Of a stretch of 64,000 nucleotides of DNA, positions 1-64,000 are shown one piece after another; the stretch's first letter is position 1; each line of letters starts with the position of its first letter. The translations under genes and the position numbers were made by a program. The stretch covers positions 352,001 through 416,000 of the forward strand of contig CAVVLJ010000016.1 in NCBI GenBank assembly GCA_963749075.1. Direction: 5' to 3'. The notes beneath the pieces are model-generated. The model saw nothing but the letters and a program-made list of their open reading frames with translations. It made no database searches and had not been told where the DNA came from. Source of the DNA: an uncultured Pseudomonadota bacterium (lineage in GTDB: Bacteria; Pseudomonadota; Alphaproteobacteria; JACZXZ01).

Positions 1-2
1 TC

Positions 3-257
3 GGCGATTGCACGGCCGGTCACTTGCGCTGCCGCGTCAACGGCTACCAGCCGGGGAGCGATGCCTATCGCGCCTGCCGGCAATATCTCGCGGAGATGGA
101 GGCGTTGGCCGAAGGCAGGGATGTCCGCCTGCCGCTCGGGATCGAGAGGCTGCCGAGCGCGGGCCCGGCCGGCAGCGGCAAGACCATGAGCTATGCCTTC
201 CCCGACGGCCGGCGGCTCAGCTGCACCACCCTGGTCAATTTCATCTCGTGCTTCTAG
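3..257 (+). CDS. Small Cys-containing hypothetical protein, 5' end outside the window (lipoprotein-like C..GY.PG..AY..CR motif)
   Basis: Frame is open from position 3 (GDCTAGHLRCRVNGYQPGSDAYRACRQYL...) to TAG at 255-257, with GC3-rich codons. Confidence 0.55.
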   Translation, partial: GDCTAGHLRCRVNGYQPGSDAYRACRQYLAEMEALAEGRDVRLPLGIERLPSAGPAGSGKTMSYAFPDGRRLSCTTLVNFISCF

Positions 258-642
258 GGCGGATTTCGCTCAAGCCGAATTGCCGACCCGGTCGTCATTC
301 CCGCGAAAGCGGGAATCCAGCCGCTCTGGACCCCCGCTTTCGCGCTAGCAGATGCACAAATCTTGAGGAGGCTTGCAAATCCGCCGTGGGTCCTTCGAGA
401 CGCGCCCCTTCGGGGCGCTCCTCAGGATGAGGCAAATCTGTGTGTGGCAGAAAGACTTTTCCTCATCCTGAGGAGCGAGCGTAGCGAGCGTCTCGAAGGA
501 CGCACCGCGGCCGGTCCGAGGCCCCTTTGCAGCGCGCAACATCATGATTTGCCGGTGATCTTAGAAATTGTGTGCATCAACTAGCGCTTTCGCGGGGGTG
601 ACGCGAGAGGCGGATCCACCTCATCGGGACAAGGTCTCGTAG
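254..642. repeat. Composite intergenic repeat: TAG-ended outer repeat containing a REP-like double hairpin (293-603) that is interrupted by a MITE
   Basis: Left arm cgtcattcccgcgaaagcgggaatccag (293-320). Right arm ctggacccccgctttcgcg|ggggtgacg is split by 345-584. Flanks resemble the reverse complement of the flanks at 8558-8968. Confidence 0.75.
345..584. mobile_element. MITE-like non-autonomous element, copy A (240 bp, 18-bp imperfect TIR, 10-bp TSD)
   Basis: Ends are ctagcagatgcacaaatc and (revcomp) ctagttgatgcacacaat. Exact direct repeat cgctttcgcg at 335-344 and 585-594. Internal cargo is a ccttcgagacg...cctcaggatgagg / cctcatcctgagg...cgtctcgaagg palindrome. Confidence 0.8.
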
Positions 643-649
643 CACCCGC

Positions 650-1993
650 TCAGAAGCGGAAGAAGAGGAGCGTGAGGAGGAGATAGAGCGGTGCCAGCAC
701 CGCGAGCGCCCAGAGGATGTAGGCAAAGAAGCTCGGCATGGCGATGCCGCGCTCCTCGCAGATCGACTTGACCATGAAGTTGGGCGCGTTGCCCACGTAG
801 CTGTTGGCGCCCATGAAGACCGCACCCGCCGAGATGGTGGCGAGCGTGCCGGCGAGCGGGCCCATGAGCTGAGCCGCGTCGCCGCCGGCCGTGTTGAAGA
901 ACATGAGATAGGTCGGCGCATTGTCGAGCACGCTCGAGAGCCCGCCCGTGAGCCAGAAGTAGAGCGCCTCGATCGGCCGGCCGCCGGCGCCGCTCACGAG
1001 GCCAACCAGCGGTGCGAGCGCGCCTTCGCTGCCGGCGCGGAGGATGGCGACCGCCGGGATGATGGTGAGGAAGAGGCCGGCGAAGAGCTTGGCCACCTCG
1101 AGCATCGGAAACCACGAGAAGCCGTTCGCCTGGTGGATGGTGGCGTGGGTGATGCGCAACGAGACGACCGTCACGGCCACGAGGATGAGGTCGCGCAGCA
1201 GGTTCTCGAGCTCGAGCTCGCTGCCGAGCACCGTGAAGCGCACGCCCGAGTCCCAAGCGCCGCTCATCAGCACGGCCCCTACCACCACGGCGAGGAGCGC
1301 GAGATTGCGCTTGCCCGCGAGCGTTAGCGGCACGACGCGCCTCTCTGGAGGCGGTGTCTCGCGGCGGTAATGCCGGCGGTCGATGACGAAGAAGAGCGGG
1401 AAAAGCACGGCCAAGAGCACGGCCGTGGGGGCGAGGAGGTGAAGCGCCGGCCAGAAGAAGCCGACGCCCGCGAGGAAGCCGAGGAAGAGCGGCGGATCGC
1501 CGAGCGGCGTGAGCGCGCCGCCGATGTTGCAGACGAGGAAGATGAAGAAGACGAAGACATGCACCGGCGCCCGGCGCCAGGCATTGGCCGCGATGAGCGG
1601 GCGTATGAGCAGCACCGCGGCACCCGTCGTGCCGGCGACGCTCGCGAGCGCCGTGCCGAGGGCCAGGAGTGCCGTATTGGAGGCGGGGCTGCCGGTGAAG
1701 CCGCCCTCGATGCGCACGCCGCCCGCCACCGTGAAGAGCGCGAGAAGCAGGATGACGAAGGGCAGGTACTCGAGGAAAAACGTGTGCGCGATCTCGTGGG
1801 CCGTCAGTGCCAAGCCATAGCGCGAGGCGAGAGGAAGGAGGAACGCGAGCGCCCAGAACGCCGCGATCTTGCCGTAGTGGCGGTGCCAGAAATGCTGTGC
1901 CAGGAGCGGCAGCAGGGCGATCGAGAGGAGGAGGCCGGCGAAGGGCAGGCACCAGAGGAGGCCGAGGCCGCGGCCGTCGAGTGCCGGCGCCAT
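650..1993 (-). CDS. Ion-transporter (IT) superfamily membrane protein (putative Na+:H+ antiporter / citrate transporter)
   Basis: 447 aa with many TM helices. Motifs NIGGALTPLGDPPLFLGF, LSSVLDNAPTY, GAVFMGANSYVGNAPNFMVKSI. Confidence 0.85.
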   Translation of the reverse strand: MAPALDGRGLGLLWCLPFAGLLLSIALLPLLAQHFWHRHYGKIAAFWALAFLLPLASRYGLALTAHEIAHTFFLEYLPFVILLLALFTVAGGVRIEGGFTGSPASNTALLALGTALASVAGTTGAAVLLIRPLIAANAWRRAPVHVFVFFIFLVCNIGGALTPLGDPPLFLGFLAGVGFFWPALHLLAPTAVLLAVLFPLFFVIDRRHYRRETPPPERRVVPLTLAGKRNLALLAVVVGAVLMSGAWDSGVRFTVLGSELELENLLRDLILVAVTVVSLRITHATIHQANGFSWFPMLEVAKLFAGLFLTIIPAVAILRAGSEGALAPLVGLVSGAGGRPIEALYFWLTGGLSSVLDNAPTYLMFFNTAGGDAAQLMGPLAGTLATISAGAVFMGANSYVGNAPNFMVKSICEERGIAMPSFFAYILWALAVLAPLYLLLTLLFFRF

Positions 1994-2012
1994 CGCGCGT
2001 CCGCCGCCAGCC

Positions 2013-3036
2013 TCAATAGGCGCGCTGGATGCAGAAGTCGATGAGCTCGACGAGCGCGCGCTTCTCGCCCGAGTCGGGGAAGATGCCGAGCGCGTCGCGC
2101 GCGATCGAGCCGTAGTGCCGCGCGCGGGCGACGGTGTCGCGCAGCGCCGCGTGGCGCTCCATGAGCTCGATGGCCTCCTCGAGGTCGCCCGGCTTCTGCT
2201 CGAGCTCCTCGAGGGTGCGCCGCCAGAAGGCGCGCTCCGCCTCGCTGCCGCGGCGGAAGGCGAGCACGATGGGAAGCGTGATCTTGCCGTCGCGGAAGTC
2301 GTCGCCGACGTTCTTGCCGAGCTTCTCCAGGCGCGCGGAATAGTCGAGCACGTCGTCGACGAGCTGGAAGGCGATGCCGAGGTTGAGCCCGTAGCTGTCG
2401 AGCGCCTCGGCCTCGACGCGCGGCCGCTCGGCGACGAGTGCTCCGATCTCGCAGGCGGCGGCGAAGAGGGTGGCGGTCTTGGCGCGGATCACCTCGAGGT
2501 AGGCGGTCTCGCTCGTCGCCGTGTCGTTGGCGGTGATGAGCTGGTGCACCTCGCCCTCGGCGATCACCGCGGAGGCGTTCGAGAGGATGCGCAGAGACGT
2601 CGAGCGAGCCGTCCTCGACCATGAGCTGGAAGGCGCGGCTGAAGAGGAAATCGCCGACCAGCACACTCGCCTTGTTGCCCCACACGGCGTTGGCGGTGGC
2701 GAGGCCGCGGCGGCGGTCGCTCTCGTCCACCACGTCGTCGTGCAGCAGCGTCGCCGTGTGGATGAACTCGACGCAGGCGGCGAGCCGCACGTGGCGCTTG
2801 CCCTCGTAGCCGCAGAGCCTGGCCGCGGCCAGCGTCAGCATGGGCCGCAAGCGCTTGCCGCCCGCCGCCACGATATGGCCGGCGAGCTGCGGGATGAGCG
2901 CCACCGGGCTCGCCATACGCTGGAGGATGACCTCGTTGACCTGCTGCATGCCAGGGGCGACGAGGGCCTGCAGGCGCGCCAAGGCGGCCTCGGGTCCCTT
3001 GTCCCGCCCTTCCTCGAGATTGACGATGACGGCCAC
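2013..3036 (-). CDS. ispB: Octaprenyl/decaprenyl-diphosphate synthase; split by a 1-bp insertion at ~2596
   Basis: GGKRLRP and HTATLLHDDVVDES (FARM) lie in the 1804..3036 frame. AFQLVDDVLDY (SARM) and GKNVGDDFRDGKITLP lie in the 2013..2666 frame. Removing one T in gac gtc t ctg cgc restores DVLRILS. Confidence 0.92.
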
Positions 3037-3196
3037 GATCCCTTCTCGTCCTGCTTGACGCGGTGGAGCCTGACGGGGAGCATAGACCCCGGGCGGTGGC
3101 GGTCAAGTTGCCTCTCGCCGCATGACCAGCGCCGTGCTTGCGTATCAGCCCTGGGGCGCCCGTCTGCAGCGCCGGACCAGGACCGAGGAGGGCGGC

Positions 3197-3415
3197 TTGA
3201 AGGAGCTTTTGCGGACCAACGACCCGGTGCTGCTCTCCTTCGCCACGGCGCTCCTCGCCGGGCAGCACATCGAGGCCGTGGTCCTCGACGGCCACACCAG
3301 CGTGCTCGAGGGCAGCGTGGGCGCCATCGCGCGGCGGCTCATGGTGGCGGACGACGACCATGCGCGCGCCAAGCGCGTCATCGAGGAGGCCGGCGGGCTG
3401 CCGAGGGATGGCTGA
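3197..3415 (+). CDS. DUF2007 family protein
   Basis: LKELLRTNDPVLLSFATALL...VLDGHTSVLEGS...RRLMV. TTG start after GAGGAG. Typical position between ispB and the tRNA methyltransferase. Confidence 0.8.
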   Translation: MKELLRTNDPVLLSFATALLAGQHIEAVVLDGHTSVLEGSVGAIARRLMVADDDHARAKRVIEEAGGLPRDG

Positions 3416-4151
3416 GGAGGAGGTGACCGCGGACGCGCTGCTCGGCGGCCGCGTGCGGCTCACCCAGCTCGCCGCGGGCTACCGGGTCGCCATCGATCCG
3501 GTGCTGCTGGCCGCATCCGTGCCCGCGCGCGAGGGCGAGCACGTGCTCGACGTGGGCACCGGCGTGGGGGCAGCCGCCCTCTGCCTGGCGCGGCGCGTTC
3601 CCGGCTGCCGCATCGCCGGCCTCGAGCTGCAGCGCGCCATGGTGCGCCTCGCCAACGACAATGCGGCGCTCAACGGGCTCGAGGACCGCGTCGTGGTCAT
3701 GGAGGGCGATCTCCTGCGCCCGCCGCCGCGCCTCGCCCCCGGCAGCTTCGACCACGTCATGACCAATCCGCCCCACCTCGAGCCCGGCCACGGCACCGCC
3801 TCGCCGTCGCCGGGCAAGCAGGCAGCACACGTCGAGGGCGAGGCCCAGCTCGGCGCCTGGATCGCCTTCTGCCTCCGCATGGTGCAGCCCAAGGGCAGCG
3901 TCACGGTGATCCACCGCGCCGACCGCCTCGATGCCGTGCTGGCGGCATTCCATCGCAAGGCGGGCGAGATCGTCGTCTTTCCCCTCTGGCCGGCGGACGG
4001 CCGCTCGGCGAAGCGCGTCATCGTGCGCGCGCGCAAGGACATCGAGACGCCGACGCGACTCTCGGGCGGCCTCGTGCTGCATCGCCCCGACGGCGGCTTC
4101 ACCGCGGCCGCGGAGGCCGTCTTGCGCGAGGGTGCTGCGCTCGAGCTCTGA
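3408..4151 (+). CDS. tRNA1(Val) A37 N6-methyltransferase family SAM-dependent methyltransferase
   Basis: GYRVAIDPVLLAA, VLDVGTGVGAAAL (SAM motif), NPPH motif IV, AKRVIVRARK. Confidence 0.88.
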   Translation: MAEEEVTADALLGGRVRLTQLAAGYRVAIDPVLLAASVPAREGEHVLDVGTGVGAAALCLARRVPGCRIAGLELQRAMVRLANDNAALNGLEDRVVVMEGDLLRPPPRLAPGSFDHVMTNPPHLEPGHGTASPSPGKQAAHVEGEAQLGAWIAFCLRMVQPKGSVTVIHRADRLDAVLAAFHRKAGEIVVFPLWPADGRSAKRVIVRARKDIETPTRLSGGLVLHRPDGGFTAAAEAVLREGAALEL

Positions 4152-4198
4152 GGGGGGCCGAGGTTGGCAGGGAACGCGCCGCGGCCTATCTTGCTGCC

Positions 4199-5068
4199 AT
4201 GGCGCTCGCGACTTGGCTCGATCGACTGCCTTTGGGCGGCCTGCGCAAGGCGGCACCGCAAGTGGCCGTGCTGCGTCTCGCGGGCGCCATCGGCCCCGTG
4301 GGCCCGTGGCGCGGCGGACTTGGCTTGGCCTCGCTCGCCGCACCCATCGAGCGCGCCTTCGGCCTGAAGCCGCTCGCGGCCGTGGCGCTTGCCATCAACT
4401 CGCCCGGCGGGGCTGCCACCCAGTTGGCCCTCATCGCCGGCCGCATCCGCCAATTTGCCGAGGAGAAGAAAGTGCCGGTGCTCGCCTTCGTCGAGGATGT
4501 GGCGGCCTCCGGCGGCTATTGGCTCGCCACCGCGGCGGACGAGATCTATGCGAGCGAAACCTCGATCGTCGGCTCGATTGGCGTCATCTCGTCGGGCTTC
4601 GGCCTCAACGAGTTCATCGAGCGCTTCGGCATCCGCCGCCGCCTCTACACGGCCGGCGAGCGCAAATCGCTGCTCGATCCCTTCCTTGCCGAGAAGCCCG
4701 AGGATGTGGCGCGCTTGAAGGCGCTGCAGGGCGACATCCACGAGGCCTTCAAGGCGCAAGTGCGCTTACGCCGCGGCGCCAAGCTCAAGCGGCCGGAAGA
4801 GGAGCTCTTCTCGGGCGAGTTCTGGACCGGCCGCAAGGCGCTCGAGCTCGGCCTCGTCGACGGCATCGGCGAGCTGCGCGGGACGCTCCGCCAGCGCTTC
4901 GGCGAGAAGGTTCGCCTCACCCCCGTGGGCGGCGAGCGCAGCTGGCTGCGCCGCCGGCTCGGGCTCCCGTCAGGCGGCGGCTTTGCTGCCGAGACGGGAA
5001 CCGAGTGGGCGCCCGAGCTCTTGGCCGCACTCGAGGCGAAGGCGCTCTGGAGCCGCTACGGCCTCTGA
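4199..5068 (+). CDS. S49 family peptidase (SppA/SohB-like)
   Basis: INSPGG, EDVAASGGYWLA, SIVGSIGVIS, LFSGEFWTG...LGLVDGIG. Confidence 0.92.
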   Translation: MALATWLDRLPLGGLRKAAPQVAVLRLAGAIGPVGPWRGGLGLASLAAPIERAFGLKPLAAVALAINSPGGAATQLALIAGRIRQFAEEKKVPVLAFVEDVAASGGYWLATAADEIYASETSIVGSIGVISSGFGLNEFIERFGIRRRLYTAGERKSLLDPFLAEKPEDVARLKALQGDIHEAFKAQVRLRRGAKLKRPEEELFSGEFWTGRKALELGLVDGIGELRGTLRQRFGEKVRLTPVGGERSWLRRRLGLPSGGGFAAETGTEWAPELLAALEAKALWSRYGL

Positions 5069-5077
5069 AGGCCCCGT

Positions 5078-5860
5078 CTACTGCATGAACCAGCCGTGGC
5101 TCACCACGACCGACTGCCCGGTCAAGGCATTGCTCGGGAAGGCGGCGAGGAAGACCGCGAGGTCGGCCACGTCCTGCAGAGTGGTGAACTCGCCGTCGAC
5201 GGTCTCGCCGAGCATGACCTTCTTGACGACCTCCTCCTCGCTGATGCCGAGCTCCTTGGCCTGCTCGGGGATCTGGCGCTCGACGAGGGGCGTGCGCACG
5301 AAGCCGGGGCAGATCACGTTGGCGCGCACGCCGTGCGCCGCACCCTCCTTCGCCACCGTCTTGCAGAGGCCGATGAGGGCGTGCTTGGCCGAGACGTAGG
5401 GCGCCTTGAGCGGCGAGGCCTCGTGGGAATGCACCGAGCCCATGTAGATGATGGAGCCGCCGCGCCCGGCCTTGTACATGACGCGGAGTGCGGCCCGGGT
5501 CACGAGGAAGCCGCCGTCGAGGTGGATGGCGACGACCTTGCGCCAGTCGGCGAAAGCGAGCTTGTCGATCGGGTCGATGTGCTGGATGCCCGCGTTGCTC
5601 ACCATCACGTCGAGGCCGCCGAAGGTCTTGACCACCATCTCGACGGCGCCGTCGACCTCGGCCTCCTTGGTCACGTCCATGCGCAGCCCGATCGCCTTGC
5701 CGCCGCCGGCGCCGATCTCCTTGGCGACCACATTGGCGCCGTCGAGGTTCATGTCGGCGATGCCCACCTTGGCCCCCTCGCGTGCAAAGGCGAGCGCTAT
5801 CTCGCGCCCGATGCCGCTCGCGGAACCGGTGACGACGGCGACTTTGTCCTTCATCTGCAT
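5078..5860 (-). CDS. bdhA: 3-hydroxybutyrate dehydrogenase (SDR)
   Basis: [53 protein letters not shown]. Confidence 0.92.
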
Positions 5861-5907
5861 ATCGGCTCTCCTCGTTGTCCCTTGTTGTCCATTCTCCGGG
5901 CAGGCGT

Positions 5908-7059
5908 TCAGCTCCGCGGCCCCCGGTCCTTCCTCGGCTGAGCGCTTTCGTAGATGCGCACGGCGTCGGGCCGGCCCGCGGGCGCGCACCAGCCGCGCGA
6001 TCCGAGGAGGTGCTTGGCCTGGGCGTAGCCTTGCGCCTGGTGCCGCGCCACGGAGGAGCGCGAGAACTCGTAGTCCTTGGAGGCGAGCTCGAAGGCCGCC
6101 TCCTGGTAGACGAGATGCAGGATGTCGATGGCGTGCGGGCAGCCGAGCGACTGCACCTGCAGCCACAGGCCCTCGGGGTCGCCGTCGACCGGCAGCTTGC
6201 GGTAGAGCCGGTCGACGAGCGCGCGCAGCTCGTTGATGCGCTCGAAGGCGCGGATGTGCTGCGTGGCGCGGCTCGCGTAGGTGATGTCCTTGAGCCGCCC
6301 CTCGACCTCGAAGATCGTCTTGGGCTCGTGCCCTTGCGGATTCCACAGGTCGACGACGAGGATGAGCCAGTCCGCTTCCGGTGGGGTGTCGAGCAGCACC
6401 TCGAGCGGCGTGTTCGAGACGATGCCGCCGTCCCAGTAGAACGTGCCGTCGATCGCCACGGGCGGGAAGGCCGGCGGCAAGGCGCCGCTCGCCATCACGT
6501 GCTCCGGGCCGATCTTGCGCTCGTGGTTGTCGAAATAGACGGTCTTGCCGGTCTCCACCTCGACGGCACCGAGGCTCAAGCGCATCTCGCGCGCATTGAT
6601 GCGATCGAAATCGACCAGCCGCTCGAGCGTGCTCTTAAGGGGCGTCGTATCGTAATAGCTGATTGCCGCGGGCCCGCCCGGCGGGGCTGCGCTCGGCGGC
6701 ACCACGCGGGGCACGAAGAAGCCCGGCTGGCCGGTGAGCGCCGTGCGCTGGGCGCTCCAGTAGCTATAGAGCTGGCGCGCGCCGACGAGGCTCGCGTGCG
6801 GGGCGAAGGGGTCGGAGGTGGAGACGAGGTCCCAGAACTCGTCGAGCCGCTCATGGCCGCGCTCCCGCTCGTTGCCGGCGATGATCGCCGCATTGATGGC
6901 GCCGATCGAGGTGCCGGCCAGCCAGGCGGGCTTGAGGCCGAGCTCGCAGAGCGCTTTGTAGGCGCCCACCTGGTAGGCACCGAGCGCGCCGCCGCCCTGG
7001 AGCACGAGGGCGAGCGGGCGATCGCTGCGCGCGGCTGGAAGGGGGGCGCTCTCGTTCAT
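5908..7059 (-). CDS. Patatin-like phospholipase family protein (DUF3734 C-terminus)
   Basis: [16 protein letters not shown] nucleophile, [13 protein letters not shown]-terminal SKDYEFS. Confidence 0.9.
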
Positions 7060-7394
7060 GGCAGGCTCCGTCCTGGTTGATTTCGCAAGAGCCCGCACCG
7101 GCCGGCAACGGGCAGCCGGCGGGCGATCGCGCCCCGGCTCCCCTTTATGTGGGGAGCCCCATGACCGGATGCTTGCCGCAACATGAAGATTTCGCGGCGG
7201 GTTGCCGCGCAATTCTCCGTGGGACCGGTGTATAATTCGCCGCAACGCTGGAGGAACGGCGATCTGCAGTCGATGCCCCTTTTGATATGGGCACGATGGA
7301 GAAGGCGCTCAAGCGCGCGCGAGGCGGCTCGGCAGCGCTGCGGAGGAGGGCGGTTTCCCTTGACCGCGCCCGCCGCCGCAGCCTAGATGGCGCC

Positions 7395-7658
7395 ATGTTC
7401 GCCTTCTCGCTCAGCAAGCTCGTCGTCCTCGTGGGCATCGTGGTGGCGGTGGTCTACGGCTCCAAGCTCCTCGCCCGCTTCCAGGAGATGCGCGAGGCCG
7501 AGGCCCGGCGCCGTCAGAAGGATGCGCGCATGGCCGGCGGCGGCGGTGCCGCGCTCGGCGACGTCGAGGAGACCGTGCGCTGCCGCGTGTGCAACGCCTA
7601 CGTGCCGCAGCAGGGTGCGACGAGCTGCGGCCAGCCGGGCTGCCCCTACGGCCGCTAG
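7395..7658 (+). CDS. Small membrane-anchored protein with C-terminal Cys cluster (CRVC...CGQPGCPY)
   Basis: N-terminal TM helix (FSLSKLVVLVGIVVAVVYG) and four Cys. Ends 12 bp before glyQ. Confidence 0.7.
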   Translation: MFAFSLSKLVVLVGIVVAVVYGSKLLARFQEMREAEARRRQKDARMAGGGGAALGDVEETVRCRVCNAYVPQQGATSCGQPGCPYGR

Positions 7659-7670
7659 GAGCGGGTCGCC

Positions 7671-8561
7671 ATGGCTACCGCGCGAGCCTCGTCAAGGAGC
7701 TTCCAGTCGCTCATCCTGACGCTCCAGCACTATTGGGCGGAGCAGGGCTGCGTCATCCTGCAGCCCTACGACGTGGAGATGGGCGCCGGCACCTTTCATC
7801 CGGCGACCACGCTCCGGAGCCTCGGCCCCGAGCCGTGGCGCGCCGCCTACGTGCAGCCCTCGCGCCGGCCGGGCGACGGGCGCTACGGCGAGAACCCCAA
7901 CCGCCTGCAGCACTATTACCAGTTCCAGGCGATCCTCAAGCCCTCGCCGGCCGACGCCCAGGAGCTCTACCTCGCGAGCCTGGTGCGCCTCGGCATCGAT
8001 CCCAAGCGCCACGACATCCGTTTCGTCGAGGACGACTGGGAGAGCCCGACGCTCGGCGCATGGGGCGTGGGCTGGGAGGTGTGGTGCGACGGCATGGAGG
8101 TCAGTCAATACACCTACTTCCAGCAGGTGGGCGGCATCGATTGCGATCCCGTCTCGGTCGAGTACACCTACGGCCTCGAGCGCCTCGCCATGTACGTGCA
8201 GGGGGTCGAGAGCATCTTCGCGCTCGACTTCAACGGCGCCGCAGGGCCGTCTCGCATGACATACGGCGACGTTTTCCTGCAGAACGAGCGCGAGTTCTCT
8301 GCCTACAACTTCGAGCGCGCCGACACCGGACGCCTCTTCCGCCATTTCGAGGATGCCGAGAAGGAGTGCGCCTCGCTCCTCGATGCCAAGCTCGCGCTGC
8401 CCGCCTACGACCAGTGCATCAAGGCGAGCCACCTCTTCAATCTCCTCGATGCGCGCGGGGTCATCAGCGTGACCGAGCGCCAGGCCTATATCGCGCGCGT
8501 GCGCGCGCTCGCCAAGCAATGCTGCGAGGGCTGGCTCAAGAGCCGCGGGCATTTGAGCTAG
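7671..8561 (+). CDS. glyQ: Glycine-tRNA ligase alpha subunit
   Basis: [65 protein letters not shown]. Confidence 0.98.
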
Positions 8562-8968
8562 GTATGATCCGATCCGATAGACCCGCGTCTACCGTCACCC
8601 CCGCGAATGCGATAGGTTATGCACGCATCGTCGCGCCGCGCCCAGTCGCGATGAGTCCCTGTTCCACGTCCACGGGAGAAGGCAATAAATCCCTCTCCCG
8701 CTTGCGGGAGAGGGAAGGGGCCCATCCCGAGGGGATGGGAAGGGTGAGGGAACGCCGGATGTCAGCGCTGTCCCTCACCCTCCCACGGCCTTACGGCCGC
8801 GGGCCCCTCCCTCTCCCGCAAGCGGGAGAGGGGCTTAGCGAGACCGGGGCCCTCGGAAAGATGTGCGCCTCAACAAGCGCGAAAGCGGGGGTCCACGGCC
8901 GCTGGATTCCCGCTTTCGCGGGAATGACGAAGAGAGCGGCGATTTCGTTCGAGCGGCTGACGTTCTAA
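8558..8968. repeat. Composite intergenic repeat, same architecture as 254-642 but inverted: outer repeat plus REP double hairpin (8593-8929) interrupted by a MITE
   Basis: cgtcacccccgcgaatgcg|...|cgcgaaagcgggggtcca and tggattcccgctttcgcgggaatgacg. The outer CTAG supplies the glyQ stop codon. Confidence 0.72.
8612..8877. mobile_element. MITE-like element, copy B (266 bp, degenerate TIRs, 10-bp TSD with 1 mismatch)
   Basis: Ends ataggttatgcacgcatc and (revcomp) cttgttgaggcgcacatc match consensus CTAGTTGATGCACACATC at 14/18 and 15/18. TSD cgcgaatgcg (8602-8611) / cgcgaaagcg (8878-8887). Cargo is a ccctctcccgcttgcgggagaggg-type palindrome. Confidence 0.7.
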
Positions 8969-8971
8969 GCC

Positions 8972-11066
8972 ATGGCCGAACTGCTTCTAGAGCTCTACTC
9001 CGAAGAGATTCCGGCGCGCATGCAGGCGCGCGCGGCGGACGACTTCGAGCGCCTGGTGACGGAAAAACTCAATGAGGCCCGCCTCGCGTTCAGCCACGCG
9101 GAGGCGCATGTGACGCCGCGGCGGCTGGCGCTCGTCGTGGACGGCCTGCCGAAACGGCAGCCGGATCTCCTCGAGGAGCGCAAGGGTCCGCGTTTGGGCT
9201 CTCCCGAGCAGGCGATCCAGGGCTTCCTCAAGGCGGCGGGATTGACCTCGCTCGCCGAGTGCGAGGTGCGCGCGGTCGGCAATGCCGAGTTCCATTTCGC
9301 GGTGCGCAAGGTGGCCGGACGGCCGACGCCGGAGGTCGTTCGCGATATCGTCGCGGGCATCGTTCGCAACTTCCCGTGGCAAAGGTCGATGCGCTCGGGC
9401 GCGGGCTCGTTCCGCTGGGTCCGTCCGCTCCACGCCGTGCTTGCGGTGCTCGACGGGAGGGCGCTCAAGGGTGCCCTCGATCTCGGCGATGCCGCGCTTG
9501 CCTTCACCAACAAGACGCGCGGCCACCGTTTCCTCGCACCCAAGCCATTCGCGGTCGCAAGCTTCGCCGACTACCGGGATAAGCTCCGCGCTGGCTTCGT
9601 CATCCTCGACCGCGAGGAGCGCAAGCGCATCATCGTCGCCCGCGCCGCCGAGCTCGCGGCGGCCGAGGGGCTGGCGCTCAAGGAGGACGCGGCGCTGCTC
9701 GACGAGGTGGCGGGCCTCGTCGAGTGGCCGGTTCCCCTCATTGCTTCGATCGACCGCACCTTCATGGCGCTGCCGCGCGAGGTGCTCGTCACCACCATGC
9801 GCACGCACCAGAAGTATTTCGCGCTCGAGACGCAAGACGGCGGCCTGGCACAGCACTTCGTCGTCGTGGCCAACATCGCGGCCACGGACGGCGGCCGGGC
9901 GATCGCCGCGGGCAACGAGCGGGTGCTGCGCGCGCGCCTGGCGGACGCCAAGTTCTTCTGGGACCAGGACCGCAAGATCAAGCTCGAGGAGCGCGTGCCC
10001 AAGCTTGCGACCCTCGTCTTCCATGCCAGGCTCGGCAGCGTGGGCGACAAGGTGGCGCGCCTCCAGGCGCTCGCCGCCGAGTTCGCGCCCTACATCCCCG
10101 GCTGCGAGGTGGGCCGCGCGCGCAGTGCCGCCCTCCTCGCCAAGGCCGACCTCGTGACCGGCATGGTCGGCGAGTTCCCCGAGCTGCAGGGCGTCATGGG
10201 GCGCTATTACGCGCTCCACGAGGGCGAGGCGCCGGCGGTGGCCGAGGCCATCGCCGAGCATTACGCGCCGCTCGGCCCCAACGACCGCTGCCCGAGCGCA
10301 CCCGTCTCGCTCGCCGTGGCGCTTGCCGACAAGATCGACACGCTCGTCGGCTTCTGGTCGATCGACGAGAAGCCGACGGGCTCCAAGGATCCCTATGCCT
10401 TGCGGCGCGCGGCCTTGGGCGTCATCCGGCTCGTCGTCGAGAACGGCTTGCGCCTGCCGCTCGCCAAGGCATTTGCAGCGGCTGAGCGGCTCTATGGCGA
10501 GCAGGCGGCAGGTGCCGCCGACGCCGGCAAATTCGACGCCGCCGACCTCCTCGCCTTCTTCGCCGAGCGCCTCAAGGTGCATTTGCGCGAGAAAGGCGTA
10601 CGGCACGATCTCGTCTCGGCGGTCTTCGCAACGAGCGGCGAAGACGACCTCGTGCGCCTGCTCGCGCGCGTGGAGGCGCTCGGCGCATTCCTTGCCAGCG
10701 ACGACGGCGCCAATCTGCTCACCGCCTACCGGCGGGCCGCCAACATCGTGCGCATCGAGGAGAGGAAGGACAAGGCAACTTACGACGGCGGCATCGACGA
10801 GGCACTTCTCGCTGCCGAGCGAGGAGAAGGCGCTCCATGCCGGGCTTGCGCGCGCCGGGAGCGAAATCCATATCTCGAGCGGCCGCGAGGATTTCGCCGG
10901 CGCCATGGCGGCGCTGGCGCGGCTCCGAGCACCGCTCGACGCCTTCTTCGACAAGGTCACGGTCAACTGCGACGACCCCGGGCTGCGCGCGAACCGCCTG
11001 AAGCTCCTGGCGGGCATCCGCTCGGCACTCGGCGGCGTCGCCGACTTCTCGAAGATCGAGGGCTAG
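8972..11066 (+). CDS. glyS: Glycine-tRNA ligase beta subunit; frameshift at ~10810
   Basis: [50 protein letters not shown]. The C-terminus ([10 protein letters not shown]...NRLKLL...VADFSKIEG) continues in the 10323..11066 frame. Confidence 0.95.
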
Positions 11067-11069
11067 CCG

Positions 11070-13760
<2,691 letters not shown>

Positions 13761-13803
13761 GGCGCTGCCGGCGGCGAAGCGAGCATCGGCCCCTTCCCTT
13801 CGG

Positions 13804-13995
13804 CTCGTTGATGCACACGTCGGACGGACGGACATCGAGGCGCGCCAATCAACTACAGCGTCATGGCCGCGAAAGCGGGCATCCACGAGTTGCAGGGACG
13901 TCCGCTGACGCGCCGCTCGCGAGTTCCGGCTTTCGCGGGAACGGCGCATAACCTATTGCGACGACGATGCCTTTCGAGATGTGTGCGTCAACTAG
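13804..13995. mobile_element. MITE-like element, copy C (192 bp), at the left edge of the Rhs island
   Basis: Ends ctcgttgatgcacacgtc and (revcomp) ctagttgacgcacacatc match the consensus at 16/18 and 17/18. Cargo is a degenerate cgtcatggccgcgaaagcgggcatcca REP. No clear TSD. Confidence 0.7.
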
Positions 13996-14575
13996 CTTCA
14001 TCTCAGGAGCAGAGAGCCGGTCACGCTCTGGCTGCGACAGGTTTTGCGGCCGCTTTTCTTCCAGAATCGCCGCTGACACGGGGCCGGTGCGCGGCGCGGG
14101 CTCGCGCATGGCAGCGAGAGTATTTGCGTTGGGGGCAAACAGGCGCTCGTAATGGAGGACGCGGGCGGCCGCGTCGCCGGGGAGTGCCGCGACGAGCTCT
14201 CGATTGGGCGGGACATGCGCCTTCACCGCGAAGGCCCGCGAACGGGCCGTGTCCAACAGGATCTCGAGGACCTCGCCTTCAAGCGAACCCGGATAGTCGC
14301 GCGAGTTGAGCGTGATCTCGCGGCCGGCGATCGTCTGGCGCGTGGTCGGGTGGCCGACGGCCGACAGGCGAGGAGGGCTCCGGACGGCACCGGCCGTCCG
14401 GAGCGCCAAGAACGCGGGCGGTCAGAGGACCGGTGCGGATCCCGATACCGCTCCAGGGCTGGTGGTGTTGCCACCGACTAGGTTGTTCCCCGTGGAGAGC
14501 ACCGTCCCGCCACTGGCGGTCGATATGCCGGTGGTCGCCCGGGACGGCCAGCGCAGGGACGCATCACTCGCCCGA

Positions 14576-15538
14576 TCAGTTGAGCGGAGTGCCGGTGAGC
14601 GGCGTCCCATCGATCGTTGTGTTGCCGTTGATGCCGTTGTCTTTGTATGAATATATCGCGCCGCCGCCGGAGCCGACGCCGGTGGCGTTGAGCGTGACCG
14701 TCGAGTTGCCCATCAGGAGGGTAGAGCCCGTACCGTTCGCGATGACGCCTGTGGTGCCGTTGCCGACGGAGGCGCTGCGATCCATCATCACGAGCGGAGG
14801 CCGCCCGCCCGCCGGCCCGGTGACGGTGATGCCGGAGTTGGCGCTGCCCGAGACCACGGTGTCCCGGATGAGGAGTTCGATAAATGGGCCGGTGCTGCCC
14901 GTGCCGTCCGCCGTGATTCCGGACGCGTTCCCCTCCACGCGAATGCCGTCGAGGAAGGCTTGCGCAGAGCCGGATCCGTTCGGCTTGACCAGGATGCCGC
15001 CGCCGTTGGCGCCGCTGCCGTTGTTCGATATATAGGTGTCGGACACGAAGAGCTGGGCCGCGCCGGTGGGAGCGAAATTGATGCCGATCGCGGAGCCGCT
15101 ATTGAACCCGCGGATGATGCAATCCTCGACGTGCAGCAGCCCGGCCCCGGTGAAGCTGATTCCGATGAGCCCGGTCGTGACTCCCTCGAAATCCAAACCT
15201 TGCAGCTTCACGATGGATCCTGCGGGCGTGCTGACGGTAATGCCGTTGGTCCCCGACGCCAGCACGCCCGCCGTCCCGACTTGGCAGATGATGGCGATCG
15301 AATTGGTGATGGTGAGCCCGCCGAAGGCGCCGGGATCCAAGCAGTTGATCTCGCCAGCCACGGCCGTCTTCGAGATGGCGCCGGCAAAGGTCCTGCAGGG
15401 TGCGGTGCGGCTGCATGGATTGGCATCGTTACCGACGCCGGAAACCCAGGTCTGTGTCGCTTGAGCCTGAGCGGGTGCCGTGTGCAAGAGCGGCAGGCAT
15501 ACGGCGCCGGCGAAAGCCAAGACTGTCGAGATTCTCAT
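14576..15538 (-). CDS. Secreted right-handed beta-helix (pectin-lyase-like fold) protein
   Basis: Signal peptide MRISTVLAFAG...AQA, then TQTWVSGVGNDANPCSRTAPCRTFAGAISKT and GI/NG-rich PbH1-type repeats. Confidence 0.85.
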   Translation of the reverse strand: MRISTVLAFAGAVCLPLLHTAPAQAQATQTWVSGVGNDANPCSRTAPCRTFAGAISKTAVAGEINCLDPGAFGGLTITNSIAIICQVGTAGVLASGTNGITVSTPAGSIVKLQGLDFEGVTTGLIGISFTGAGLLHVEDCIIRGFNSGSAIGINFAPTGAAQLFVSDTYISNNGSGANGGGILVKPNGSGSAQAFLDGIRVEGNASGITADGTGSTGPFIELLIRDTVVSGSANSGITVTGPAGGRPPLVMMDRSASVGNGTTGVIANGTGSTLLMGNSTVTLNATGVGSGGGAIYSYKDNGINGNTTIDGTPLTGTPLN

Positions 15539-15639
15539 GATCCTTCTCCCCTTGCTCGTCTGTAGATAGGTGAGCGCATTGGCACGCCACGTGATCTGGC
15601 GTTCGGCATGCCCAGGGCCTCGACCCGTCCGTGTCTTGC

Positions 15640-15651
15640 GGGGGGGGGGGG
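15640..15651. repeat. G12 homopolymer in the 5' region of the beta-helix gene
   Basis: Twelve consecutive G between a minus-strand TATAAT (15686-15691) and the ATG at 15538. Confidence 0.8.
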
Positions 15652-15791
15652 CGAAATCTGCCCTCTTTTCGCTCAATCGGCGTCGATTATACGCCCAATA
15701 TGTGATATCGCGTGCAATGCTGGCCCTTCCAGCTCGCGCGTCGGAAGAAAATCGCGAACTTCCCCTTCGGAGCACGCGAAAGGCGATCGGC

Positions 15792-15990
15792 TCAGGGATG
15801 GGCATGCGGCGGCAGGAGCGGCACCGGCGCCTCGATGCCGCCCTTGGTGAAGGCGACCGATTCCGCGGTGATGCGCTCGACGCGCCAGCCCTCGACCACG
15901 TCGCCGGTCCGCACCTGGTAGGATTTGCCCGTCGACTGCGAGACGATGAGCGCATCCTGCTCGCGTGCGGAAACCACGACCCCTTGAGCT
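15792..15990 (-). pseudogene. 3' fragment of a T2SS GspC / PilP-like (HR domain) gene
   Basis: QGVVVSAREQDALIVSQSTGKSYQVRTGDVVEGWRVERITAESVAFTKGG fits the GVV...ALI...V..GD.V.GW.V..I....V pattern. No N-terminal part of its own. Confidence 0.55.
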
Positions 15991-16045
15991 GGAATTGCCG
16001 CGCACCGCCGTCTGCTTCGCCAGCCGAGGACGGCGGCGGCCGGCG

Positions 16046-16535
16046 CGTCGTCGAGCACGCGGCCGGCGGCGGTCGGCTTGTCGTAGCTGCCGCCGAAGAT
16101 CGAGCTCGCCTGCCCCGGGTAATTGAACCAGATGCGGTTCTCGAGCGGGTATTTGACGCTCTCGACGGCGGTCGATTTGACGGCCACGTTATAGACGTGC
16201 ACGAAATGCCGGTCCCGCGCCTTGGTGTAGTCGCAGCCGCCCGTAGGCGTGCAGCCCGCCGCGACGTAGGCGTCCTTGTCCCAATGGAAGCTGTCGCGGT
16301 AGGTGAGGTACTGGTTCGTCGTCGCCATGCCCTGCGGCACGGTCGCGGCCGCGTCGCTGTTCGTAGGCGAGCACGGCACTGCGGTTGAACGGATCGGTGA
16401 TCTCTGTCACCAGGAGGGGCTGGCCGACGCGGCCGTATGCGAAGGTGGTCTGCCGCCCGGCCGCGTCGGTGAGGGAGACGAGGCGCTCCTGGCCGTCATA
16501 GGTGAGCGTAAGCGCATTGCCTTGCGGGTCGATCC
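16046..16535 (-). pseudogene. Relic Rhs fragments (third, diverged copy with a 236-bp internal deletion)
   Basis: 16361-16535 aligns to 22762-22936 (offset 6401; IDPQGNALTL..YD.QERLVSLTDAAGRQTTFAYGR). 16046-16359 aligns to 22211-22524 (offset 6165; RDSFHWDK...ESVKYPLENRIWFNY...GRVLDD). Confidence 0.88.
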
Positions 16536-16544
16536 AAGTGTCGT

Positions 16545-17126
16545 TCAATGTTCCGACTTCGCGTAAGCCTGCAGCAGCTTATTGCGCCATTCTAGCGGCA
16601 ACACGCGTTGAGAAAGTCCATAACTGGGAGGGTTCTCGATGGCTTTGTCAATAGGCAGAGCATTGAGCTGTACGATCACCGACCTGAATATGTCGTGCAC
16701 TCCGTTCTCGCGAACCGCGAGCACTGCTATTTCGTTATTTCTTTCGCAATAAATGCACCAGCGGTTGGCGTCGGACGTGCACCCATAACGATCCATTTGA
16801 TATAGCCATCCAGAGCCGATACTAGAACCACGTATGAGCGACATGTAGGTCTCAGTTCCCATGCTTCCATCCAGAAACAGAGAGGCTTGCTCCAGATCGC
16901 CCTTAGCACGTGCTTCTTCTAGGTTAGTCAAACAGGCACAAGATCCACCCTCTTCTCCGAGAAGGATTCCAACTCGTCCAACAAATTGGGGCTCGAAAAT
17001 CCATTCAGGGTCAAAGAAAAAAAATTGATCCCAGCCGTTCCGAAAAACATTTTTGGGGAATCGGCAGTCGAGCCTTAGCTCCGTGCTTAGGTTTGATAAG
17101 GCCTTTTTTCTCAGATCATCGTACAC
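16545..17126 (-). CDS. Putative immunity protein for orphan Rhs toxin CT2
   Basis: 193 aa, markedly low GC, GTG start after GGAGA, immediately downstream of the orphan toxin. Confidence 0.75.
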   Translation of the reverse strand: MYDDLRKKALSNLSTELRLDCRFPKNVFRNGWDQFFFFDPEWIFEPQFVGRVGILLGEEGGSCACLTNLEEARAKGDLEQASLFLDGSMGTETYMSLIRGSSIGSGWLYQMDRYGCTSDANRWCIYCERNNEIAVLAVRENGVHDIFRSVIVQLNALPIDKAIENPPSYGLSQRVLPLEWRNKLLQAYAKSEH

Positions 17127-17178
17127 CGAGCTTCTCCGATCGTCGCAAATAACAAGTCAAAACCATCTTGGTCATGTC

Positions 17179-19062
17179 TCACGGGCCGCCTAACCGAATC
17201 TTCAACAGTGTTCGCCCAGCTGAATTAAATACCTGAGCGCTCGCTTCTCCTGTGCTGGTCGCCGTGTATATTGTGTAGGTTGTCTCGCCATTGCTAAGGG
17301 TAATAAACGGGCCGTTCGTTGAGACTCCCTGTCTTACAATGTTAAATCCCATCGAGGTTAGATTAGTTTCAAAATCTGTCGCCGTCACATCGGTCCCGAT
17401 ATTGAGAATTTCGCCGGTCTGTGCAATCGTATCGTCCCAAAGTGATGTAGCTCCCGCTTCCTCTGCCGCGGCTATACCTTCCTCGGCGACCGCCAGCTCC
17501 GGTGCCACCAAGCCGAGCGTGGCGCCCAGCGCTGCTCCAATACCAGCAGCAGCGGCGACTTGGCCCCAGTTCACGCACCCGAGATTGCCGCCGTTACCGT
17601 AGAGCTGCGCCGCCAGATCACCGAAACCACCGAGAAGGGCGCCGACCCCGGCACCGACGAGGCCGAACCTCCCGCTTGGATCTGTTAGGCTGACCGGGTT
17701 GCCGTTGACATAACGGTACAGATTTGCGGCCGGATCGCTCCTTTCGCCAAAGGTGTCGCGCGAGAGCCATCGCCCGGAGACGGGGTCGTAGGCCCGGTAT
17801 TGCGTCAGGTACAGCCCGCTGTCGGAGTTGTAGAACATGCCGGCGTAGTTGAAGTCGGTCACCGGCGCCGTGGTCTGCAGCGGGTTGCCGTAGGGGTCGT
17901 AGGCGTAGGCCGGCGCGCTCGTGGCGCTGGCGAAGGCGCGGCGCACCGAGCCGAGCTGGTCGGGGCCGTAGTAATAGGGCTGCGCCGGGGTGCCCGGAAC
18001 GAGCTCGCCCTCGGCAACATATTCCCGCGTCGGTGCATTGGCGGCGTTGCGCGCCTGGCAGATGCGGCCGCCGCACCAGAGGTAGGAGGTGGCGACCGCA
18101 CCGCTGCCGCCGGCGGCGCGGCTATGATGGCGCGCCCGCGAGATGAAGGAGCTCGTGATCGGGGCGCCGCCGCCCCAGAGCGTGCTCGTGATCGCGGTGC
18201 GCCGGCCGAGCCCGTCGTAGGCGAAGGCGGTCCGCTTGCCCGTCTGCCCCGGATATCCCGGATAGCCGATGGCGAGGAGCCGGTTCTCGGCGTCCCAGGC
18301 GTAGGTGCGCAGCCCGTCGGAGAGCAGGTTGCCGTTGGCGTCGTAGGTGAAGGGCTGGCCCGAGAGGCTGGTCAGCGCATTGACGTTGTTGTAGCCCGCG
18401 GTCTGAGTCCCCGGGCTCGGATAGACGGTCGGGCTGTCGCTCGTCTCGCTGATGGCGGCGATGAAGTTCTCGGGCGTCGTGGTGTAGGCGTAAGTCGAGT
18501 ACTGGCCCGAGGAGAGCCCGACGTTGCTGATCCCCGCAAGGCGGCGGTCGCCCGAGTTGGGGAGATAGCTCCAGGTGGTCGCCAAGGTCGAGCTCGCGAG
18601 CTGGCGGCTCGTGATCTGCCCGGTCTGGCCGAGGTAGGCGAGCGCGAAGGCGCCGAGGTCGCTCGCGTGGCTGGTGAGCCGGCCGATGGCGTCGTAGCCG
18701 AAGGTCTCGGCCCCGGCGGCGCCGACGGTGCGCGAGGCGAGCCGCCCGAGCGCGTCATAGACGTAGCTGATGGCACTCACCGGCAGCGCGCTGCTCTCCT
18801 GCCGCAGGCGCAAGGCGCCGAGCGAGCCTATCGCGACATAGGCGTAGCTCGTGGTGCCGGTGCCGTCCGCCATCGAGACGAGGCGCGGGAAGTAGGGGTC
18901 GTAGGCGAAGGCGACGTTGGGCGTGGGGTTGGCCGCGTTGAGATAGGCGATGCCGGCCAGCCGGTCGTCCTCGAAGTAGCTGTATTGCTTCACCTGCGCG
19001 AGGGCGTCGGTGACCGATGCGAGGCGGCTCGTGGTGCTCTCGTAGGCGTAGCCAAAATCCAT
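17179..19062 (-). CDS. Orphan Rhs core plus C-terminal toxin module (CT2)
   Basis: 17705-19051 is a colinear, highly similar copy of 20128-21474 (constant offset 2423). Core end LYRYVNGNPVSLTDPSGR is followed by a different 162-aa tip. Lacks the N-terminal export/C39 region. Confidence 0.9.
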   Translation of the reverse strand: MDFGYAYESTTSRLASVTDALAQVKQYSYFEDDRLAGIAYLNAANPTPNVAFAYDPYFPRLVSMADGTGTTSYAYVAIGSLGALRLRQESSALPVSAISYVYDALGRLASRTVGAAGAETFGYDAIGRLTSHASDLGAFALAYLGQTGQITSRQLASSTLATTWSYLPNSGDRRLAGISNVGLSSGQYSTYAYTTTPENFIAAISETSDSPTVYPSPGTQTAGYNNVNALTSLSGQPFTYDANGNLLSDGLRTYAWDAENRLLAIGYPGYPGQTGKRTAFAYDGLGRRTAITSTLWGGGAPITSSFISRARHHSRAAGGSGAVATSYLWCGGRICQARNAANAPTREYVAEGELVPGTPAQPYYYGPDQLGSVRRAFASATSAPAYAYDPYGNPLQTTAPVTDFNYAGMFYNSDSGLYLTQYRAYDPVSGRWLSRDTFGERSDPAANLYRYVNGNPVSLTDPSGRFGLVGAGVGALLGGFGDLAAQLYGNGGNLGCVNWGQVAAAAGIGAALGATLGLVAPELAVAEEGIAAAEEAGATSLWDDTIAQTGEILNIGTDVTATDFETNLTSMGFNIVRQGVSTNGPFITLSNGETTYTIYTATSTGEASAQVFNSAGRTLLKIRLGGP

Positions 19063-19212
19063 TCTGATCCAACAATTTCTCACCGATCGACGTGCAATTA
19101 CACGAAGCCTACTCCCAATCAACCCCGAGCCCTCATTCGTCCAGTTACGCCGCTCTGGGACCATGCGCCGATTGCATAGCGTGCTGACTCGCGGTCGAAG
19201 CGCTGCATCCAA

Positions 19213-19503
19213 TCATCGGTCCGACCCTTGCGACCTTTCTTTGGCTTTCGATATGTCGAATCCACATTGTCGACAACTAACTGGAAAGAACGGCGTAGCC
19301 AACCGGGTCGGTGGAAACAGGCGCGCCCGACATCGAGGGCAACGAAAGCGAGCGGCGTAGATATAAAACGCAGGAACTATACATGACGGGGCAAGGAGAT
19401 AGATCCAACCGTTCGCATTTAGAAGGTGCAGGGTTTCGAACGCGATGAGGAGCGCGATCAAGCCGGCTGTTTGGGCTATATGCAGCTTCGTCGTGACGCT
19501 CAT
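19213..19503 (-). CDS. Putative immunity protein for Rhs CT1 (2 TM helices plus CxxC/CxxC zinc ribbon)
   Basis: 96 aa, lower GC, directly downstream of the full-length Rhs. Hydrophobic N-half, CPRC and CRQC. Confidence 0.65.
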   Translation of the reverse strand: MSVTTKLHIAQTAGLIALLIAFETLHLLNANGWIYLLAPSCIVPAFYIYAARFRCPRCRARLFPPTRLATPFFPVSCRQCGFDISKAKERSQGSDR

Positions 19504-19580
19504 ACTAGGCCTTCGCGATGCGCGTTTATCACAAGGTCCGATTAGATCACGTCGGCGCCATTGCGCTTGCCGCTGCTCCT

Positions 19581-22500
19581 TTAGGGGCCAAGTATGAAAC
19601 GATGGCTGACCCCTGGAATGGATGCCGCAGGACCAATCCGCGTCGCTGCGGCGGTATCTCCGTTCGCTGCCGCCAATGCAGCGGTTACTGCGCCGGTCGT
19701 CTCATAGGTCGTAGATTGTTGAACACTCATGGCTAATGGAACGCCAGTTAGTGCCTGTACTCCGGATGCGCCAATCGATATCTGGAATCCCGACGGATTT
19801 TGATAGCTGGACGGCTGACTCGGATTGAAATTTGCGCCATATGTCGGTCCACCTCCAATTGGACCACGTGCTCCCGCAAATGCACTTCCGAACTGATTTC
19901 CAAAAAAATTCTCCGGTCCGCCGAATGTGTTCTGGAGAATAATGTTTGCCGAAATGTCCACGCCGCCCCCACAACCAATAGTGGCAAACGTGCCAAATCT
20001 TCCGGTATCGGTGTTGAAGTAGATACCAGCAGTGATCGAGCCTCCGCCGCCGAAAAATCCGCTCAGGTTCAGTCCAAGCGACCATGTATCCAGACCGCCG
20101 GGATCGGTGTTATTTAGCGGATCATTATTGACATAGCGGTACAGATTTCCGGCCGGATCGCTCCTTTCGCCAAAGGGATCGCGCGAGAGCCATCGCCCGA
20201 TGGCCGGATTGTAGGCCCGGTACTGCGTCAGGTAGAGCCCGCTGTCGGCGTTGTAGAACATCCCGGCGTAGTTGAGGTCGGTGACCGGGGCGGTCGCCTG
20301 GAGCGGGTTGCCGTAGGGGTCGTAGCTGTAGGCCGGCGCGCTCGTGGCGCTGGCGAAGGCGCGGCGCACCGAGCCGAGCTGGTCGGGGCCGTAATAATAG
20401 GGCTGCGCCGGGGAGCCGGGGACTACCTCGCCCTCGGCAACATATTCCCGCGTCGGCGCATTGGCGGCGTTCCTTGCCTGGCAGATGCGCGCGCCGCACC
20501 AGAGGTAGGAGGTGGCGACCGCACCGCTGCCGCCGGCGGCGCGGCTATAGTGGCGCGCCCGCGAGATGAAGGAGCTCGTGATCGGGGCGCCGCCGCCCCA
20601 GAGTATGCTCGTGATCGCGGTGCGCCGGCCGAGCCCGTCATAGGCGAAGGCGGTCTCCTTGCCGGTCTGCCCCGGATATCCCGGATAGCCGATGGCGACG
20701 AGGCGGTTCTCGGCGTCCCAGGCATAGGTGCGCAGCCCGTCGGAGAGCAGGTTGCCGTTGGCGTCGTAGGTGAAGGGCTGGCCCGAGAGGCTGGTCAGCG
20801 CGTTCACGTTGTTGTAGCTCGCGGTCTGGGTCCCCGTGGTGGGGTACACCGTGGCGCTGTCGCTCGTCTCGCTGATGGCGGCGATGAAGTTCTCGGGCGT
20901 CGTGGTGTAGGCGTAGGTGGAGTACCGGCCCGAGGAGAGCCCGACGTTGCTGATCCCGGCGAGGCGGCGGTCGCCCGAGTTGGGGAGATAGCTCCACGTG
21001 GTCGCCAAGGTCGAGCTCGCGAGCTGCCGGCTCGTGATCTGCCCGGTCTGGCCGAGGTAGGCGAGCGCGAAGGCGCCGAGGTCGCTCGCGTGGGAGGTCA
21101 GCCGGCCGATCGCGTCGTAGCCGAAGGTCTCGGCCCCGGCGCCGCCGACGGTGCGCGAGGCGAGCCGCCCGAGCGCGTCATAGACGTAGCCGATGGCGCT
21201 CACCGGCAGCGGGCCGCTTTCCTGCTGCAGGCGCAAGGCGCCGAGCGAGCCTATCGCGACATAGGCGTAGCTCGTGGTGCCTGTGCCGTCGCTCATCGAG
21301 ACGAGGCGCGGGAAGTACGGGTCGTAGGCGAAGCCAACGTTGGGCGTGGAGTTGGCCGCGTTCAGATAGGCGATGCCGGCGAGCCGGTCGTCCTCGAAGT
21401 AGCTGTATTGCTTGACCTGCGCGAGGGCGTCGGTCACCGTCTTGAGGCGGCTCGTGGTGTTCTCGTAGGCGTAGGCGATGGTGCTGCTGTCGGCGTATTG
21501 CTTCGCCGTGAGCCGGCCCTCAACGTCGTAGCTCCAGCCCGTGACGTTGCCGTTGGGGTCGGTCAGGCCGGTCAGCTCGCCGATGCCGTTGTAGGCGAAG
21601 AGCGTGCGGTTGCCGAGGGGGTCGGTGATCGCGGTCAGGCGGCGGTCGGCATCGTGGGCATAGAGCCACGTCCGGAACTGGCGGTCCTGGTAGGAGGCGA
21701 GATCGAGATTGTCGTAGGTGTAAATGTCCGTCGTGCCGTCGGGGTAGGTTATCTTCGTGACGCGGTCGGCGGCATCATAGCCGTAGGCGACGGTCCAGCC
21801 CTCGGAATCCGTGTAGCTCGCGACCCGGTCGAAGGCATCGTAGGTGAAGCTCGCGGCGGTGGCGCCGTTGGCGTTGACGATGGCGCTCAGATCGCCCGCG
21901 GCGTCGTACTGGAAGCTCGTCGTCTGGTTGAGCGCGTTGGTGAGGGAGGTGAGCTGCCCGGCGGCATTGTACGCATAGCTCGTGGTCTCGCCCGCCGCGT
22001 CGGTATAGAGGAGCGGCCGGTGGTGGCTGTTGTAGGTGAACTGGGCGACCGGCGTCTGGATGCCGGGCGCCGTGGTCTGGCTGACCGTGGCGAGATCGAC
22101 GTGGTTGGCGGCATAGGCGAAGGAGGTGGTGCGGCCGAGGGGATCGATGGCCTGGGTGAGATTAAAGAAGCCGGCCGCGTCGTAGGAGAACTGGCGGAGC
22201 TGGGTCGAGCCGTCGTCGAGCACGCGGCCGGCGGCGGTCGGCTTGTCGTAGATGCCGGCATCGGTGGAAAACGGCTGCCCCACATAGTTGAACCAGATGC
22301 GGTTCTCGAGCGGGTATTTGACGCTCTCGATGCTGGTCGATTTGACGGCGATACGGGGCACGTGCAGGAAATGCCGGTCCCGCGCCTTGGTGTAGTCGCA
22401 GCCCCCGCTCGCGGTGCAGCCGGCCACGACGTAGGCGTTCTTGTCCCAATGAAAGCTGTCGCGCGTGTCGAGATATTGGTTCGTCACCGCCAAGCCTTGC

Positions 22501-24473
22501 GGCAGCGTGTTGCCGGCATCGCTGCCCGGGACCCCCGGGATCGGCGCCGGGGGGTTCTCCAGCCATTCCTCGCGCTCGTTGAGGCCCAGCGGGTCGGTCA
22601 CTTGCACGAAGCGCGGCGGGGCGCTCGTGCCGGGTGCCGTGTAGGCGAAGCTCGTCGTGCCGTAGGGCGTGGTCATGGCATCGACGAGCGAGTTGGCGTC
22701 GTAGCTGAAGCTCGAGGTCAAGCCGAGCACGTCAGTGATCGAGACGAGGCGGCCGTAGAGGTCGTAGGTCAGGACGGCACTGCGGTTGAAGGGATCGGTG
22801 ATCCCGGTCACGAGCAGCGGCTGGCCGATACGGCCGTAGGCGAAGGTCGTTTGCCGTCCGGCTGCGTCGGTCAGCGAGACGAGCCGCTCCTGGTTGTCGT
22901 AGCTGAGCGTGAGCGCGTTGCCTTGCGGGTCGATCATCTGGCTCAAGAAGACGTTGCGCGGAAAGGCGGTGCTGCCGTCGGATTGGGCATAGACCTCGAT
23001 GCTCCCGTCCCGCAGCTGGCGCTGATAGTTGACCGGCGTCTCGGACTTGAGCACCAGGATGGAGCCGTCATTGTCCTGGGCTGTGAACTGGCCGGTGCTG
23101 CCGTTATAGCCGCTGTATTGGAAGGAACCTCCGCCGGCGAGATAACGCGTGACGCGGGCACCCGGATTGGTCGGGTCGTCCGTCACATAAGTGAGCCAGT
23201 TCAGCGTCCACTTCTGGCTGACGTTGAAGAAGGCGAAGTTCGCCGGCTGGCTGTCCTCGCGCTGGTTATAGGTGATACGGGTTTTCGCCGAGGGCCCGAT
23301 GGGCGGGTCGTAACCGACCGGCACGTCGGACAAGGTGACGCTGACGGTCAATTCGCCGATATTGTAGCCGCACAGCGGGCAGGTGCCGGACGCATTCGCT
23401 TGCACATCCCTGGCGCCGGCAGCGCCCGGGGCCGTGCTGCTCGTCGGACCCCTCCCCCACACGCCGCCCGCCTCCTTCTCGTCCACCGCCCTCCAGCCGG
23501 CGCCGTCCTGAGCGCCGGCCGGCGCCAGGAAATAGCCGCTCGCCTCCTCGTCGAGCGCCGCCGCCGTGACCCAAAGCTCCTGGCCCGCGAAGACCGGGTC
23601 CGCGACCTGGAAGCGGCCATTGGCCTGGCCGGTGATTGCGGCAAAATGGCCGAGCTTCCAATGCACGATCGAGGGCACCGGCACCGGTTGGCCCGGCTTG
23701 CGGAAGACCAGGCGGTGGGGAAACTTCGTCTCCTCGGCGAGATGCGCCACCTCCGAGAGGCTCGTGCCGTTCGGCCCGGCGCGATACCACTGGAGGGACA
23801 GGACCTGTGCCTGCTTGGCGCCCTGCGCGAGCATCAGCGAGCCGAGCGCCAGCGGGCCGCAATTGAAGAGGTATCGGGGGTTGCTCTTGGCCAGCGACAG
23901 CTCCTCCCGTGCGGCTTGCACCGCTTCGGTCGCGGAGCCGGTCACCGGACGATCGCCGATCTCCTCGAAGAGGGCTGCGAGGCTCTCGACATGCCCGAGG
24001 GCGCCATGGAGCCGCGCGAGCTCGCCGACCGCCCGGTCGACGAGTGCCTTGGCCTGCGGCTCGGTGGCGCCTTTGCCCTCGTGCCAAGCCTGGTTCCAGG
24101 CGTCGAGTGCCCGCGAGAAATAGCCGTAATGGAGGTAGGAGATGCCGAGATTGGTGAGCAGCGCCGCGGCCCAGCCCGAATGCGGATAGCGCGCCAGGAA
24201 GGCGGTGAGGCTGCCAACGTCGTCGGGTGTGGCGCGCTTGCCGTAGGCCGCCAAGGCCTGCAGGAGGGCCTGGTCTTCCGCGGGCGTGGTGGGGCCGGTC
24301 GCCATGAGCGGCTCGGCAAGATGCGCGGCCCGGATTGCCGCCGCGACGGGCTCGGCGGTGCCGGGAGCGCTCGCCGCCTCTGCCGCACGCGGGAGGCATG
24401 CTGCGTACAACAGCAGCAGCGCCGCCATGGCGATCGAGGCCGCGAACAAGGCCGGCCGCCTCGGCAGCTTCAT
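19581..24473 (-). CDS. Rhs/YD-repeat polymorphic toxin: signal peptide, TPR-like helix region, C39 peptidase domain, Rhs shell, Rhs core and CT1
   Basis: MKLPRRPALFAASIAMAALLLL...AEA; C39 triad motifs FNCGPLAL / VHWKLGHF / VADP; many YD repeats; core YAGMFYNADSGLYLTQYRAYNPAIGRWLSRDP...YRYVNNDPLNNTDPGGL; 169-aa low-GC tip. About 1630 aa. Confidence 0.95.
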   Translation of the reverse strand: MKLPRRPALFAASIAMAALLLLYAACLPRAAEAASAPGTAEPVAAAIRAAHLAEPLMATGPTTPAEDQALLQALAAYGKRATPDDVGSLTAFLARYPHSGWAAALLTNLGISYLHYGYFSRALDAWNQAWHEGKGATEPQAKALVDRAVGELARLHGALGHVESLAALFEEIGDRPVTGSATEAVQAAREELSLAKSNPRYLFNCGPLALGSLMLAQGAKQAQVLSLQWYRAGPNGTSLSEVAHLAEETKFPHRLVFRKPGQPVPVPSIVHWKLGHFAAITGQANGRFQVADPVFAGQELWVTAAALDEEASGYFLAPAGAQDGAGWRAVDEKEAGGVWGRGPTSSTAPGAAGARDVQANASGTCPLCGYNIGELTVSVTLSDVPVGYDPPIGPSAKTRITYNQREDSQPANFAFFNVSQKWTLNWLTYVTDDPTNPGARVTRYLAGGGSFQYSGYNGSTGQFTAQDNDGSILVLKSETPVNYQRQLRDGSIEVYAQSDGSTAFPRNVFLSQMIDPQGNALTLSYDNQERLVSLTDAAGRQTTFAYGRIGQPLLVTGITDPFNRSAVLTYDLYGRLVSITDVLGLTSSFSYDANSLVDAMTTPYGTTSFAYTAPGTSAPPRFVQVTDPLGLNEREEWLENPPAPIPGVPGSDAGNTLPQGLAVTNQYLDTRDSFHWDKNAYVVAGCTASGGCDYTKARDRHFLHVPRIAVKSTSIESVKYPLENRIWFNYVGQPFSTDAGIYDKPTAAGRVLDDGSTQLRQFSYDAAGFFNLTQAIDPLGRTTSFAYAANHVDLATVSQTTAPGIQTPVAQFTYNSHHRPLLYTDAAGETTSYAYNAAGQLTSLTNALNQTTSFQYDAAGDLSAIVNANGATAASFTYDAFDRVASYTDSEGWTVAYGYDAADRVTKITYPDGTTDIYTYDNLDLASYQDRQFRTWLYAHDADRRLTAITDPLGNRTLFAYNGIGELTGLTDPNGNVTGWSYDVEGRLTAKQYADSSTIAYAYENTTSRLKTVTDALAQVKQYSYFEDDRLAGIAYLNAANSTPNVGFAYDPYFPRLVSMSDGTGTTSYAYVAIGSLGALRLQQESGPLPVSAIGYVYDALGRLASRTVGGAGAETFGYDAIGRLTSHASDLGAFALAYLGQTGQITSRQLASSTLATTWSYLPNSGDRRLAGISNVGLSSGRYSTYAYTTTPENFIAAISETSDSATVYPTTGTQTASYNNVNALTSLSGQPFTYDANGNLLSDGLRTYAWDAENRLVAIGYPGYPGQTGKETAFAYDGLGRRTAITSILWGGGAPITSSFISRARHYSRAAGGSGAVATSYLWCGARICQARNAANAPTREYVAEGEVVPGSPAQPYYYGPDQLGSVRRAFASATSAPAYSYDPYGNPLQATAPVTDLNYAGMFYNADSGLYLTQYRAYNPAIGRWLSRDPFGERSDPAGNLYRYVNNDPLNNTDPGGLDTWSLGLNLSGFFGGGGSITAGIYFNTDTGRFGTFATIGCGGGVDISANIILQNTFGGPENFFGNQFGSAFAGARGPIGGGPTYGANFNPSQPSSYQNPSGFQISIGASGVQALTGVPLAMSVQQSTTYETTGAVTAALAAANGDTAAATRIGPAASIPGVSHRFILGP

Positions 24474-24508
24474 CTTCCACGCTCCGGGCGCCCGGAGAGC
24501 TCGCGCTA

Positions 24509-24808
24509 TCAGGGCGTCCAAGTGAAGCAACCCCATACGCCCGTGCCCCATGTCGGCTGCTCGGGCGCGCTGGAGATGGTATTGGTTTGCGCTGTCCGAT
24601 TGCCGTTCGCGTCGTAGCTGTAGGCGATGCATAGGCCGTTGTCGTAAAGACCCGTCGTGAGGCGCCCAAGCTGATCGTAGGTGTAGGAAACCGAGCCGAT
24701 CGCGCCGCCGGGAATCAAGATGCCGAGCAACGCCAGCAGCGCAGCCGCGACGCGCGCTCTTGCGGGCTCAATCGTCACGCGATCGTCTTCCGGGCGCATG
24801 GGGCTCAT
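24509..24808 (-). CDS. Small secreted YD-repeat protein with Trp/Gly-rich tail
   Basis: Hydrophobic leader, then SVSYTYDQLGRLTTGLYDNGLCIAYSYDANGNRT, then PTWGTGVWGCFTWTP. Start could be 24808 or 24799. Confidence 0.78.
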   Translation of the reverse strand: MSPMRPEDDRVTIEPARARVAAALLALLGILIPGGAIGSVSYTYDQLGRLTTGLYDNGLCIAYSYDANGNRTAQTNTISSAPEQPTWGTGVWGCFTWTP

Positions 24809-24813
24809 CAAGG

Positions 24814-25767
24814 TCAGGGGTAGGTGATTTCCAGCGAATCGATGGTGATATTCGTGTCGATCCCGCCGCCTTGTCCACCGCACATGATGCCGGCGTAGGC
24901 GATGGGCGCCCCGATCCACGAATTGTTATCGGAGTTGGTTTCGGCCCAGACGCGGCCGTTCTGGCTGATATAGAAGCTGTTGCCGGACGACGTGCTGACG
25001 ACGCGCAGCCAGATGGCGTCCGAATAGGTGATGGCGACACGCGACGAACTGGCATAGGTCCAGCCCGCATTCCAGTAGCTCCACTCGTTCGACAATCCAC
25101 CGGTATAGATCGCCGTGAACATCTGGACCTTGCCGCCGGTCATGGCTGACGAGGCGAGCACGATACCCTGGACCTGATAGTTCACGGCGACGAGGCTGGG
25201 CCGTATTCTCGCCGTGATGGTGAAGCTCGTCGCGGTGACGGGCAGCATTAGCCCTGCATATGCGGAATTCGACACCGGGTTGGTGAAATTCACGAAATTG
25301 CCGTCCTGCACGGCCGTCGCGGTCCCCTGCACCATCCAGACCATATTCGCCAGCACCGGCGGCGTGAAGGTCGCGTCCGAGCCGTTGTTCCCGGCCGCCC
25401 CGCCGCCGGTGATCGTAATGCTGCCGGGGCCATTCGTGATGGCGATACCCGATCCCGCGGTCAGCGTCGTCGCTTGCGGAGGTCCCCCGCTCGAGCCGAT
25501 GGCGAGCTGACCGTTGGTCAAGGGACCGGCGCCGCCGAAATTTCCGGCGCCGCCGTTATATTGAACGGCGTTGGCAGCACCCCCGGGGGCGGCGTTGTTG
25601 ACGCAAGCCAACAGCGCATTGAAATTTGCCATGACCTGCGAAGCGTCCGCGGTCTGGCCGTTGGTGAATTGATAGGGCAGCGTGCACTCCGCCTCGGCGG
25701 CATTGCTACCAGGCAAGATCACGCAGGCGAACGCCGAGAGCGCCGCGAGAACGGAATTCCATCGCAT
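24814..25767 (-). CDS. Secreted tail-fibre/adhesin-like protein with a probable beta-sandwich (lectin-like) C-terminal domain
   Basis: Signal peptide; CTLPYQFTNGQTADASQVMANFNAL head; fibre-like VQYNGGAGNFGG, TNGQLAIGSSG, TLTAGSGIAITNGPGSITI; C-terminal WLRVVSTSSGNSFYISQNGRVW. Confidence 0.78.
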   Translation of the reverse strand: MRWNSVLAALSAFACVILPGSNAAEAECTLPYQFTNGQTADASQVMANFNALLACVNNAAPGGAANAVQYNGGAGNFGGAGPLTNGQLAIGSSGGPPQATTLTAGSGIAITNGPGSITITGGGAAGNNGSDATFTPPVLANMVWMVQGTATAVQDGNFVNFTNPVSNSAYAGLMLPVTATSFTITARIRPSLVAVNYQVQGIVLASSAMTGGKVQMFTAIYTGGLSNEWSYWNAGWTYASSSRVAITYSDAIWLRVVSTSSGNSFYISQNGRVWAETNSDNNSWIGAPIAYAGIMCGGQGGGIDTNITIDSLEITYP

Positions 25768-26017
25768 GACGTTACCCTCGCATGCTTGCACGGATCGGCC
25801 CGCGCAGCATGTCGGATAACCTACGATTATGTACACGTATCAGTCGAGTAAATTTATGACGACAATATGATAGATTGTCAGATTATGCAGGCATTCACCA
25901 TGGCGCGCATGGATCGAGCTTATTGCGCAGCCTATGCGCGTTCGTTTGTTTTTGCCCTTGCGCTGCGCTTATGTTCATGATACGTTCCAAGCCGCGTGCA
26001 GCGACGGAGGGCGGGCG

Positions 26018-26440
26018 ATGGAGCGCGATCCCGATTGCATCTTCTGCAAGATCGCGGCGGGCGAGGCGCCGTGCTTCAAGCTCTACGAGGACGCGGCGAC
26101 GCTCGCCTTCATGGACATCAACCCGGCGAACGAAGGCCATTGCCTGGCGATTCCCAAGGCGCATTTCGTGGACATCTACGGGGCGTCCCCGGGCGAGGTG
26201 GGGCGGGTGGCCGAGACCGCGCGCAAGGTGGCGAAGGCGGTGCGCGACGTGGTCAGGCCCGACGGCCTCAACCTCGTGCAGTCGAACGGTCCGGGTGCGG
26301 CCCAGTCGGTCATGCACTTCCACATCCACGTGCTGCCGCGCACGAGCGGCGACGAGCTCAAGATCAACTGGCCGCTCGTGCCGGGGGACCGCGTGGCGAT
26401 CGGCTTGCTCGCCGAGAAGATCAGGGCGAGGCTCTCTTAA
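26018..26440 (+). CDS. HIT family hydrolase
   Basis: DCIFCKIAAGE, AFMDINP..EGHCLAIPK, QSVMHFHIHVLPR histidine triad. Confidence 0.95.
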   Translation: MERDPDCIFCKIAAGEAPCFKLYEDAATLAFMDINPANEGHCLAIPKAHFVDIYGASPGEVGRVAETARKVAKAVRDVVRPDGLNLVQSNGPGAAQSVMHFHIHVLPRTSGDELKINWPLVPGDRVAIGLLAEKIRARLS

Positions 26441-26457
26441 GCGCGGGCGTGCGTGCC

Positions 26458-26697
26458 ATGGTCAAGCTCAAGGTCATCGCGGTCGGCAGCTCGCTCGGCG
26501 TGGTGTTGCCCAAGGCGGTGCTGGCGCGCCTCAAGGTGGCGAAGGGCGATTGCCTGTTCTTCACCGAGGCGCCGGACGGCTTCCGGGTGACGCCCTACGA
26601 TCCCGACTTCGAGCGGCAGATGGTACTCGCCCGCCGCATCATGGGCGAGCGCCGCGACGTGCTCAGGGCGTTGGCCAGGAGGGAACTGGCCAAATGA
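26458..26697 (+). CDS. AbrB/MazE/SpoVT-family antitoxin
   Basis: LKVIAVGSSLGVVLPK...YDPDFERQM...RRDVLRALA. Overlaps the doc start (ATGA). Confidence 0.88.
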   Translation: MVKLKVIAVGSSLGVVLPKAVLARLKVAKGDCLFFTEAPDGFRVTPYDPDFERQMVLARRIMGERRDVLRALARRELAK

Positions 26698-27092
26698 GCG
26701 GGCGCGCCTGGCGCTGGCTCGGCGAAGAGGCGGCGCTCGCCATCCACGATGCGCAGTTGGCCGAGCATGGCGGTGCCGGCGGCCCCGGCGAGCGCGCCCT
26801 CGTGCAAGCGGCCTTGGCGCGCCCGCGCCGTCTCGCGGCCGGGGGCGAGCCGGACGCGGCGGAGCTTGCCGCCGCTTACGCCTGCGGCCTCGCGCGCACG
26901 GAGGGCTTCGCGGACGGCAAGAGGCGGACGGCCTACGTGGCGGCACTCGCCTTCTCGCTCGACAACGGCTACCGGTTCACCGGCGGCGACGTCGAATCCG
27001 CCGAGGCGATGCGGGCGCTCTCCGCCGGCGACATGACGGAGGAGGAGCTCGCCCGCTGGTTCCGCGCCCGGCTGGTCGCGGCCGGGTCCTGA
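26694..27092 (+). CDS. doc: Death-on-curing (Doc/Fic) family toxin with degenerate active site
   Basis: AIHDAQLAEHGG, ALARP, ELAAAYACGLA. Fic motif reads TEGFADGKRRTA instead of NHxFxDGNKRT. Confidence 0.85.
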   Translation: MSGRAWRWLGEEAALAIHDAQLAEHGGAGGPGERALVQAALARPRRLAAGGEPDAAELAAAYACGLARTEGFADGKRRTAYVAALAFSLDNGYRFTGGDVESAEAMRALSAGDMTEEELARWFRARLVAAGS

Positions 27093-27097
27093 GAGGC

Positions 27098-28010
27098 TCA
27101 GCCGGCGAGCCAGGCGGGCCTGCCCGGACGGAGCACGGCTTGCCCCGCGCGCAAGCTCTCGCCCTTCGCCGCCGCGGCAGCGACGGCCTCGAGCTTGAGG
27201 AGGGCGAGGCCGATGCCGCTTGCTATGGCGCGCAGCTCGCCCACTTCCGCGCCGCCGAGGAGGACCGGCGTGCCCGGCGCCGGCTCCGGCCCCTCGATGG
27301 CAACCGGCAAGAGGCGCTTCTTGACGAGCGCCCGGTACTTCATGCGCGCGGTCACTTCCTGGCCGATGTAGCAGCCCTTATTGAAATCGACGCCGTCCAG
27401 CTCCTCGAAGCCGTTCTCGAGGAGGAGCGCCTGCTCGGCCGGCAGCTCGGCGCTGCCCTCCGCCACGCCGAGCGAGAGGCGCAGGCGGCGGTGCTCGGCC
27501 AGAGCACCCTCCGCGAAGCCGGCCGCTGCGAGCGCGGCTGTGCCTTGACACGGCAGGATGGCGCGGCAGCCGAGCGCCGCCAGGCGCGGATCGACGAAGA
27601 CGCTGCCGCCGAAGGCCGCGCGCGCGGCACCCCGCTCGGCCGCGAAGCCCGAGGGCAGCTGCGGCGCCCTCCCCCCAGAGGAGCGCCGGCACGAGCCTCT
27701 CGCGCGCATCCGCGATGGTCACCTTGGCGCGCAGCTTATAGAGCGCGAGCCGGCGCCTGAGATCGTCGAGCCGCGCCGCCTCGCCCTCAAGGACGAGCTC
27801 GCCCTCGAGATCGCCCTTTGGCATTTCCACGATGAAGAAATCGTGGAGGAAGCGGCCCTGCGCGTTGAGCAGGCTCGCATAGATGGCCCGCCTCTCGCTC
27901 GCCTTCTCGATGTCGTTGGAGATGAGGCCTTGGAGGAAGGGCCGCACATCCTCGCCGGCGAGCGTGAGGCAGGCGCGCTCCCCGTTGAGCGCATATCGCA
28001 GGTCCGCCAT
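27098..28010 (-). CDS. ygfZ: Folate-binding Fe-S/tRNA-modification protein YgfZ; frameshift at ~27645
   Basis: FLQGLISND, LLNAQGRFLHDF and YKLRAKV in one frame. DPRLAALG and GVDFNKGCYIGQEVTARMKYR signature in the next frame. Confidence 0.92.
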
Positions 28011-28113
28011 CGTTTCTTCGTCCCCAGAGGTCCCTGAGCCAAGGAGCAGGGGAGAAGTGGTTCGCCCTCCGGCGCTTGGCAAGCCGGCCGGGCGGCCCTA
28101 TAAGGCGCACGCC

Positions 28114-29145
28114 ATGCACATCGTCCTTGTCGACAACTCGATCCCCTTCGACGGCCAAAGCCCCCTGAGCCAGCCCTTGGGCGGCGCCGAGAAGGCGTTC
28201 GCCAGCCTGCCGGGGGCACTCGCGGCGCGCGGCCATCGCGTCCAGGTCTTCAACCGCGCGGCGGCGGCGGGCGAGATCGAGGGTGCCTCGTGGGAGAGCT
28301 GGCAGGGCGCGCGCCCCGCCGCCTGCGACCTCCTCGTCGCCTACCGCCGGCCGGAGTTCTTGGGCTTCGTCGCGAGCCCCGCCCAGCGCATCCTCTGGCT
28401 CGCCGGTGCCGCGCAAGAGCTGAGCGGGGACAGGGAGACCGGCCTCCTCCTCGCCTACCGCCCGGCCCTCGTCTTCATGGCCGAGGCCGAGCGGGCCGCC
28501 TACCGCCAGGGCGAGCCTGCGCTCAAGACGGCGGCGGTGCCGCCCGGCATCCGCGCCGTCTATCTCGCGGAGGTGCTACCTTCGCCCGCAGCGCAGCCCT
28601 ATGCCTTGGCGACCAGCCATCCCGGGCCGGGCCTCGAGTGGCTTATCAAGCTATGGGTCGCGGAGGTCAATCCGCTCTGCCCGCATGCCGAGCTGCGGCT
28701 CTTCTCGGCCATCCTCGACCGCGCGCTCCGCGGGGGTGCCGTGGCCGAGCCGTTCAAGGCGGTGGCGGACCTCGCCCTCGCGTCGCGCGACAAGGGCATC
28801 GCCATCCGGCCGCCCGGCTCCGACCCCGTCATGGCGGAGGCCTATCGCGGCGCCCGCGCCCACCTCTATCCCGGCGACGCGCGCGAGGTCTATTGCTTCA
28901 CCCTGGCCGAGAGCCAGGCCTGCGGCGCGCCGGCCGTGGCGCGGCCGTTCGCCGCCACGGCCGCGGAGATCGGCGTCGACGTCTCGGGTCACCTGGCGGC
29001 CGACGACGCGGCCTTCGCGCAGCGCACCCGGTCTCTCCTCCTGGACGATGACATCTACCTCAGGTTGAGCGCGGGCGCCCGGGCGCGGACGCGCGAGCGG
29101 AGCTGGGAGCGCGCCGCGGCGGCCTTCGAGGCCATTTGGCAATGA
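28114..29145 (+). CDS. Glycosyltransferase (GT4-like, GT-B fold)
   Basis: PLGGAEKAF, LYPGDAREVYCFTLAESQACGAPAV, SWERAA. Confidence 0.85.
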   Translation: MHIVLVDNSIPFDGQSPLSQPLGGAEKAFASLPGALAARGHRVQVFNRAAAAGEIEGASWESWQGARPAACDLLVAYRRPEFLGFVASPAQRILWLAGAAQELSGDRETGLLLAYRPALVFMAEAERAAYRQGEPALKTAAVPPGIRAVYLAEVLPSPAAQPYALATSHPGPGLEWLIKLWVAEVNPLCPHAELRLFSAILDRALRGGAVAEPFKAVADLALASRDKGIAIRPPGSDPVMAEAYRGARAHLYPGDAREVYCFTLAESQACGAPAVARPFAATAAEIGVDVSGHLAADDAAFAQRTRSLLLDDDIYLRLSAGARARTRERSWERAAAAFEAIWQ

Positions 29146-29173
29146 TCCCGCTTGGGGCATAATCGGCGCCGCC

Positions 29174-30136
29174 ATGCGCATCCTCTACATCACCCATACG
29201 CGGGTCGGCGACGCGGTGCTCTCGACCGGGGCGCTCGCCCGTCTCCTCGAGCGCCATCCCGGGGCGAGCGTCACGGTGGCCTGCGGGCGGGCGCCGGCCG
29301 AGCTCTTCGAGTTCGTGCCCGGGCTCGCGGAAATCTACATCATCGACAAGGAGCCGCGCGGCCGGCACTGGCTCCGGCTGTGGCGCCACGTGGTGGGGCG
29401 GCGCTGGGACGTGGTGGTCGACCTGCGCGCCTCGGCCATTGCCTATCTCCTCTTCGCGCGCGAGCGCTACGTCACCAGGCCGAGCAAGGAGCCGGTGCAC
29501 CGCCTCGTCCATCTCGCGCGCGTGCTCGGCGAGACGCAGCCGCTCGAGCCGCGCATGTGGACGGGCCCGCAGCACTGGGAGGCGGCGAGGGAGATCCTGC
29601 CCGACGGGCCGCCGGCGCTCGCGGTGGCGCCGACGGCGAACTGGCGCGGCAAGATGTGGCGCGGCGCACGCTTCGCCGAGCTCATCGAGCGCCTGACGGC
29701 ACCCGACGGCATCCTGCCGGGCGCCCGGGTCGTGGTGCTGGGCGCGGGGCCGGAGCGCAACCTCGCCCAGCCGGTCCTCGCCTCGATCAGGCCGGCGCGG
29801 CGCGTCGATCTCATCGGCAAGGTGACGCTGCTCACCGCCTATACCGTGCTGCGGCGCTGCGCCCTCTTCGTCGGCAATGATTCGGGGCTCATGCATCTCG
29901 CCGCCGCCGCCGGCATCCCGACGCTCGGGCTCTTCGGCCCGAGCCGGCCGGAGAACTACGCGCCGCGGGGCCCGCGCGCCGGCTACGTCTCGACCCCCAT
30001 CCCCTACGAGACGCTGGTGGGGCAGCCCGGCTACGACCACCGTACCACCGACACGCTGATGGACAGCCTGACCGTCGACATGGTCGAGGCCGCCGCCGTC
30101 GAGCTCTGGCAGAGAAGCATGGGTGCCGCGGCATGA
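29174..30136 (+). CDS. GT9 LPS heptosyltransferase family protein
   Basis: RVGDAVLSTG, DLRAS, FVGNDSGLMHLAAAAGIPTLGLFGPS. Confidence 0.92.
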   Translation: MRILYITHTRVGDAVLSTGALARLLERHPGASVTVACGRAPAELFEFVPGLAEIYIIDKEPRGRHWLRLWRHVVGRRWDVVVDLRASAIAYLLFARERYVTRPSKEPVHRLVHLARVLGETQPLEPRMWTGPQHWEAAREILPDGPPALAVAPTANWRGKMWRGARFAELIERLTAPDGILPGARVVVLGAGPERNLAQPVLASIRPARRVDLIGKVTLLTAYTVLRRCALFVGNDSGLMHLAAAAGIPTLGLFGPSRPENYAPRGPRAGYVSTPIPYETLVGQPGYDHRTTDTLMDSLTVDMVEAAAVELWQRSMGAAA

Positions 30137-30915
30137 GCGAGCCGGAGCTCGCCCAGCGCCCGGAGGCCCAGCACCTCTCCGCCCTCGTCGTCGCGCGCAA
30201 CGAGGAGCGCCAGCTCGCCCGCTGCCTCGCGGGCCTCGGCTTCGCCGACGAGATCGTGGTGGTGCTCGACCGCACGAGCGACCGCTCGAAGGAGATCGCC
30301 CTCGCCGCGGGCGCGCGCATCATCGAGGGCGCCTGGGAGATCGAGGGGCCGCGGCGCATGGCCGGGATCGCGGCCTGCCGCGGTCCGTGGATCCTCGAGG
30401 TCGATGCCGACGAGCGGGTGCCGCCGGAGCTTGCCGCCGAGATCCGCGCGGCCCTCCCGGGTGCCGCAGCCGGCTATTTCCTCATCCCCTTCGACAACTA
30501 CATCGGCGAGCATCTGGTGCGCTACGGCTGGGGCGCCTCCTGGGGCGTCTCGGCCGCGGTGCGGCTCTTCACCAAGGGCGCCAAGGTGTGGGGCGACCAG
30601 CGCATCCATCCCAAGCTGGCGCTCTCCGGCGAGCGGCGCTGGCTCAAGGTGCCCATGGTGCACTACGTCGACCGCAACATCTCGGACATGCTGGCGCGCC
30701 TCGACCGCTACACCACGGCGCGCGCCCGCGACCTGCGCGCCGCGGGCGACATCGGCAGCTACGCACACAATGTCCGGCGGCTGTTCTCGCGCTTCTTCAA
30801 ATGCTATGTCTCGCACCGCGGTTATCGCGAGGGGCCGTACGGCTTGCTCGTCGCCCTCATGGCGGCACTCTACCCCTTGATCTCCTATCTCAAGGCGAGA
30901 CTGGAAAAGGACTGA
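30133..30915 (+). CDS. GT2 glycosyltransferase (WaaE/KdtX-like)
   Basis: VVARNEE..LARCL, VVVLDRTSD, WILEVDADER, GYREG..GL. Confidence 0.9.
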   Translation: MSEPELAQRPEAQHLSALVVARNEERQLARCLAGLGFADEIVVVLDRTSDRSKEIALAAGARIIEGAWEIEGPRRMAGIAACRGPWILEVDADERVPPELAAEIRAALPGAAAGYFLIPFDNYIGEHLVRYGWGASWGVSAAVRLFTKGAKVWGDQRIHPKLALSGERRWLKVPMVHYVDRNISDMLARLDRYTTARARDLRAAGDIGSYAHNVRRLFSRFFKCYVSHRGYREGPYGLLVALMAALYPLISYLKARLEKD

Positions 30916-31946
30916 TGGCGCGCCTTCGTGTGCTCCAGGTGATGGCCGGCGCGCGGCACGGCGGTGCCGAGGCCTTCTTCATGCGCTTGGTGCCGGCGCT
31001 CGAGCGGGCAGGGCTCGAGCAGCGCGTCGTCATCCGGCGCGACGGCGAGCGCGCAGCCAAGCTGCAGAGCGAGGGCATCGAGACGCTCGAGCTCTCCTTC
31101 GGAGCCGTGCTCGACTGGCGCACGCCGCTCTCGCTCGGCGCCGCCATCCGCTCGTTTGCACCCCAGGTGGTGCTGACCTGGATGAGCCGCGCCAGCGCCG
31201 TCTGCCCCAGGGGCCGCTTCGTGCACGCCTCGCGCCTCGGCGGCTATTACGATCTGCGCTACTACCGCAAGAGCGACCATCTCATCGGCAACACGGCGGA
31301 CATCGTCGCCTACCTGCGCCGCGCGGGCTGGCCCGAGGAGCGCACGCATTATCTGCCGAATTTCGTCGATACGGCGGCAGCGCTGGCCACGCCGCGCGCG
31401 AGCTTGGCGACGCCCGAGGGGGCGCCGCTCCTCCTCGCCCTCGGCCGCCTCCACTCCGACAAGGCGTTCGACGTGCTTCTCGCAGCCCTCGCCGAGCTTC
31501 CGGGAGTATACTGCTGGCTCGCGGGCGAGGGGCCCGAGCGCGCGGCACTCGAGCGCCAGGCGGTACGCCTCGGGCTCGGCGGGCGCCTGCGCTTCCTCGG
31601 CTGGCGCGAGGACACGGCGGCCCTCATGGCCGCGGCCGATCTGCTCGTCTGCCCCTCGCGCATCGAGCCGCTCGGCAATGTGGTGATCGAGGCCTGGGCG
31701 CGAGCGCTGCCCGTGGTCGCGGCGGCGAGTGCTGGCCCCAAGGGCCTGATCACGGAGGGCGAGAACGGGCTCCTCGTGGCGCTCGAGGACGCCCGCGGGC
31801 TCGCCGCCGCGATCGGGCGCGTGCTCGCGGAGCCGGCGTTGGCCCGGCACCTCGCCGAAGGCGGCGGTGCAGCTCACCGGGCGGCCTTCACCAAGGAGCT
31901 CGTGGTGGCGCGCTACATGGAGTTTTTCGAGAAGGTGGCAGCCTGA
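30915..31946 (+). CDS. GT4 glycosyltransferase
   Basis: VMAGARHGGAEAFF, LGRLHSDKAFD, CPSRIEPLGNVVIEAWA. Confidence 0.9.
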   Translation: MARLRVLQVMAGARHGGAEAFFMRLVPALERAGLEQRVVIRRDGERAAKLQSEGIETLELSFGAVLDWRTPLSLGAAIRSFAPQVVLTWMSRASAVCPRGRFVHASRLGGYYDLRYYRKSDHLIGNTADIVAYLRRAGWPEERTHYLPNFVDTAAALATPRASLATPEGAPLLLALGRLHSDKAFDVLLAALAELPGVYCWLAGEGPERAALERQAVRLGLGGRLRFLGWREDTAALMAAADLLVCPSRIEPLGNVVIEAWARALPVVAAASAGPKGLITEGENGLLVALEDARGLAAAIGRVLAEPALARHLAEGGGAAHRAAFTKELVVARYMEFFEKVAA

Positions 31947-33712
31947 TGTGCGGCATCGTCGGCGTCATGATGAAGAACGGCAGCCCGCCCGACCAGGCGC
32001 TCTTGACGCGCATGTCCGACACGGTCGACCACCGCGGGCCGGAGAGCCGCGGCCGCTACTCGGTCGCCAACGTCGGCATGGTGCAGAACCGCCTCGCCAT
32101 CATCGATCTCAAGACCGGCGGCCATCCGCTCTACGAGCCCGGCGGCGGGGCGCTTGTGGGCAACGGCGAGATCTACAATTACATCGAGCTGCGCGAGGAT
32201 GCGGCACTGGCCGGCATCAACTTCGCGACGGGCTCGGATTTCGAGCCGGCACTCCACCTCTACCGGCGCCTCGGCCTCGGCTTCGTCGAGAAGCTGCGCG
32301 GCATGTACGCCATCGCCCTCCACGACGCGCCGGCCGGCCGCCTCGTGCTCGCGCGCGATCCCTTCGGCATCAAGCCGCTCTATTACGTGGAGCGGCCCGA
32401 GCTCTTCGCCTTCGCCTCCGAGCCGCGCGCGCTGATCGCGGCGGGCCTTGCCCAGCGCGTCGTCGATCCGGTGCGCCGGGCGGAGCTCGTCGAGCTGCAA
32501 TTCACCACCGGTCGCGACACGCCCTTCCTCGGCATCCGGCGGCTCCTGCCGGGCGAGACCCTCGTCCTCGCCGAGGCGCGCATCGTCGAGCGCAAGCGGC
32601 TCGACCCGCTGCCCCAGGGCGGTCCGGAGCCGATGGACGAGGAGGAGGCCCTCGAGGCGCTCGAGGCGGCGCTCGCCGACAGCGTGCGCGTCCACCAGCG
32701 CTCGGACGTGCCCTACGGCATGTTCCTCTCGGGCGGCATCGATTCCTCGAGCGTGCTGGCGCTGATGGCCAGGCTCAACGACCGCCCGGTGCGCGCCTTC
32801 ACCATCGGCTTCTCGGGCACCGAGGTGGCGGACGAGCGCGCGCTCGCCCGCACGGTCGCGCGCAAGCTCGGCGCCGAGCACGTCGAGGTGGAGTTCAGCG
32901 AAGGCGATTTCTGGCAGCTCCTGCCGAAAGTGGCGGCGGCGCTCGACGACCCGACCGCCGACTACGCGGCACTTCCCACCTACAAGCTCGCCTCCCTCGT
33001 CAAGGGCTCGCTCAAGGTGATCCTGACCGGCGAGGGCGGCGACGAGCTCTTCGCCGGCTACGGCCGCTACCGCAGCGTCGTGCGTCCCTGGTGGCAGTGG
33101 GGCCGCACCATGCGCGCGCGCGGCATCCTCGACGGGCTCGGCGTGCTGCGCGCGAACCCGGCCGGCTGGCGCGACGGCATCGCCGCGGCGGAGCTGGCGG
33201 CGGCGACGCCGGGGCGCACCAAGCTGCAAGCGGCGCAGGTGGTGGACGCCACCGACTGGCTGCCCAACGACCTGCTCACCAAGCTCGACCGCTGCCTCAT
33301 GGCGCACTCGATCGAGGGCCGCGTGCCTTTCCTCGATCCCGTCGTGGCGCGCCTGGCCTTCCGCCTGCCGGACCGCCTCAAGCTCCGCCGCGGCCTCGGC
33401 AAGTGGCTCTTGCGCAAGTGGCTCGCGCGCGCCGTTCCCGAGGCGGAGCCGATGAGCGCCAAGCGCGGCTTCACGGTACCGGTCGCCGAATGGATCGGCC
33501 GCAAGCGCGAGAGCATCGTGCCGCTCGTGGCGCGCCAGGCGGGCATACGCGAGCTCTGCCAGCCGGGCGCCGTCGAGCGGCTCTTCCTCGGCAGCGGCAA
33601 GCGCGCGGAGTTCGCCGAATGGGCGCTCCTCTTCTACGCCTGCTGGCACCAGACCCACATCATGGGGAGCGGCGGCGCCGCCGACGCCTTCGAGCTCCTC
33701 GCTACGGCGTGA
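31946..33712 (+). CDS. asnB: Asparagine synthase (glutamine-hydrolysing) family amidotransferase
   Basis: N-terminal MCGI, HRGP, RLAIIDL, NGEIYNY, ARDPFGIKPLY, FLSGGIDSS, TGEGGDELFAGY, EGRVPFLD. Confidence 0.93.
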   Translation: MCGIVGVMMKNGSPPDQALLTRMSDTVDHRGPESRGRYSVANVGMVQNRLAIIDLKTGGHPLYEPGGGALVGNGEIYNYIELREDAALAGINFATGSDFEPALHLYRRLGLGFVEKLRGMYAIALHDAPAGRLVLARDPFGIKPLYYVERPELFAFASEPRALIAAGLAQRVVDPVRRAELVELQFTTGRDTPFLGIRRLLPGETLVLAEARIVERKRLDPLPQGGPEPMDEEEALEALEAALADSVRVHQRSDVPYGMFLSGGIDSSSVLALMARLNDRPVRAFTIGFSGTEVADERALARTVARKLGAEHVEVEFSEGDFWQLLPKVAAALDDPTADYAALPTYKLASLVKGSLKVILTGEGGDELFAGYGRYRSVVRPWWQWGRTMRARGILDGLGVLRANPAGWRDGIAAAELAAATPGRTKLQAAQVVDATDWLPNDLLTKLDRCLMAHSIEGRVPFLDPVVARLAFRLPDRLKLRRGLGKWLLRKWLARAVPEAEPMSAKRGFTVPVAEWIGRKRESIVPLVARQAGIRELCQPGAVERLFLGSGKRAEFAEWALLFYACWHQTHIMGSGGAADAFELLATA

Positions 33713-33716
33713 TGCC

Positions 33717-35060
33717 ATGGCCGATGGCTTCGAGCTCGTCCTCAAGGGCGGCACCGTGGCGACGCCGGGCGGCCTCGTCGAGACCGACGTGGGCGTGCGT
33801 GCGGGCCGCATCGCCGCCTTCGGCAGCTTGGCTCTCGCCGCCGGCCGCACGGCGCTCGACGTGCGCGGACTGCATCTCCTCCCCGGCGTCATCGACACCC
33901 AGGTGCATTTCCGCGAGCCCGGCCACGAGCACAAGGAGGACCTCGCGAGCGGCACCCGCGCCGCCGCACTCGGCGGCGTCACGGCCGTGTGCGAGATGCC
34001 GAACACCCGGCCGAGCACCACCACGCGCGAGCTCCTCGAGGACAAGCTCGCGCGCGCGCGCGGCCGCGCCGCGGTCGACCATGCCTTCTTCGTGGGTGCT
34101 GCGCACGAGAATATAGGCGCGCTCGCGGCGCTCGAGCTCTTGCCCGGCTGCGCCGGCGTCAAGATGTTCATGGGGAGCTCGACCGGGAGCCTCCTCGTCC
34201 CCGATGACGAAGGGGTGCTCGCGGTGCTGCGCGCGGGGCGCCGGCGCGTGGCCGTGCACGCGGAGGACGAGGCGCGCCTCGTCGAGCGCAGGCGGATCGC
34301 CACGGACGGCGGCGACGTGCACCTCCATCCCCTATGGCGCGACGAGGAGACGGCACTCGCCGCGACGAGGCGCCTCATCGCGCACGCCCGGCGCGCGGGC
34401 CGCCGCGTCCACGTGCTGCACGTCACCACGGCGGGCGAGATGGTCTTCCTCGCCGAGCACAAGGAGATCGCCACCGTCGAGACGACGCCCCAGCATCTCA
34501 CGCTCGCGGCACCCGAGTGCTACGACCGCCTCGGCACGCTCGCCCAGATGAACCCGCCCATCCGAAGTGCCGCCCATCGCGAGGCCTTATGGCGCGCGGT
34601 CGCCCAAGGCGTGGTCGACGTGATCGGCTCCGATCATGCGCCCCATACGCTCGAGGAGAAGGCGAAGCCCTATCCCGAGAGCCCCTCGGGCATGCCCGGC
34701 GTGCAGACGCTGGTGCCGCTCCTCCTCGACCATGTCAACGCCGGCCGGCTCTCGCTCGCGCGCTTCGTCGATCTCACCAGCGCCGGTCCCGCGCGCATCT
34801 ACGGCATTGCCGGCAAGGGCCGCATCGCCCTCGGCTACGACGCGGACTTCACCATCGTCGATCTCGCGTTGAAGCGGCGCATCGAGAACGGCTGGATCGC
34901 CAGCCGCTGCGCCTGGACGCCCTTCGACGGCATGACGGTGGCCGGCTGGCCGCGCATGACCGTCATCCGCGGCCGCATCGTCATGCGCGAGGACGAGCTC
35001 CTGGGCGAGCCCGCAGGCGCCCCTTTGCGCTTTCTCGAGACGCTCGAAGCAGAAGGCTGA
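33717..35060 (+). CDS. pyrC: Dihydroorotase (long form)
   Basis: PGVIDTQVHFREPG, EMPNT, KMFMGSSTG, QMNPPIR, GSDHAPH, SGMPGVQT. Confidence 0.9.
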   Translation: MADGFELVLKGGTVATPGGLVETDVGVRAGRIAAFGSLALAAGRTALDVRGLHLLPGVIDTQVHFREPGHEHKEDLASGTRAAALGGVTAVCEMPNTRPSTTTRELLEDKLARARGRAAVDHAFFVGAAHENIGALAALELLPGCAGVKMFMGSSTGSLLVPDDEGVLAVLRAGRRRVAVHAEDEARLVERRRIATDGGDVHLHPLWRDEETALAATRRLIAHARRAGRRVHVLHVTTAGEMVFLAEHKEIATVETTPQHLTLAAPECYDRLGTLAQMNPPIRSAAHREALWRAVAQGVVDVIGSDHAPHTLEEKAKPYPESPSGMPGVQTLVPLLLDHVNAGRLSLARFVDLTSAGPARIYGIAGKGRIALGYDADFTIVDLALKRRIENGWIASRCAWTPFDGMTVAGWPRMTVIRGRIVMREDELLGEPAGAPLRFLETLEAEG

Positions 35061-35313
35061 GGCGGCGCCGGCAGGCAGGGGTTCCTCCGCTGCAAAGCCC
35101 GGACCGCTCTTGGCCATATGCGCAATCCCTAAATAGGGCTTGCATTTTTACACGTTTTGGCCCATGTATCCATCATCCGTATCTGCTTCGGCACTTGCCG
35201 ATTTGCCCCCGTTTGGGGCGCACATCTCAGCAATCCATGAGGCCGGTAACTGGAGACGCCCTTGCGCGATGGTCGCGCAGGACGCGGAGACTCATATCCA
35301 CTAGGAGGCCATC

Positions 35314-35520
35314 ATGGCTATCGGTACCGTCAAGTTCTTCAACACCCAGCGCGGCTTCGGGTTCATTCAGCCGCAGGACGGCTCGAAGGACATCTTCGTG
35401 CACGTGAGCGCCGTCGAGCGCGCCGGCATGGCGACCCTGAACGAGGGTCAGAAGGTGTCGTACGAAGTCGAGCGCGGCCGCGACGGGCGCGTCTCGGCCG
35501 TCAACCTCTCCGCCGCGTAA
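35314..35520 (+). CDS. cspA: Cold-shock protein (CspA family)
   Basis: GTVKFFNTQRGFGFIQP, DIFVHVSAV; AGGAGG RBS; long 5' leader. Confidence 0.95.
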   Translation: MAIGTVKFFNTQRGFGFIQPQDGSKDIFVHVSAVERAGMATLNEGQKVSYEVERGRDGRVSAVNLSAA

Positions 35521-35550
35521 GGCACGCGACGCCAGAGACAATTCGGGATT

Positions 35551-35595
35551 GCCGCGGCACTTCCTCGAAGGAGTGCCGCGGCGGCCCTTCTATTT
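35551..35595. terminator. Hairpin terminator between convergent csp and GNAT genes
   Basis: gccgcggcact (35551-35561) pairs with agtgccgcggc (35572-35582), followed by a pyrimidine-rich tail. Confidence 0.6.
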
Positions 35596-36072
35596 CCCGC
35601 CTGCGGCCGCCAGAAGCTTCGCCATGAAAATCCGGTCGTAGCCCGCCTCCTTGCCGCGATGCGTCTCGGCGAAGCCGAGATGCCGGTAGAGGCCGATGTT
35701 TTCCACCATCACCGCATTGGTATAGAGGCGGAGCTCCGAGAAGCCGCGCTCGAGCGCGTGGCGCTCGGCAAAGGCGACGAGCGCGCGGCCCAGCCCCTCG
35801 CCCTGACGCGCGGGATCGACGGCAATGTTCTCGAGGAAGAGATGATCCCCCTTGGGGACGAGCACGAGCACGCCCGCAAGTCCGCAGCTTGAGACAGCGA
35901 CAAAGATGCCGCCCTCGGCGACGCGCGCGGCGTAATCATCGAGCATGGGAGCCGGCGGACGGTCCATGCGCGCGAGATAGATCTCGTAGGCCCGCCGCAC
36001 GATGCGCGTGATGTCCTCGACATCGGCGGCCACAGCTGTGCGGATCGCGGTCTTGGGCGCTGGAATGCTCAT
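35590..36072 (-). CDS. GNAT family N-acetyltransferase
   Basis: LENIAVDPARQGEGLGRALV, LYTNAVMVENIGLYRHLGF. Confidence 0.9.
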   Translation of the reverse strand: MSIPAPKTAIRTAVAADVEDITRIVRRAYEIYLARMDRPPAPMLDDYAARVAEGGIFVAVSSCGLAGVLVLVPKGDHLFLENIAVDPARQGEGLGRALVAFAERHALERGFSELRLYTNAVMVENIGLYRHLGFAETHRGKEAGYDRIFMAKLLAAAGGK

Positions 36073-36216
36073 CCTCGACACCTCGCAGGTTGGGCGGTGG
36101 ACCGCGGCGCTGGCCAAGCCTATTCCGGCAATGTAACCTTGGCTGGTTAGATAGGCGGGTGGCTGCGCCGCTCGGGCATGCCGCCTTAGGCTTCCCTCAT
36201 TTCCGCTGCGTAGACC

Positions 36217-37541
36217 TTGAGCATCGCACGAAAGAGCGTCCTTGGCCTGGCCCTGCTGCTTGCGCGGGCTGCGGGAAGGCGTCGCAGCCTCAGGCAGCGC
36301 TTTGCGAGCGGGTCTCGGGCATCCTCTTCCCCGCGGACCGCATCGAGCGCCTCGAGAGCGAACGCGATGCCGGGAGCGCCCATCGGATTGCCACCCGCAT
36401 CACCTTGCGCGCGGCGGACGGGACGCTCGAGCGGCACCGCGTCGGCTGCAGCTTCGCGGGCGGCCCCTTCAGCCCCGGCCAGCTCGAGCTCGTCGAGGTC
36501 ACAAGCGACGTCGAGGGGCGGCTCAGCGCCGCGCACATGGCGGCCCTCGGCTTCGTGCTCGACCGCTTCGGAGGAAACGCCGGCGCCGCGGGGCCGGGGC
36601 CGCTCTCCCGACCGGCGCTCCGGCTCCCGCTCGGCGTCGAGACGCTTTATTTCCTGCAGCAACTCGTCAATGGCGTGACACTCGGCTGCGTCGTCTCGCT
36701 CATCGCGGTCGGCTACACGCTCATCTACGGCATCATCGGCGTCATCAATCTCTCCTTCGGCGAGATCTACATGATCGGCGCCTTCGCCGCCGTCATCGGC
36801 GCCCTCATGTTCATGATGCTCGGCGTCGCATCCCAGACGGCGAGCGTGCTCCTGGCGCTGCCCTTCGCCATGGCTCTCACCGCCGGCTACAGCATGATGA
36901 CCGACCGCCTGGTCTTCCGCCCCTTGCGCGAGGCGAGCACGCTCATGCCGCTCATCGCCTCGATCGGCCTAGCGCTCGTGCTGCAGAATTACGTCTTTCT
37001 CGTCGAGAGCGCGCGCAATCTTTGGCTGCCGGTGCACTCCGAGGACGGCATAGCGCTCGCCGCGGCCGGCAGCTTCAGCCTTTACGTCAACCGCCAGCAA
37101 GCGCTCGTCCTGGGGCTCACCGCACTCCTCGCGGGCGCCACCTGGTACATCCTCACGCGGACCCGTTTCGGCCGTGTGCAGCGCGCGTGCTCCTAGGACC
37201 GGCGCATGGCAGCGCTGCTCGGCGTCGACGTCGATCTCGTCGTCGCCTCGACCTTCGCCCTCGGCGGCGCCCTCGCCGCGGCCGGCGGGCTCATGGTCGC
37301 GAGCTATTACGGCGGGGTCAATTTCGCCATGGGCCTCTCCATGGGGCTCAAGGCGCTCACCGCCGCGATCGTGGGCGGCATCGGAAACTTCAAGGGGGCG
37401 TTGCTCGGCGGCTTCGTCGTGGCGCTGCTCGAGACTTTCTGGGCAGGCTATCTGCCGGGCGCCTACCGGGAGATCGCGGTGTTCGCGCTCCTCATCGTGC
37501 TGCTCATCTTCCGGCCGCAGGGCATTCTCGGCGAGGTGTGA
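36217..37541 (+). pseudogene. livH: LivH-type branched-chain amino acid ABC permease with N-terminal lipoprotein-like domain; frameshift at ~36264 and in-frame TAG at 37194-37196
   Basis: FLQQLVNGVTLG...GYTLIYGIIGVINLSFGEIYMIGA and FGRVQRACS*DRRMAALLG (TAG where CAG/Gln is expected). The N-terminus reconstitutes as MSIARKSVLGLALLLAGCGK. Confidence 0.8.
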
Positions 37542-37551
37542 GGGCGGCAGC

Positions 37552-38718
37552 TCAGAGCTTGTGGAGCGTACCGCCCTGCCAGCCGTAGATGTCGTAATGC
37601 AGCTCCTTGGGATCGCCCTTGGCATCGAAGCTGATTTTGCCGATCGCAGTGCTGTAGTCGCCCTCGCGCAAGGCCTTGGCCACGGCGGCGGCGTCGACCG
37701 AGCCGGCACGCCCGGCGGCCTTGGCGTAGAGCTCGACCGCTGCGTAGGCGTAGAGCGTGTAGCCCTTGGCGTCGACGCCGTAGCGCGCCAGTCCGGCGAC
37801 CGGATTGGGCGCGTTGCGCGATTGCTCGGTGCTGGTGTTGGCGCCCGTCTCGCTCATGTCCGGGAGCGAGGTCATGAAGGTGCCGTCCGCCGCCGCCCCG
37901 GCAGTCTTGGCGAAGTCGCCAGCAAGCAGCGTATCGCCGCCGCCGAACGCCGCATCGAGCCCCTGCGCGCGCGCCGCGACGAGGAAGTTGGCGGCCCTCT
38001 CCGCGTAGCCGCCGAAGACGATGACGCCGATGCCGTTGGCCTTGAGGCGCGAGGCGAGGGCCGCCGGGTCGTCGGCACTGCCGAGGGTCGTATCCTCGCG
38101 CGCCGCAGGGGCGCCCGCGTCGGCGAGCGCCTTCCGCGTCGAGGCGACGACGGTCGTGCCATAGGGGGTTCCGTCGCTCACCAGCGCCACGGCCGCATTG
38201 GGATAATGCGCGAGGATGTATTTGACGAGCGCCGGGCCCTGCATGTCGTCGCGCGGCACGGTGCGGAAGATGTTGGTATTGCCGCGCGCCGCCGCCTCGT
38301 CCGTGAGCGCCCCGCTGGTCGAGGACGGCGTGATCATCACGATGTCCGCGGCACCGTAGACGGGCGCCGCGGCGATCGAGGAGGGCGAGCAGAAGTGCCC
38401 GACCACGAGGGCGAAGTGCTCGGCGACCAGTCCGGCCGCGATGCCGGCGGCGCGCTTCGCATCGCACTGATCGTCGACCGTGCGCAGCTTGAGCACGTGA
38501 CCGTCGACGCCGTTCGCCGAATTCACGTCCTCGATGGCCTGCTGCACGCCGGCGCGCATCTGCCCGCCGAGCGCGCTATAGGGGCCGTGCATGGGGCCGA
38601 CCACGGCTATGTCGAGCGGCGGGGCGGTATCGACGTTGAAGATCGACGTGACCTCGCTGCAGGCGGCAAGCATGGCAAACGGCAAGAGCCAGGGGAGGAG
38701 TCTCGAGATCGGTGGCAT
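37552..38718 (-). CDS. Branched-chain amino acid ABC substrate-binding lipoprotein (LivJ/LivK family)
   Basis: Lipobox LAAC, DDQCDAK, VVGHFCS, FRTVPRDDMQG, IGKISFDAKGD. Confidence 0.9.
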   Translation of the reverse strand: MPPISRLLPWLLPFAMLAACSEVTSIFNVDTAPPLDIAVVGPMHGPYSALGGQMRAGVQQAIEDVNSANGVDGHVLKLRTVDDQCDAKRAAGIAAGLVAEHFALVVGHFCSPSSIAAAPVYGAADIVMITPSSTSGALTDEAAARGNTNIFRTVPRDDMQGPALVKYILAHYPNAAVALVSDGTPYGTTVVASTRKALADAGAPAAREDTTLGSADDPAALASRLKANGIGVIVFGGYAERAANFLVAARAQGLDAAFGGGDTLLAGDFAKTAGAAADGTFMTSLPDMSETGANTSTEQSRNAPNPVAGLARYGVDAKGYTLYAYAAVELYAKAAGRAGSVDAAAVAKALREGDYSTAIGKISFDAKGDPKELHYDIYGWQGGTLHKL

Positions 38719-38796
38719 CGCATCCTGCTCACGTTGCGGGTTCGGCGCGGGCGGCCGGGGGAAGATCGGGGGAAGGCCGCCATCGCCGACGGAACA

Positions 38797-39615
38797 CTAG
38801 CATGGCGGCACGCCTGCGGCACGCGGCGCTTTCGCCGTCCCGGCCGCCTGAAGGTCCGCGGTGCGGTAGTGGTAGCCGTAGACCCGGCTAAAGCCCGCCT
38901 TGCGATAGAGCTCCAGGGCCGGCACGTTGCCCGCTTCGACCATGAGGGCGAGCCGCCCGGCCCCTTCCTGGCGCGCCCAGCCCCGAACGGCCGTCATGAC
39001 GGCGTTGGCCAGGCCGCGGCGGCGGAAGTCCGGCAGCGTGCGTACGGCGGCGATCTGCACCCAAGGTCCGCTCAAGACCGCAAGCGCGACGCTCGCGACC
39101 TTCCCCCCTGAGATCGCCGCGGCGAAGACGTGAGGATCCGCGATGCGCGCGAAGAGGCCGCGCACGGCGCGCCGCTCGGCCTCGCTTGCGAGGCCCTCCT
39201 CATAGCAGGCGAGCCACGCGGCGTCGGGTGCCTCGAGCAGCACTGTCTCGGCCGCCGTGCTGAGAGGCGTCTCGCCTTGAGCCGCGGAGAAGGGGGCCAC
39301 GAGGACGTGGCTCGCGCCCTCGCTGCGGTAGCCTTCGGCCGCCAGCGCCGCGTCGAGCCCTGCGGGCCGCACGGCGTCGGCGATCCTGAAGCAGGGCCGC
39401 AAGCCCGCCTCTCGGTAGAGTGCTGCCGCCTCCGCGATCGCCGCCGCGAGCTCGACGCCGCCGTCCCAGGCCAGCGCCCAGACGCTGTTCGGCCGACGCG
39501 TGACGCCGCGGTCGAGCCCGCAGCGCCAGCCGTGGAGCTCGACGACGCGCGCCGCTGGCCAGCCGCGCATGAGGTGCGGCTCGAGCGCGAGGATGTCGGA
39601 GGCGGCGAAGCGCAC
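38797..39615 (-). CDS. GNAT family N-acetyltransferase
   Basis: GVTRRPNSV, VRTLPDFRRRGLA, VEAGNVPALELYRKAGF..YGYHYR. Confidence 0.88.
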   Translation of the reverse strand: MRFAASDILALEPHLMRGWPAARVVELHGWRCGLDRGVTRRPNSVWALAWDGGVELAAAIAEAAALYREAGLRPCFRIADAVRPAGLDAALAAEGYRSEGASHVLVAPFSAAQGETPLSTAAETVLLEAPDAAWLACYEEGLASEAERRAVRGLFARIADPHVFAAAISGGKVASVALAVLSGPWVQIAAVRTLPDFRRRGLANAVMTAVRGWARQEGAGRLALMVEAGNVPALELYRKAGFSRVYGYHYRTADLQAAGTAKAPRAAGVPPC

Positions 39616-39636
39616 GGGTGTCTCCCTCAGGGCGTA

Positions 39637-40272
39637 TTAGGGCACGACGCCCTTGTAGTGGGCGCTATGGTCGCCGGCGAAGTTATCCATGCCGTCTTTG
39701 GTGAGGAGCGTGCGCGCGCCGTCCGCCGTGTGGGTGATGGCGCGCTCGGACGGCCCCTCGTACCAGCGGATGTTGAAGGCTGAGAGCCAGGGATAGAAGG
39801 CGGCCTCGGCATAATGCTCGATATGGTCGCGGATCCACCAGGCGAGCGGGCGCCAGTCGCCGCTCTTCTCGTAGTGATCGAGATAGCCCGGGACGACCAG
39901 CGACACGGTGGCGCCGAGGTGGCCGGCCGCATCGCGCCGGTCCCAGATGTGGCGCGCGCGGTTGAACTCGTTCTCGCCGCAGAAATAGGCGAGGTCGCCC
40001 GCCTTGAGCCGCTCGTTGCAGAAGCCGTTGACCGAGGGCGAGCGGTAGGCGCTGCGGATGGCGATGTGGCCGAGGCCGCGGCGCATGGGCTCGAGCACGA
40101 GCCGGCAGAGCTTCTCGCCGGCGGCGATGGCGAGGTCCGGGTCGTCGGGCATGTTGGGCATGCCGTGGAAATTGGCGACCTCGCTATAGAGCATCTCGCG
40201 CATGAAGAAGTTCTCGGAGAGGCGCACGCGCCCGAGCTCGGTGAGCGCTGCTACGGACTCGGGCTTTCTCAT
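39637..40272 (-). CDS. Peptidase M15A-like conserved protein
   Basis: LGRVRLSENFFMREMLYSE, VLEPMR, IRSAYRSPSVN, HIWD. Confidence 0.75.
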   Translation of the reverse strand: MRKPESVAALTELGRVRLSENFFMREMLYSEVANFHGMPNMPDDPDLAIAAGEKLCRLVLEPMRRGLGHIAIRSAYRSPSVNGFCNERLKAGDLAYFCGENEFNRARHIWDRRDAAGHLGATVSLVVPGYLDHYEKSGDWRPLAWWIRDHIEHYAEAAFYPWLSAFNIRWYEGPSERAITHTADGARTLLTKDGMDNFAGDHSAHYKGVVP

Positions 40273-40336
40273 GGCGCAATCCCCCTACTGCTTCGTCGCA
40301 GTCTAATGCACCGATTTCGACGCTCCATCCCCACTT

Positions 40337-40415
40337 CGTCATGCCCGCGAAAGCGGGCATCCAGAGCCAAAGCCGCTGGATTCCGGCTCTCCGCTTCGCT
40401 CCGGCCGGAATGACG
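40337..40415. repeat. REP-like double hairpin (same family as 293-603 and 8593-8929), uninterrupted
   Basis: cgtcatgcccgcgaaagcgggcatccag ... ctggattccggc...gccggaatgacg. Confidence 0.8.
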
Positions 40416-40600
40416 AGGCCGCGACGGGATCCAAGCATGAAGAACGCGACACCAGCCGCGCCCGGCACGCGAGCCCATGGACATTTGGGCGGCGGGCTCA
40501 TAACCTCGCGGCCGATCGGAGCCGCAACGCCGCAACCATGGGCGCCGCCCGCGGAGCCTCGCTCCCGCGGCAAGGTGCTGCAGATTGGGAGGCCTTCGTC

Positions 40601-41401
40601 ATGGGAAACACGCTTCGCCGCTTCGCCGCCTCGGCCCCGCTTGCGGGACTGACGCTTGCAACCCTCCTCCTTGCCGGCGCGCTGCAGCCGGCGGGAGCCG
40701 GCATCCTCGACGATCTGAAGTCCGGCGGCAAGACGCTCCGCGTCGGCACCGACGCCACCTTCCCGCCCTTCGAGCAGACCTCGACCAGCGGCGAGAAGTC
40801 GGGCTTCGATATCGACCTGGTGAACGCGCTTGCCGCCAAGATCGGCATCAAGAAGCTCGAGTTCCAGCAGGTCCCCTTCGGCCAGCTTGTGCCCGGCCTG
40901 CAGGCGGACCACATCGACCTCGCGGCCTCGGCCATCTACATCACCGACGAGCGCAAGAAGGTGGTGGACTTCTCCGATCCCTACTTCACGGGCGGGCTCA
41001 GCGTCATGCTCAAGCCCGGCGAGACGGGCATCACGAAGCCCGAGGACCTCGAGGGCAAGCGCATCTCGGTGCAGGTCGGCACCAAGTCGGTCGACTATCT
41101 CAAAGAGCGTTTCCCCAAGGCCGAGCTCGTCATCGCCCAGACCAACGACCAGATGTTCCAGGCGCTGCCGAGCGGGCGGGCGGACGTGGTGGTCACCGGC
41201 TACCCCGCCGCGCGCTACTACATCAAGACGCACGGCGGGGCGAAGCTCGCCGATTTCCTCCTCACCCACGAGATGTACGGCTACGCCGTGCGCAAGGAGG
41301 ACAAGGACCTGCTCGCGGCGATCAACGGGGCGCTCGCCGCCCTCGAGAAGGACGGCACCGTGAAGCGCCTGCAGGAGAAGTGGTTCGGCACCGGCACGTA
41401 A
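40601..41401 (+). CDS. Polar amino acid ABC substrate-binding protein (GlnH family)
   Basis: LRVGTDATFPPFE, GFDIDL, ITDERKKVVDFSDPY, C-terminal KWFG. Confidence 0.92.
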   Translation: MGNTLRRFAASAPLAGLTLATLLLAGALQPAGAGILDDLKSGGKTLRVGTDATFPPFEQTSTSGEKSGFDIDLVNALAAKIGIKKLEFQQVPFGQLVPGLQADHIDLAASAIYITDERKKVVDFSDPYFTGGLSVMLKPGETGITKPEDLEGKRISVQVGTKSVDYLKERFPKAELVIAQTNDQMFQALPSGRADVVVTGYPAARYYIKTHGGAKLADFLLTHEMYGYAVRKEDKDLLAAINGALAALEKDGTVKRLQEKWFGTGT

Positions 41402-41417
41402 GTGCTGAGGGGCCGCC

Positions 41418-42077
41418 ATGACGGCGCTCGGGCTCGAGACGGTTATCCGCTCGCTGCCCTTCCTCCTCGCCGGTGCCGTCAAGACCATCGAGGTCGTGGT
41501 GCTGGCGCTCGCCTTAGGCGTGGTCTGCGGCCTCGTGGGCGGCTTCGCCAAGCTCTCGCGCCGGCGGCTCCTGCGCGGCATGGCGGCCGCCTACGTCTCG
41601 GTCATCCGCGGCACGCCCTTCGTGGTGCAGCTCTTCTTCGTCTATTACGCCTTTCCCCAGGTGGGCATCGAGGTGCCGGCGATGGTGGCCGCCGTCGGCA
41701 CGCTCGCCTTCTACTCGGGCTCCTACCAGACCGAGATCGTGCGCGGCGCCGTGCAGTCGATCCACAAGGGCCAGATCGAGGCGGCGCGGGCGCTCGGGCT
41801 CTCCCCGCGCCAGGCGCTGCGCTACGTCGTCTTCCCGCAGGCGCTCCTGCGCATGTTGCCGCCGCTCGGCAACGAATTCGTGGCGCTCACCAAGAACTCG
41901 GCCCTCGTCTCGCTCGTCACCGTGCAGGAGCTCTTCCTCTCGGCCCAGATGGTGATCAGCTCGACCTTCCAGAATTTCGCCATCTTCCTAACCATCGGCA
42001 TCATGTATTACGCGATGACGAGTGCCGTGGGCGGCTTGACGCAGCTCCTCGAGCGCCGGCTCAGGGTCTATGGCTGA
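41418..42077 (+). CDS. Polar amino acid ABC permease
   Basis: IRGTPFVVQL, EIVRGAVQSIHKGQIEAARALG (EAA loop), LTKNSAL. Confidence 0.93.
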   Translation: MTALGLETVIRSLPFLLAGAVKTIEVVVLALALGVVCGLVGGFAKLSRRRLLRGMAAAYVSVIRGTPFVVQLFFVYYAFPQVGIEVPAMVAAVGTLAFYSGSYQTEIVRGAVQSIHKGQIEAARALGLSPRQALRYVVFPQALLRMLPPLGNEFVALTKNSALVSLVTVQELFLSAQMVISSTFQNFAIFLTIGIMYYAMTSAVGGLTQLLERRLRVYG

Positions 42078-42177
42078 ACGGGTGGCGCCAGAGGGGTGCT
42101 GGCGCTAGATTGAGCCGCGATCGAATGCGGCCGCGGAAGGCCGCCGGCCCGGCGGCGAGCGGGAGGAAGCACGAGCC

Positions 42178-43326
42178 GTGGCACTCAAGGATCTCATCGT
42201 CGAGGCGCTTCGGACCAAGGGAACGAGCGTGCTCTCGCGCAGGGCCCGTGCGGCGCATGCGGCGGCACTTGCGCTCGGCATCGCTGCGATGGTCTGCGGC
42301 ACCATGCCCGAGGCGGAGGCCCAAGCGGGCTGGGCGATCGCGGCGGCGACCTGGCTCGTGCTCGGGCTCTTCGCCGTCGAGTACGGCTTGCGCCTCATCT
42401 ACGCGCCGGCGCTGAGCGCTGCGTCCGACGTGCTCTCCGCGCGCGAGATGAGGCGGCGTTGGGCCGCCTCCTATGCCGGCGTCGTCGATCTCCTCGCCTG
42501 GCTGCCGATCCTCGTGGCCCTGCTCGCCATGCGCGACCAGGCGACGGCGCGGCTCTTCGGCGTGCTGTGGCTGCTCAAGTTCGGCCGCCACGTGCCGCGG
42601 TTAGGCGTACTCGGCCGCGTGCTGCGCCACGCGCGCGAGCCGGTGCTCGCCGTCTTCGCCGCCTTCATCGGCGTCCTCCTGGTCGCGGCCACGCTCGCCT
42701 ATCTCCTCGAAGGGGCGGCGCAGCCCGATACCTTCGGCAGCATCCCGCGGGCACTTTGGTGGGCGATCACCACGCTGACCACGACCGGCTATGGCGACGC
42801 CGTTCCGGTGACCCCGCTCGGCCGCGTGCTGGCCGGCGCGGTGATGGTGTGCGGCATCCTGGTCTTCGCCCTCTGGGCCGGCATCCTCGCGACCGAGTTC
42901 GCGGAGGAGATGCGCCGGCACGACTTCCTCAAGACCTGGGACCTGGTCGCCAAGGTGCCGTACTTCGAGAAGCTCGGGCCCGACACCATCGCCGAGGTCG
43001 TGCGCCTCCTGAAGCCGAGAGTGCTGGCGCCGGGTGCCGTGGTGATGCGGCGGGGAGCGCCCGGAGACTGCATGTATTTCATCGTGGACGGCGAAGTCGA
43101 GATCCAGATCAAGCCCAAGCCCATCGTGCTCGAGTCCGGCAGCTTCTTCGGCGAGATCGCCCTCATCACCGGCGGCCCGCGCACGGCGACCGCGGTGGCG
43201 CTGGGCGAGACGGTGCTGCTCTCCCTCGATATCGCCCACTTCCGCCAGCTTGCCGCGACGCGGCCCGAGCTCATGGCCGCGATCGACGTGGAGGCGAAGC
43301 GCCGGGTGGCCGAGGGTCCGGGCTAG
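42178..43326 (+). CDS. Cyclic-nucleotide-gated potassium channel (MloK1-like, 6TM plus CNBD)
   Basis: FGSIPRALWWAITTLTTTGYGD selectivity filter; FFGEIALITGGPRTAT phosphate-binding cassette. Confidence 0.93.
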   Translation: MALKDLIVEALRTKGTSVLSRRARAAHAAALALGIAAMVCGTMPEAEAQAGWAIAAATWLVLGLFAVEYGLRLIYAPALSAASDVLSAREMRRRWAASYAGVVDLLAWLPILVALLAMRDQATARLFGVLWLLKFGRHVPRLGVLGRVLRHAREPVLAVFAAFIGVLLVAATLAYLLEGAAQPDTFGSIPRALWWAITTLTTTGYGDAVPVTPLGRVLAGAVMVCGILVFALWAGILATEFAEEMRRHDFLKTWDLVAKVPYFEKLGPDTIAEVVRLLKPRVLAPGAVVMRRGAPGDCMYFIVDGEVEIQIKPKPIVLESGSFFGEIALITGGPRTATAVALGETVLLSLDIAHFRQLAATRPELMAAIDVEAKRRVAEGPG

Positions 43327-43345
43327 GGCGCCCGCGCCGGCCCGC

Positions 43346-44218
43346 TCACGCCGCGGGACGGAGCTCGGCGAGCCCGTCCGCGTCGGTGGCGGAGATCGTC
43401 GTGCGCACCATGGAGCGCGCGGCACCCTCCGGCCACGGGCGCCCGCGGTGCATGGTGGCGCGGTTGTCCCACATCGCCACGTCCCCCGGCCGCCAGCGGT
43501 GGAGATAGGTGAGCTCCGGCCGCGTCGCCTCCTCGATCAGCCTGGCGAGGAGCGCCTTGCCCTCGTTGTCGCCCATGCCCTCGACCGCGAAGGCGTGGGA
43601 GGCGATGTAGAGGGCGCGGCGGCCATTGACCGGGTTGCGCCAGGTCATGTGCCAGCGCACCGGCGGAAGTGCTGCGCGCTCGGCGGGCGTCATGAGCTCT
43701 GGGTCGATCTGGTCGCGCGAGCTCGCGTAGCTGTGGCGCACCACCATATCGCGCAGCCTCGCCTGCATGGCGCCCGGCAGGCGCTCCCAGGCGAGCCGCG
43801 TCGAGGTGAACTGCGTCTCGCCGCCGCTCTCGGGCAAGAGGCGCGCCGAGAGCACCGATGCCAAAGCGGGAGTGCGCTTGAACGAGCTGTCGGTGTGCCA
43901 GAGCCGGTTGGCGCGCGAGTTGAGGGCCTGGCGGTGGCCCGGCGGAACGGCGGCGCCCTCGGGTCCGATGTTGGTGACGCGGGCATAGAGCGTGCCCGCC
44001 CCGGCCGTGCCGAGCTTGGTGATCTCGAGCGGACCGAAGGCCCGGGAATAGGCGACCTGCAAATCGTCGCCGACGCTGTGGTCGCGAAAGAGGAGGAGCG
44101 AGTGCTCCTCGAGCGCAGCGCGCACCGCCCGATAGGCCTCGGCGCTGCTCGCCACGTCGATGAGGCTTGTGCCGCGAACCTCGACGCCGAAGCCGGGGCC
44201 GAGCGGTATGAGTTCCAT
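43346..44218 (-). CDS. TauD/TfdA family Fe(II)/2-oxoglutarate dioxygenase
   Basis: WHTDSSF (HxD), GGETQF, HRWRPGDVAMWDNRATMHR. Confidence 0.92.
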   Translation of the reverse strand: MELIPLGPGFGVEVRGTSLIDVASSAEAYRAVRAALEEHSLLLFRDHSVGDDLQVAYSRAFGPLEITKLGTAGAGTLYARVTNIGPEGAAVPPGHRQALNSRANRLWHTDSSFKRTPALASVLSARLLPESGGETQFTSTRLAWERLPGAMQARLRDMVVRHSYASSRDQIDPELMTPAERAALPPVRWHMTWRNPVNGRRALYIASHAFAVEGMGDNEGKALLARLIEEATRPELTYLHRWRPGDVAMWDNRATMHRGRPWPEGAARSMVRTTISATDADGLAELRPAA

Positions 44219-44274
44219 GGCGCTTCCCCTTCCCGAGCCGGCGCCGGCTCTCGGCCGGTTCGGCGGGAGCAAGC

Positions 44275-44922
44275 CTAGCAGATTGGCGGGTCTCGGGCGA
44301 AGCCCGGATAGGCGCCGAACGCCCACCCGTCCTTGAGCAGCTCGAGGCAAGCGTCGACTGCCGCAGCGTCGTATCTTATCCCTTTGTTCGAGGCGATCTC
44401 GTCGATGCAGGCATCCTTGCCCAAGGCCGGGCGATACGGACGGTGGTGCGCCATCGAATCGACCACATCGGCGACCGCCAAAATCCGCGCCTCGAGCAAG
44501 ATCTCCTCTCCGCTCATCCCGCGAGGGTATCCGCTGCCGTCGAGGCGTTCATGGTGCTGCAGGACGATATCGCCCAATGGCCACGTCGTCTCCAGCGGCC
44601 GCAGGATGTCGCAGCCGACTTGCGAATGGGATTTGATCATCATCCATTCGGCCTCGTCGAGCCTGCCGGGCTTGATCAAAATCTCGGTCGGAATGCGGAT
44701 TTTGCCGATATCGTGCACCAGCCCGGCGAGGTACAGCGCGTCCAGCCTCTCCGGCGAGAGCCCGAGCCCGACGCCGATCGCCTTCGCCAAATCCGCGACT
44801 TTGGAGCTGTGCTGGCCGGTGTAGGGGTCCCTCGACTCCAACGCCAACTGCAGAGCCTTCACGGCTTGCGCATGTGCGACCATCACGCGAGAATGATACC
44901 ACAGCAAGGACTCTGCCGTCAT
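44275..44922 (-). CDS. Stand-alone HD-GYP cyclic-dinucleotide phosphodiesterase
   Basis: RDPYTGQHS, HDIGKI, HHERLDGSGYP, ILAVADV, HRPYR. Start uncertain. Confidence 0.9.
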   Translation of the reverse strand: MTAESLLWYHSRVMVAHAQAVKALQLALESRDPYTGQHSSKVADLAKAIGVGLGLSPERLDALYLAGLVHDIGKIRIPTEILIKPGRLDEAEWMMIKSHSQVGCDILRPLETTWPLGDIVLQHHERLDGSGYPRGMSGEEILLEARILAVADVVDSMAHHRPYRPALGKDACIDEIASNKGIRYDAAAVDACLELLKDGWAFGAYPGFARDPPIC

Positions 44923-44941
44923 TCACTCGATCGCCGTGGCC

Positions 44942-46480
44942 TCACGTCGTGGAGCTTTGCCGGTAGTAGGGGCGGTGGGCGGAGCCGTCGTAATAGCCGT
45001 CGTAGAAGGCCTTGACGTGGGGGAGGACGGCCTTGGCGATGCTTCGGCGCTCGAGCTCCTCGGCGCCGAGCGGGCGCTTGAGGAGAGCGGCGAGCTCGGC
45101 GAGCGCCGAGTCGCGGTCGACCCGCGTGAAGCGCCCGTCCCGGTAGATGATCTCGCCCGCCGCGATCACCGTGCTCACGCCCGCAACCTTGGCGCGCTGG
45201 ATCACCGCGTCGAGCGCGGGCGTCTCGGCATCGAGATAGGGCTGGCTGATCTGCCGCCAGTCGATCAGCACCATGTCCGCCGCCTTGCCCGGCTCGAGCG
45301 TGCCGAGCCGCGCGCCATAGGGCGTGGTGCGGGCGCCGCCCACGGTCGCCATGCGCAGCAACTGCGCCATCGTCGGCACAGCATCGTCCATGCCGGGCTC
45401 GCGGTGGGCGCGCAACACCATGCGCATCTCCTGCAGCATGTCGCGGTCGTCGTTGATGCCCGCCTCGTCGAGGCCGATCGCCACGTTGATGCCCATGGCC
45501 TCGAAGCGGTTGAGGGGGGCCACCCCGCTGCGCAGTCGGAAGTTGGAGCTGCAGTTGTGGCAGATGCTGGTGCCCGTCTCCGCCAGCCGCTCGAGATCGC
45601 GTTCCGAGAGCCAGACGCCGTGGCCGAGCGTCATGCGCGGGCCGAGCAGCCCGAAGCGGCCGATGTGATCGACCGCGCTGCCGCCGCCGCGCCGGCGCGC
45701 ATATTCCTTCTGATAAGCGGTCTCGACGAGGTGCATGTGGAGAGGTGCTCCGTACTTCTCCGAGCAGTCGGCGAGCAGGGCGAGTGCCGCGTCCGAGCAC
45801 CAGTGAAGATTTGCAGGCGCCAGCTGGATCTTGACGCGCTCCTTCTCCTGGTGCCTGGCGTGGAGATGGGCGAAGAGCTCGAGCGCCTCCTCGGCCGTGA
45901 GCGGGAACCGCGCGAAGTGCCGCGCAAGCGGTGCCCGCAGCTCCGCCGGCAGGCGCTCGAGGAAGCGCTCGTTCGCCTCGTAGACGAGGAGGTTCTGGTC
46001 GCGCAGTGCGAAGCAGTAGGAGACCCGCATGCCGACCGCCTCGTAGGCGCGGATCACCGCGTGCGCGCGCGCCTCCACCTCGGCGAGCCCGCCTGGCGCC
46101 CAGCCGTGGATGTGCTGCACCGTGGTGATGCCGGAGGCGATCATCTCGAAGGCGGAATAGAGCGTATCGAGATAGGGGTCGATATTGCGCGCCACGAGCC
46201 GGGTGGCGAACCACAGCTCGAGCGGCATGTCGGGCGAGCCGAGCTGGACGGGGGTGAGCCCGATGTGGTGGTGAGCGTTCACGAAGCCGGGCAGCACGAC
46301 CTCTTCGCCGTTGCCGATGACCGCCACATCGGGATGAGCCCGGCTGAGCTCCGCGAAGGAGCCGATTGCGGTGACGATGCCGTCCTCTTGCAGCACGGCG
46401 CCGTCGTCGAGCTGCTCCCAGCTCAGGCGGTCGAGCGCGCGCGTGATGACGTGCTTGCCGCGGATGATCGAGTTCGACAC
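44942..46480 (-). CDS. Metal-dependent amidohydrolase/deaminase (AtzA/TrzA/SsnA-like)
   Basis: PGFVNAHHH, HMHLVET, GHGVW, GLDEAGIND, GTLEPGKAAD. Confidence 0.88.
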   Translation of the reverse strand: MSNSIIRGKHVITRALDRLSWEQLDDGAVLQEDGIVTAIGSFAELSRAHPDVAVIGNGEEVVLPGFVNAHHHIGLTPVQLGSPDMPLELWFATRLVARNIDPYLDTLYSAFEMIASGITTVQHIHGWAPGGLAEVEARAHAVIRAYEAVGMRVSYCFALRDQNLLVYEANERFLERLPAELRAPLARHFARFPLTAEEALELFAHLHARHQEKERVKIQLAPANLHWCSDAALALLADCSEKYGAPLHMHLVETAYQKEYARRRGGGSAVDHIGRFGLLGPRMTLGHGVWLSERDLERLAETGTSICHNCSSNFRLRSGVAPLNRFEAMGINVAIGLDEAGINDDRDMLQEMRMVLRAHREPGMDDAVPTMAQLLRMATVGGARTTPYGARLGTLEPGKAADMVLIDWRQISQPYLDAETPALDAVIQRAKVAGVSTVIAAGEIIYRDGRFTRVDRDSALAELAALLKRPLGAEELERRSIAKAVLPHVKAFYDGYYDGSAHRPYYRQSSTT

Positions 46481-46516
46481 GGTCCCTCCCCGTTTGGCGG
46501 CCGGCGCCGGCTCGCC

Positions 46517-47272
46517 TCACGCCGATTTGGCCATCTCCGGCTCTTCCAGCTCGAGGCTGAGCGCCCTGAGCGCCGCGGTATGGGGATGCCGGGTGCGGCC
46601 GGCGCGCAGGTCGTCTGCCGAGAGAAGCTCGACCAGCTCGCCCTCCTGCATCACGCCGATCACGGTGCAAAGGTGCGCCACGACCGCGAGATTGTGGCTC
46701 ACCATGATATAGGTGAGGCCGTGCGCCTGCTGCAGATCGGCGAGCAGGTTCAAGACCTCGGCCTGAACCGAGACGTCGAGGGAGCTCGTGGGCTCGTCGA
46801 GCAGCAGCACCTCCGGCTCGGCCATCAGCGCGCGCGCGATGGCGACGCGCTGGCGCTGCCCGCCCGAGAGCTCATGCGGATAGCGGAAGCGCATGGCGGG
46901 AGAGAGCGCCACCTCGGCCAGCGCGCGGCGGATGCGCGCGTCCAGCTCGCCGATGCCGTGCACGAGCAAGGGCTCGGAGAGGATGCGGTCGACGGTCTGG
47001 CGCGGATGCAGCGAGCCGTAGGGGTCCTGGAACACCATCTGCACGCGGCGGTAGAAGTCCCTGCCGCGCACGGGCCCCTGCTCCTTCCCTGCTATGAGGA
47101 TGCCGCCGCTCCACTCGGGGTTGAGGCCGGAAAGCGCCCGCAGCACGGTCGACTTGCCCGAGCCGCTCTCGCCGACGATGCCGAAGCTCGAGCCGCGCTC
47201 GACCCGGAAGCTGATGCCCCTCACCGCAGCTACACTGCCGAAGCGGACGGAGAGGTCGTTCACCTCGATCAT
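46517..47272 (-). CDS. Dipeptide/oligopeptide ABC ATP-binding protein (DppF-like)
   Basis: GESGSGKST, VFQDPYGSLHP, YPHELSGGQRQR, LLDEPTS. Confidence 0.93.
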   Translation of the reverse strand: MIEVNDLSVRFGSVAAVRGISFRVERGSSFGIVGESGSGKSTVLRALSGLNPEWSGGILIAGKEQGPVRGRDFYRRVQMVFQDPYGSLHPRQTVDRILSEPLLVHGIGELDARIRRALAEVALSPAMRFRYPHELSGGQRQRVAIARALMAEPEVLLLDEPTSSLDVSVQAEVLNLLADLQQAHGLTYIMVSHNLAVVAHLCTVIGVMQEGELVELLSADDLRAGRTRHPHTAALRALSLELEEPEMAKSA

Positions 47273-48099
47273 GGCGCGAGCCATGACGGGTCGCGCTCCA
47301 TGACCGCGAGGCGCGAGCGGGGACGCACCAGGCTCGGCAGGCACGCGAGGAGGCCGCGCGTATAGGGGTGCCGCGCGCGCGCGAGCTCCGCCGCGGCGCT
47401 CTCCTCGACCACGCGGCCCGCATACATCACCAGCACGCGGTCGCAGAAATGCGAGACGAGCGGCAGGTCGTGGCTGATCAGGATGAGCCCCATGCCGCGG
47501 CGCGACACCAGCTCCTCGATGAGCCGGAGAATCTCCGCCTGCACGGTGGCATCGAGGGCACTCGTCGGCTCGTCCGCGATGAGGAGCTCGGGATCGGGCG
47601 CCAGCATCATCGCGATCATCACGCGCTGGCCCATGCCGCCCGAGAGCTCGTGCGGGTAGAGGCTTGCTACGCGCCGCGCATCGCGGATCTGCACCTGGGC
47701 CAGGAGCTCGACGGCGGCCTCGCGCGCCGCCTTGCGGGTGCCGCCGCGATGGGCGCGCCAGGCCTCGGCGATCTGGGCGCCCGCCGTCATCACGGGATTG
47801 AGCGAGAATTTCGGGTCCTGCAGGATGAGGCCGGCGCGCTTTCCCCGGATGCGCCGCAGTGCCGTCTCGTCGGCGCGCAGGACATCGATGCCGTCGAACT
47901 CGAGGGTGTTGGCCGAAAGACGCGCCTGGCGCGGCAGCAGCTTGAGGAGGGAGCGCGCGGTGAGCGATTTGCCGGAGCCGGATTCGCCGACGATGCCGAG
48001 CTTCTCCTTGGCAAGCGTGAAGGAGACGCCGCGCACCGCCTCGGCAATGCCGAGGGGCGAGGGAAAGGCAATGCGCAGGTTGCGGACGATCACTTGCAC
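47269..48099 (-). CDS. Dipeptide/oligopeptide ABC ATP-binding protein (DppD-like)
   Basis: GESGSGKS, YPHELSGGMGQR, ADEPTSALD, HPYTRGLL. Confidence 0.93.
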   Translation of the reverse strand: MQVIVRNLRIAFPSPLGIAEAVRGVSFTLAKEKLGIVGESGSGKSLTARSLLKLLPRQARLSANTLEFDGIDVLRADETALRRIRGKRAGLILQDPKFSLNPVMTAGAQIAEAWRAHRGGTRKAAREAAVELLAQVQIRDARRVASLYPHELSGGMGQRVMIAMMLAPDPELLIADEPTSALDATVQAEILRLIEELVSRRGMGLILISHDLPLVSHFCDRVLVMYAGRVVEESAAAELARARHPYTRGLLACLPSLVRPRSRLAVMERDPSWLAP

Positions 48100-48104
48100 C
48101 GCAC

Positions 48105-49013
48105 CTAGCCCTGCTTCGGATCGAGCACGTCGCGCAAGCCGTCGCCCAGGAGATTGAAGGCGAGCGAGGCCACGAAGATGGCGACGCCGGGGATGGTCGG
48201 CACCCACCAGGCGTCGAGGATCTGCCCGCGCGTGGCCGCCACCATGGTGCCCCATTCCGGCAGCGGCGGCTGCGCGCCCATGCCGAGGAAGCCGAGCCCG
48301 GCCGCGGTCAGGATGATGCCGCTCATGTCGAGCGTCACGCGCACGACGAGGGAGGAGACGCAGAGCGGGGCTATGTGCCGCAGCACGATGCGCGCGGCCG
48401 AGGCGCCGGTGAGCCTGACCGCGGCGATGAAGTCGGCGTTGCGCACGGTGAGCGTCTCGGCGCGCGCGAGCCGCGCATAGGGCGGCCAGGCGGTGAGTGC
48501 GATGGCGATCACCGCACTCGTGATCCCCGGCTTCAGCGCCGCCACGAAGGCGAGCGCCAGGATGAGCCGCGGGAAGGCGAGAAAGATGTCGGTCAAGCGC
48601 ATGAGGACGCGGTCAGCCGTGCCGCCCGCATAACCCGCGATCGTGCCTACCGCGAGGCCGACGGGCGCCACCAGCACCATGATCGCCACCACCATGCCGA
48701 GCGTGATGCGTCCGCCGTAGAGGAGGCGCGAATAGAGATCGCGCCCGACCTCGTCGGTGCCGAGCCAGTGGGCGGCCGAGGGTGCGGCAAAGCGGGCAGC
48801 CAGATCCTGCGCCGTCGGATTCTGCGTCGCGAGCAGCGGTGCGGCGAGCGAGGCTGCGATCAGCAGCAGCGCCGCAACGAGCCCGGCCATCGCCAGATGG
48901 TTGCCGCGAAACTGCAGCCAGCCGCGATAGACGCGGCCGAGCCCGGCCTGGCGGCGCGATTCCGGCGCGTCGCTCAGCAGCCAGGCACGGGTGGCGTTCA
49001 TCGGGCGGCTCAT
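48105..49013 (-). CDS. Dipeptide/oligopeptide ABC permease (DppC-like)
   Basis: HWLGTDEVGRDLYSR, WPPYARLAR, LGFLGMGAQPPLPEWG, NLLGDGLRDVLDP. Confidence 0.93.
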   Translation of the reverse strand: MSRPMNATRAWLLSDAPESRRQAGLGRVYRGWLQFRGNHLAMAGLVAALLLIAASLAAPLLATQNPTAQDLAARFAAPSAAHWLGTDEVGRDLYSRLLYGGRITLGMVVAIMVLVAPVGLAVGTIAGYAGGTADRVLMRLTDIFLAFPRLILALAFVAALKPGITSAVIAIALTAWPPYARLARAETLTVRNADFIAAVRLTGASAARIVLRHIAPLCVSSLVVRVTLDMSGIILTAAGLGFLGMGAQPPLPEWGTMVAATRGQILDAWWVPTIPGVAIFVASLAFNLLGDGLRDVLDPKQG

Positions 49014-50050
49014 CGCACGCGCGGATCAAGCAAGCGATATGCCAGGTTGGCCGTGAGATTGAGCCCGACATAGACCGTACCCACCACGAGCGTGGCACCC
49101 AGGACCGCGTTCATGTCCGCGTTCAGGAGCGAGCCCGTGAGGTAGAGGCCGATGCCCGGCCAGCTGAAGACCGTCTCGGTCAGGACCGCCCCCTCGAGGA
49201 GGCCGGCATAGGCGAGTGCGATGACGGTGACGAGCGGCACCATGATGTTGCCGAAGGCATGGCGCCAGAGGATGCGGGTACCCGACAGCCCCTTGGCACG
49301 CGCCGCGATGATGTATTCGCCGGCGAGCGCGTCGAGCATGAAGGCGCGCGTCATGCGCGTGATGAGCGAGAGGCTGAAATAGGCCAGCACCAGGGCCGGC
49401 ATGGCGAGGTGCGCAAGCGCGTCCCAGAAGGCGTCCCATTGGCCCTCGAGCGCCGCGTCGAGGACCCGCATGCCGGTCAGCTGCTTGACCGTGCCTTCAT
49501 AGAGCACGTCCTGCTGCCCGGTGCCGGGGGCGATGCCCAGCTTGACGTAGAAGACGAGGAGGCAGAGCAGGCCGAGCACGAAGATCGGCACCGACTGGCC
49601 GGCGAGGCTGAAGACCCTGACCGCGTGATCGAAGCGCGAGCCCTGGCGCGCCGCGGCGAGCACGCCGAGCGGCACGCCGAGGGCGATCGCGATGACGATC
49701 GCGGTCGTCGCCAGCTCGATGGTCGCCGGGAAGAATTGCAGGATGTCCTCGGTGACGGGATGGGTCGTCATCACCGACTGCCCGAGGTCGCCTTCGGCCA
49801 GATGGCGGAGATAGATCCAGAATTGGACCGGGAGCGGTTCATCCAGCCCGAGCTCGACGCGCACGCGCGCCACCACGTCCGCAGGCGCGTGGTCGCCGAC
49901 GATGGCGATCACCGGATCGATCGGCATGGCGCGGCCGATGAGGAAGGTGACCAGGATGAGCCCGAAGAGCGTGACCGCCACGCTCGCCAGCCCAGAGAGC
50001 GTGGCGCGGAAGCGGGCCGGCGAGCGGCCCGCGTCGGCACTTCTGCTCAC
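49010..50050 (-). CDS. Dipeptide/oligopeptide ABC permease (DppB-like)
   Basis: LGLDEPL, GDLGQS, FPATIEL, ARAKGL, ETVFSWPGIG, LLDPRVR. GTG start overlaps the SBP stop. Confidence 0.92.
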   Translation of the reverse strand: MSRSADAGRSPARFRATLSGLASVAVTLFGLILVTFLIGRAMPIDPVIAIVGDHAPADVVARVRVELGLDEPLPVQFWIYLRHLAEGDLGQSVMTTHPVTEDILQFFPATIELATTAIVIAIALGVPLGVLAAARQGSRFDHAVRVFSLAGQSVPIFVLGLLCLLVFYVKLGIAPGTGQQDVLYEGTVKQLTGMRVLDAALEGQWDAFWDALAHLAMPALVLAYFSLSLITRMTRAFMLDALAGEYIIAARAKGLSGTRILWRHAFGNIMVPLVTVIALAYAGLLEGAVLTETVFSWPGIGLYLTGSLLNADMNAVLGATLVVGTVYVGLNLTANLAYRLLDPRVR

Positions 50051-51658
50051 GCCTTGGTAATCGGCGCGTAGCGGGTATAGTCGGGCAGAACGCCCACGGC
50101 CAATCCGCTGACGCCCTTGCGCAGCACGTCGATCTCGGCGTTCTGCAGCATGAAGATGAACGGCGCCCGCTCCATGAAGGCGCGCTGCATCTTGGCGTAC
50201 ATCTCCAAGCGCTTCTTGGTGTCGAGCTCCTTGACCGCGGCGTCGACGTCGGCCGAGAGCTCCTTGTCGAAGAAGTGGTAGCGCCAGGCGACGCTCTTGC
50301 TCTTGGCGTTGTCGGAATCGTCGAGGTTCTCGCAGAAGGCCTGGGCGTTCGAATGCGCATCGAGGAAGTCTGGGAACCAGGTGGTGAGCGCCAGCTGCGT
50401 CGTGCGGGCGCGCGTCTTGCTGATCACCTGCTTCTGCTCGCCGGCGAGGAGCTGCACCTTGACGCCGATCGCCGCGAGGTCCGCCTGCACGGCCTGCGCG
50501 ATCTCCGCATAGGGCGGCTTGGAGAAGTGATCGAACGTCAAGGAGAAGCCGTCGGGATAGCCCGCCTCGGCGAGGAGCGCCTTGGCCTTGGCCACGTCCT
50601 TCTTGAACGGCATGTCGGAGATCGCCCCCGGAACGCCCTTGGGCAGGAAGGCCTGCCAGACGACCCACAGCCTGGGCGTGATGTTCTTGGCGATCGCCTG
50701 GTAGTCGATGGCATATTTGATGGCTTGGCGCGCCTGCACCTTCTGGAGCTGCGGCACGCCCATGTTCATGCCGATGTACATCGATGTGAGCTGCGGCATC
50801 TCGACGAGCGTGAACTCCGGCTTGCCGGCGACGATCTTGAGCTGGTCGGAGCCGAGGTCGCGCGCGATGTCCACGTCGCCCTTCTGCACCAGGAGAAGCT
50901 GCGCGGAGGGGTCGGCCACGTGGCGCAGGATGGCGCGAGGAACGCGCGGCTTCACGGCCGCGCGCGGGTTGGCCTCGAGGATGATGTGGTCGCTCGCCTG
51001 CCACTCCACCAGGCGGTAGGAGCCGGCGCCGGCGCTGTGCGTCTTGAGCCAGGCGTTGCCGAGGTCGCCGTTGGTCTGGTTGGCGAGCGCCCGCGCCTTC
51101 TCGACGACGCCGCCGATGGTGGCCGAGAGGCAGTAGAGCACGAAGCTCGTCGCCTGCACCACCGGGGTCTTCATCTCGAGCGTGTACTCGCCCGTGGCGC
51201 GTACCAGCTTCTCCACGTTGTCGGCGGTGAAGCCGAACTGGGTGAGGATGAAGCCGGGGGTCTTGTTGAGCTTGACCGCGCGCTGCTGGCTGAAGGCCAC
51301 GTCCTCGGCGGTGAGCGGCTTGCCGCTTTCGAAGAGGACGCCCTTCCTGATCTGGAAGGTGAAGGTCGAGCCGTCCTTGGAGACCTCCCACTTCTCGGCG
51401 AGGTCGCCCACCAGGTGGGGCGCGCCGGAGGGATCGGGGATCACCAGCTTGCGGTAGAGGTTGCCGCAGACCTCGTTGTTGGTGAACTCGTAGGACTCGG
51501 CCGGGTCGAAGGCGCCGATGATGTCGTCGATCTGCTTGGCCATGGCCACCAGAATTCTTGGGCGTCGCGGCCGAGCTTCGCGTGATCACTGCGGGCGCCG
51601 CCAGCGGAAGGGCCGCCGCGGCGGCGGCGGAAGCCAAGAGCGTGCGTCGTGTCAGCAT
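50047..51658 (-). CDS. Tat-exported family 5 ABC substrate-binding protein; frameshift at ~51553
   Basis: Tat signal MLTRRTLLASAAAAA in the 49010..51658 frame. Mature domain (LAEKWEVSKDGSTFTF, GKPLTAEDV, GAGSYRL) in the 50047..51549 frame. Confidence 0.9.
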
Positions 51659-51817
51659 GACAGGCCCCCTGCGTGTTGTTTTGTGCGAGCTCGCGGATGC
51701 CCGGCGGCGCCCGGCATCGGCATGGCCCCAGCGGCTGCACTCCTCGGCTGTATTATAGCGAAGGTTGTGCGCAGCACAAACGGTGCCGCGGCGGGCTCGG
51801 CGGCCCCAGCGCCCCGC

Positions 51818-52219
51818 TCAGACGGGCGTGAAGGTCGGCACCGGCGGTCCGCCCTCGGTCGGCGTGAAGACCAGCCTCACCTCCTGGCCGATGCGGAGTG
51901 CCGCGAAGTCGCACTCGACCAGGTTGGTCATCATCGTCGGCCCCTCGGCGAGCGTCACATAAGCGATGGCGTAAGGCACGGGCGCGCGGCGCATCACGCT
52001 GAAGGTGTAGATCGTCCCCTTGCCCGAGGCTTCCGCCCATTCGGTGCGGTCGCTGAAGCAGAAGGGGCAGATGGCGCGCGGGTACCAATGGGCCTTGCCG
52101 CAGGCGGCGCAGCGCCGGATGAGGAATTTCCCCCGGGTGGCGGCATCCCAGAACGCCTGGGTCTCGGGATTAGGGATGGCTGCCGGGAACTTCCGCGGCG
52201 GTACTTTGGCCATGGTCAC
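51818..52219 (-). CDS. DUF35 / ChsH2-like Zn-ribbon plus OB-fold protein
   Basis: FWDA, CAACG...YPRAICPFC, SGKGTIYTFSV, EGPTMMTNL. Confidence 0.92.
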   Translation of the reverse strand: MTMAKVPPRKFPAAIPNPETQAFWDAATRGKFLIRRCAACGKAHWYPRAICPFCFSDRTEWAEASGKGTIYTFSVMRRAPVPYAIAYVTLAEGPTMMTNLVECDFAALRIGQEVRLVFTPTEGGPPVPTFTPV

Positions 52220-53385
52220 TCGCGCTGCAAAATGAGGGTGGCGCTGCCGTGCCGGCTGGCGAGCGAGCCGCCGGTGCCGTGCGCGAGCGCCAGATCGCAG
52301 CTCGGCACCTGCACCGCGGGATGCGCCTCGCCGCGCAGCTGGCGCACTGCCTCGATCACCTTGGTCATGCCGCCGCGGTTGGCCGGATGATTGTTGCAGA
52401 GGCCCCCGCCGTCCGTGTTGAAGGGGAGCTTGCCGACACCCGAGATCAGGTTCCCGTCGGCCACGAAACGGCCGCCCTTACCCTTCTCGCAGAAGCCCAG
52501 GTCCTCGAGCTGGATCACCACGGTAATGGTGAAGCTGTCGTAGATCGAGGCGTATTTGATGTCGGGCGGCTTGACTCCGGCCTCCGCGAAGGCAGCGCTG
52601 CCGGAGCGCACGGCGGCCGAGTAGGTCACGTCGATTTGGCCGCCGCTCTGGTGCTTGGTCGCCTCGCCGGCGCCGATCACGCTGACGAGCGGCCGCTTGA
52701 GGCTCAGCGCCACCTCCGGGCTCACGACGACGAGGGCGCCGCCGCCATCGCTGATGACGCAGCAGTCGAGGCGGTGGAGGGGGTCGGCCACCATGGGCGA
52801 GGCGAGCACCTCCTCGACCGTGACGACGTCCCGCAGCATGGCGCCCGGATTGTGCTGCGCGTGATGGGAGGCCGCGACCTTGACCCAGGCGAGCTCTTCG
52901 CTCGTGGTGCCGAACTGATACATGTGCCGCATCGCGCACATGGCGTAGCTGTTGGCGATCGCCACGCCATAGGGGAACTCCCACTGGTAGTCGGGCTGCG
53001 CCGGATTGAGCACGCGGGGTGTCGTGCCCGTGGCCATGCCCTCGCTGCGCGGCCGGCCGGCGAGGGTCACCAGCGCCACGCTGCATTTGCCGGCGGCGAT
53101 CGCTTCGGCGGCATGGCCGACGTGCACGAGATAGGAGGAGCCGCCCGTGTCGGTCGCATCCACGTGCCGCAGCTTGAGGTTCATGTAGTCGGCCATCGAG
53201 AGCGGCCCCATGCCCGGCGCGTCGCCGGCGCAGAAGTAGCCGTCCACGTCGTCCTTGGAGAGGCCGGCGTCCTCGAGAGCGCCCTTGGCGGCCTCGGCAT
53301 GGAGCTGCGCCACCGACTTGTCGGGCGCGTGGCGCGTCGGGTGCTCGAAGGCGCCGGCGATATAGGACTTGCCCTTGATCGACAT
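52216..53385 (-). CDS. SCP-x/Ltp2-type thiolase-fold protein
   Basis: TGGSSY (no catalytic Cys), HAQHNP.A, PLHRLDCCVISDGG, IYDSFT, NTDGGGL, EAVRQLRG. Paired with DUF35. Confidence 0.9.
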   Translation of the reverse strand: MSIKGKSYIAGAFEHPTRHAPDKSVAQLHAEAAKGALEDAGLSKDDVDGYFCAGDAPGMGPLSMADYMNLKLRHVDATDTGGSSYLVHVGHAAEAIAAGKCSVALVTLAGRPRSEGMATGTTPRVLNPAQPDYQWEFPYGVAIANSYAMCAMRHMYQFGTTSEELAWVKVAASHHAQHNPGAMLRDVVTVEEVLASPMVADPLHRLDCCVISDGGGALVVVSPEVALSLKRPLVSVIGAGEATKHQSGGQIDVTYSAAVRSGSAAFAEAGVKPPDIKYASIYDSFTITVVIQLEDLGFCEKGKGGRFVADGNLISGVGKLPFNTDGGGLCNNHPANRGGMTKVIEAVRQLRGEAHPAVQVPSCDLALAHGTGGSLASRHGSATLILQRE

Positions 53386-53405
53386 GCGTTCCCGTCCCTC
53401 TTGCC

Positions 53406-54215
53406 TCAAAATCCCGCTTCGCCAAGAAAGCCGGCGATGGCGGCGGCTATCGGCTCCGGCGTTTGCACGGCCATGAAGTGGCCGGTCTCCATGGTGCGGC
53501 ATCGGGCGCCGGGAATGGCCCGCGCCACCGGCTCCACGAGCGCCGGCGGGCGCACGCCGTCCAGGCTGCCTGCGATGACCAGCACCGGGCAGCGGAGGCG
53601 CCCGAGCTCGCCGATCATCTCGAGCCCGGCCAGCATGCGGTAGATCGCGGCGTAGCTCGCCGGGTCGTTGGCGAGCCGGCGCGCGCGGAAGAGGCGAAAG
53701 CGCTGCTCGTCGCCGCGCAGCTCGGCCGGGTAGGAGCCCGCGAGTGCCGCGTCCAGCCCCGGGCGCACGCCGTCTCTCTCGAGGCCGTCGGCATAGGCGA
53801 GGGTGTCCGCGCGCCGCTCCGCCGCCACGCCCACGGCGGGTGCGAGGGCGACGAGTGCTGCCGCGCGCGCCGGAAAGCTGAGCGCGAAGTGGAACGCGAT
53901 GGCCGCACCGACAGCACAGCCCACGAGTGCGACCGGCCCGCCGATGCCGAGCGCCTCGAGGAGTGCCGCCAGATCCTCCGCCATGGTGCCGATGGCGACG
54001 CCGCCGCGGATCTTCTCCGAGAGGCCGGCGCCGCGCGTGTCGTAAGCGAGGACGCGCCAGCGCTCGGCAAGTGCCGGCAGCACCAGCTCCCAGCTCTCGA
54101 GCGCCCCGCCCATCTCATGGACGAGCACCAGCGTCTTCGCGCCGCGCCCCGCAAGCCGGTAGCGCAGCGCAGCACCATTCGCCTCGATCCACCCAGCCGA
54201 CGCGTCGCTCGCCAT
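53406..54215 (-). CDS. Alpha/beta-hydrolase fold protein (PcaD-like) with Ala at the nucleophile position
   Basis: LVLVHEMGG, YDTRGAGLS, GCAVG elbow, CPVLVIAGSLD, TGHF. Confidence 0.85.
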   Translation of the reverse strand: MASDASAGWIEANGAALRYRLAGRGAKTLVLVHEMGGALESWELVLPALAERWRVLAYDTRGAGLSEKIRGGVAIGTMAEDLAALLEALGIGGPVALVGCAVGAAIAFHFALSFPARAAALVALAPAVGVAAERRADTLAYADGLERDGVRPGLDAALAGSYPAELRGDEQRFRLFRARRLANDPASYAAIYRMLAGLEMIGELGRLRCPVLVIAGSLDGVRPPALVEPVARAIPGARCRTMETGHFMAVQTPEPIAAAIAGFLGEAGF

Positions 54216-54353
54216 GGTCCGCAGCCTCGCTTTGGGGGCGAGGCTAACATAACGCCCATAGTGCGGGGAGTCCGGCTGCTTGCCCCCTCTTCTCCTTCAG
54301 AAGGAGAGGGGAAAGGAGGAGAGGGGGAGTGAAGGCAGCGCTTGCGGCGCGGC

Positions 54354-54899
54354 TCAGCTCTTGGGCGGCGGTGTCAGAGGCGTGGCGCTGACCGGCGCTT
54401 CGGGGGCGGCACTCACCGGCGGTGCTGCGAAGTCGCCCGGCGGCGGCGGCGGCGGGGTTGCCGCCATGCTCATGCCGGGAAGCTGGTTGCCCTTGGCGTA
54501 CATGCATTGCTCGTAGGCGATGTCGTAGCGGCGCTGCGCCGCCCATCCGGTCGCCTGGGCCGAGCTGGCGCCGATGGCGGTGCCCGCGATGGCGCCGGAG
54601 GCGGCGCCGATGGCAGCGCCGCCCGCACCGCCGACCGCGGCTCCGAGGCCGGCGCCGAGCACCGTGCCGACCACTGCGCTGCCGATGCCCCGGTTGGCGG
54701 CCGTGGCCTCTGCGGCACCCGGCCCGCCGATCTCCGCGTCGGCATATTGCTTGCACGTCGCCTGATCCTGCTGGAAGACCTCGAAGGGCTTGTTGGGCGA
54801 CGGCATCACGGCTACGTCCGGCCCGATCGGCGGGTTGACGCAGCCGCCCAGCAGCAGCACGGCGGCGAGTGCCGCCACACCCGGTACAATGCGCTTCAT
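54354..54899 (-). CDS. Glycine-zipper lipoprotein
   Basis: Lipobox LGGC, KPFEVFQQDQATC, Gly zipper, QRRYDIAYEQCMYAKG, Pro-rich tail. Confidence 0.88.
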   Translation of the reverse strand: MKRIVPGVAALAAVLLLGGCVNPPIGPDVAVMPSPNKPFEVFQQDQATCKQYADAEIGGPGAAEATAANRGIGSAVVGTVLGAGLGAAVGGAGGAAIGAASGAIAGTAIGASSAQATGWAAQRRYDIAYEQCMYAKGNQLPGMSMAATPPPPPPGDFAAPPVSAAPEAPVSATPLTPPPKS

Positions 54900-55006
54900 G
54901 GAGTCGTCCCTCCGCACGGCCGCGGCGATGCGACCTACCGTTCATACGAGAGTCGCCCGGCCAACCCTGCGCCGCCTCGGCAGGGGCTCGCCCATGGCCG
55001 CCTCGC

Positions 55007-55154
55007 CCTTCGAGACGCGCGCCTATTTTGCATCATGCAAGAGAGCGGGCCTTCGGCCCGCGGCGCGCTCCCCCGGGCACTTCGTCCCGGGGGTGGCCCC
55101 GATGTTTGGCGGATTTCCTCGTCCTGAGGAGGGCCGCAGGCCCGTCTCGAAGGA
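55007..55154. repeat. Degenerate palindromic repeat of the family carried inside MITE copy A
   Basis: ccttcgagacgcgcgcc...ggcgcgctcc and cctcgtcctgaggag...cgtctcgaagga. Confidence 0.65.
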
Positions 55155-55167
55155 TGAGGAAATCCCT

Positions 55168-55746
55168 TCAGCGGTAGAGCTCGAGCTCCGGGCGCGGGTC
55201 GGGGAAGAAGCCGGTGCGGTTCGGCATCTCCACCTTGGGCAGGCTCGCGGCGTCGAGGATGTCGCCCTTCTTGACGATGTTCGCCTCGCCGAGGATGTAG
55301 GCGACCACGCTATAGACCTGCGCATCGGTGAGCGAGCCCGGCGCGTTGAAGGGCATGGCGCGCTTCACATAGTCGAAGATGGTGGTGGCGTAGGGCCAAT
55401 AGCTCTCGATGGTCTTGACCGGCGCCTCGCTCGCGAGGCTGCCGCGGCCGCCGATCAGCTTGTCGCCGCCGATGCCCTTCTGGGGATTGCCCTCGAGCTT
55501 CTCGCCGTGGCACGCGGCGCAGTTCTCGGTATAGACCTGCTTGCCCTCCTCGTAGGTGCCCTTGCCCGGCGGCAGGCCCGTGCCGTCGGGCGGGATCGCG
55601 AAGAAGCCGGCAAGCTCCTGAGGCGTCGGCGTGGTGCCGAAGTCGAAGTGGAGCGGATAGCCGGTTTGCGCGCGGAGCGGCGCTGCTGCGAGGAGGAGTG
55701 CTGCGGCCGCGGCGAGGGCGGCCAGACTTGCCCTAGGCGTGCACAT
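55168..55746 (-). CDS. soxD: Monoheme cytochrome c subunit of sulfite dehydrogenase (SoxD-like)
   Basis: IPPDGTGLPPGKG, CAACHG, KTIESYWPYATTIFDYVKRAMP, MPNRTGF. Overlaps the soxC stop. Confidence 0.85.
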   Translation of the reverse strand: MCTPRASLAALAAAAALLLAAAPLRAQTGYPLHFDFGTTPTPQELAGFFAIPPDGTGLPPGKGTYEEGKQVYTENCAACHGEKLEGNPQKGIGGDKLIGGRGSLASEAPVKTIESYWPYATTIFDYVKRAMPFNAPGSLTDAQVYSVVAYILGEANIVKKGDILDAASLPKVEMPNRTGFFPDPRPELELYR

Positions 55747-57142
55747 TGCTGACGCTCCCGTCCGCTGCCACCGCCCAGCTCTGGATGGCGTTCAGGTGAT
55801 AGATCGAGCCGAAGGGTCCGGCGAGCCCGCGGATGTCGACGAGCTGCTTGAGCGTGGGCTGCACGTAGCCGGTCTCGTCGACGGCTCGGCTCTGCAGCGT
55901 GGCCGCCTTGCCGTCCCACATCCAGGGGAAGCGGAAGCGCGTGCCGGCGATGCGCTGGATGGGCTCCTGCAGCGCCGCGAGCGCCCAGCTCTGGCCGCCG
56001 TCGCTCGAGACCTCGACGCGCTCGATGCGACCGCGGCCGCTCCAGGCGAGGCCGGTAATCTCGTAGAAGCCGGGGCCCGGCAACTTCATCTCGCCGGAGG
56101 GGAAGGTGATGACCGACTTGGCGTCCATGATGAAGGTGAATTGCCGCGCCTTGCCGTTGCCGAGGAGGTCGGTGTATTTCGAGGTCTCCTCCCGCGTCAT
56201 GTAGGGCTTGTCGCTGATCTCGAGGCGGCGCAGCCACTTGATGTGCAGATTGCCCTCCCAGCCGGGGAGGATGAGGCGCAGGGGATAGCCCTGCTCGGGC
56301 CGCATCGCCTCGCCGTTCTGGCCGTAGGCGATGATGGCGTCGCTGAGCAGCTTGTCGAGCGGGATGCTGCGCGTCATCACCGCGGCGTCGGCCCCTTCGG
56401 CGAGCACCCAGGAGGCGCCGGCCTTCAAGCCCACCTCGCGCGCGATGGTGGCGAAGGGCACGCCGGTCCATTCCGAGGTGCTGAGGAGCCCGTGGGTCCC
56501 CTGCACCGTCTTGAGGGTGGGCTTGCGCCACTCGGTCAGGCCGTTGCCGGCGCATTCGATGAAATGGGTGCGGCTCACCGAGGGGAAGCGCTTCATGTCG
56601 GCGACCGAATACCTCTTCGGCCGCTCGACCATGCCGTGCACGAAGAGGAAATGCCGCGCCGGATCGATGGTGGGGATGCCGTTGTGGTGGCGCTCGAAGT
56701 GGAGGCCCGAGGGCGTGACGGTGCCGAGTGCCTTGTCGAGCGGCGACATCGACCAGGAGGAGTATTCGGTCGCCGTCGGGAAGCGCCAGCGCACCTCGGT
56801 CTCGAACTGCGAGCGCGTGCCGTAGCCGCCGTCGCCGGCCGTAGGGCGGCCCTGCACCTTGGTCGAGTCCGGCGGCACCTCGTGCCAGACGGCGCCTGGC
56901 GGTGCCGTCTCGGCGGCAGCGCTTTGCGGCAAGGCCGCGGCACTGGCGGCCGTCGCAAGCAGCGAGCCCGCCGCGAAGAGGAGCTTGCGGCGGCCGGGAT
57001 TGAAGAACATGCCCTCCTTGCAGCTGCAGTCCTCGAGCTCGGCGCGCCGCGCGGCGAGCGCCCCGCGTTCCGCCGCGATCATCGCCGCGATCAGCGCTTG
57101 CGTCTTGGCGTCGTATCCCTCAAGGAGATCCGCTTCGCTCAT
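55733..57142 (-). CDS. soxC: Molybdopterin sulfite dehydrogenase subunit (SoxC/SorA family)
   Basis: Tat motif GRRKLL, TPSGLHFERHH, FIECAGN (Mo-ligand Cys), YGQNGEAMRPEQGYPLRL, GLAWSGRG, SRAVDETGYVQP. Confidence 0.92.
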   Translation of the reverse strand: MSEADLLEGYDAKTQALIAAMIAAERGALAARRAELEDCSCKEGMFFNPGRRKLLFAAGSLLATAASAAALPQSAAAETAPPGAVWHEVPPDSTKVQGRPTAGDGGYGTRSQFETEVRWRFPTATEYSSWSMSPLDKALGTVTPSGLHFERHHNGIPTIDPARHFLFVHGMVERPKRYSVADMKRFPSVSRTHFIECAGNGLTEWRKPTLKTVQGTHGLLSTSEWTGVPFATIAREVGLKAGASWVLAEGADAAVMTRSIPLDKLLSDAIIAYGQNGEAMRPEQGYPLRLILPGWEGNLHIKWLRRLEISDKPYMTREETSKYTDLLGNGKARQFTFIMDAKSVITFPSGEMKLPGPGFYEITGLAWSGRGRIERVEVSSDGGQSWALAALQEPIQRIAGTRFRFPWMWDGKAATLQSRAVDETGYVQPTLKQLVDIRGLAGPFGSIYHLNAIQSWAVAADGSVSNVHA

Positions 57143-57301
57143 GACATTCCTCCCAGCTCGTTTCTTGTGGCCGCGGCCTTGTCCAGCCGGCGGCGGAGAT
57201 CGTTTATCCGGCGCTTCGGCGCCGAGTCTCTTGCTCTCCTTCGCCTCCTCTAACAGCGCTTACCGCTGGTCCGTCCGCTCATGCGAAGCGGCCGAGCTTG
57301 G

Positions 57302-57433
57302 TCAACTCCGCCCCAGGAGCGGGAAAACGACGGCGAGCGCCACGACGAGAATGAGGATGGCGACCGCGGCCGCGCGCTCCGCCTTGCTCCAGCGCTGCCA
57401 GTCCCGCCGCAATGCCACCAGCTCGTTGCGCAT
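57302..57433 (-). CDS. Small single-TM hypothetical protein (43 aa)
   Basis: MRNELVALRRDWQRWSKAERAAAVAILILVVALAVVFPLLGRS; GC3-rich, one TM helix. Confidence 0.5.
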   Translation of the reverse strand: MRNELVALRRDWQRWSKAERAAAVAILILVVALAVVFPLLGRS

Positions 57434-57751
57434 GTCCGATGATCCACGCTTCGTCCCGAGAAACCCGTCATGAGCGCGACCGTCCGCATGCCGACCCGCG
57501 ATCCTGGAGCGGCCTTTGCCCGAATTCGGCTCCGCTACCAAGGGGCGACGAAGCGGCGTCAAAGTCAAAATCAATCGATCAATGAAATCATTGGCAGCAT
57601 ATATGACGCGGCCGCACATCGGGGGCCGGCGCTGCGGCGGCTCCGCTTGCGCCGGTGCCGCCGCCGCCTCGGGAGCGATGAAAAGCGCGCGCTTGCGCGG
57701 TGTTTGCTCTAGTATTCGAGGCTACTTGGTGATAACAGGACGGGCGAAGAC

Positions 57752-57812
57752 TTGAACACTGATCCGCGCTCGATAAGATCAAGCGTTCGCGCTTTTTGTT
57801 AATTTTCAAAAA
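57752..57812 (+). promoter_or_regulatory. Candidate sigma70 promoter and inverted-repeat operator upstream of msmD
   Basis: TTGAAC-N16-TAAGAT, then TTTTTG-N8-CAAAAA (57793-57812) in an AT-rich patch. Confidence 0.35.
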
Positions 57813-57870
57813 CTATACCCCAATAGCCCAGGATTATTGCTAAAGCGCCGTATGCCCTTCGGAGTTTGCC

Positions 57871-58914
57871 GTGCTGATCGAGGTCAATTCTAAGAGCGGC
57901 AACGCGAGCTTCGAGGCAGGTCCGCAGGAGCCGCTGCTCTATGCGGCATTGCGGGCGGGCCTCTCCTTTCCCTACGAATGCGCCACGGGGACCTGCGGCA
58001 CCTGCAAGGCCCGGCGGCTCGCGGGCGTCGTCGTCTCGGACTGGCCGGAGGCGCCGGGCAATGCCTTCCTCGCGCAGGGCGGCGAGGAGTTCCTCATGTG
58101 CCAGGCGCGGGCACTCTCGGCGAGCGGCTTCGCGCTCAAGGGCGCCGTCGCTCCCACAGCCTCCCAGGCGGCGCTGCCCGGCTTCGGCCACGGGGTGATC
58201 GAGGATGTCGAGACGCTCGCCCCCGATGTGGCGGCGGTGCGTCTCGGCATGGAGCCGCCGCTCGCCTTCGCCGCCGGCCAGTTCATCGTGCTGAAGGCGG
58301 CGCACGTCTCCGGCTTCCGGGCCTATTCGATGGCCAATTACGGCGAGCCCGCCCAGGCGGTGGAGTTCGTCGTCAAGCGCAAGCCGGACGGCCGCATGAC
58401 GCCCTGGCTCGTCTCGCCCGCGGCGCGCGGCGCGCGGCTCGCCTGGTTCGGACCGCTCGGCAAGGCGACCTTCAATCCCCAGGAGCAGCGCACCATCGTC
58501 TGCATCGCCGGCGGCTCGGGCATTGCCTCCATGATGGCGATCCTCGAGCACGGGCTCATGAGCCGGCATTTCGATCACTTCGACGCGGCGCTCTTCTTCG
58601 GCGTGCGTACGCGGGCGGACGTCTTCCATCTCGAGCGGCTCGCCGCCTATGCCGCCGAATTTCCCCACAGGCTCGCCATCACCGTCTCGCTCTCGGACGA
58701 CAGTCCCACCGAGGAGCTGAGAAGCCGCTATCCCCGGCTTGCCTTTGCGCGCGGCTTTCCCCACGAGATCGCCGCGCGCGAGCTCGAGGGCCGCTTTGCC
58801 GGCCGCGTCGCCTATATCGCCGGGCCGCCGATCCTGGTCGACGTGTCGATCCGCATGCTGATCACCCAGGCCCGCCTGCCGGCGCGCGACATCCGCTACG
58901 ACAAATTCAGCTGA
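57871..58914 (+). CDS. msmD: Methanesulfonate monooxygenase reductase (plant-type 2Fe-2S / FAD / NAD domains)
   Basis: YECATGTCGTC...LMCQ, FAAGQF, RAYSMAN, IAGGSGIA, YIAGPP, YDKFS. Adjacent to msmABC. Confidence 0.82.
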   Translation: MLIEVNSKSGNASFEAGPQEPLLYAALRAGLSFPYECATGTCGTCKARRLAGVVVSDWPEAPGNAFLAQGGEEFLMCQARALSASGFALKGAVAPTASQAALPGFGHGVIEDVETLAPDVAAVRLGMEPPLAFAAGQFIVLKAAHVSGFRAYSMANYGEPAQAVEFVVKRKPDGRMTPWLVSPAARGARLAWFGPLGKATFNPQEQRTIVCIAGGSGIASMMAILEHGLMSRHFDHFDAALFFGVRTRADVFHLERLAAYAAEFPHRLAITVSLSDDSPTEELRSRYPRLAFARGFPHEIAARELEGRFAGRVAYIAGPPILVDVSIRMLITQARLPARDIRYDKFS

Positions 58915-58946
58915 GAGGGCGGCACAGCCCGCGAGAGGAAGCCCCC

Positions 58947-59423
58947 ATGGTACAGGCCCAGCGCAAGACAGCCGACGCCGCGACCCTTGCGATCCTCAGG
59001 CGCACCGCGATCCTCGCCGGGGTCGCGGAGCGCACGCTCGGCCGCATCGCCCGCGCGGCACGGCGTAGGAGCTACGAGGAGGGCGCCGTCCTCTACGAGA
59101 TGGGCGACCCGGTCGGCAGCCTCTATGTGGTGGCCGAGGGGCGGCTGCGCTTCACCCTCGGCGGCGATAGCCGCATCGAGGGCGGCGGCAGCATCATCCT
59201 CCCCGGCGACATCCTCGGCTGGGCAGCGCTCGTGGCCGACCTGGCGCGGCGCATCGCGACCGTGGCCGCGCTCGAGCCCTCAGAGCTCCTGGAAATCGAC
59301 GGCAGAGCACTCCTCGCCATCCTCGACGAGGACCCGCGCGCGGGCTATCTCGTGATGCAGCGCCTGGCCCGCATGATCACCGCGTCCTTCCTCGAGCAGA
59401 GCAGGCGCTTGAGCGTGAGCTGA
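58947..59423 (+). CDS. Stand-alone cNMP-binding (Crp-like sensor) domain protein, no HTH
   Basis: YEMGDPVGSLYVVAEG, PGDILGWAAL...RIATVAALEPSELLEIDG; 158 aa. Confidence 0.85.
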   Translation: MVQAQRKTADAATLAILRRTAILAGVAERTLGRIARAARRRSYEEGAVLYEMGDPVGSLYVVAEGRLRFTLGGDSRIEGGGSIILPGDILGWAALVADLARRIATVAALEPSELLEIDGRALLAILDEDPRAGYLVMQRLARMITASFLEQSRRLSVS

Positions 59424-59433
59424 GGGAGCCGCC

Positions 59434-59766
59434 TCACTCGTACTCGTAGACCAGCTCGCGCTCGATCTCGACGAAGAGCTCGCCGGCCTCGAGGCGCGTC
59501 GGATAGAGGAGGAGCGGGCGCTCGGCAGCCCCTAGCTCGGCGCCGCTCCGCATGTCCCACTGCCAGAGGTGCTTGGTGCAGGTGAGCACGCCCTCGCTGC
59601 ACAGGCCCGAGAGCTCGAGCGGCTCCGCCATGTGCGGGCAGAGCGGGGGATAGGCGTAGAACTCGCCCTCGAGCCGGGCCACGAGCACGGCGATGCCGTC
59701 CACTTCGAACTTGGCGAGCGCTCCCTCGGGGACGCTGCTCGCGGCGCACAGCCTCTTCCATGCCAT
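59434..59766 (-). CDS. msmC: Rieske ferredoxin of methanesulfonate monooxygenase
   Basis: CPH-x17-CTKH, directly downstream of msmB. Confidence 0.85.
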   Translation of the reverse strand: MAWKRLCAASSVPEGALAKFEVDGIAVLVARLEGEFYAYPPLCPHMAEPLELSGLCSEGVLTCTKHLWQWDMRSGAELGAAERPLLLYPTRLEAGELFVEIERELVYEYE

Positions 59767-59794
59767 GGGGTGGCCCTTGCCCTTGTGCCGCGGC

Positions 59795-60298
59795 TCAGAT
59801 CGGGTAGTGGGAGCCCTTGTCCATGCGGCGGGTGTCGAGGCGCACCGTGCGCTCGGTGAAGAGCGGCGCGCCATCCGCGATGCGGAAGCGGTCGTGGTAC
59901 TTGCCGATGAGGAAGAGCTGGGTCTCGCCGGAATCGAGATGGGAATTGATGCCGTCGAGCATGGTGCGGTAGCACGCGAAGGAGGTGACCGCCGTCGCCG
60001 CGTCGCCCTCGCCGTCGAGCTCGACGGCATAGACGCTGGCATGCCGGGTGAGTTGGCCGTGGTCCGTGTTGTGGCGCGGCAGCATCTCGATGAGCATCTT
60101 GAGGCCGGCGCGGTCGTGCTCCAGCCAGGTCATGTCCTTGCGGATCTCCGGGCTGTAGGCCTCGATGCGATAGACGAAGTCCTCCGAGCAGAGTGCCAGC
60201 CAATCGGCGAAGCGCTGCTCGTCGAGGAGGAGACCGGCCTTGTAGATGAGCTCGCGCACGGCGCCCTTTACGGCTTCGCGGCGATCGTCGGCGATCAT
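59795..60298 (-). CDS. msmB: Methanesulfonate monooxygenase hydroxylase beta subunit
   Basis: LLLDEQRFADWL, YSPEIRKDMTWLEHD, LPRHNTDH, RTVRLDTR...GSHYP. Confidence 0.85.
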   Translation of the reverse strand: MIADDRREAVKGAVRELIYKAGLLLDEQRFADWLALCSEDFVYRIEAYSPEIRKDMTWLEHDRAGLKMLIEMLPRHNTDHGQLTRHASVYAVELDGEGDAATAVTSFACYRTMLDGINSHLDSGETQLFLIGKYHDRFRIADGAPLFTERTVRLDTRRMDKGSHYPI

Positions 60299-60336
60299 GT
60301 CGGACCTGCCCTGTTGATGCCGGAGCGGCGCTCCGC

Positions 60337-61570
60337 TCACTCCGCGGCGAGGCCGCGCGTGCGCATCGGATCGGAGGGCGAGCGGCCCATCATGCGGCCC
60401 CATTCGTGATAATAATGGCGCATGCCGATCTCGTCGTGGATGGTGTTGTTCTCGCGCCGGCCGTGCAGCACGTGGCGCGGCTCGCTGCCCGGCCGCATGG
60501 CGACGCCCTGGCCGGTGATGCCGAGCAGGTCCTCATGGAGATTGCGCCCGAAGGGACCCCAGATGGTGTTGTGGTCGCGGATGCGCTGGTGGCGCTCCGC
60601 CTTGGTGTCTCGCTTGAGGCCGAGCCCGCGGAACTCGATCATCACGAGGTTGGCGCCGAGCGGCGTCATGGTATCGACGCGCAGCGAGGAGCCGCGGATG
60701 TTGAAGGTGGCGCCGGGGAAGAGATCGACCATCTTCCAGCCGTTCTTCGGCATGCCCGGGAAGGAGAGCGGGCGCTCCGCCACGCCCTCGTAAGCCTCGT
60801 ACTTCACCTCCATCGAGCCGACGGTGGCGTGGCCGTTGGGGAAGGCGGTGTAGGTGCGCTCGAAGTAGCCCTTCTGCATCATGCTGGTGGCGCGGTTAAA
60901 GTAGTGCATGTAGTCGTGGTAGAACTCGCTGTTGGTGTCGTGCCAGAGCTTGAAATTGCTGTTGATGTAGGACTTGTGATAGTGGAAGACGTTCGAGCGG
61001 CTCGGTGTCGAGCTCCTCCTTCATGATGCCGAAGGCGTCTCCGATGTAATCGGCGAGCGAGGGGCCCGCGGCGTCGAGCGAGAGCCATACGAAGCCGCCG
61101 AAGGCGACCTCCGAGCGCAGCTCCCCGAGCGAGACCTGCGCCTTGGAGAGGCGGTCCTGGTAGCCCTGCTTCAGGCGCGGGATGTCGACGCAGCGCCCCA
61201 GGCTGTCGAACTGCCAGGCGTGGAACATGCAGGTCATGTGGTTGGCGTTGCCCGAGGGCTCGGCCTCGGCGAGATTGCCCGCGGGCTTGCGCACGATGAG
61301 GTTGCCGCGGTGCGGGCAGACGTTGCGGAAGGCGCGCACCTTGCCGTCGCCGCCGCGCACGATGACGACCGGCTCGCGCGCGACCGTAAGGGTGCGGAAA
61401 TCGAGCGGTGCGGCGAGCTCGGACTCGTGCACCGTCGGCAGCCAGACCTTCTTCCAGATGCGGCGCAGCTCCTCCTCGAAGAGGGGCTCGTCGCTGTAGA
61501 GCCGGCTGTCCACGAAGGGCATCGCCTGCCCGCTGTCGTAGCCGGCCGTCTCGTTCGCCGTCGTCGCCAT
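60337..61570 (-). CDS. msmA: Methanesulfonate monooxygenase hydroxylase alpha subunit; 1-bp insertion at ~60991
   Basis: Rieske motif CPH-x26-CMFH (the long spacer characteristic of MsmA). Reconstituted EVFHYHKSYINSNFKLWHDTNSEFYHDYMHYFNR and IWGPFGRNLHEDL. Confidence 0.9.
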
Positions 61571-61836
61571 CGTTTCCTCCCGACAAGACGCCAGGGCCGC
61601 GTTTTGCGCAAGCATGAAATTCCGGCCGGTGCTTGTAAAGGAAATATGCGTTATAATCCCATAGGGCGCGCCAATGAGCTGGCGGCCGCAAATCGACGCA
61701 TGAGATCACTTGGCCGGCACGGGCGATTTACATGGGCCGCCGCTGCGCATCGCCAGTATTCCGCGAAGCCAAGGCCGGATCCGGCGGCGTGCTGCGGCGC
61801 AAAAGCCGGTATCGCCCGCCTCACGTCATAGGCTCA

Positions 61837-61854
61837 GCAAATAAAATTATTCGC
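61837..61854. promoter_or_regulatory. Candidate operator between divergent msmA and msmE
   Basis: GCAAATAA-AA-TTATTCGC inverted repeat (1 mismatch), AT-rich within a high-GC background. Confidence 0.4.
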
Positions 61855-62212
61855 GAACAGGATTGGACATCCGGGCAGCCGCCAACCTTCAATAGCGCTG
61901 CTCTATGAAGCGGGCCGCGCCGATGCTGCACGGCCGAGCGCCCGGCCGCCGAGGTCGGGCCAAGAACAACAGGGTAGGGAGGATGAAGCGCGAGAAGACG
62001 GGATGGGCGAGAACCCGGAGGACGGAGCTCAGCCGCTCGTGAGGGCTCTCTGTCGCAAGCGGAGCTTGCGAGCGCCCGACGATGCGGCGCGCGCAGAGGC
62101 GGCCACGGCGCCGCTCGGTGCCCGCCGCAGATGCCGCCGTCCCGCCGTCGTCGCAGACTTTGTCCCTCGTCGCGGTTTAGCGTGAGCGAACACAGCCGAG
62201 AGGAGGTCTGCG

Positions 62213-63367
62213 ATGAACGCCCTCGTTTCCAAGCTGCCGCCGACAGTGCGGCGCTGCCTTGCTGCGGCCGGTTTCCTGGCATTGGCGGCATTCTCAGCCG
62301 GCGGCGCCGGCCACGCGGCGGCGGTCAAGGACTATGGCAAGCCGGGCGAGCCGATCCAGCTCGTCATCGGCTACCAGCCCTACTACACGGAGTCCTGGTC
62401 CGGCGTGATCATGCGCGACCAGAAATTCTACGAGAAATACCTGCCCAAGGGATCGAGCGTCAGCTTCGAGGTCGGGCTCCAGGGCGCCATCATCGTCAAC
62501 GGCATGCTGGCGGGAAAGGTCGACGTGGGCTACGTCGGCGACATGCCGGGCATCGTCGCTACGAGCCATGCCGAGGTGCGCGACATCCGCCTCGTCTCGG
62601 TGCTCGGGCTGGGCTACGACCAGTGCAACGCGTTCCTGGTGCGCACCGATGCGCCCGCGTTCAAGTCGCCCGAGGAGGCGATCAAGTGGCTCGACGGCAA
62701 GATCGTGGCGGTGCCGCAGGGCAGCTGCACGGACCGCTTCGCCCGCGCGGTGTTCAAGAAGTTCAACATCAAGCCCGCCGAATACCTCAACCAGAGCATC
62801 GAGGTGATCACCAGCGGCTTCCGCGCCAAGAAGCTCGATGCGGCCGTGCTGTGGGAGCCGACCGTCTCGCGCCTCATCATGGAGGGTCTCGCCCGCAAGG
62901 TGGCGACCGGCGTCTCGGTCAACGAGAAGGACGGCGGCTTCATGGTGATGCCGGAGGCGCTCGTCGAGCAGCGACCGGACGTGGTCAAGGCCTGGCTCAA
63001 TGCCGAGCTCGACGCGGAGCTCTATTTCGCCGACCCCAAGAACGCCATGGCGGTCGCCAAGATGGCAGAGAGCCAGACCACGGGCTTCCCTGAGAAGACT
63101 CTCTGGTATGCCGCCTACGGCAGCTATCCTGCCGCGGTCGGCGGCACCAACGTGCGCATCGGGCTCGACTACGGCTTCACGGACGACGCCATGGCGCTGA
63201 TCCATAAGGCGGCCGCGTTCCTCTTCGAGATCAAGAGCATCAAGGCCGACTTGCGGCCGGAGGCGGTGCTGCCGCAGTTCACGGCGGAGATCCTCAAGGC
63301 GCGCGGGCTCAAGGCGCCGGTCGGTGAGGTCAAGGCGCTGCCCGATTCGGCCTACACGGGACCCTGA
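62213..63367 (+). CDS. msmE: Sulfonate-type (SsuA/TauA-like) ABC substrate-binding protein, MsmE-like
   Basis: Signal peptide; LVIGYQPYYTESWSG, GYVGDMP, VAVPQGSCTDRF, LWEPT. Divergent from msmA. Confidence 0.75.
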   Translation: MNALVSKLPPTVRRCLAAAGFLALAAFSAGGAGHAAAVKDYGKPGEPIQLVIGYQPYYTESWSGVIMRDQKFYEKYLPKGSSVSFEVGLQGAIIVNGMLAGKVDVGYVGDMPGIVATSHAEVRDIRLVSVLGLGYDQCNAFLVRTDAPAFKSPEEAIKWLDGKIVAVPQGSCTDRFARAVFKKFNIKPAEYLNQSIEVITSGFRAKKLDAAVLWEPTVSRLIMEGLARKVATGVSVNEKDGGFMVMPEALVEQRPDVVKAWLNAELDAELYFADPKNAMAVAKMAESQTTGFPEKTLWYAAYGSYPAAVGGTNVRIGLDYGFTDDAMALIHKAAAFLFEIKSIKADLRPEAVLPQFTAEILKARGLKAPVGEVKALPDSAYTGP

Positions 63368-63432
63368 TCCAGCGGGCCGCCGGATCGCGAGCGGCGGCCG
63401 GCAGGCATGCGGCGGGAGGGGAGCGGGATCGC

Positions 63433-64000
63433 TTGAAGCAGGGGCAACAGGGTGCGCACGCCGACGCCGGGCACGAGGTCGTGATCGGCCTCCTGCGGCG
63501 GGCCATGCCGTTCCAGGTGGTGGGAGAGGAGCTGCTTGCGCGCATTGCCGGGCTCGCGCGCTTCGCCACCTACGGCAAGGAAGAGACCATCTACCGCGCC
63601 GGCGACGCGGCCGACGACGTCTACATCATCGTCTCCGGCCGCGTCGACCACATCCTCGAGCCGGACGCCAAGGCGTGGAGCGCCATCAAGGAGCTCGGCG
63701 CGGGAGCGGTGTTCGGCTGGGCCGCGGTCCTGCGCTATCACCCCCACCGCCTTGCCACCACCACGGCGCTCGAGCGCACCGAGGTGGTGCGGCTCAACGG
63801 TGCAGCGCTCGTCAGGCTGCTGGCGAGCGAGCCCGAGACCGGCGACGTGGTGATGAGCCGCTTCGCCACCATGATCAACCGCGAGTTCACGGTCCCCGAG
63901 GACGTGGCCGTGCCGCGCCGCATCGCGCGGCCGCCGGGAGAACCGGCAGCGAAGGCGTTGCAGCCGCTGCCAGCGCCGGCTCCGCGCGAAACCACGCGCT
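63433..64000 (+). CDS. Protein with N-terminal cNMP-binding-like domain, running off the window
   Basis: Manual translation from TTG 63433: IYRAGDAADDVYIIVSG, GAVFGWAAVL...HRLATTTALERTEVVRLNG, then a Pro/Ala linker. No stop before 64000. Confidence 0.8.
   Translation, partial: MKQGQQGAHADAGHEVVIGLLRRAMPFQVVGEELLARIAGLARFATYGKEETIYRAGDAADDVYIIVSGRVDHILEPDAKAWSAIKELGAGAVFGWAAVLRYHPHRLATTTALERTEVVRLNGAALVRLLASEPETGDVVMSRFATMINREFTVPEDVAVPRRIARPPGEPAAKALQPLPAPAPRETTR

Follow-up and report, generated by a model that had tools for sequence, protein, structure and literature searches.

By what route does an Rhs protein with a signal peptide leave a cell bounded by two membranes, and how does it find its target? 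What is understood of Rhs toxins in Gram-negative bacteria concerns almost exclusively T6SS cargo and Tc components. The locus described here, on the minus strand of a 64,000-nucleotide stretch of DNA (the window), belongs to a family that offers a concrete and widespread test case, with defined parts: a peptidase triad that is intact, a very small and conserved YD protein, and a fibre with a lectin head that varies in the manner of a receptor-binding protein. We read the locus as mobile and as encoding an Rhs polymorphic toxin that is independent of T6SS and is produced together with two secreted proteins dedicated to helping it, and put the probability of this reading at roughly 70%.

Locus layout and the Rhs protein

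Inspection of the ORFs and sequence on the minus strand from 15792 to 25767 recovered every element of the initial annotation, at its coordinates and in the order listed. The series opens with a fibre-like secreted protein (24814..25767, 317 aa, an ORF with a GAGGG-type ribosome site), a mini-YD protein (24509..24808, 99 aa, two YD repeats) and the Rhs protein itself (19581-24473, 1630 aa, identical to the called protein P0001), followed by a small gene, an orphan Rhs tail, a second small gene, an Rhs relic and a GspC-like piece. Intergenic gaps of 5, 35, 77 and 0 nt make this a tight operon. Two features mark it as an island: GC falls to 0.55-0.60, and the flanking synteny is absent from a sister genome.

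The Rhs protein belongs to the Rhs/YD-repeat polymorphic toxins, with a repeat array, a core carrying the DPxGL motif, and a variable tip followed by a small gene and an orphan cassette. More specifically, it matches RHS_repeat (PF05593, E 3.1e-63, nine stretches), TIGR01643 (E 3.7e-49) and Rhs_assc_core (TIGR03696, E 1.1e-20), with DPGGL at aa 1457. The plug and YD shell up to this motif (20091..23195, aa 427-1461) follow a disordered linker rich in Gly, Pro and Ala (23196..23438, aa 346-426), for which the AF2 pLDDT lies below 50 and whose length differs across the family, with large indels in the alignment. The protein would fold outside the cytoplasm into a YD cage that encloses the C-terminal tip, and the core would cut the tip free at DPGGL inside the cage. 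This tip (tip 1, 19584..20090, 169 aa, 19% Gly) gave no Pfam match at E up to 1, and an Atlas search yielded unnamed clusters only; among the tips of relatives are Tox-REase-9, Ntox37 and PT-HINT. Tip 1 is a putative toxin. In a same-genus orthologue, the Rhs protein is 76% identical up to residue 1512 and diverges thereafter; its mini-YD protein is 76% and its fibre N-part 61% identical, and its fibre head is different.

By hydropathy, the fibre, mini-YD and Rhs proteins each carry one N-terminal hydrophobic segment, as had been claimed. In Rhs the strongest such segment spans aa 9-27 (KD 2.37), within a signal peptide read from the sequence (24375..24473, aa 1-33, MKLPRRP...AAEA|AS) whose positive n-region, hydrophobic core and AEA|A site are conserved. 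Of 116 Rhs homologues, 99 passed a crude, home-made hydropathy rule for signal peptides, as did 96 of 115 fibre homologues; several of the 17 Rhs homologues that fail it resemble mis-called starts. All three proteins would pass the inner membrane via Sec. Tat export, the other option raised at the outset, is unlikely given an RR motif in just 5 of 116 homologues.

Behind each tip stands its own small gene. Candidate immunity protein 1 (19213..19503, 96 aa), whose function is suggested by its place directly after the tip, has a hydrophobic N-terminal half, a CxxC...CxxC pattern, one TM-like segment and only weak zinc-ribbon matches. Candidate immunity protein 2 (16545..17126, 193 aa), named by position, matched no family in Pfam (including E up to 1) or NCBIfam. 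Between them lies the orphan Rhs tail (17179..19212), a 5'-truncated shell with DPSG and a different 163-aa tip. Its homology begins near aa 55; identity to the main protein is 80% over Rhs residues 1016-1557 (Rhs_assc_core, E 2e-20), and then gives way to the other tip, which contains a glycine-zipper-like segment. In the Pfam and Atlas searches, neither the two tips nor the two candidate immunity proteins could be placed in a known family. By analogy with other polymorphic toxins, a dedicated small gene behind each tip together with an orphan tip-gene cassette looks like a signature of interbacterial self-protection. The small downstream protein would shield sibling cells, and the orphan tail with its partner gene would be a spare cassette for tip swapping.

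The distal end of the locus consists of remnants. Relic Rhs fragments (16046..16548) with an internal TGA and an RHS_repeat match correspond to Rhs residues 565-624 and 688-809 at 87% and 69% identity, and are fused in frame to the duplicated 3' end of a GspC-like gene (15782..16065). Over 286 nt, the latter piece shares 88.8% identity with G000:C17:461506-461791, where an ORF of the genome's T2SS cluster ends on another contig. The resemblance of this full paralogue to known families is weak, both for GspC (E 7e-5 and E 3e-4, each under the cut-off) and for PilP. The GspC/PilP-like fragment noted earlier is thus present, and the functional link attached to it falls away, since the piece is a duplicated gene fragment.

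The three-gene module and its route out of the cell

The N-terminal module of Rhs defines a family of at least 540 metagenome loci. Of 8000 proteins scored in the family search, 652 reached E<=1e-3. Rhizobium, Mesorhizobium, Bradyrhizobium, Burkholderia and Ralstonia all include family members; the carriers are soil and plant-associated bacteria. A search for expression listed three DNA data sets from two studies as carrying the sequence, and no RNA data set. In an even sample of the class the module occurred in only 1 of 400 other genomes, so conservation was counted by locus rather than by large-scale co-occurrence. After removal of 5 near-duplicates and 3 loci from unpublished genomes, 98 loci were left, and 58 non-redundant loci with at least 3.5 kb of upstream sequence formed the denominator.

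Among these 58, the mini-YD gene lies directly upstream of Rhs in 26 (median gap 42 nt), and every one of the 26 also has fibre genes, in 1-4 copies, upstream in 24 and downstream in 2. One more locus has both helper genes with mini-YD on the opposite strand. Both helpers are missing in 31 of 58 loci, which means that they are not needed for Rhs as such. For the half of the family closest to the window, the predicted association of the three genes is conserved, and the same module is annotated on the Rhizobium etli plasmid pRetIE4803d. Across 48 loci, no further gene is conserved beside the module, whether for a dedicated outer-membrane channel, a lysis cassette, an ABC exporter or any other secretion component. 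Within the source genome, no further mini-YD or fibre copies were found at E<=0.01.

In the mini-YD protein (RHS_repeat, E 2.5e-7; YD_repeat_2x, E 6.6e-5), the hydrophobic leader is followed by two YD repeats and, at the C-terminus, by the motif WGxGxWGC..W with two Cys that are invariant; 13 positions are invariant in an alignment of 42 sequences. The fibre has a signal peptide (aa 1-26), a conserved N-module (aa 27-125) with Cys28, Cys55 and P-[GA]-G at 61-63, and a head (about aa 130-317) modelled as a variable ConA-like lectin domain. Behind the Sec signal, the near-invariant N-segment forms an amphipathic helix whose end is the P-[GA]-G motif. The fibre matched no family in Pfam or NCBIfam, and its match to the PHROG tail fibre phrog_31660 is weak (E 1.9e-4, 22.3 bits) and covers aa 48-120 only. 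The AF2 model (pLDDT 79.5) retrieved ConA-like sandwiches in Foldseek (E 1e-8 to 5e-6, TM to target about 0.75), with head matches to 3mep, 3o12, GH43 C-domains, VIP36 and a legume lectin. Mean pairwise identity among fibre homologues is 66% in the N-part and 34% in the head.

The targeting role proposed for the fibre fits this predicted lectin fold and the pairing of a conserved N-part with a variable head. The fibre would attach by its N-part, the head would bind glycans on the target-cell surface, and additional fibre copies would broaden the target range; mini-YD would serve as adaptor or cap. Phage tail fibres, tailocin receptor-binding proteins and lectin-like bacteriocins likewise have a conserved attachment end, a variable sugar-binding head and adjacent paralogues. 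In contrast to them, phage tail genes are absent nearby and the fibre head is ConA-like rather than MMBL. Binding among the three proteins would be expected on the proposed scheme; co-folding of Rhs 41-520 with mature fibre and mature mini-YD, the latter as the partner in question, scored 0.02 (mark 0.32) and is uninformative either way.

The initial annotation had proposed T2SS export and co-occurrence with gsp genes. The source genome does hold two GspD genes and a T2SS cluster, which makes T2SS a possible route there. As a general route for the family it cannot stand: of 26 carrier genomes, 12 had GspD above cut-off; of the 6 with the full three-gene module, 2 did, and the isolate Rhizobium sp. 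C4 was among the other four. The same counts bear on a rival explanation, in which the Rhs protein would be a soluble, T2SS-released bacteriocin of the Bcn-A type and the fibre and mini-YD proteins would act as secretion or stability factors rather than in targeting. Bcn-A of Xanthomonas perforans is an RHS bacteriocin described as active in the supernatant, with activity lost in an xpsD mutant and dependent on ORF2 and ORF4 (PMC7259588), and the T2SS genes of the source genome would suit such a model. As described in that source, its locus also has in common with ours an RHS antibacterial toxin in the supernatant, accessory ORFs, an own immunity gene and independence from T6SS. It is set apart, by description only, through its need for T2SS (xpsD), helpers that lie downstream and have other sizes, and a description that reports neither C39 nor TPR. 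The limited spread of GspD among carriers also argues against this explanation, and a lectin fold with a hypervariable head suits recognition better than a chaperone role. We regard it as unlikely.

The TPR and C39-type peptidase module

Between the leader and the linker, Rhs carries the TPR-like region and the C39 peptidase domain that had been noticed beforehand, and both are borne out by structure models and profiles. The TPR-like helical region (23883..24284, aa 64-197, seven helices) has an AF2 pLDDT above 90, Foldseek matches to TPR proteins at probability 0.9-0.99, and profile matches to TPR proteins at E 1e-12 to 1e-6. The C39-type cysteine peptidase domain (23439..23882, aa 198-345) has its putative triad at C205, H276 and D292, residues that do not vary in any of 22 aligned sequences (29-65% identity), two of which come from unpublished genomes. 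In the AF2 model, the Rhs N-terminus resembles the peptidase domains of ComA, LahT and PCAT1; Foldseek retrieved 6mpz, 5xe8, 3k8u and 7n87, each with probability 1.0 (TM 0.57-0.66, E 1e-3 to 1e-2). The Pfam C39 score of the window protein, 19.7 bits, stays below the 22-bit cut-off; relatives P0022 and P0073 exceed it with 22.8 and 24.8 bits. At profile level the domain matches 6mpz (LahT) at E 1.9e-4 and PeiR, a pseudomurein endoisopeptidase, at E 3.4e-4, values so nearly equal that profiles do not fix the substrate class.

On the preferred reading, the TPR and C39 parts would together form an active cysteine peptidase and peptide-binding unit that docks or trims a partner, or cuts the protein's own disordered linker, which would couple the cage to a carrier or free it from one. 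The C39 domains of PCAT/AMS transporters (ComA, LahT, PCAT1) have the fold and the Cys/His/Asp triad in common with it. They differ in being cytoplasmic and fused to ABC exporters, whereas here the C39 domain comes after a signal peptide, on the same polypeptide as the cargo.

Papain-like wall hydrolases are frequent on secreted weapons, and this, together with the PeiR profile match close to the best C39 match and a PeiR hit in Foldseek at probability 0.99, lends something to a different assignment. The C39-like domain would then be a cell-wall peptidase that cuts peptidoglycan stem peptides, with no role in protein processing, and would open the wall of the producer or the target for passage of the roughly 170-kDa cage. 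Against it, the top structural matches, with the higher TM-scores, are all double-glycine peptidases, two relatives clear the Pfam C39 threshold, and Pfam and NCBIfam scans detected no wall-binding domain. We consider a pure wall-peptidase function quite unlikely.

Returning to a peptidase that acts on proteins, the fibre P-[GA]-G is the only candidate Gly-Gly-type cleavage site for the C39 domain, and on the sequence pattern it is hypothetical; its three positions are retained in 60, 64 and 69 out of 70 sequences. We rejected the fibre segment after the signal peptide as a strict double-glycine leader: the distance from the motif to the helix before it is variable by 0-3 residues, and the hydrophobic register is partial. 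A further, tentative idea, which we think somewhat improbable, treats the TPR-C39 head as the place where interchangeable secreted adhesins dock and are cut, with cage, fibre and protease trigger forming a self-contained particle. In the nearest clade the TPR-C39 part would then grip or trim the near-invariant fibre N-segment, with mini-YD as adaptor. Other partners occupy this gene position in other clades of the family, namely PEP-CTERM proteins and large LamG/fn3/RCC1 proteins with a common 16-residue C-terminal tag. If this were true, diderms would release a toxin particle that is independent of an injection machine and kills neighbours with a matching surface glycan.

Lack of a T6SS link, and known relatives

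Family searches of the whole genome placed the PAAR, VgrG and TpsB genes outside the window and found no Eag gene, in agreement with the first reading of the locus. The source genome does hold a T6SS elsewhere, with two copies of TssC, one VgrG and one PAAR gene; the sole PAAR gene lies about 130 kb off on the same contig, and VgrG and TssC lie on other contigs. Orphan Rhs effectors distant from T6SS clusters are common. With these genes at hand, Rhs could be an ordinary T6SS effector loaded on an unlinked VgrG or PAAR spike, its hydrophobic N-terminus being a membrane-insertion or prePAAR-like element. We judge this highly unlikely. Rhs matched no PAAR, prePAAR or VgrG-binding family in Pfam or NCBIfam, and the locus is linked neither to T6SS genes nor, across its homologues, to T6SS genomes. 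As had been anticipated, homologues are not tied to T6SS: TssC was detected in 9 of 25 carrier genomes and not found in 16, where the carriers, with the exception of G000, G129 and the Rhizobium isolate, are bins of uncertain completeness. The 16 include a 100%-complete same-genus genome with the orthologous module, and TssC was likewise not found in the isolate Rhizobium genome. The conserved leader, with its n-region, hydrophobic core and cleavage site, also speaks against a T6SS element, as does the relative with a PT-HINT tip, a domain described in the passages of Zhang et al. 2012 that concern it as never combined with T6SS (PMC3482391).

The T6SS Rhs effectors RhsA of Pseudomonas protegens, Tre23 and Tse15 nevertheless have much in common with the T6SS-independent toxin proposed here, namely the YD cage, the DPxGL cut, a polymorphic tip, an immunity gene and orphan cassettes. 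Here a Sec-type signal, TPR and C39 replace the PAAR or clade domain, no VgrG, Eag or PAAR gene is linked, and homologues occur in genomes in which TssC was not found. MafB/MafA of Neisseria and WapA of Bacillus are also signal-peptide polymorphic toxins, MafB with a conserved N-domain and an upstream accessory gene. However, MafB is without a YD cage, WapA comes from a single-membrane bacterium and has wall-binding repeats, and both lack the C39 domain as well as the lectin fibre.

That the system was undescribed, as first suggested, holds in part. Sec-signal RHS toxins are already listed in Zhang et al. 2012 (PMC3482391), where a papain-fold domain in RHS toxins is proposed to bind or anchor peptides. 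With Bcn-A (PMC7259588) as a published T2SS-dependent case, the system is a variant within a known class. The Sec/'T2SS' RHS class of PMC3482391, which includes toxins with an N-terminal inactive transglutaminase, has the signal peptide, the papain-fold domain and the RHS array in common with our protein. Compared with the class as presented in the passages on it, the papain-fold domain here is C39-like, keeps its triad throughout the aligned sequences and has TPR ahead of it; the main-text passages concerned say nothing of mini-YD or fibre partners. In the literature searched, no paper was found that describes a C39-Rhs protein with mini-YD and fibre partners, and it is this combination of domains and partners that appears to be new.

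Least probable of all is a Tc-like or otherwise anti-eukaryote toxin directed at protists, fungi or plant cells, with downstream small genes that are not immunity genes: ConA-like heads could bind eukaryotic glycans, carriers live in soil and with plants, and the tips belong to no known antibacterial family, but no TcA-type or TcB-type gene occurs among the neighbouring genes, a dedicated small gene stands behind every tip, with an orphan tip-gene cassette besides, and relatives carry nuclease-type polymorphic tips.

Soil and nodule bacteria that can be cultured and are amenable to genetics (Rhizobium, Mesorhizobium) carry the module, which, for an interbacterial toxin with secreted helpers, bears on competition between strains in soil and at roots. 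If the targeting idea is true, the fibres would predict who kills whom.

Layout of the locus and its surroundings

The locus is best read as a putative mobile island that carries an Rhs polymorphic toxin, predicted to be exported by Sec and independent of the T6SS, along with two secreted helpers dedicated to it. The minus strand encodes, in order, a fibre-like protein (24814-25767, 317 aa), a mini-YD protein (24509-24808, 99 aa), the Rhs protein (19581-24473, 1630 aa), a small protein (19213-19503, 96 aa), an orphan Rhs tail (17179-19212), a second small protein (16545-17126, 193 aa), Rhs relics (16046-16548) and a GspC-like gene fragment representing a duplicated 3' end (15782-16065). The first five genes are separated by only 5, 35, 77 and 0 nt. 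The initial annotation had described this row at 15792-25767, and all of its elements were found there on the minus strand. Long open reading frames on the opposite strand (e.g., 20550-24617) were rejected as shadow ORFs typical of high-G+C DNA; homology favours the minus strand. The source assembly spans 5.49 Mb in 23 contigs with about 70% G+C; the window takes up positions 352001-416000 of contig 16, and the G+C content drops to 0.55-0.68 across 15.8-25.8 kb of the window.

The 96-aa protein encoded directly after the Rhs gene combines a hydrophobic N-terminal half with two CxxC pairs. The orphan tail shares 80% identity with Rhs residues 1016-1557 and then continues into a different tip with a glycine-zipper-like segment. 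Together, the Rhs gene, the small gene and the orphan tail follow the arrangement typical of polymorphic Rhs toxins that keep a spare cassette.

At the far end of the row, the GspC-like fragment is 88.8% identical over 286 nt to the 3' end of a gene in the T2SS cluster on contig 17, and it adjoins a partial paralogue of the gene for a secreted beta-helix protein that follows this cluster. The fragment is a mark of rearrangement at the island edge and has no working part in the system. The left edge of the island as a whole (14172-16065) is paralogous in part to the terminal portion of the contig-17 cluster, and its beta-helix protein gene (14576-15499) shares 71-77% identity with copies on contigs 17 and 21. 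On the other side, just upstream of the fibre gene, the plus strand encodes a HIT-family protein and a pair made up of a Fic/Doc toxin and a MazE/AbrB-type antitoxin (25934-27092).

The Rhs protein and its two partners

Family profile searches identified RHS repeats (E 3e-63) and the RHS-associated core (E 1e-20) in the Rhs protein, which carries a DPGGL motif at residue 1457. Its N-terminus runs from MKLPRRP through a hydrophobic core to AAEA/AS. Residues 1-520 were modeled with AF2 from 22 homologues (pLDDT 77), with residues 41-340 forming the confident stretch. More specifically, residues 64-197 fold into seven helices matching TPR domains, followed by an alpha/beta domain (198-345) that, among PDB structures, most resembles the double-glycine peptidase domains found in LahT, ComA and PCAT1 (probability 1.0, TM 0.57-0.66). 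A profile search of PDB sequences with the Rhs head recovered TPR proteins (E 1e-12 to 1e-6) and LahT (E 1.9e-4), with the pseudomurein endoisopeptidase PeiR scoring close behind (E 3.4e-4). The Pfam C39 profile reaches 19.7 bits on this protein, below its 22-bit cut-off, which two relatives exceed. Cys205, His276 and Asp292 are invariant throughout an alignment of 22 head sequences with 29-65% identity; two of its rows come from unpublished genomes, and every statement resting on this alignment includes them. Because this triad is invariant, the head domain is likely an active peptidase. A disordered Gly/Pro/Ala-rich linker of variable length (346-426) leads into a beta-rich plug and the shell. 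The 169-aa tip is 19% Gly and matched no family in Pfam and Atlas searches.

The mini-YD protein opens with a leader, continues with two YD repeats and closes in WGxGxWGC..W; 13 of its positions, including both cysteines, are invariant among 42 sequences. In some mini-YD proteins the final WGxGxWGC is preceded by a second WGxxxWxxxxW repeat, so that the tryptophan-glycine end is itself duplicated (loci L053, L057, L066, L075, L078, L081, L084, L086 and L022).

No Pfam or NCBIfam family matched the fibre protein. Its AF2 model (70 homologues, pLDDT 79.5) comprises a leader helix, a helix at residues 42-58, a Gly-rich disordered stretch and a C-terminal beta-sandwich at about residues 130-317. 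Structure comparison matched the sandwich to ConA-like lectin and glucanase folds (E 1e-8 to 1e-6), and a weak match to a PHROG tail-fibre family covers residues 48-120 (E 1.9e-4). Across the 70 homologues, mean pairwise identity is 66% in the N-terminal part (residues 27-125) and 34% in the head (median 23%). Since the head combines a lectin-like fold with this variability, the fibre is likely the targeting part of the system, as the initial annotation had proposed.

The most conserved stretch of the fibre, residues 27-63 (window 25579-25689), lies directly behind the signal peptide. It includes NGQxADAxQVMANFNAL and the near-invariant Cys28 and Cys55 (69/70 and 70/70 sequences), and it ends in P-[GA]-G at positions 61-63 (kept in 60, 64 and 69 of the 70 sequences), which resembles a double-glycine site. 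We hypothesize that this segment might act as a leader for the peptidase; the P-[GA]-G motif is conserved but its spacing is variable. The peptidase substrate could be this conserved fibre segment, the Rhs linker or cell-wall peptides.

Conservation of the trio and spread of the family

To assess how constant the association is, 106 loci were scanned with HMMs for the fibre N-terminal part, the fibre head and the mini-YD protein, and 98 were counted after removal of five near-duplicates and three loci from unpublished genomes. A mini-YD gene lies immediately 5' of the Rhs gene on the same strand in 41 of the 88 loci with at least 450 nt upstream (median gap 42 nt), and in 26 of the 58 with at least 3.5 kb upstream. 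All 26 of the latter carry fibre genes (24 upstream, 2 downstream), which bears out the conserved three-gene association for which the initial annotation had suggested a survey. The number of upstream copies varies: none in two loci, one in 12, two in six, three in four and four in two. One additional locus, in Rhizobium sp. C4, holds three fibre genes, with its mini-YD gene on the opposite strand. In the 106-locus set before removals, 25 loci with at least 1.5 kb upstream have their fibre genes on the strand of the Rhs gene, 11 have them on the opposite strand and one has them on both. Clustering of open reading frames from 48 trio loci revealed no other widely shared gene (fibre 47/48, next real cluster at most 6). 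The trio loci are the closer relatives, scoring 441-783 bits versus 201-663 bits for the remainder.

The same gene row recurs on pRetIE4803d, a plasmid of Rhizobium etli IE4803, where the annotation gives three hypothetical proteins, a 'YD repeat-containing protein' and an 'Rhs repeat-associated core/peptidase C39-like domain-containing protein'. In G129, a 100% complete genome of the same genus, the Rhs protein is 76% identical up to residue 1512 and divergent beyond, the mini-YD protein is 76% identical, and the 61% identity of the fibre is confined to its first 143 residues. The flanks of the two loci are not syntenic. These differences argue that variation is concentrated at two ends of what appears to be a mobile module, the toxin tip and the fibre head.

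Neither helper is present in 31 of the 58 loci with at least 3.5 kb upstream, where other secreted proteins occupy the same place. In eight loci (L016, L018, L085, L087, L090, L091, L093 and L095), the mini-YD and fibre proteins are replaced by PEP-CTERM-ended proteins of about 230 aa with the mature start INF[ND]D[LI][DN]AS[AS]GD. Other partners are large proteins of 960-2442 aa with LamG, fn3, RCC1 or CHB_HEX domains. Six of these, of differing domains and from four phyla (L021, L024, L026, L027, L028 and L029), share a C-terminal 16-residue tag, [TA]PxI[TD]LxxPx[ND]Axxx[PQ], and each lies about 100 nt upstream of the C39-Rhs gene. From these loci, a wider rule seems to emerge in which a variable surface or adhesin-type partner precedes a constant TPR-C39-Rhs protein.

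A search with the Rhs N-terminal module scored 8000 proteins, of which 652 had E<=1e-3; these are all Rhs proteins of about 1500-1700 aa. They include proteins from Bradyrhizobium, Burkholderia and Reyranella, and some from Mesorhizobium and Rhizobium that NCBI names 'peptidase C39'. The module occurs in 25 species-genome loci, reaching Acidobacteriota, Verrucomicrobiota, Melainabacteria, Fibrobacteres and Gemmatimonadota, and in 540 or more metagenome loci, 80 of which were retained. The family is patchy: of 400 genomes sampled evenly from the same class, only one contains the module. A C39-Rhs head was also found in 117 plasmid records, including 108 Ralstonia megaplasmids and five Rhizobium plasmids. 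The Ralstonia heads show about 45% identity; the one Ralstonia locus read, on the R. solanacearum Po82 megaplasmid (L117), has neither a mini-YD nor a fibre gene.

Secretion route and known relatives

The initial annotation had proposed a self-processing toxin complex exported by Sec or Tat and then the T2SS. Its observations held, and its interpretation did so in part. The source genome holds two TssC copies, a VgrG and a PAAR gene. These lie on other contigs or at a distance of about 130 kb, and a genome-wide family search found no Eag gene. TssC was found in 9 of the 25 other genomes carrying C39-Rhs and was not found in the 100% complete G129 genome or the isolate Rhizobium sp. C4, in agreement with T6SS independence; apart from these two, most carriers are bins of unknown completeness. 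N-termini resembling signal peptides predominate: a crude rule (hydrophobic 12-mer, preceding K or R, small-x-small site) was passed by 99 of the 116 Rhs homologues and by 96 of the 115 homologues of the fibre, with several failures resembling mis-called starts. Five of the 116 Rhs homologues have a twin-arginine-like motif.

The T2SS cannot be the general route, because only 12 of the 26 carrier genomes have a GspD score above the curated cut-off, and among the six trio genomes this applies to the source genome and G129 only; in the source genome itself this route is possible. The two TssC paralogues of that genome are adjacent to each other, and its GspD genes, both full, amount to two T2SS-type secretins (contigs 20, 17 and 21).

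Full-text searches turned up no paper on C39-Rhs proteins with mini-YD or fibre partners, although the supplementary tables of Zhang et al. 2012 (PMC3482391) may list the architecture. The passages of that work considered here list, among polymorphic toxins, a Sec/'T2SS' class that has RHS, TPR and tail-fibre repeats, describe RHS toxins with an inactive transglutaminase immediately behind the signal peptide, and feature C39 only as a toxin domain. The C39-Rhs family with its helpers is widespread, uncharacterised and experimentally tractable. Bcn-A of Xanthomonas perforans is reported (PMC7259588) to be an RHS bacteriocin with activity in the supernatant, which requires xpsD and accessory ORFs, and its locus carries its own immunity gene.
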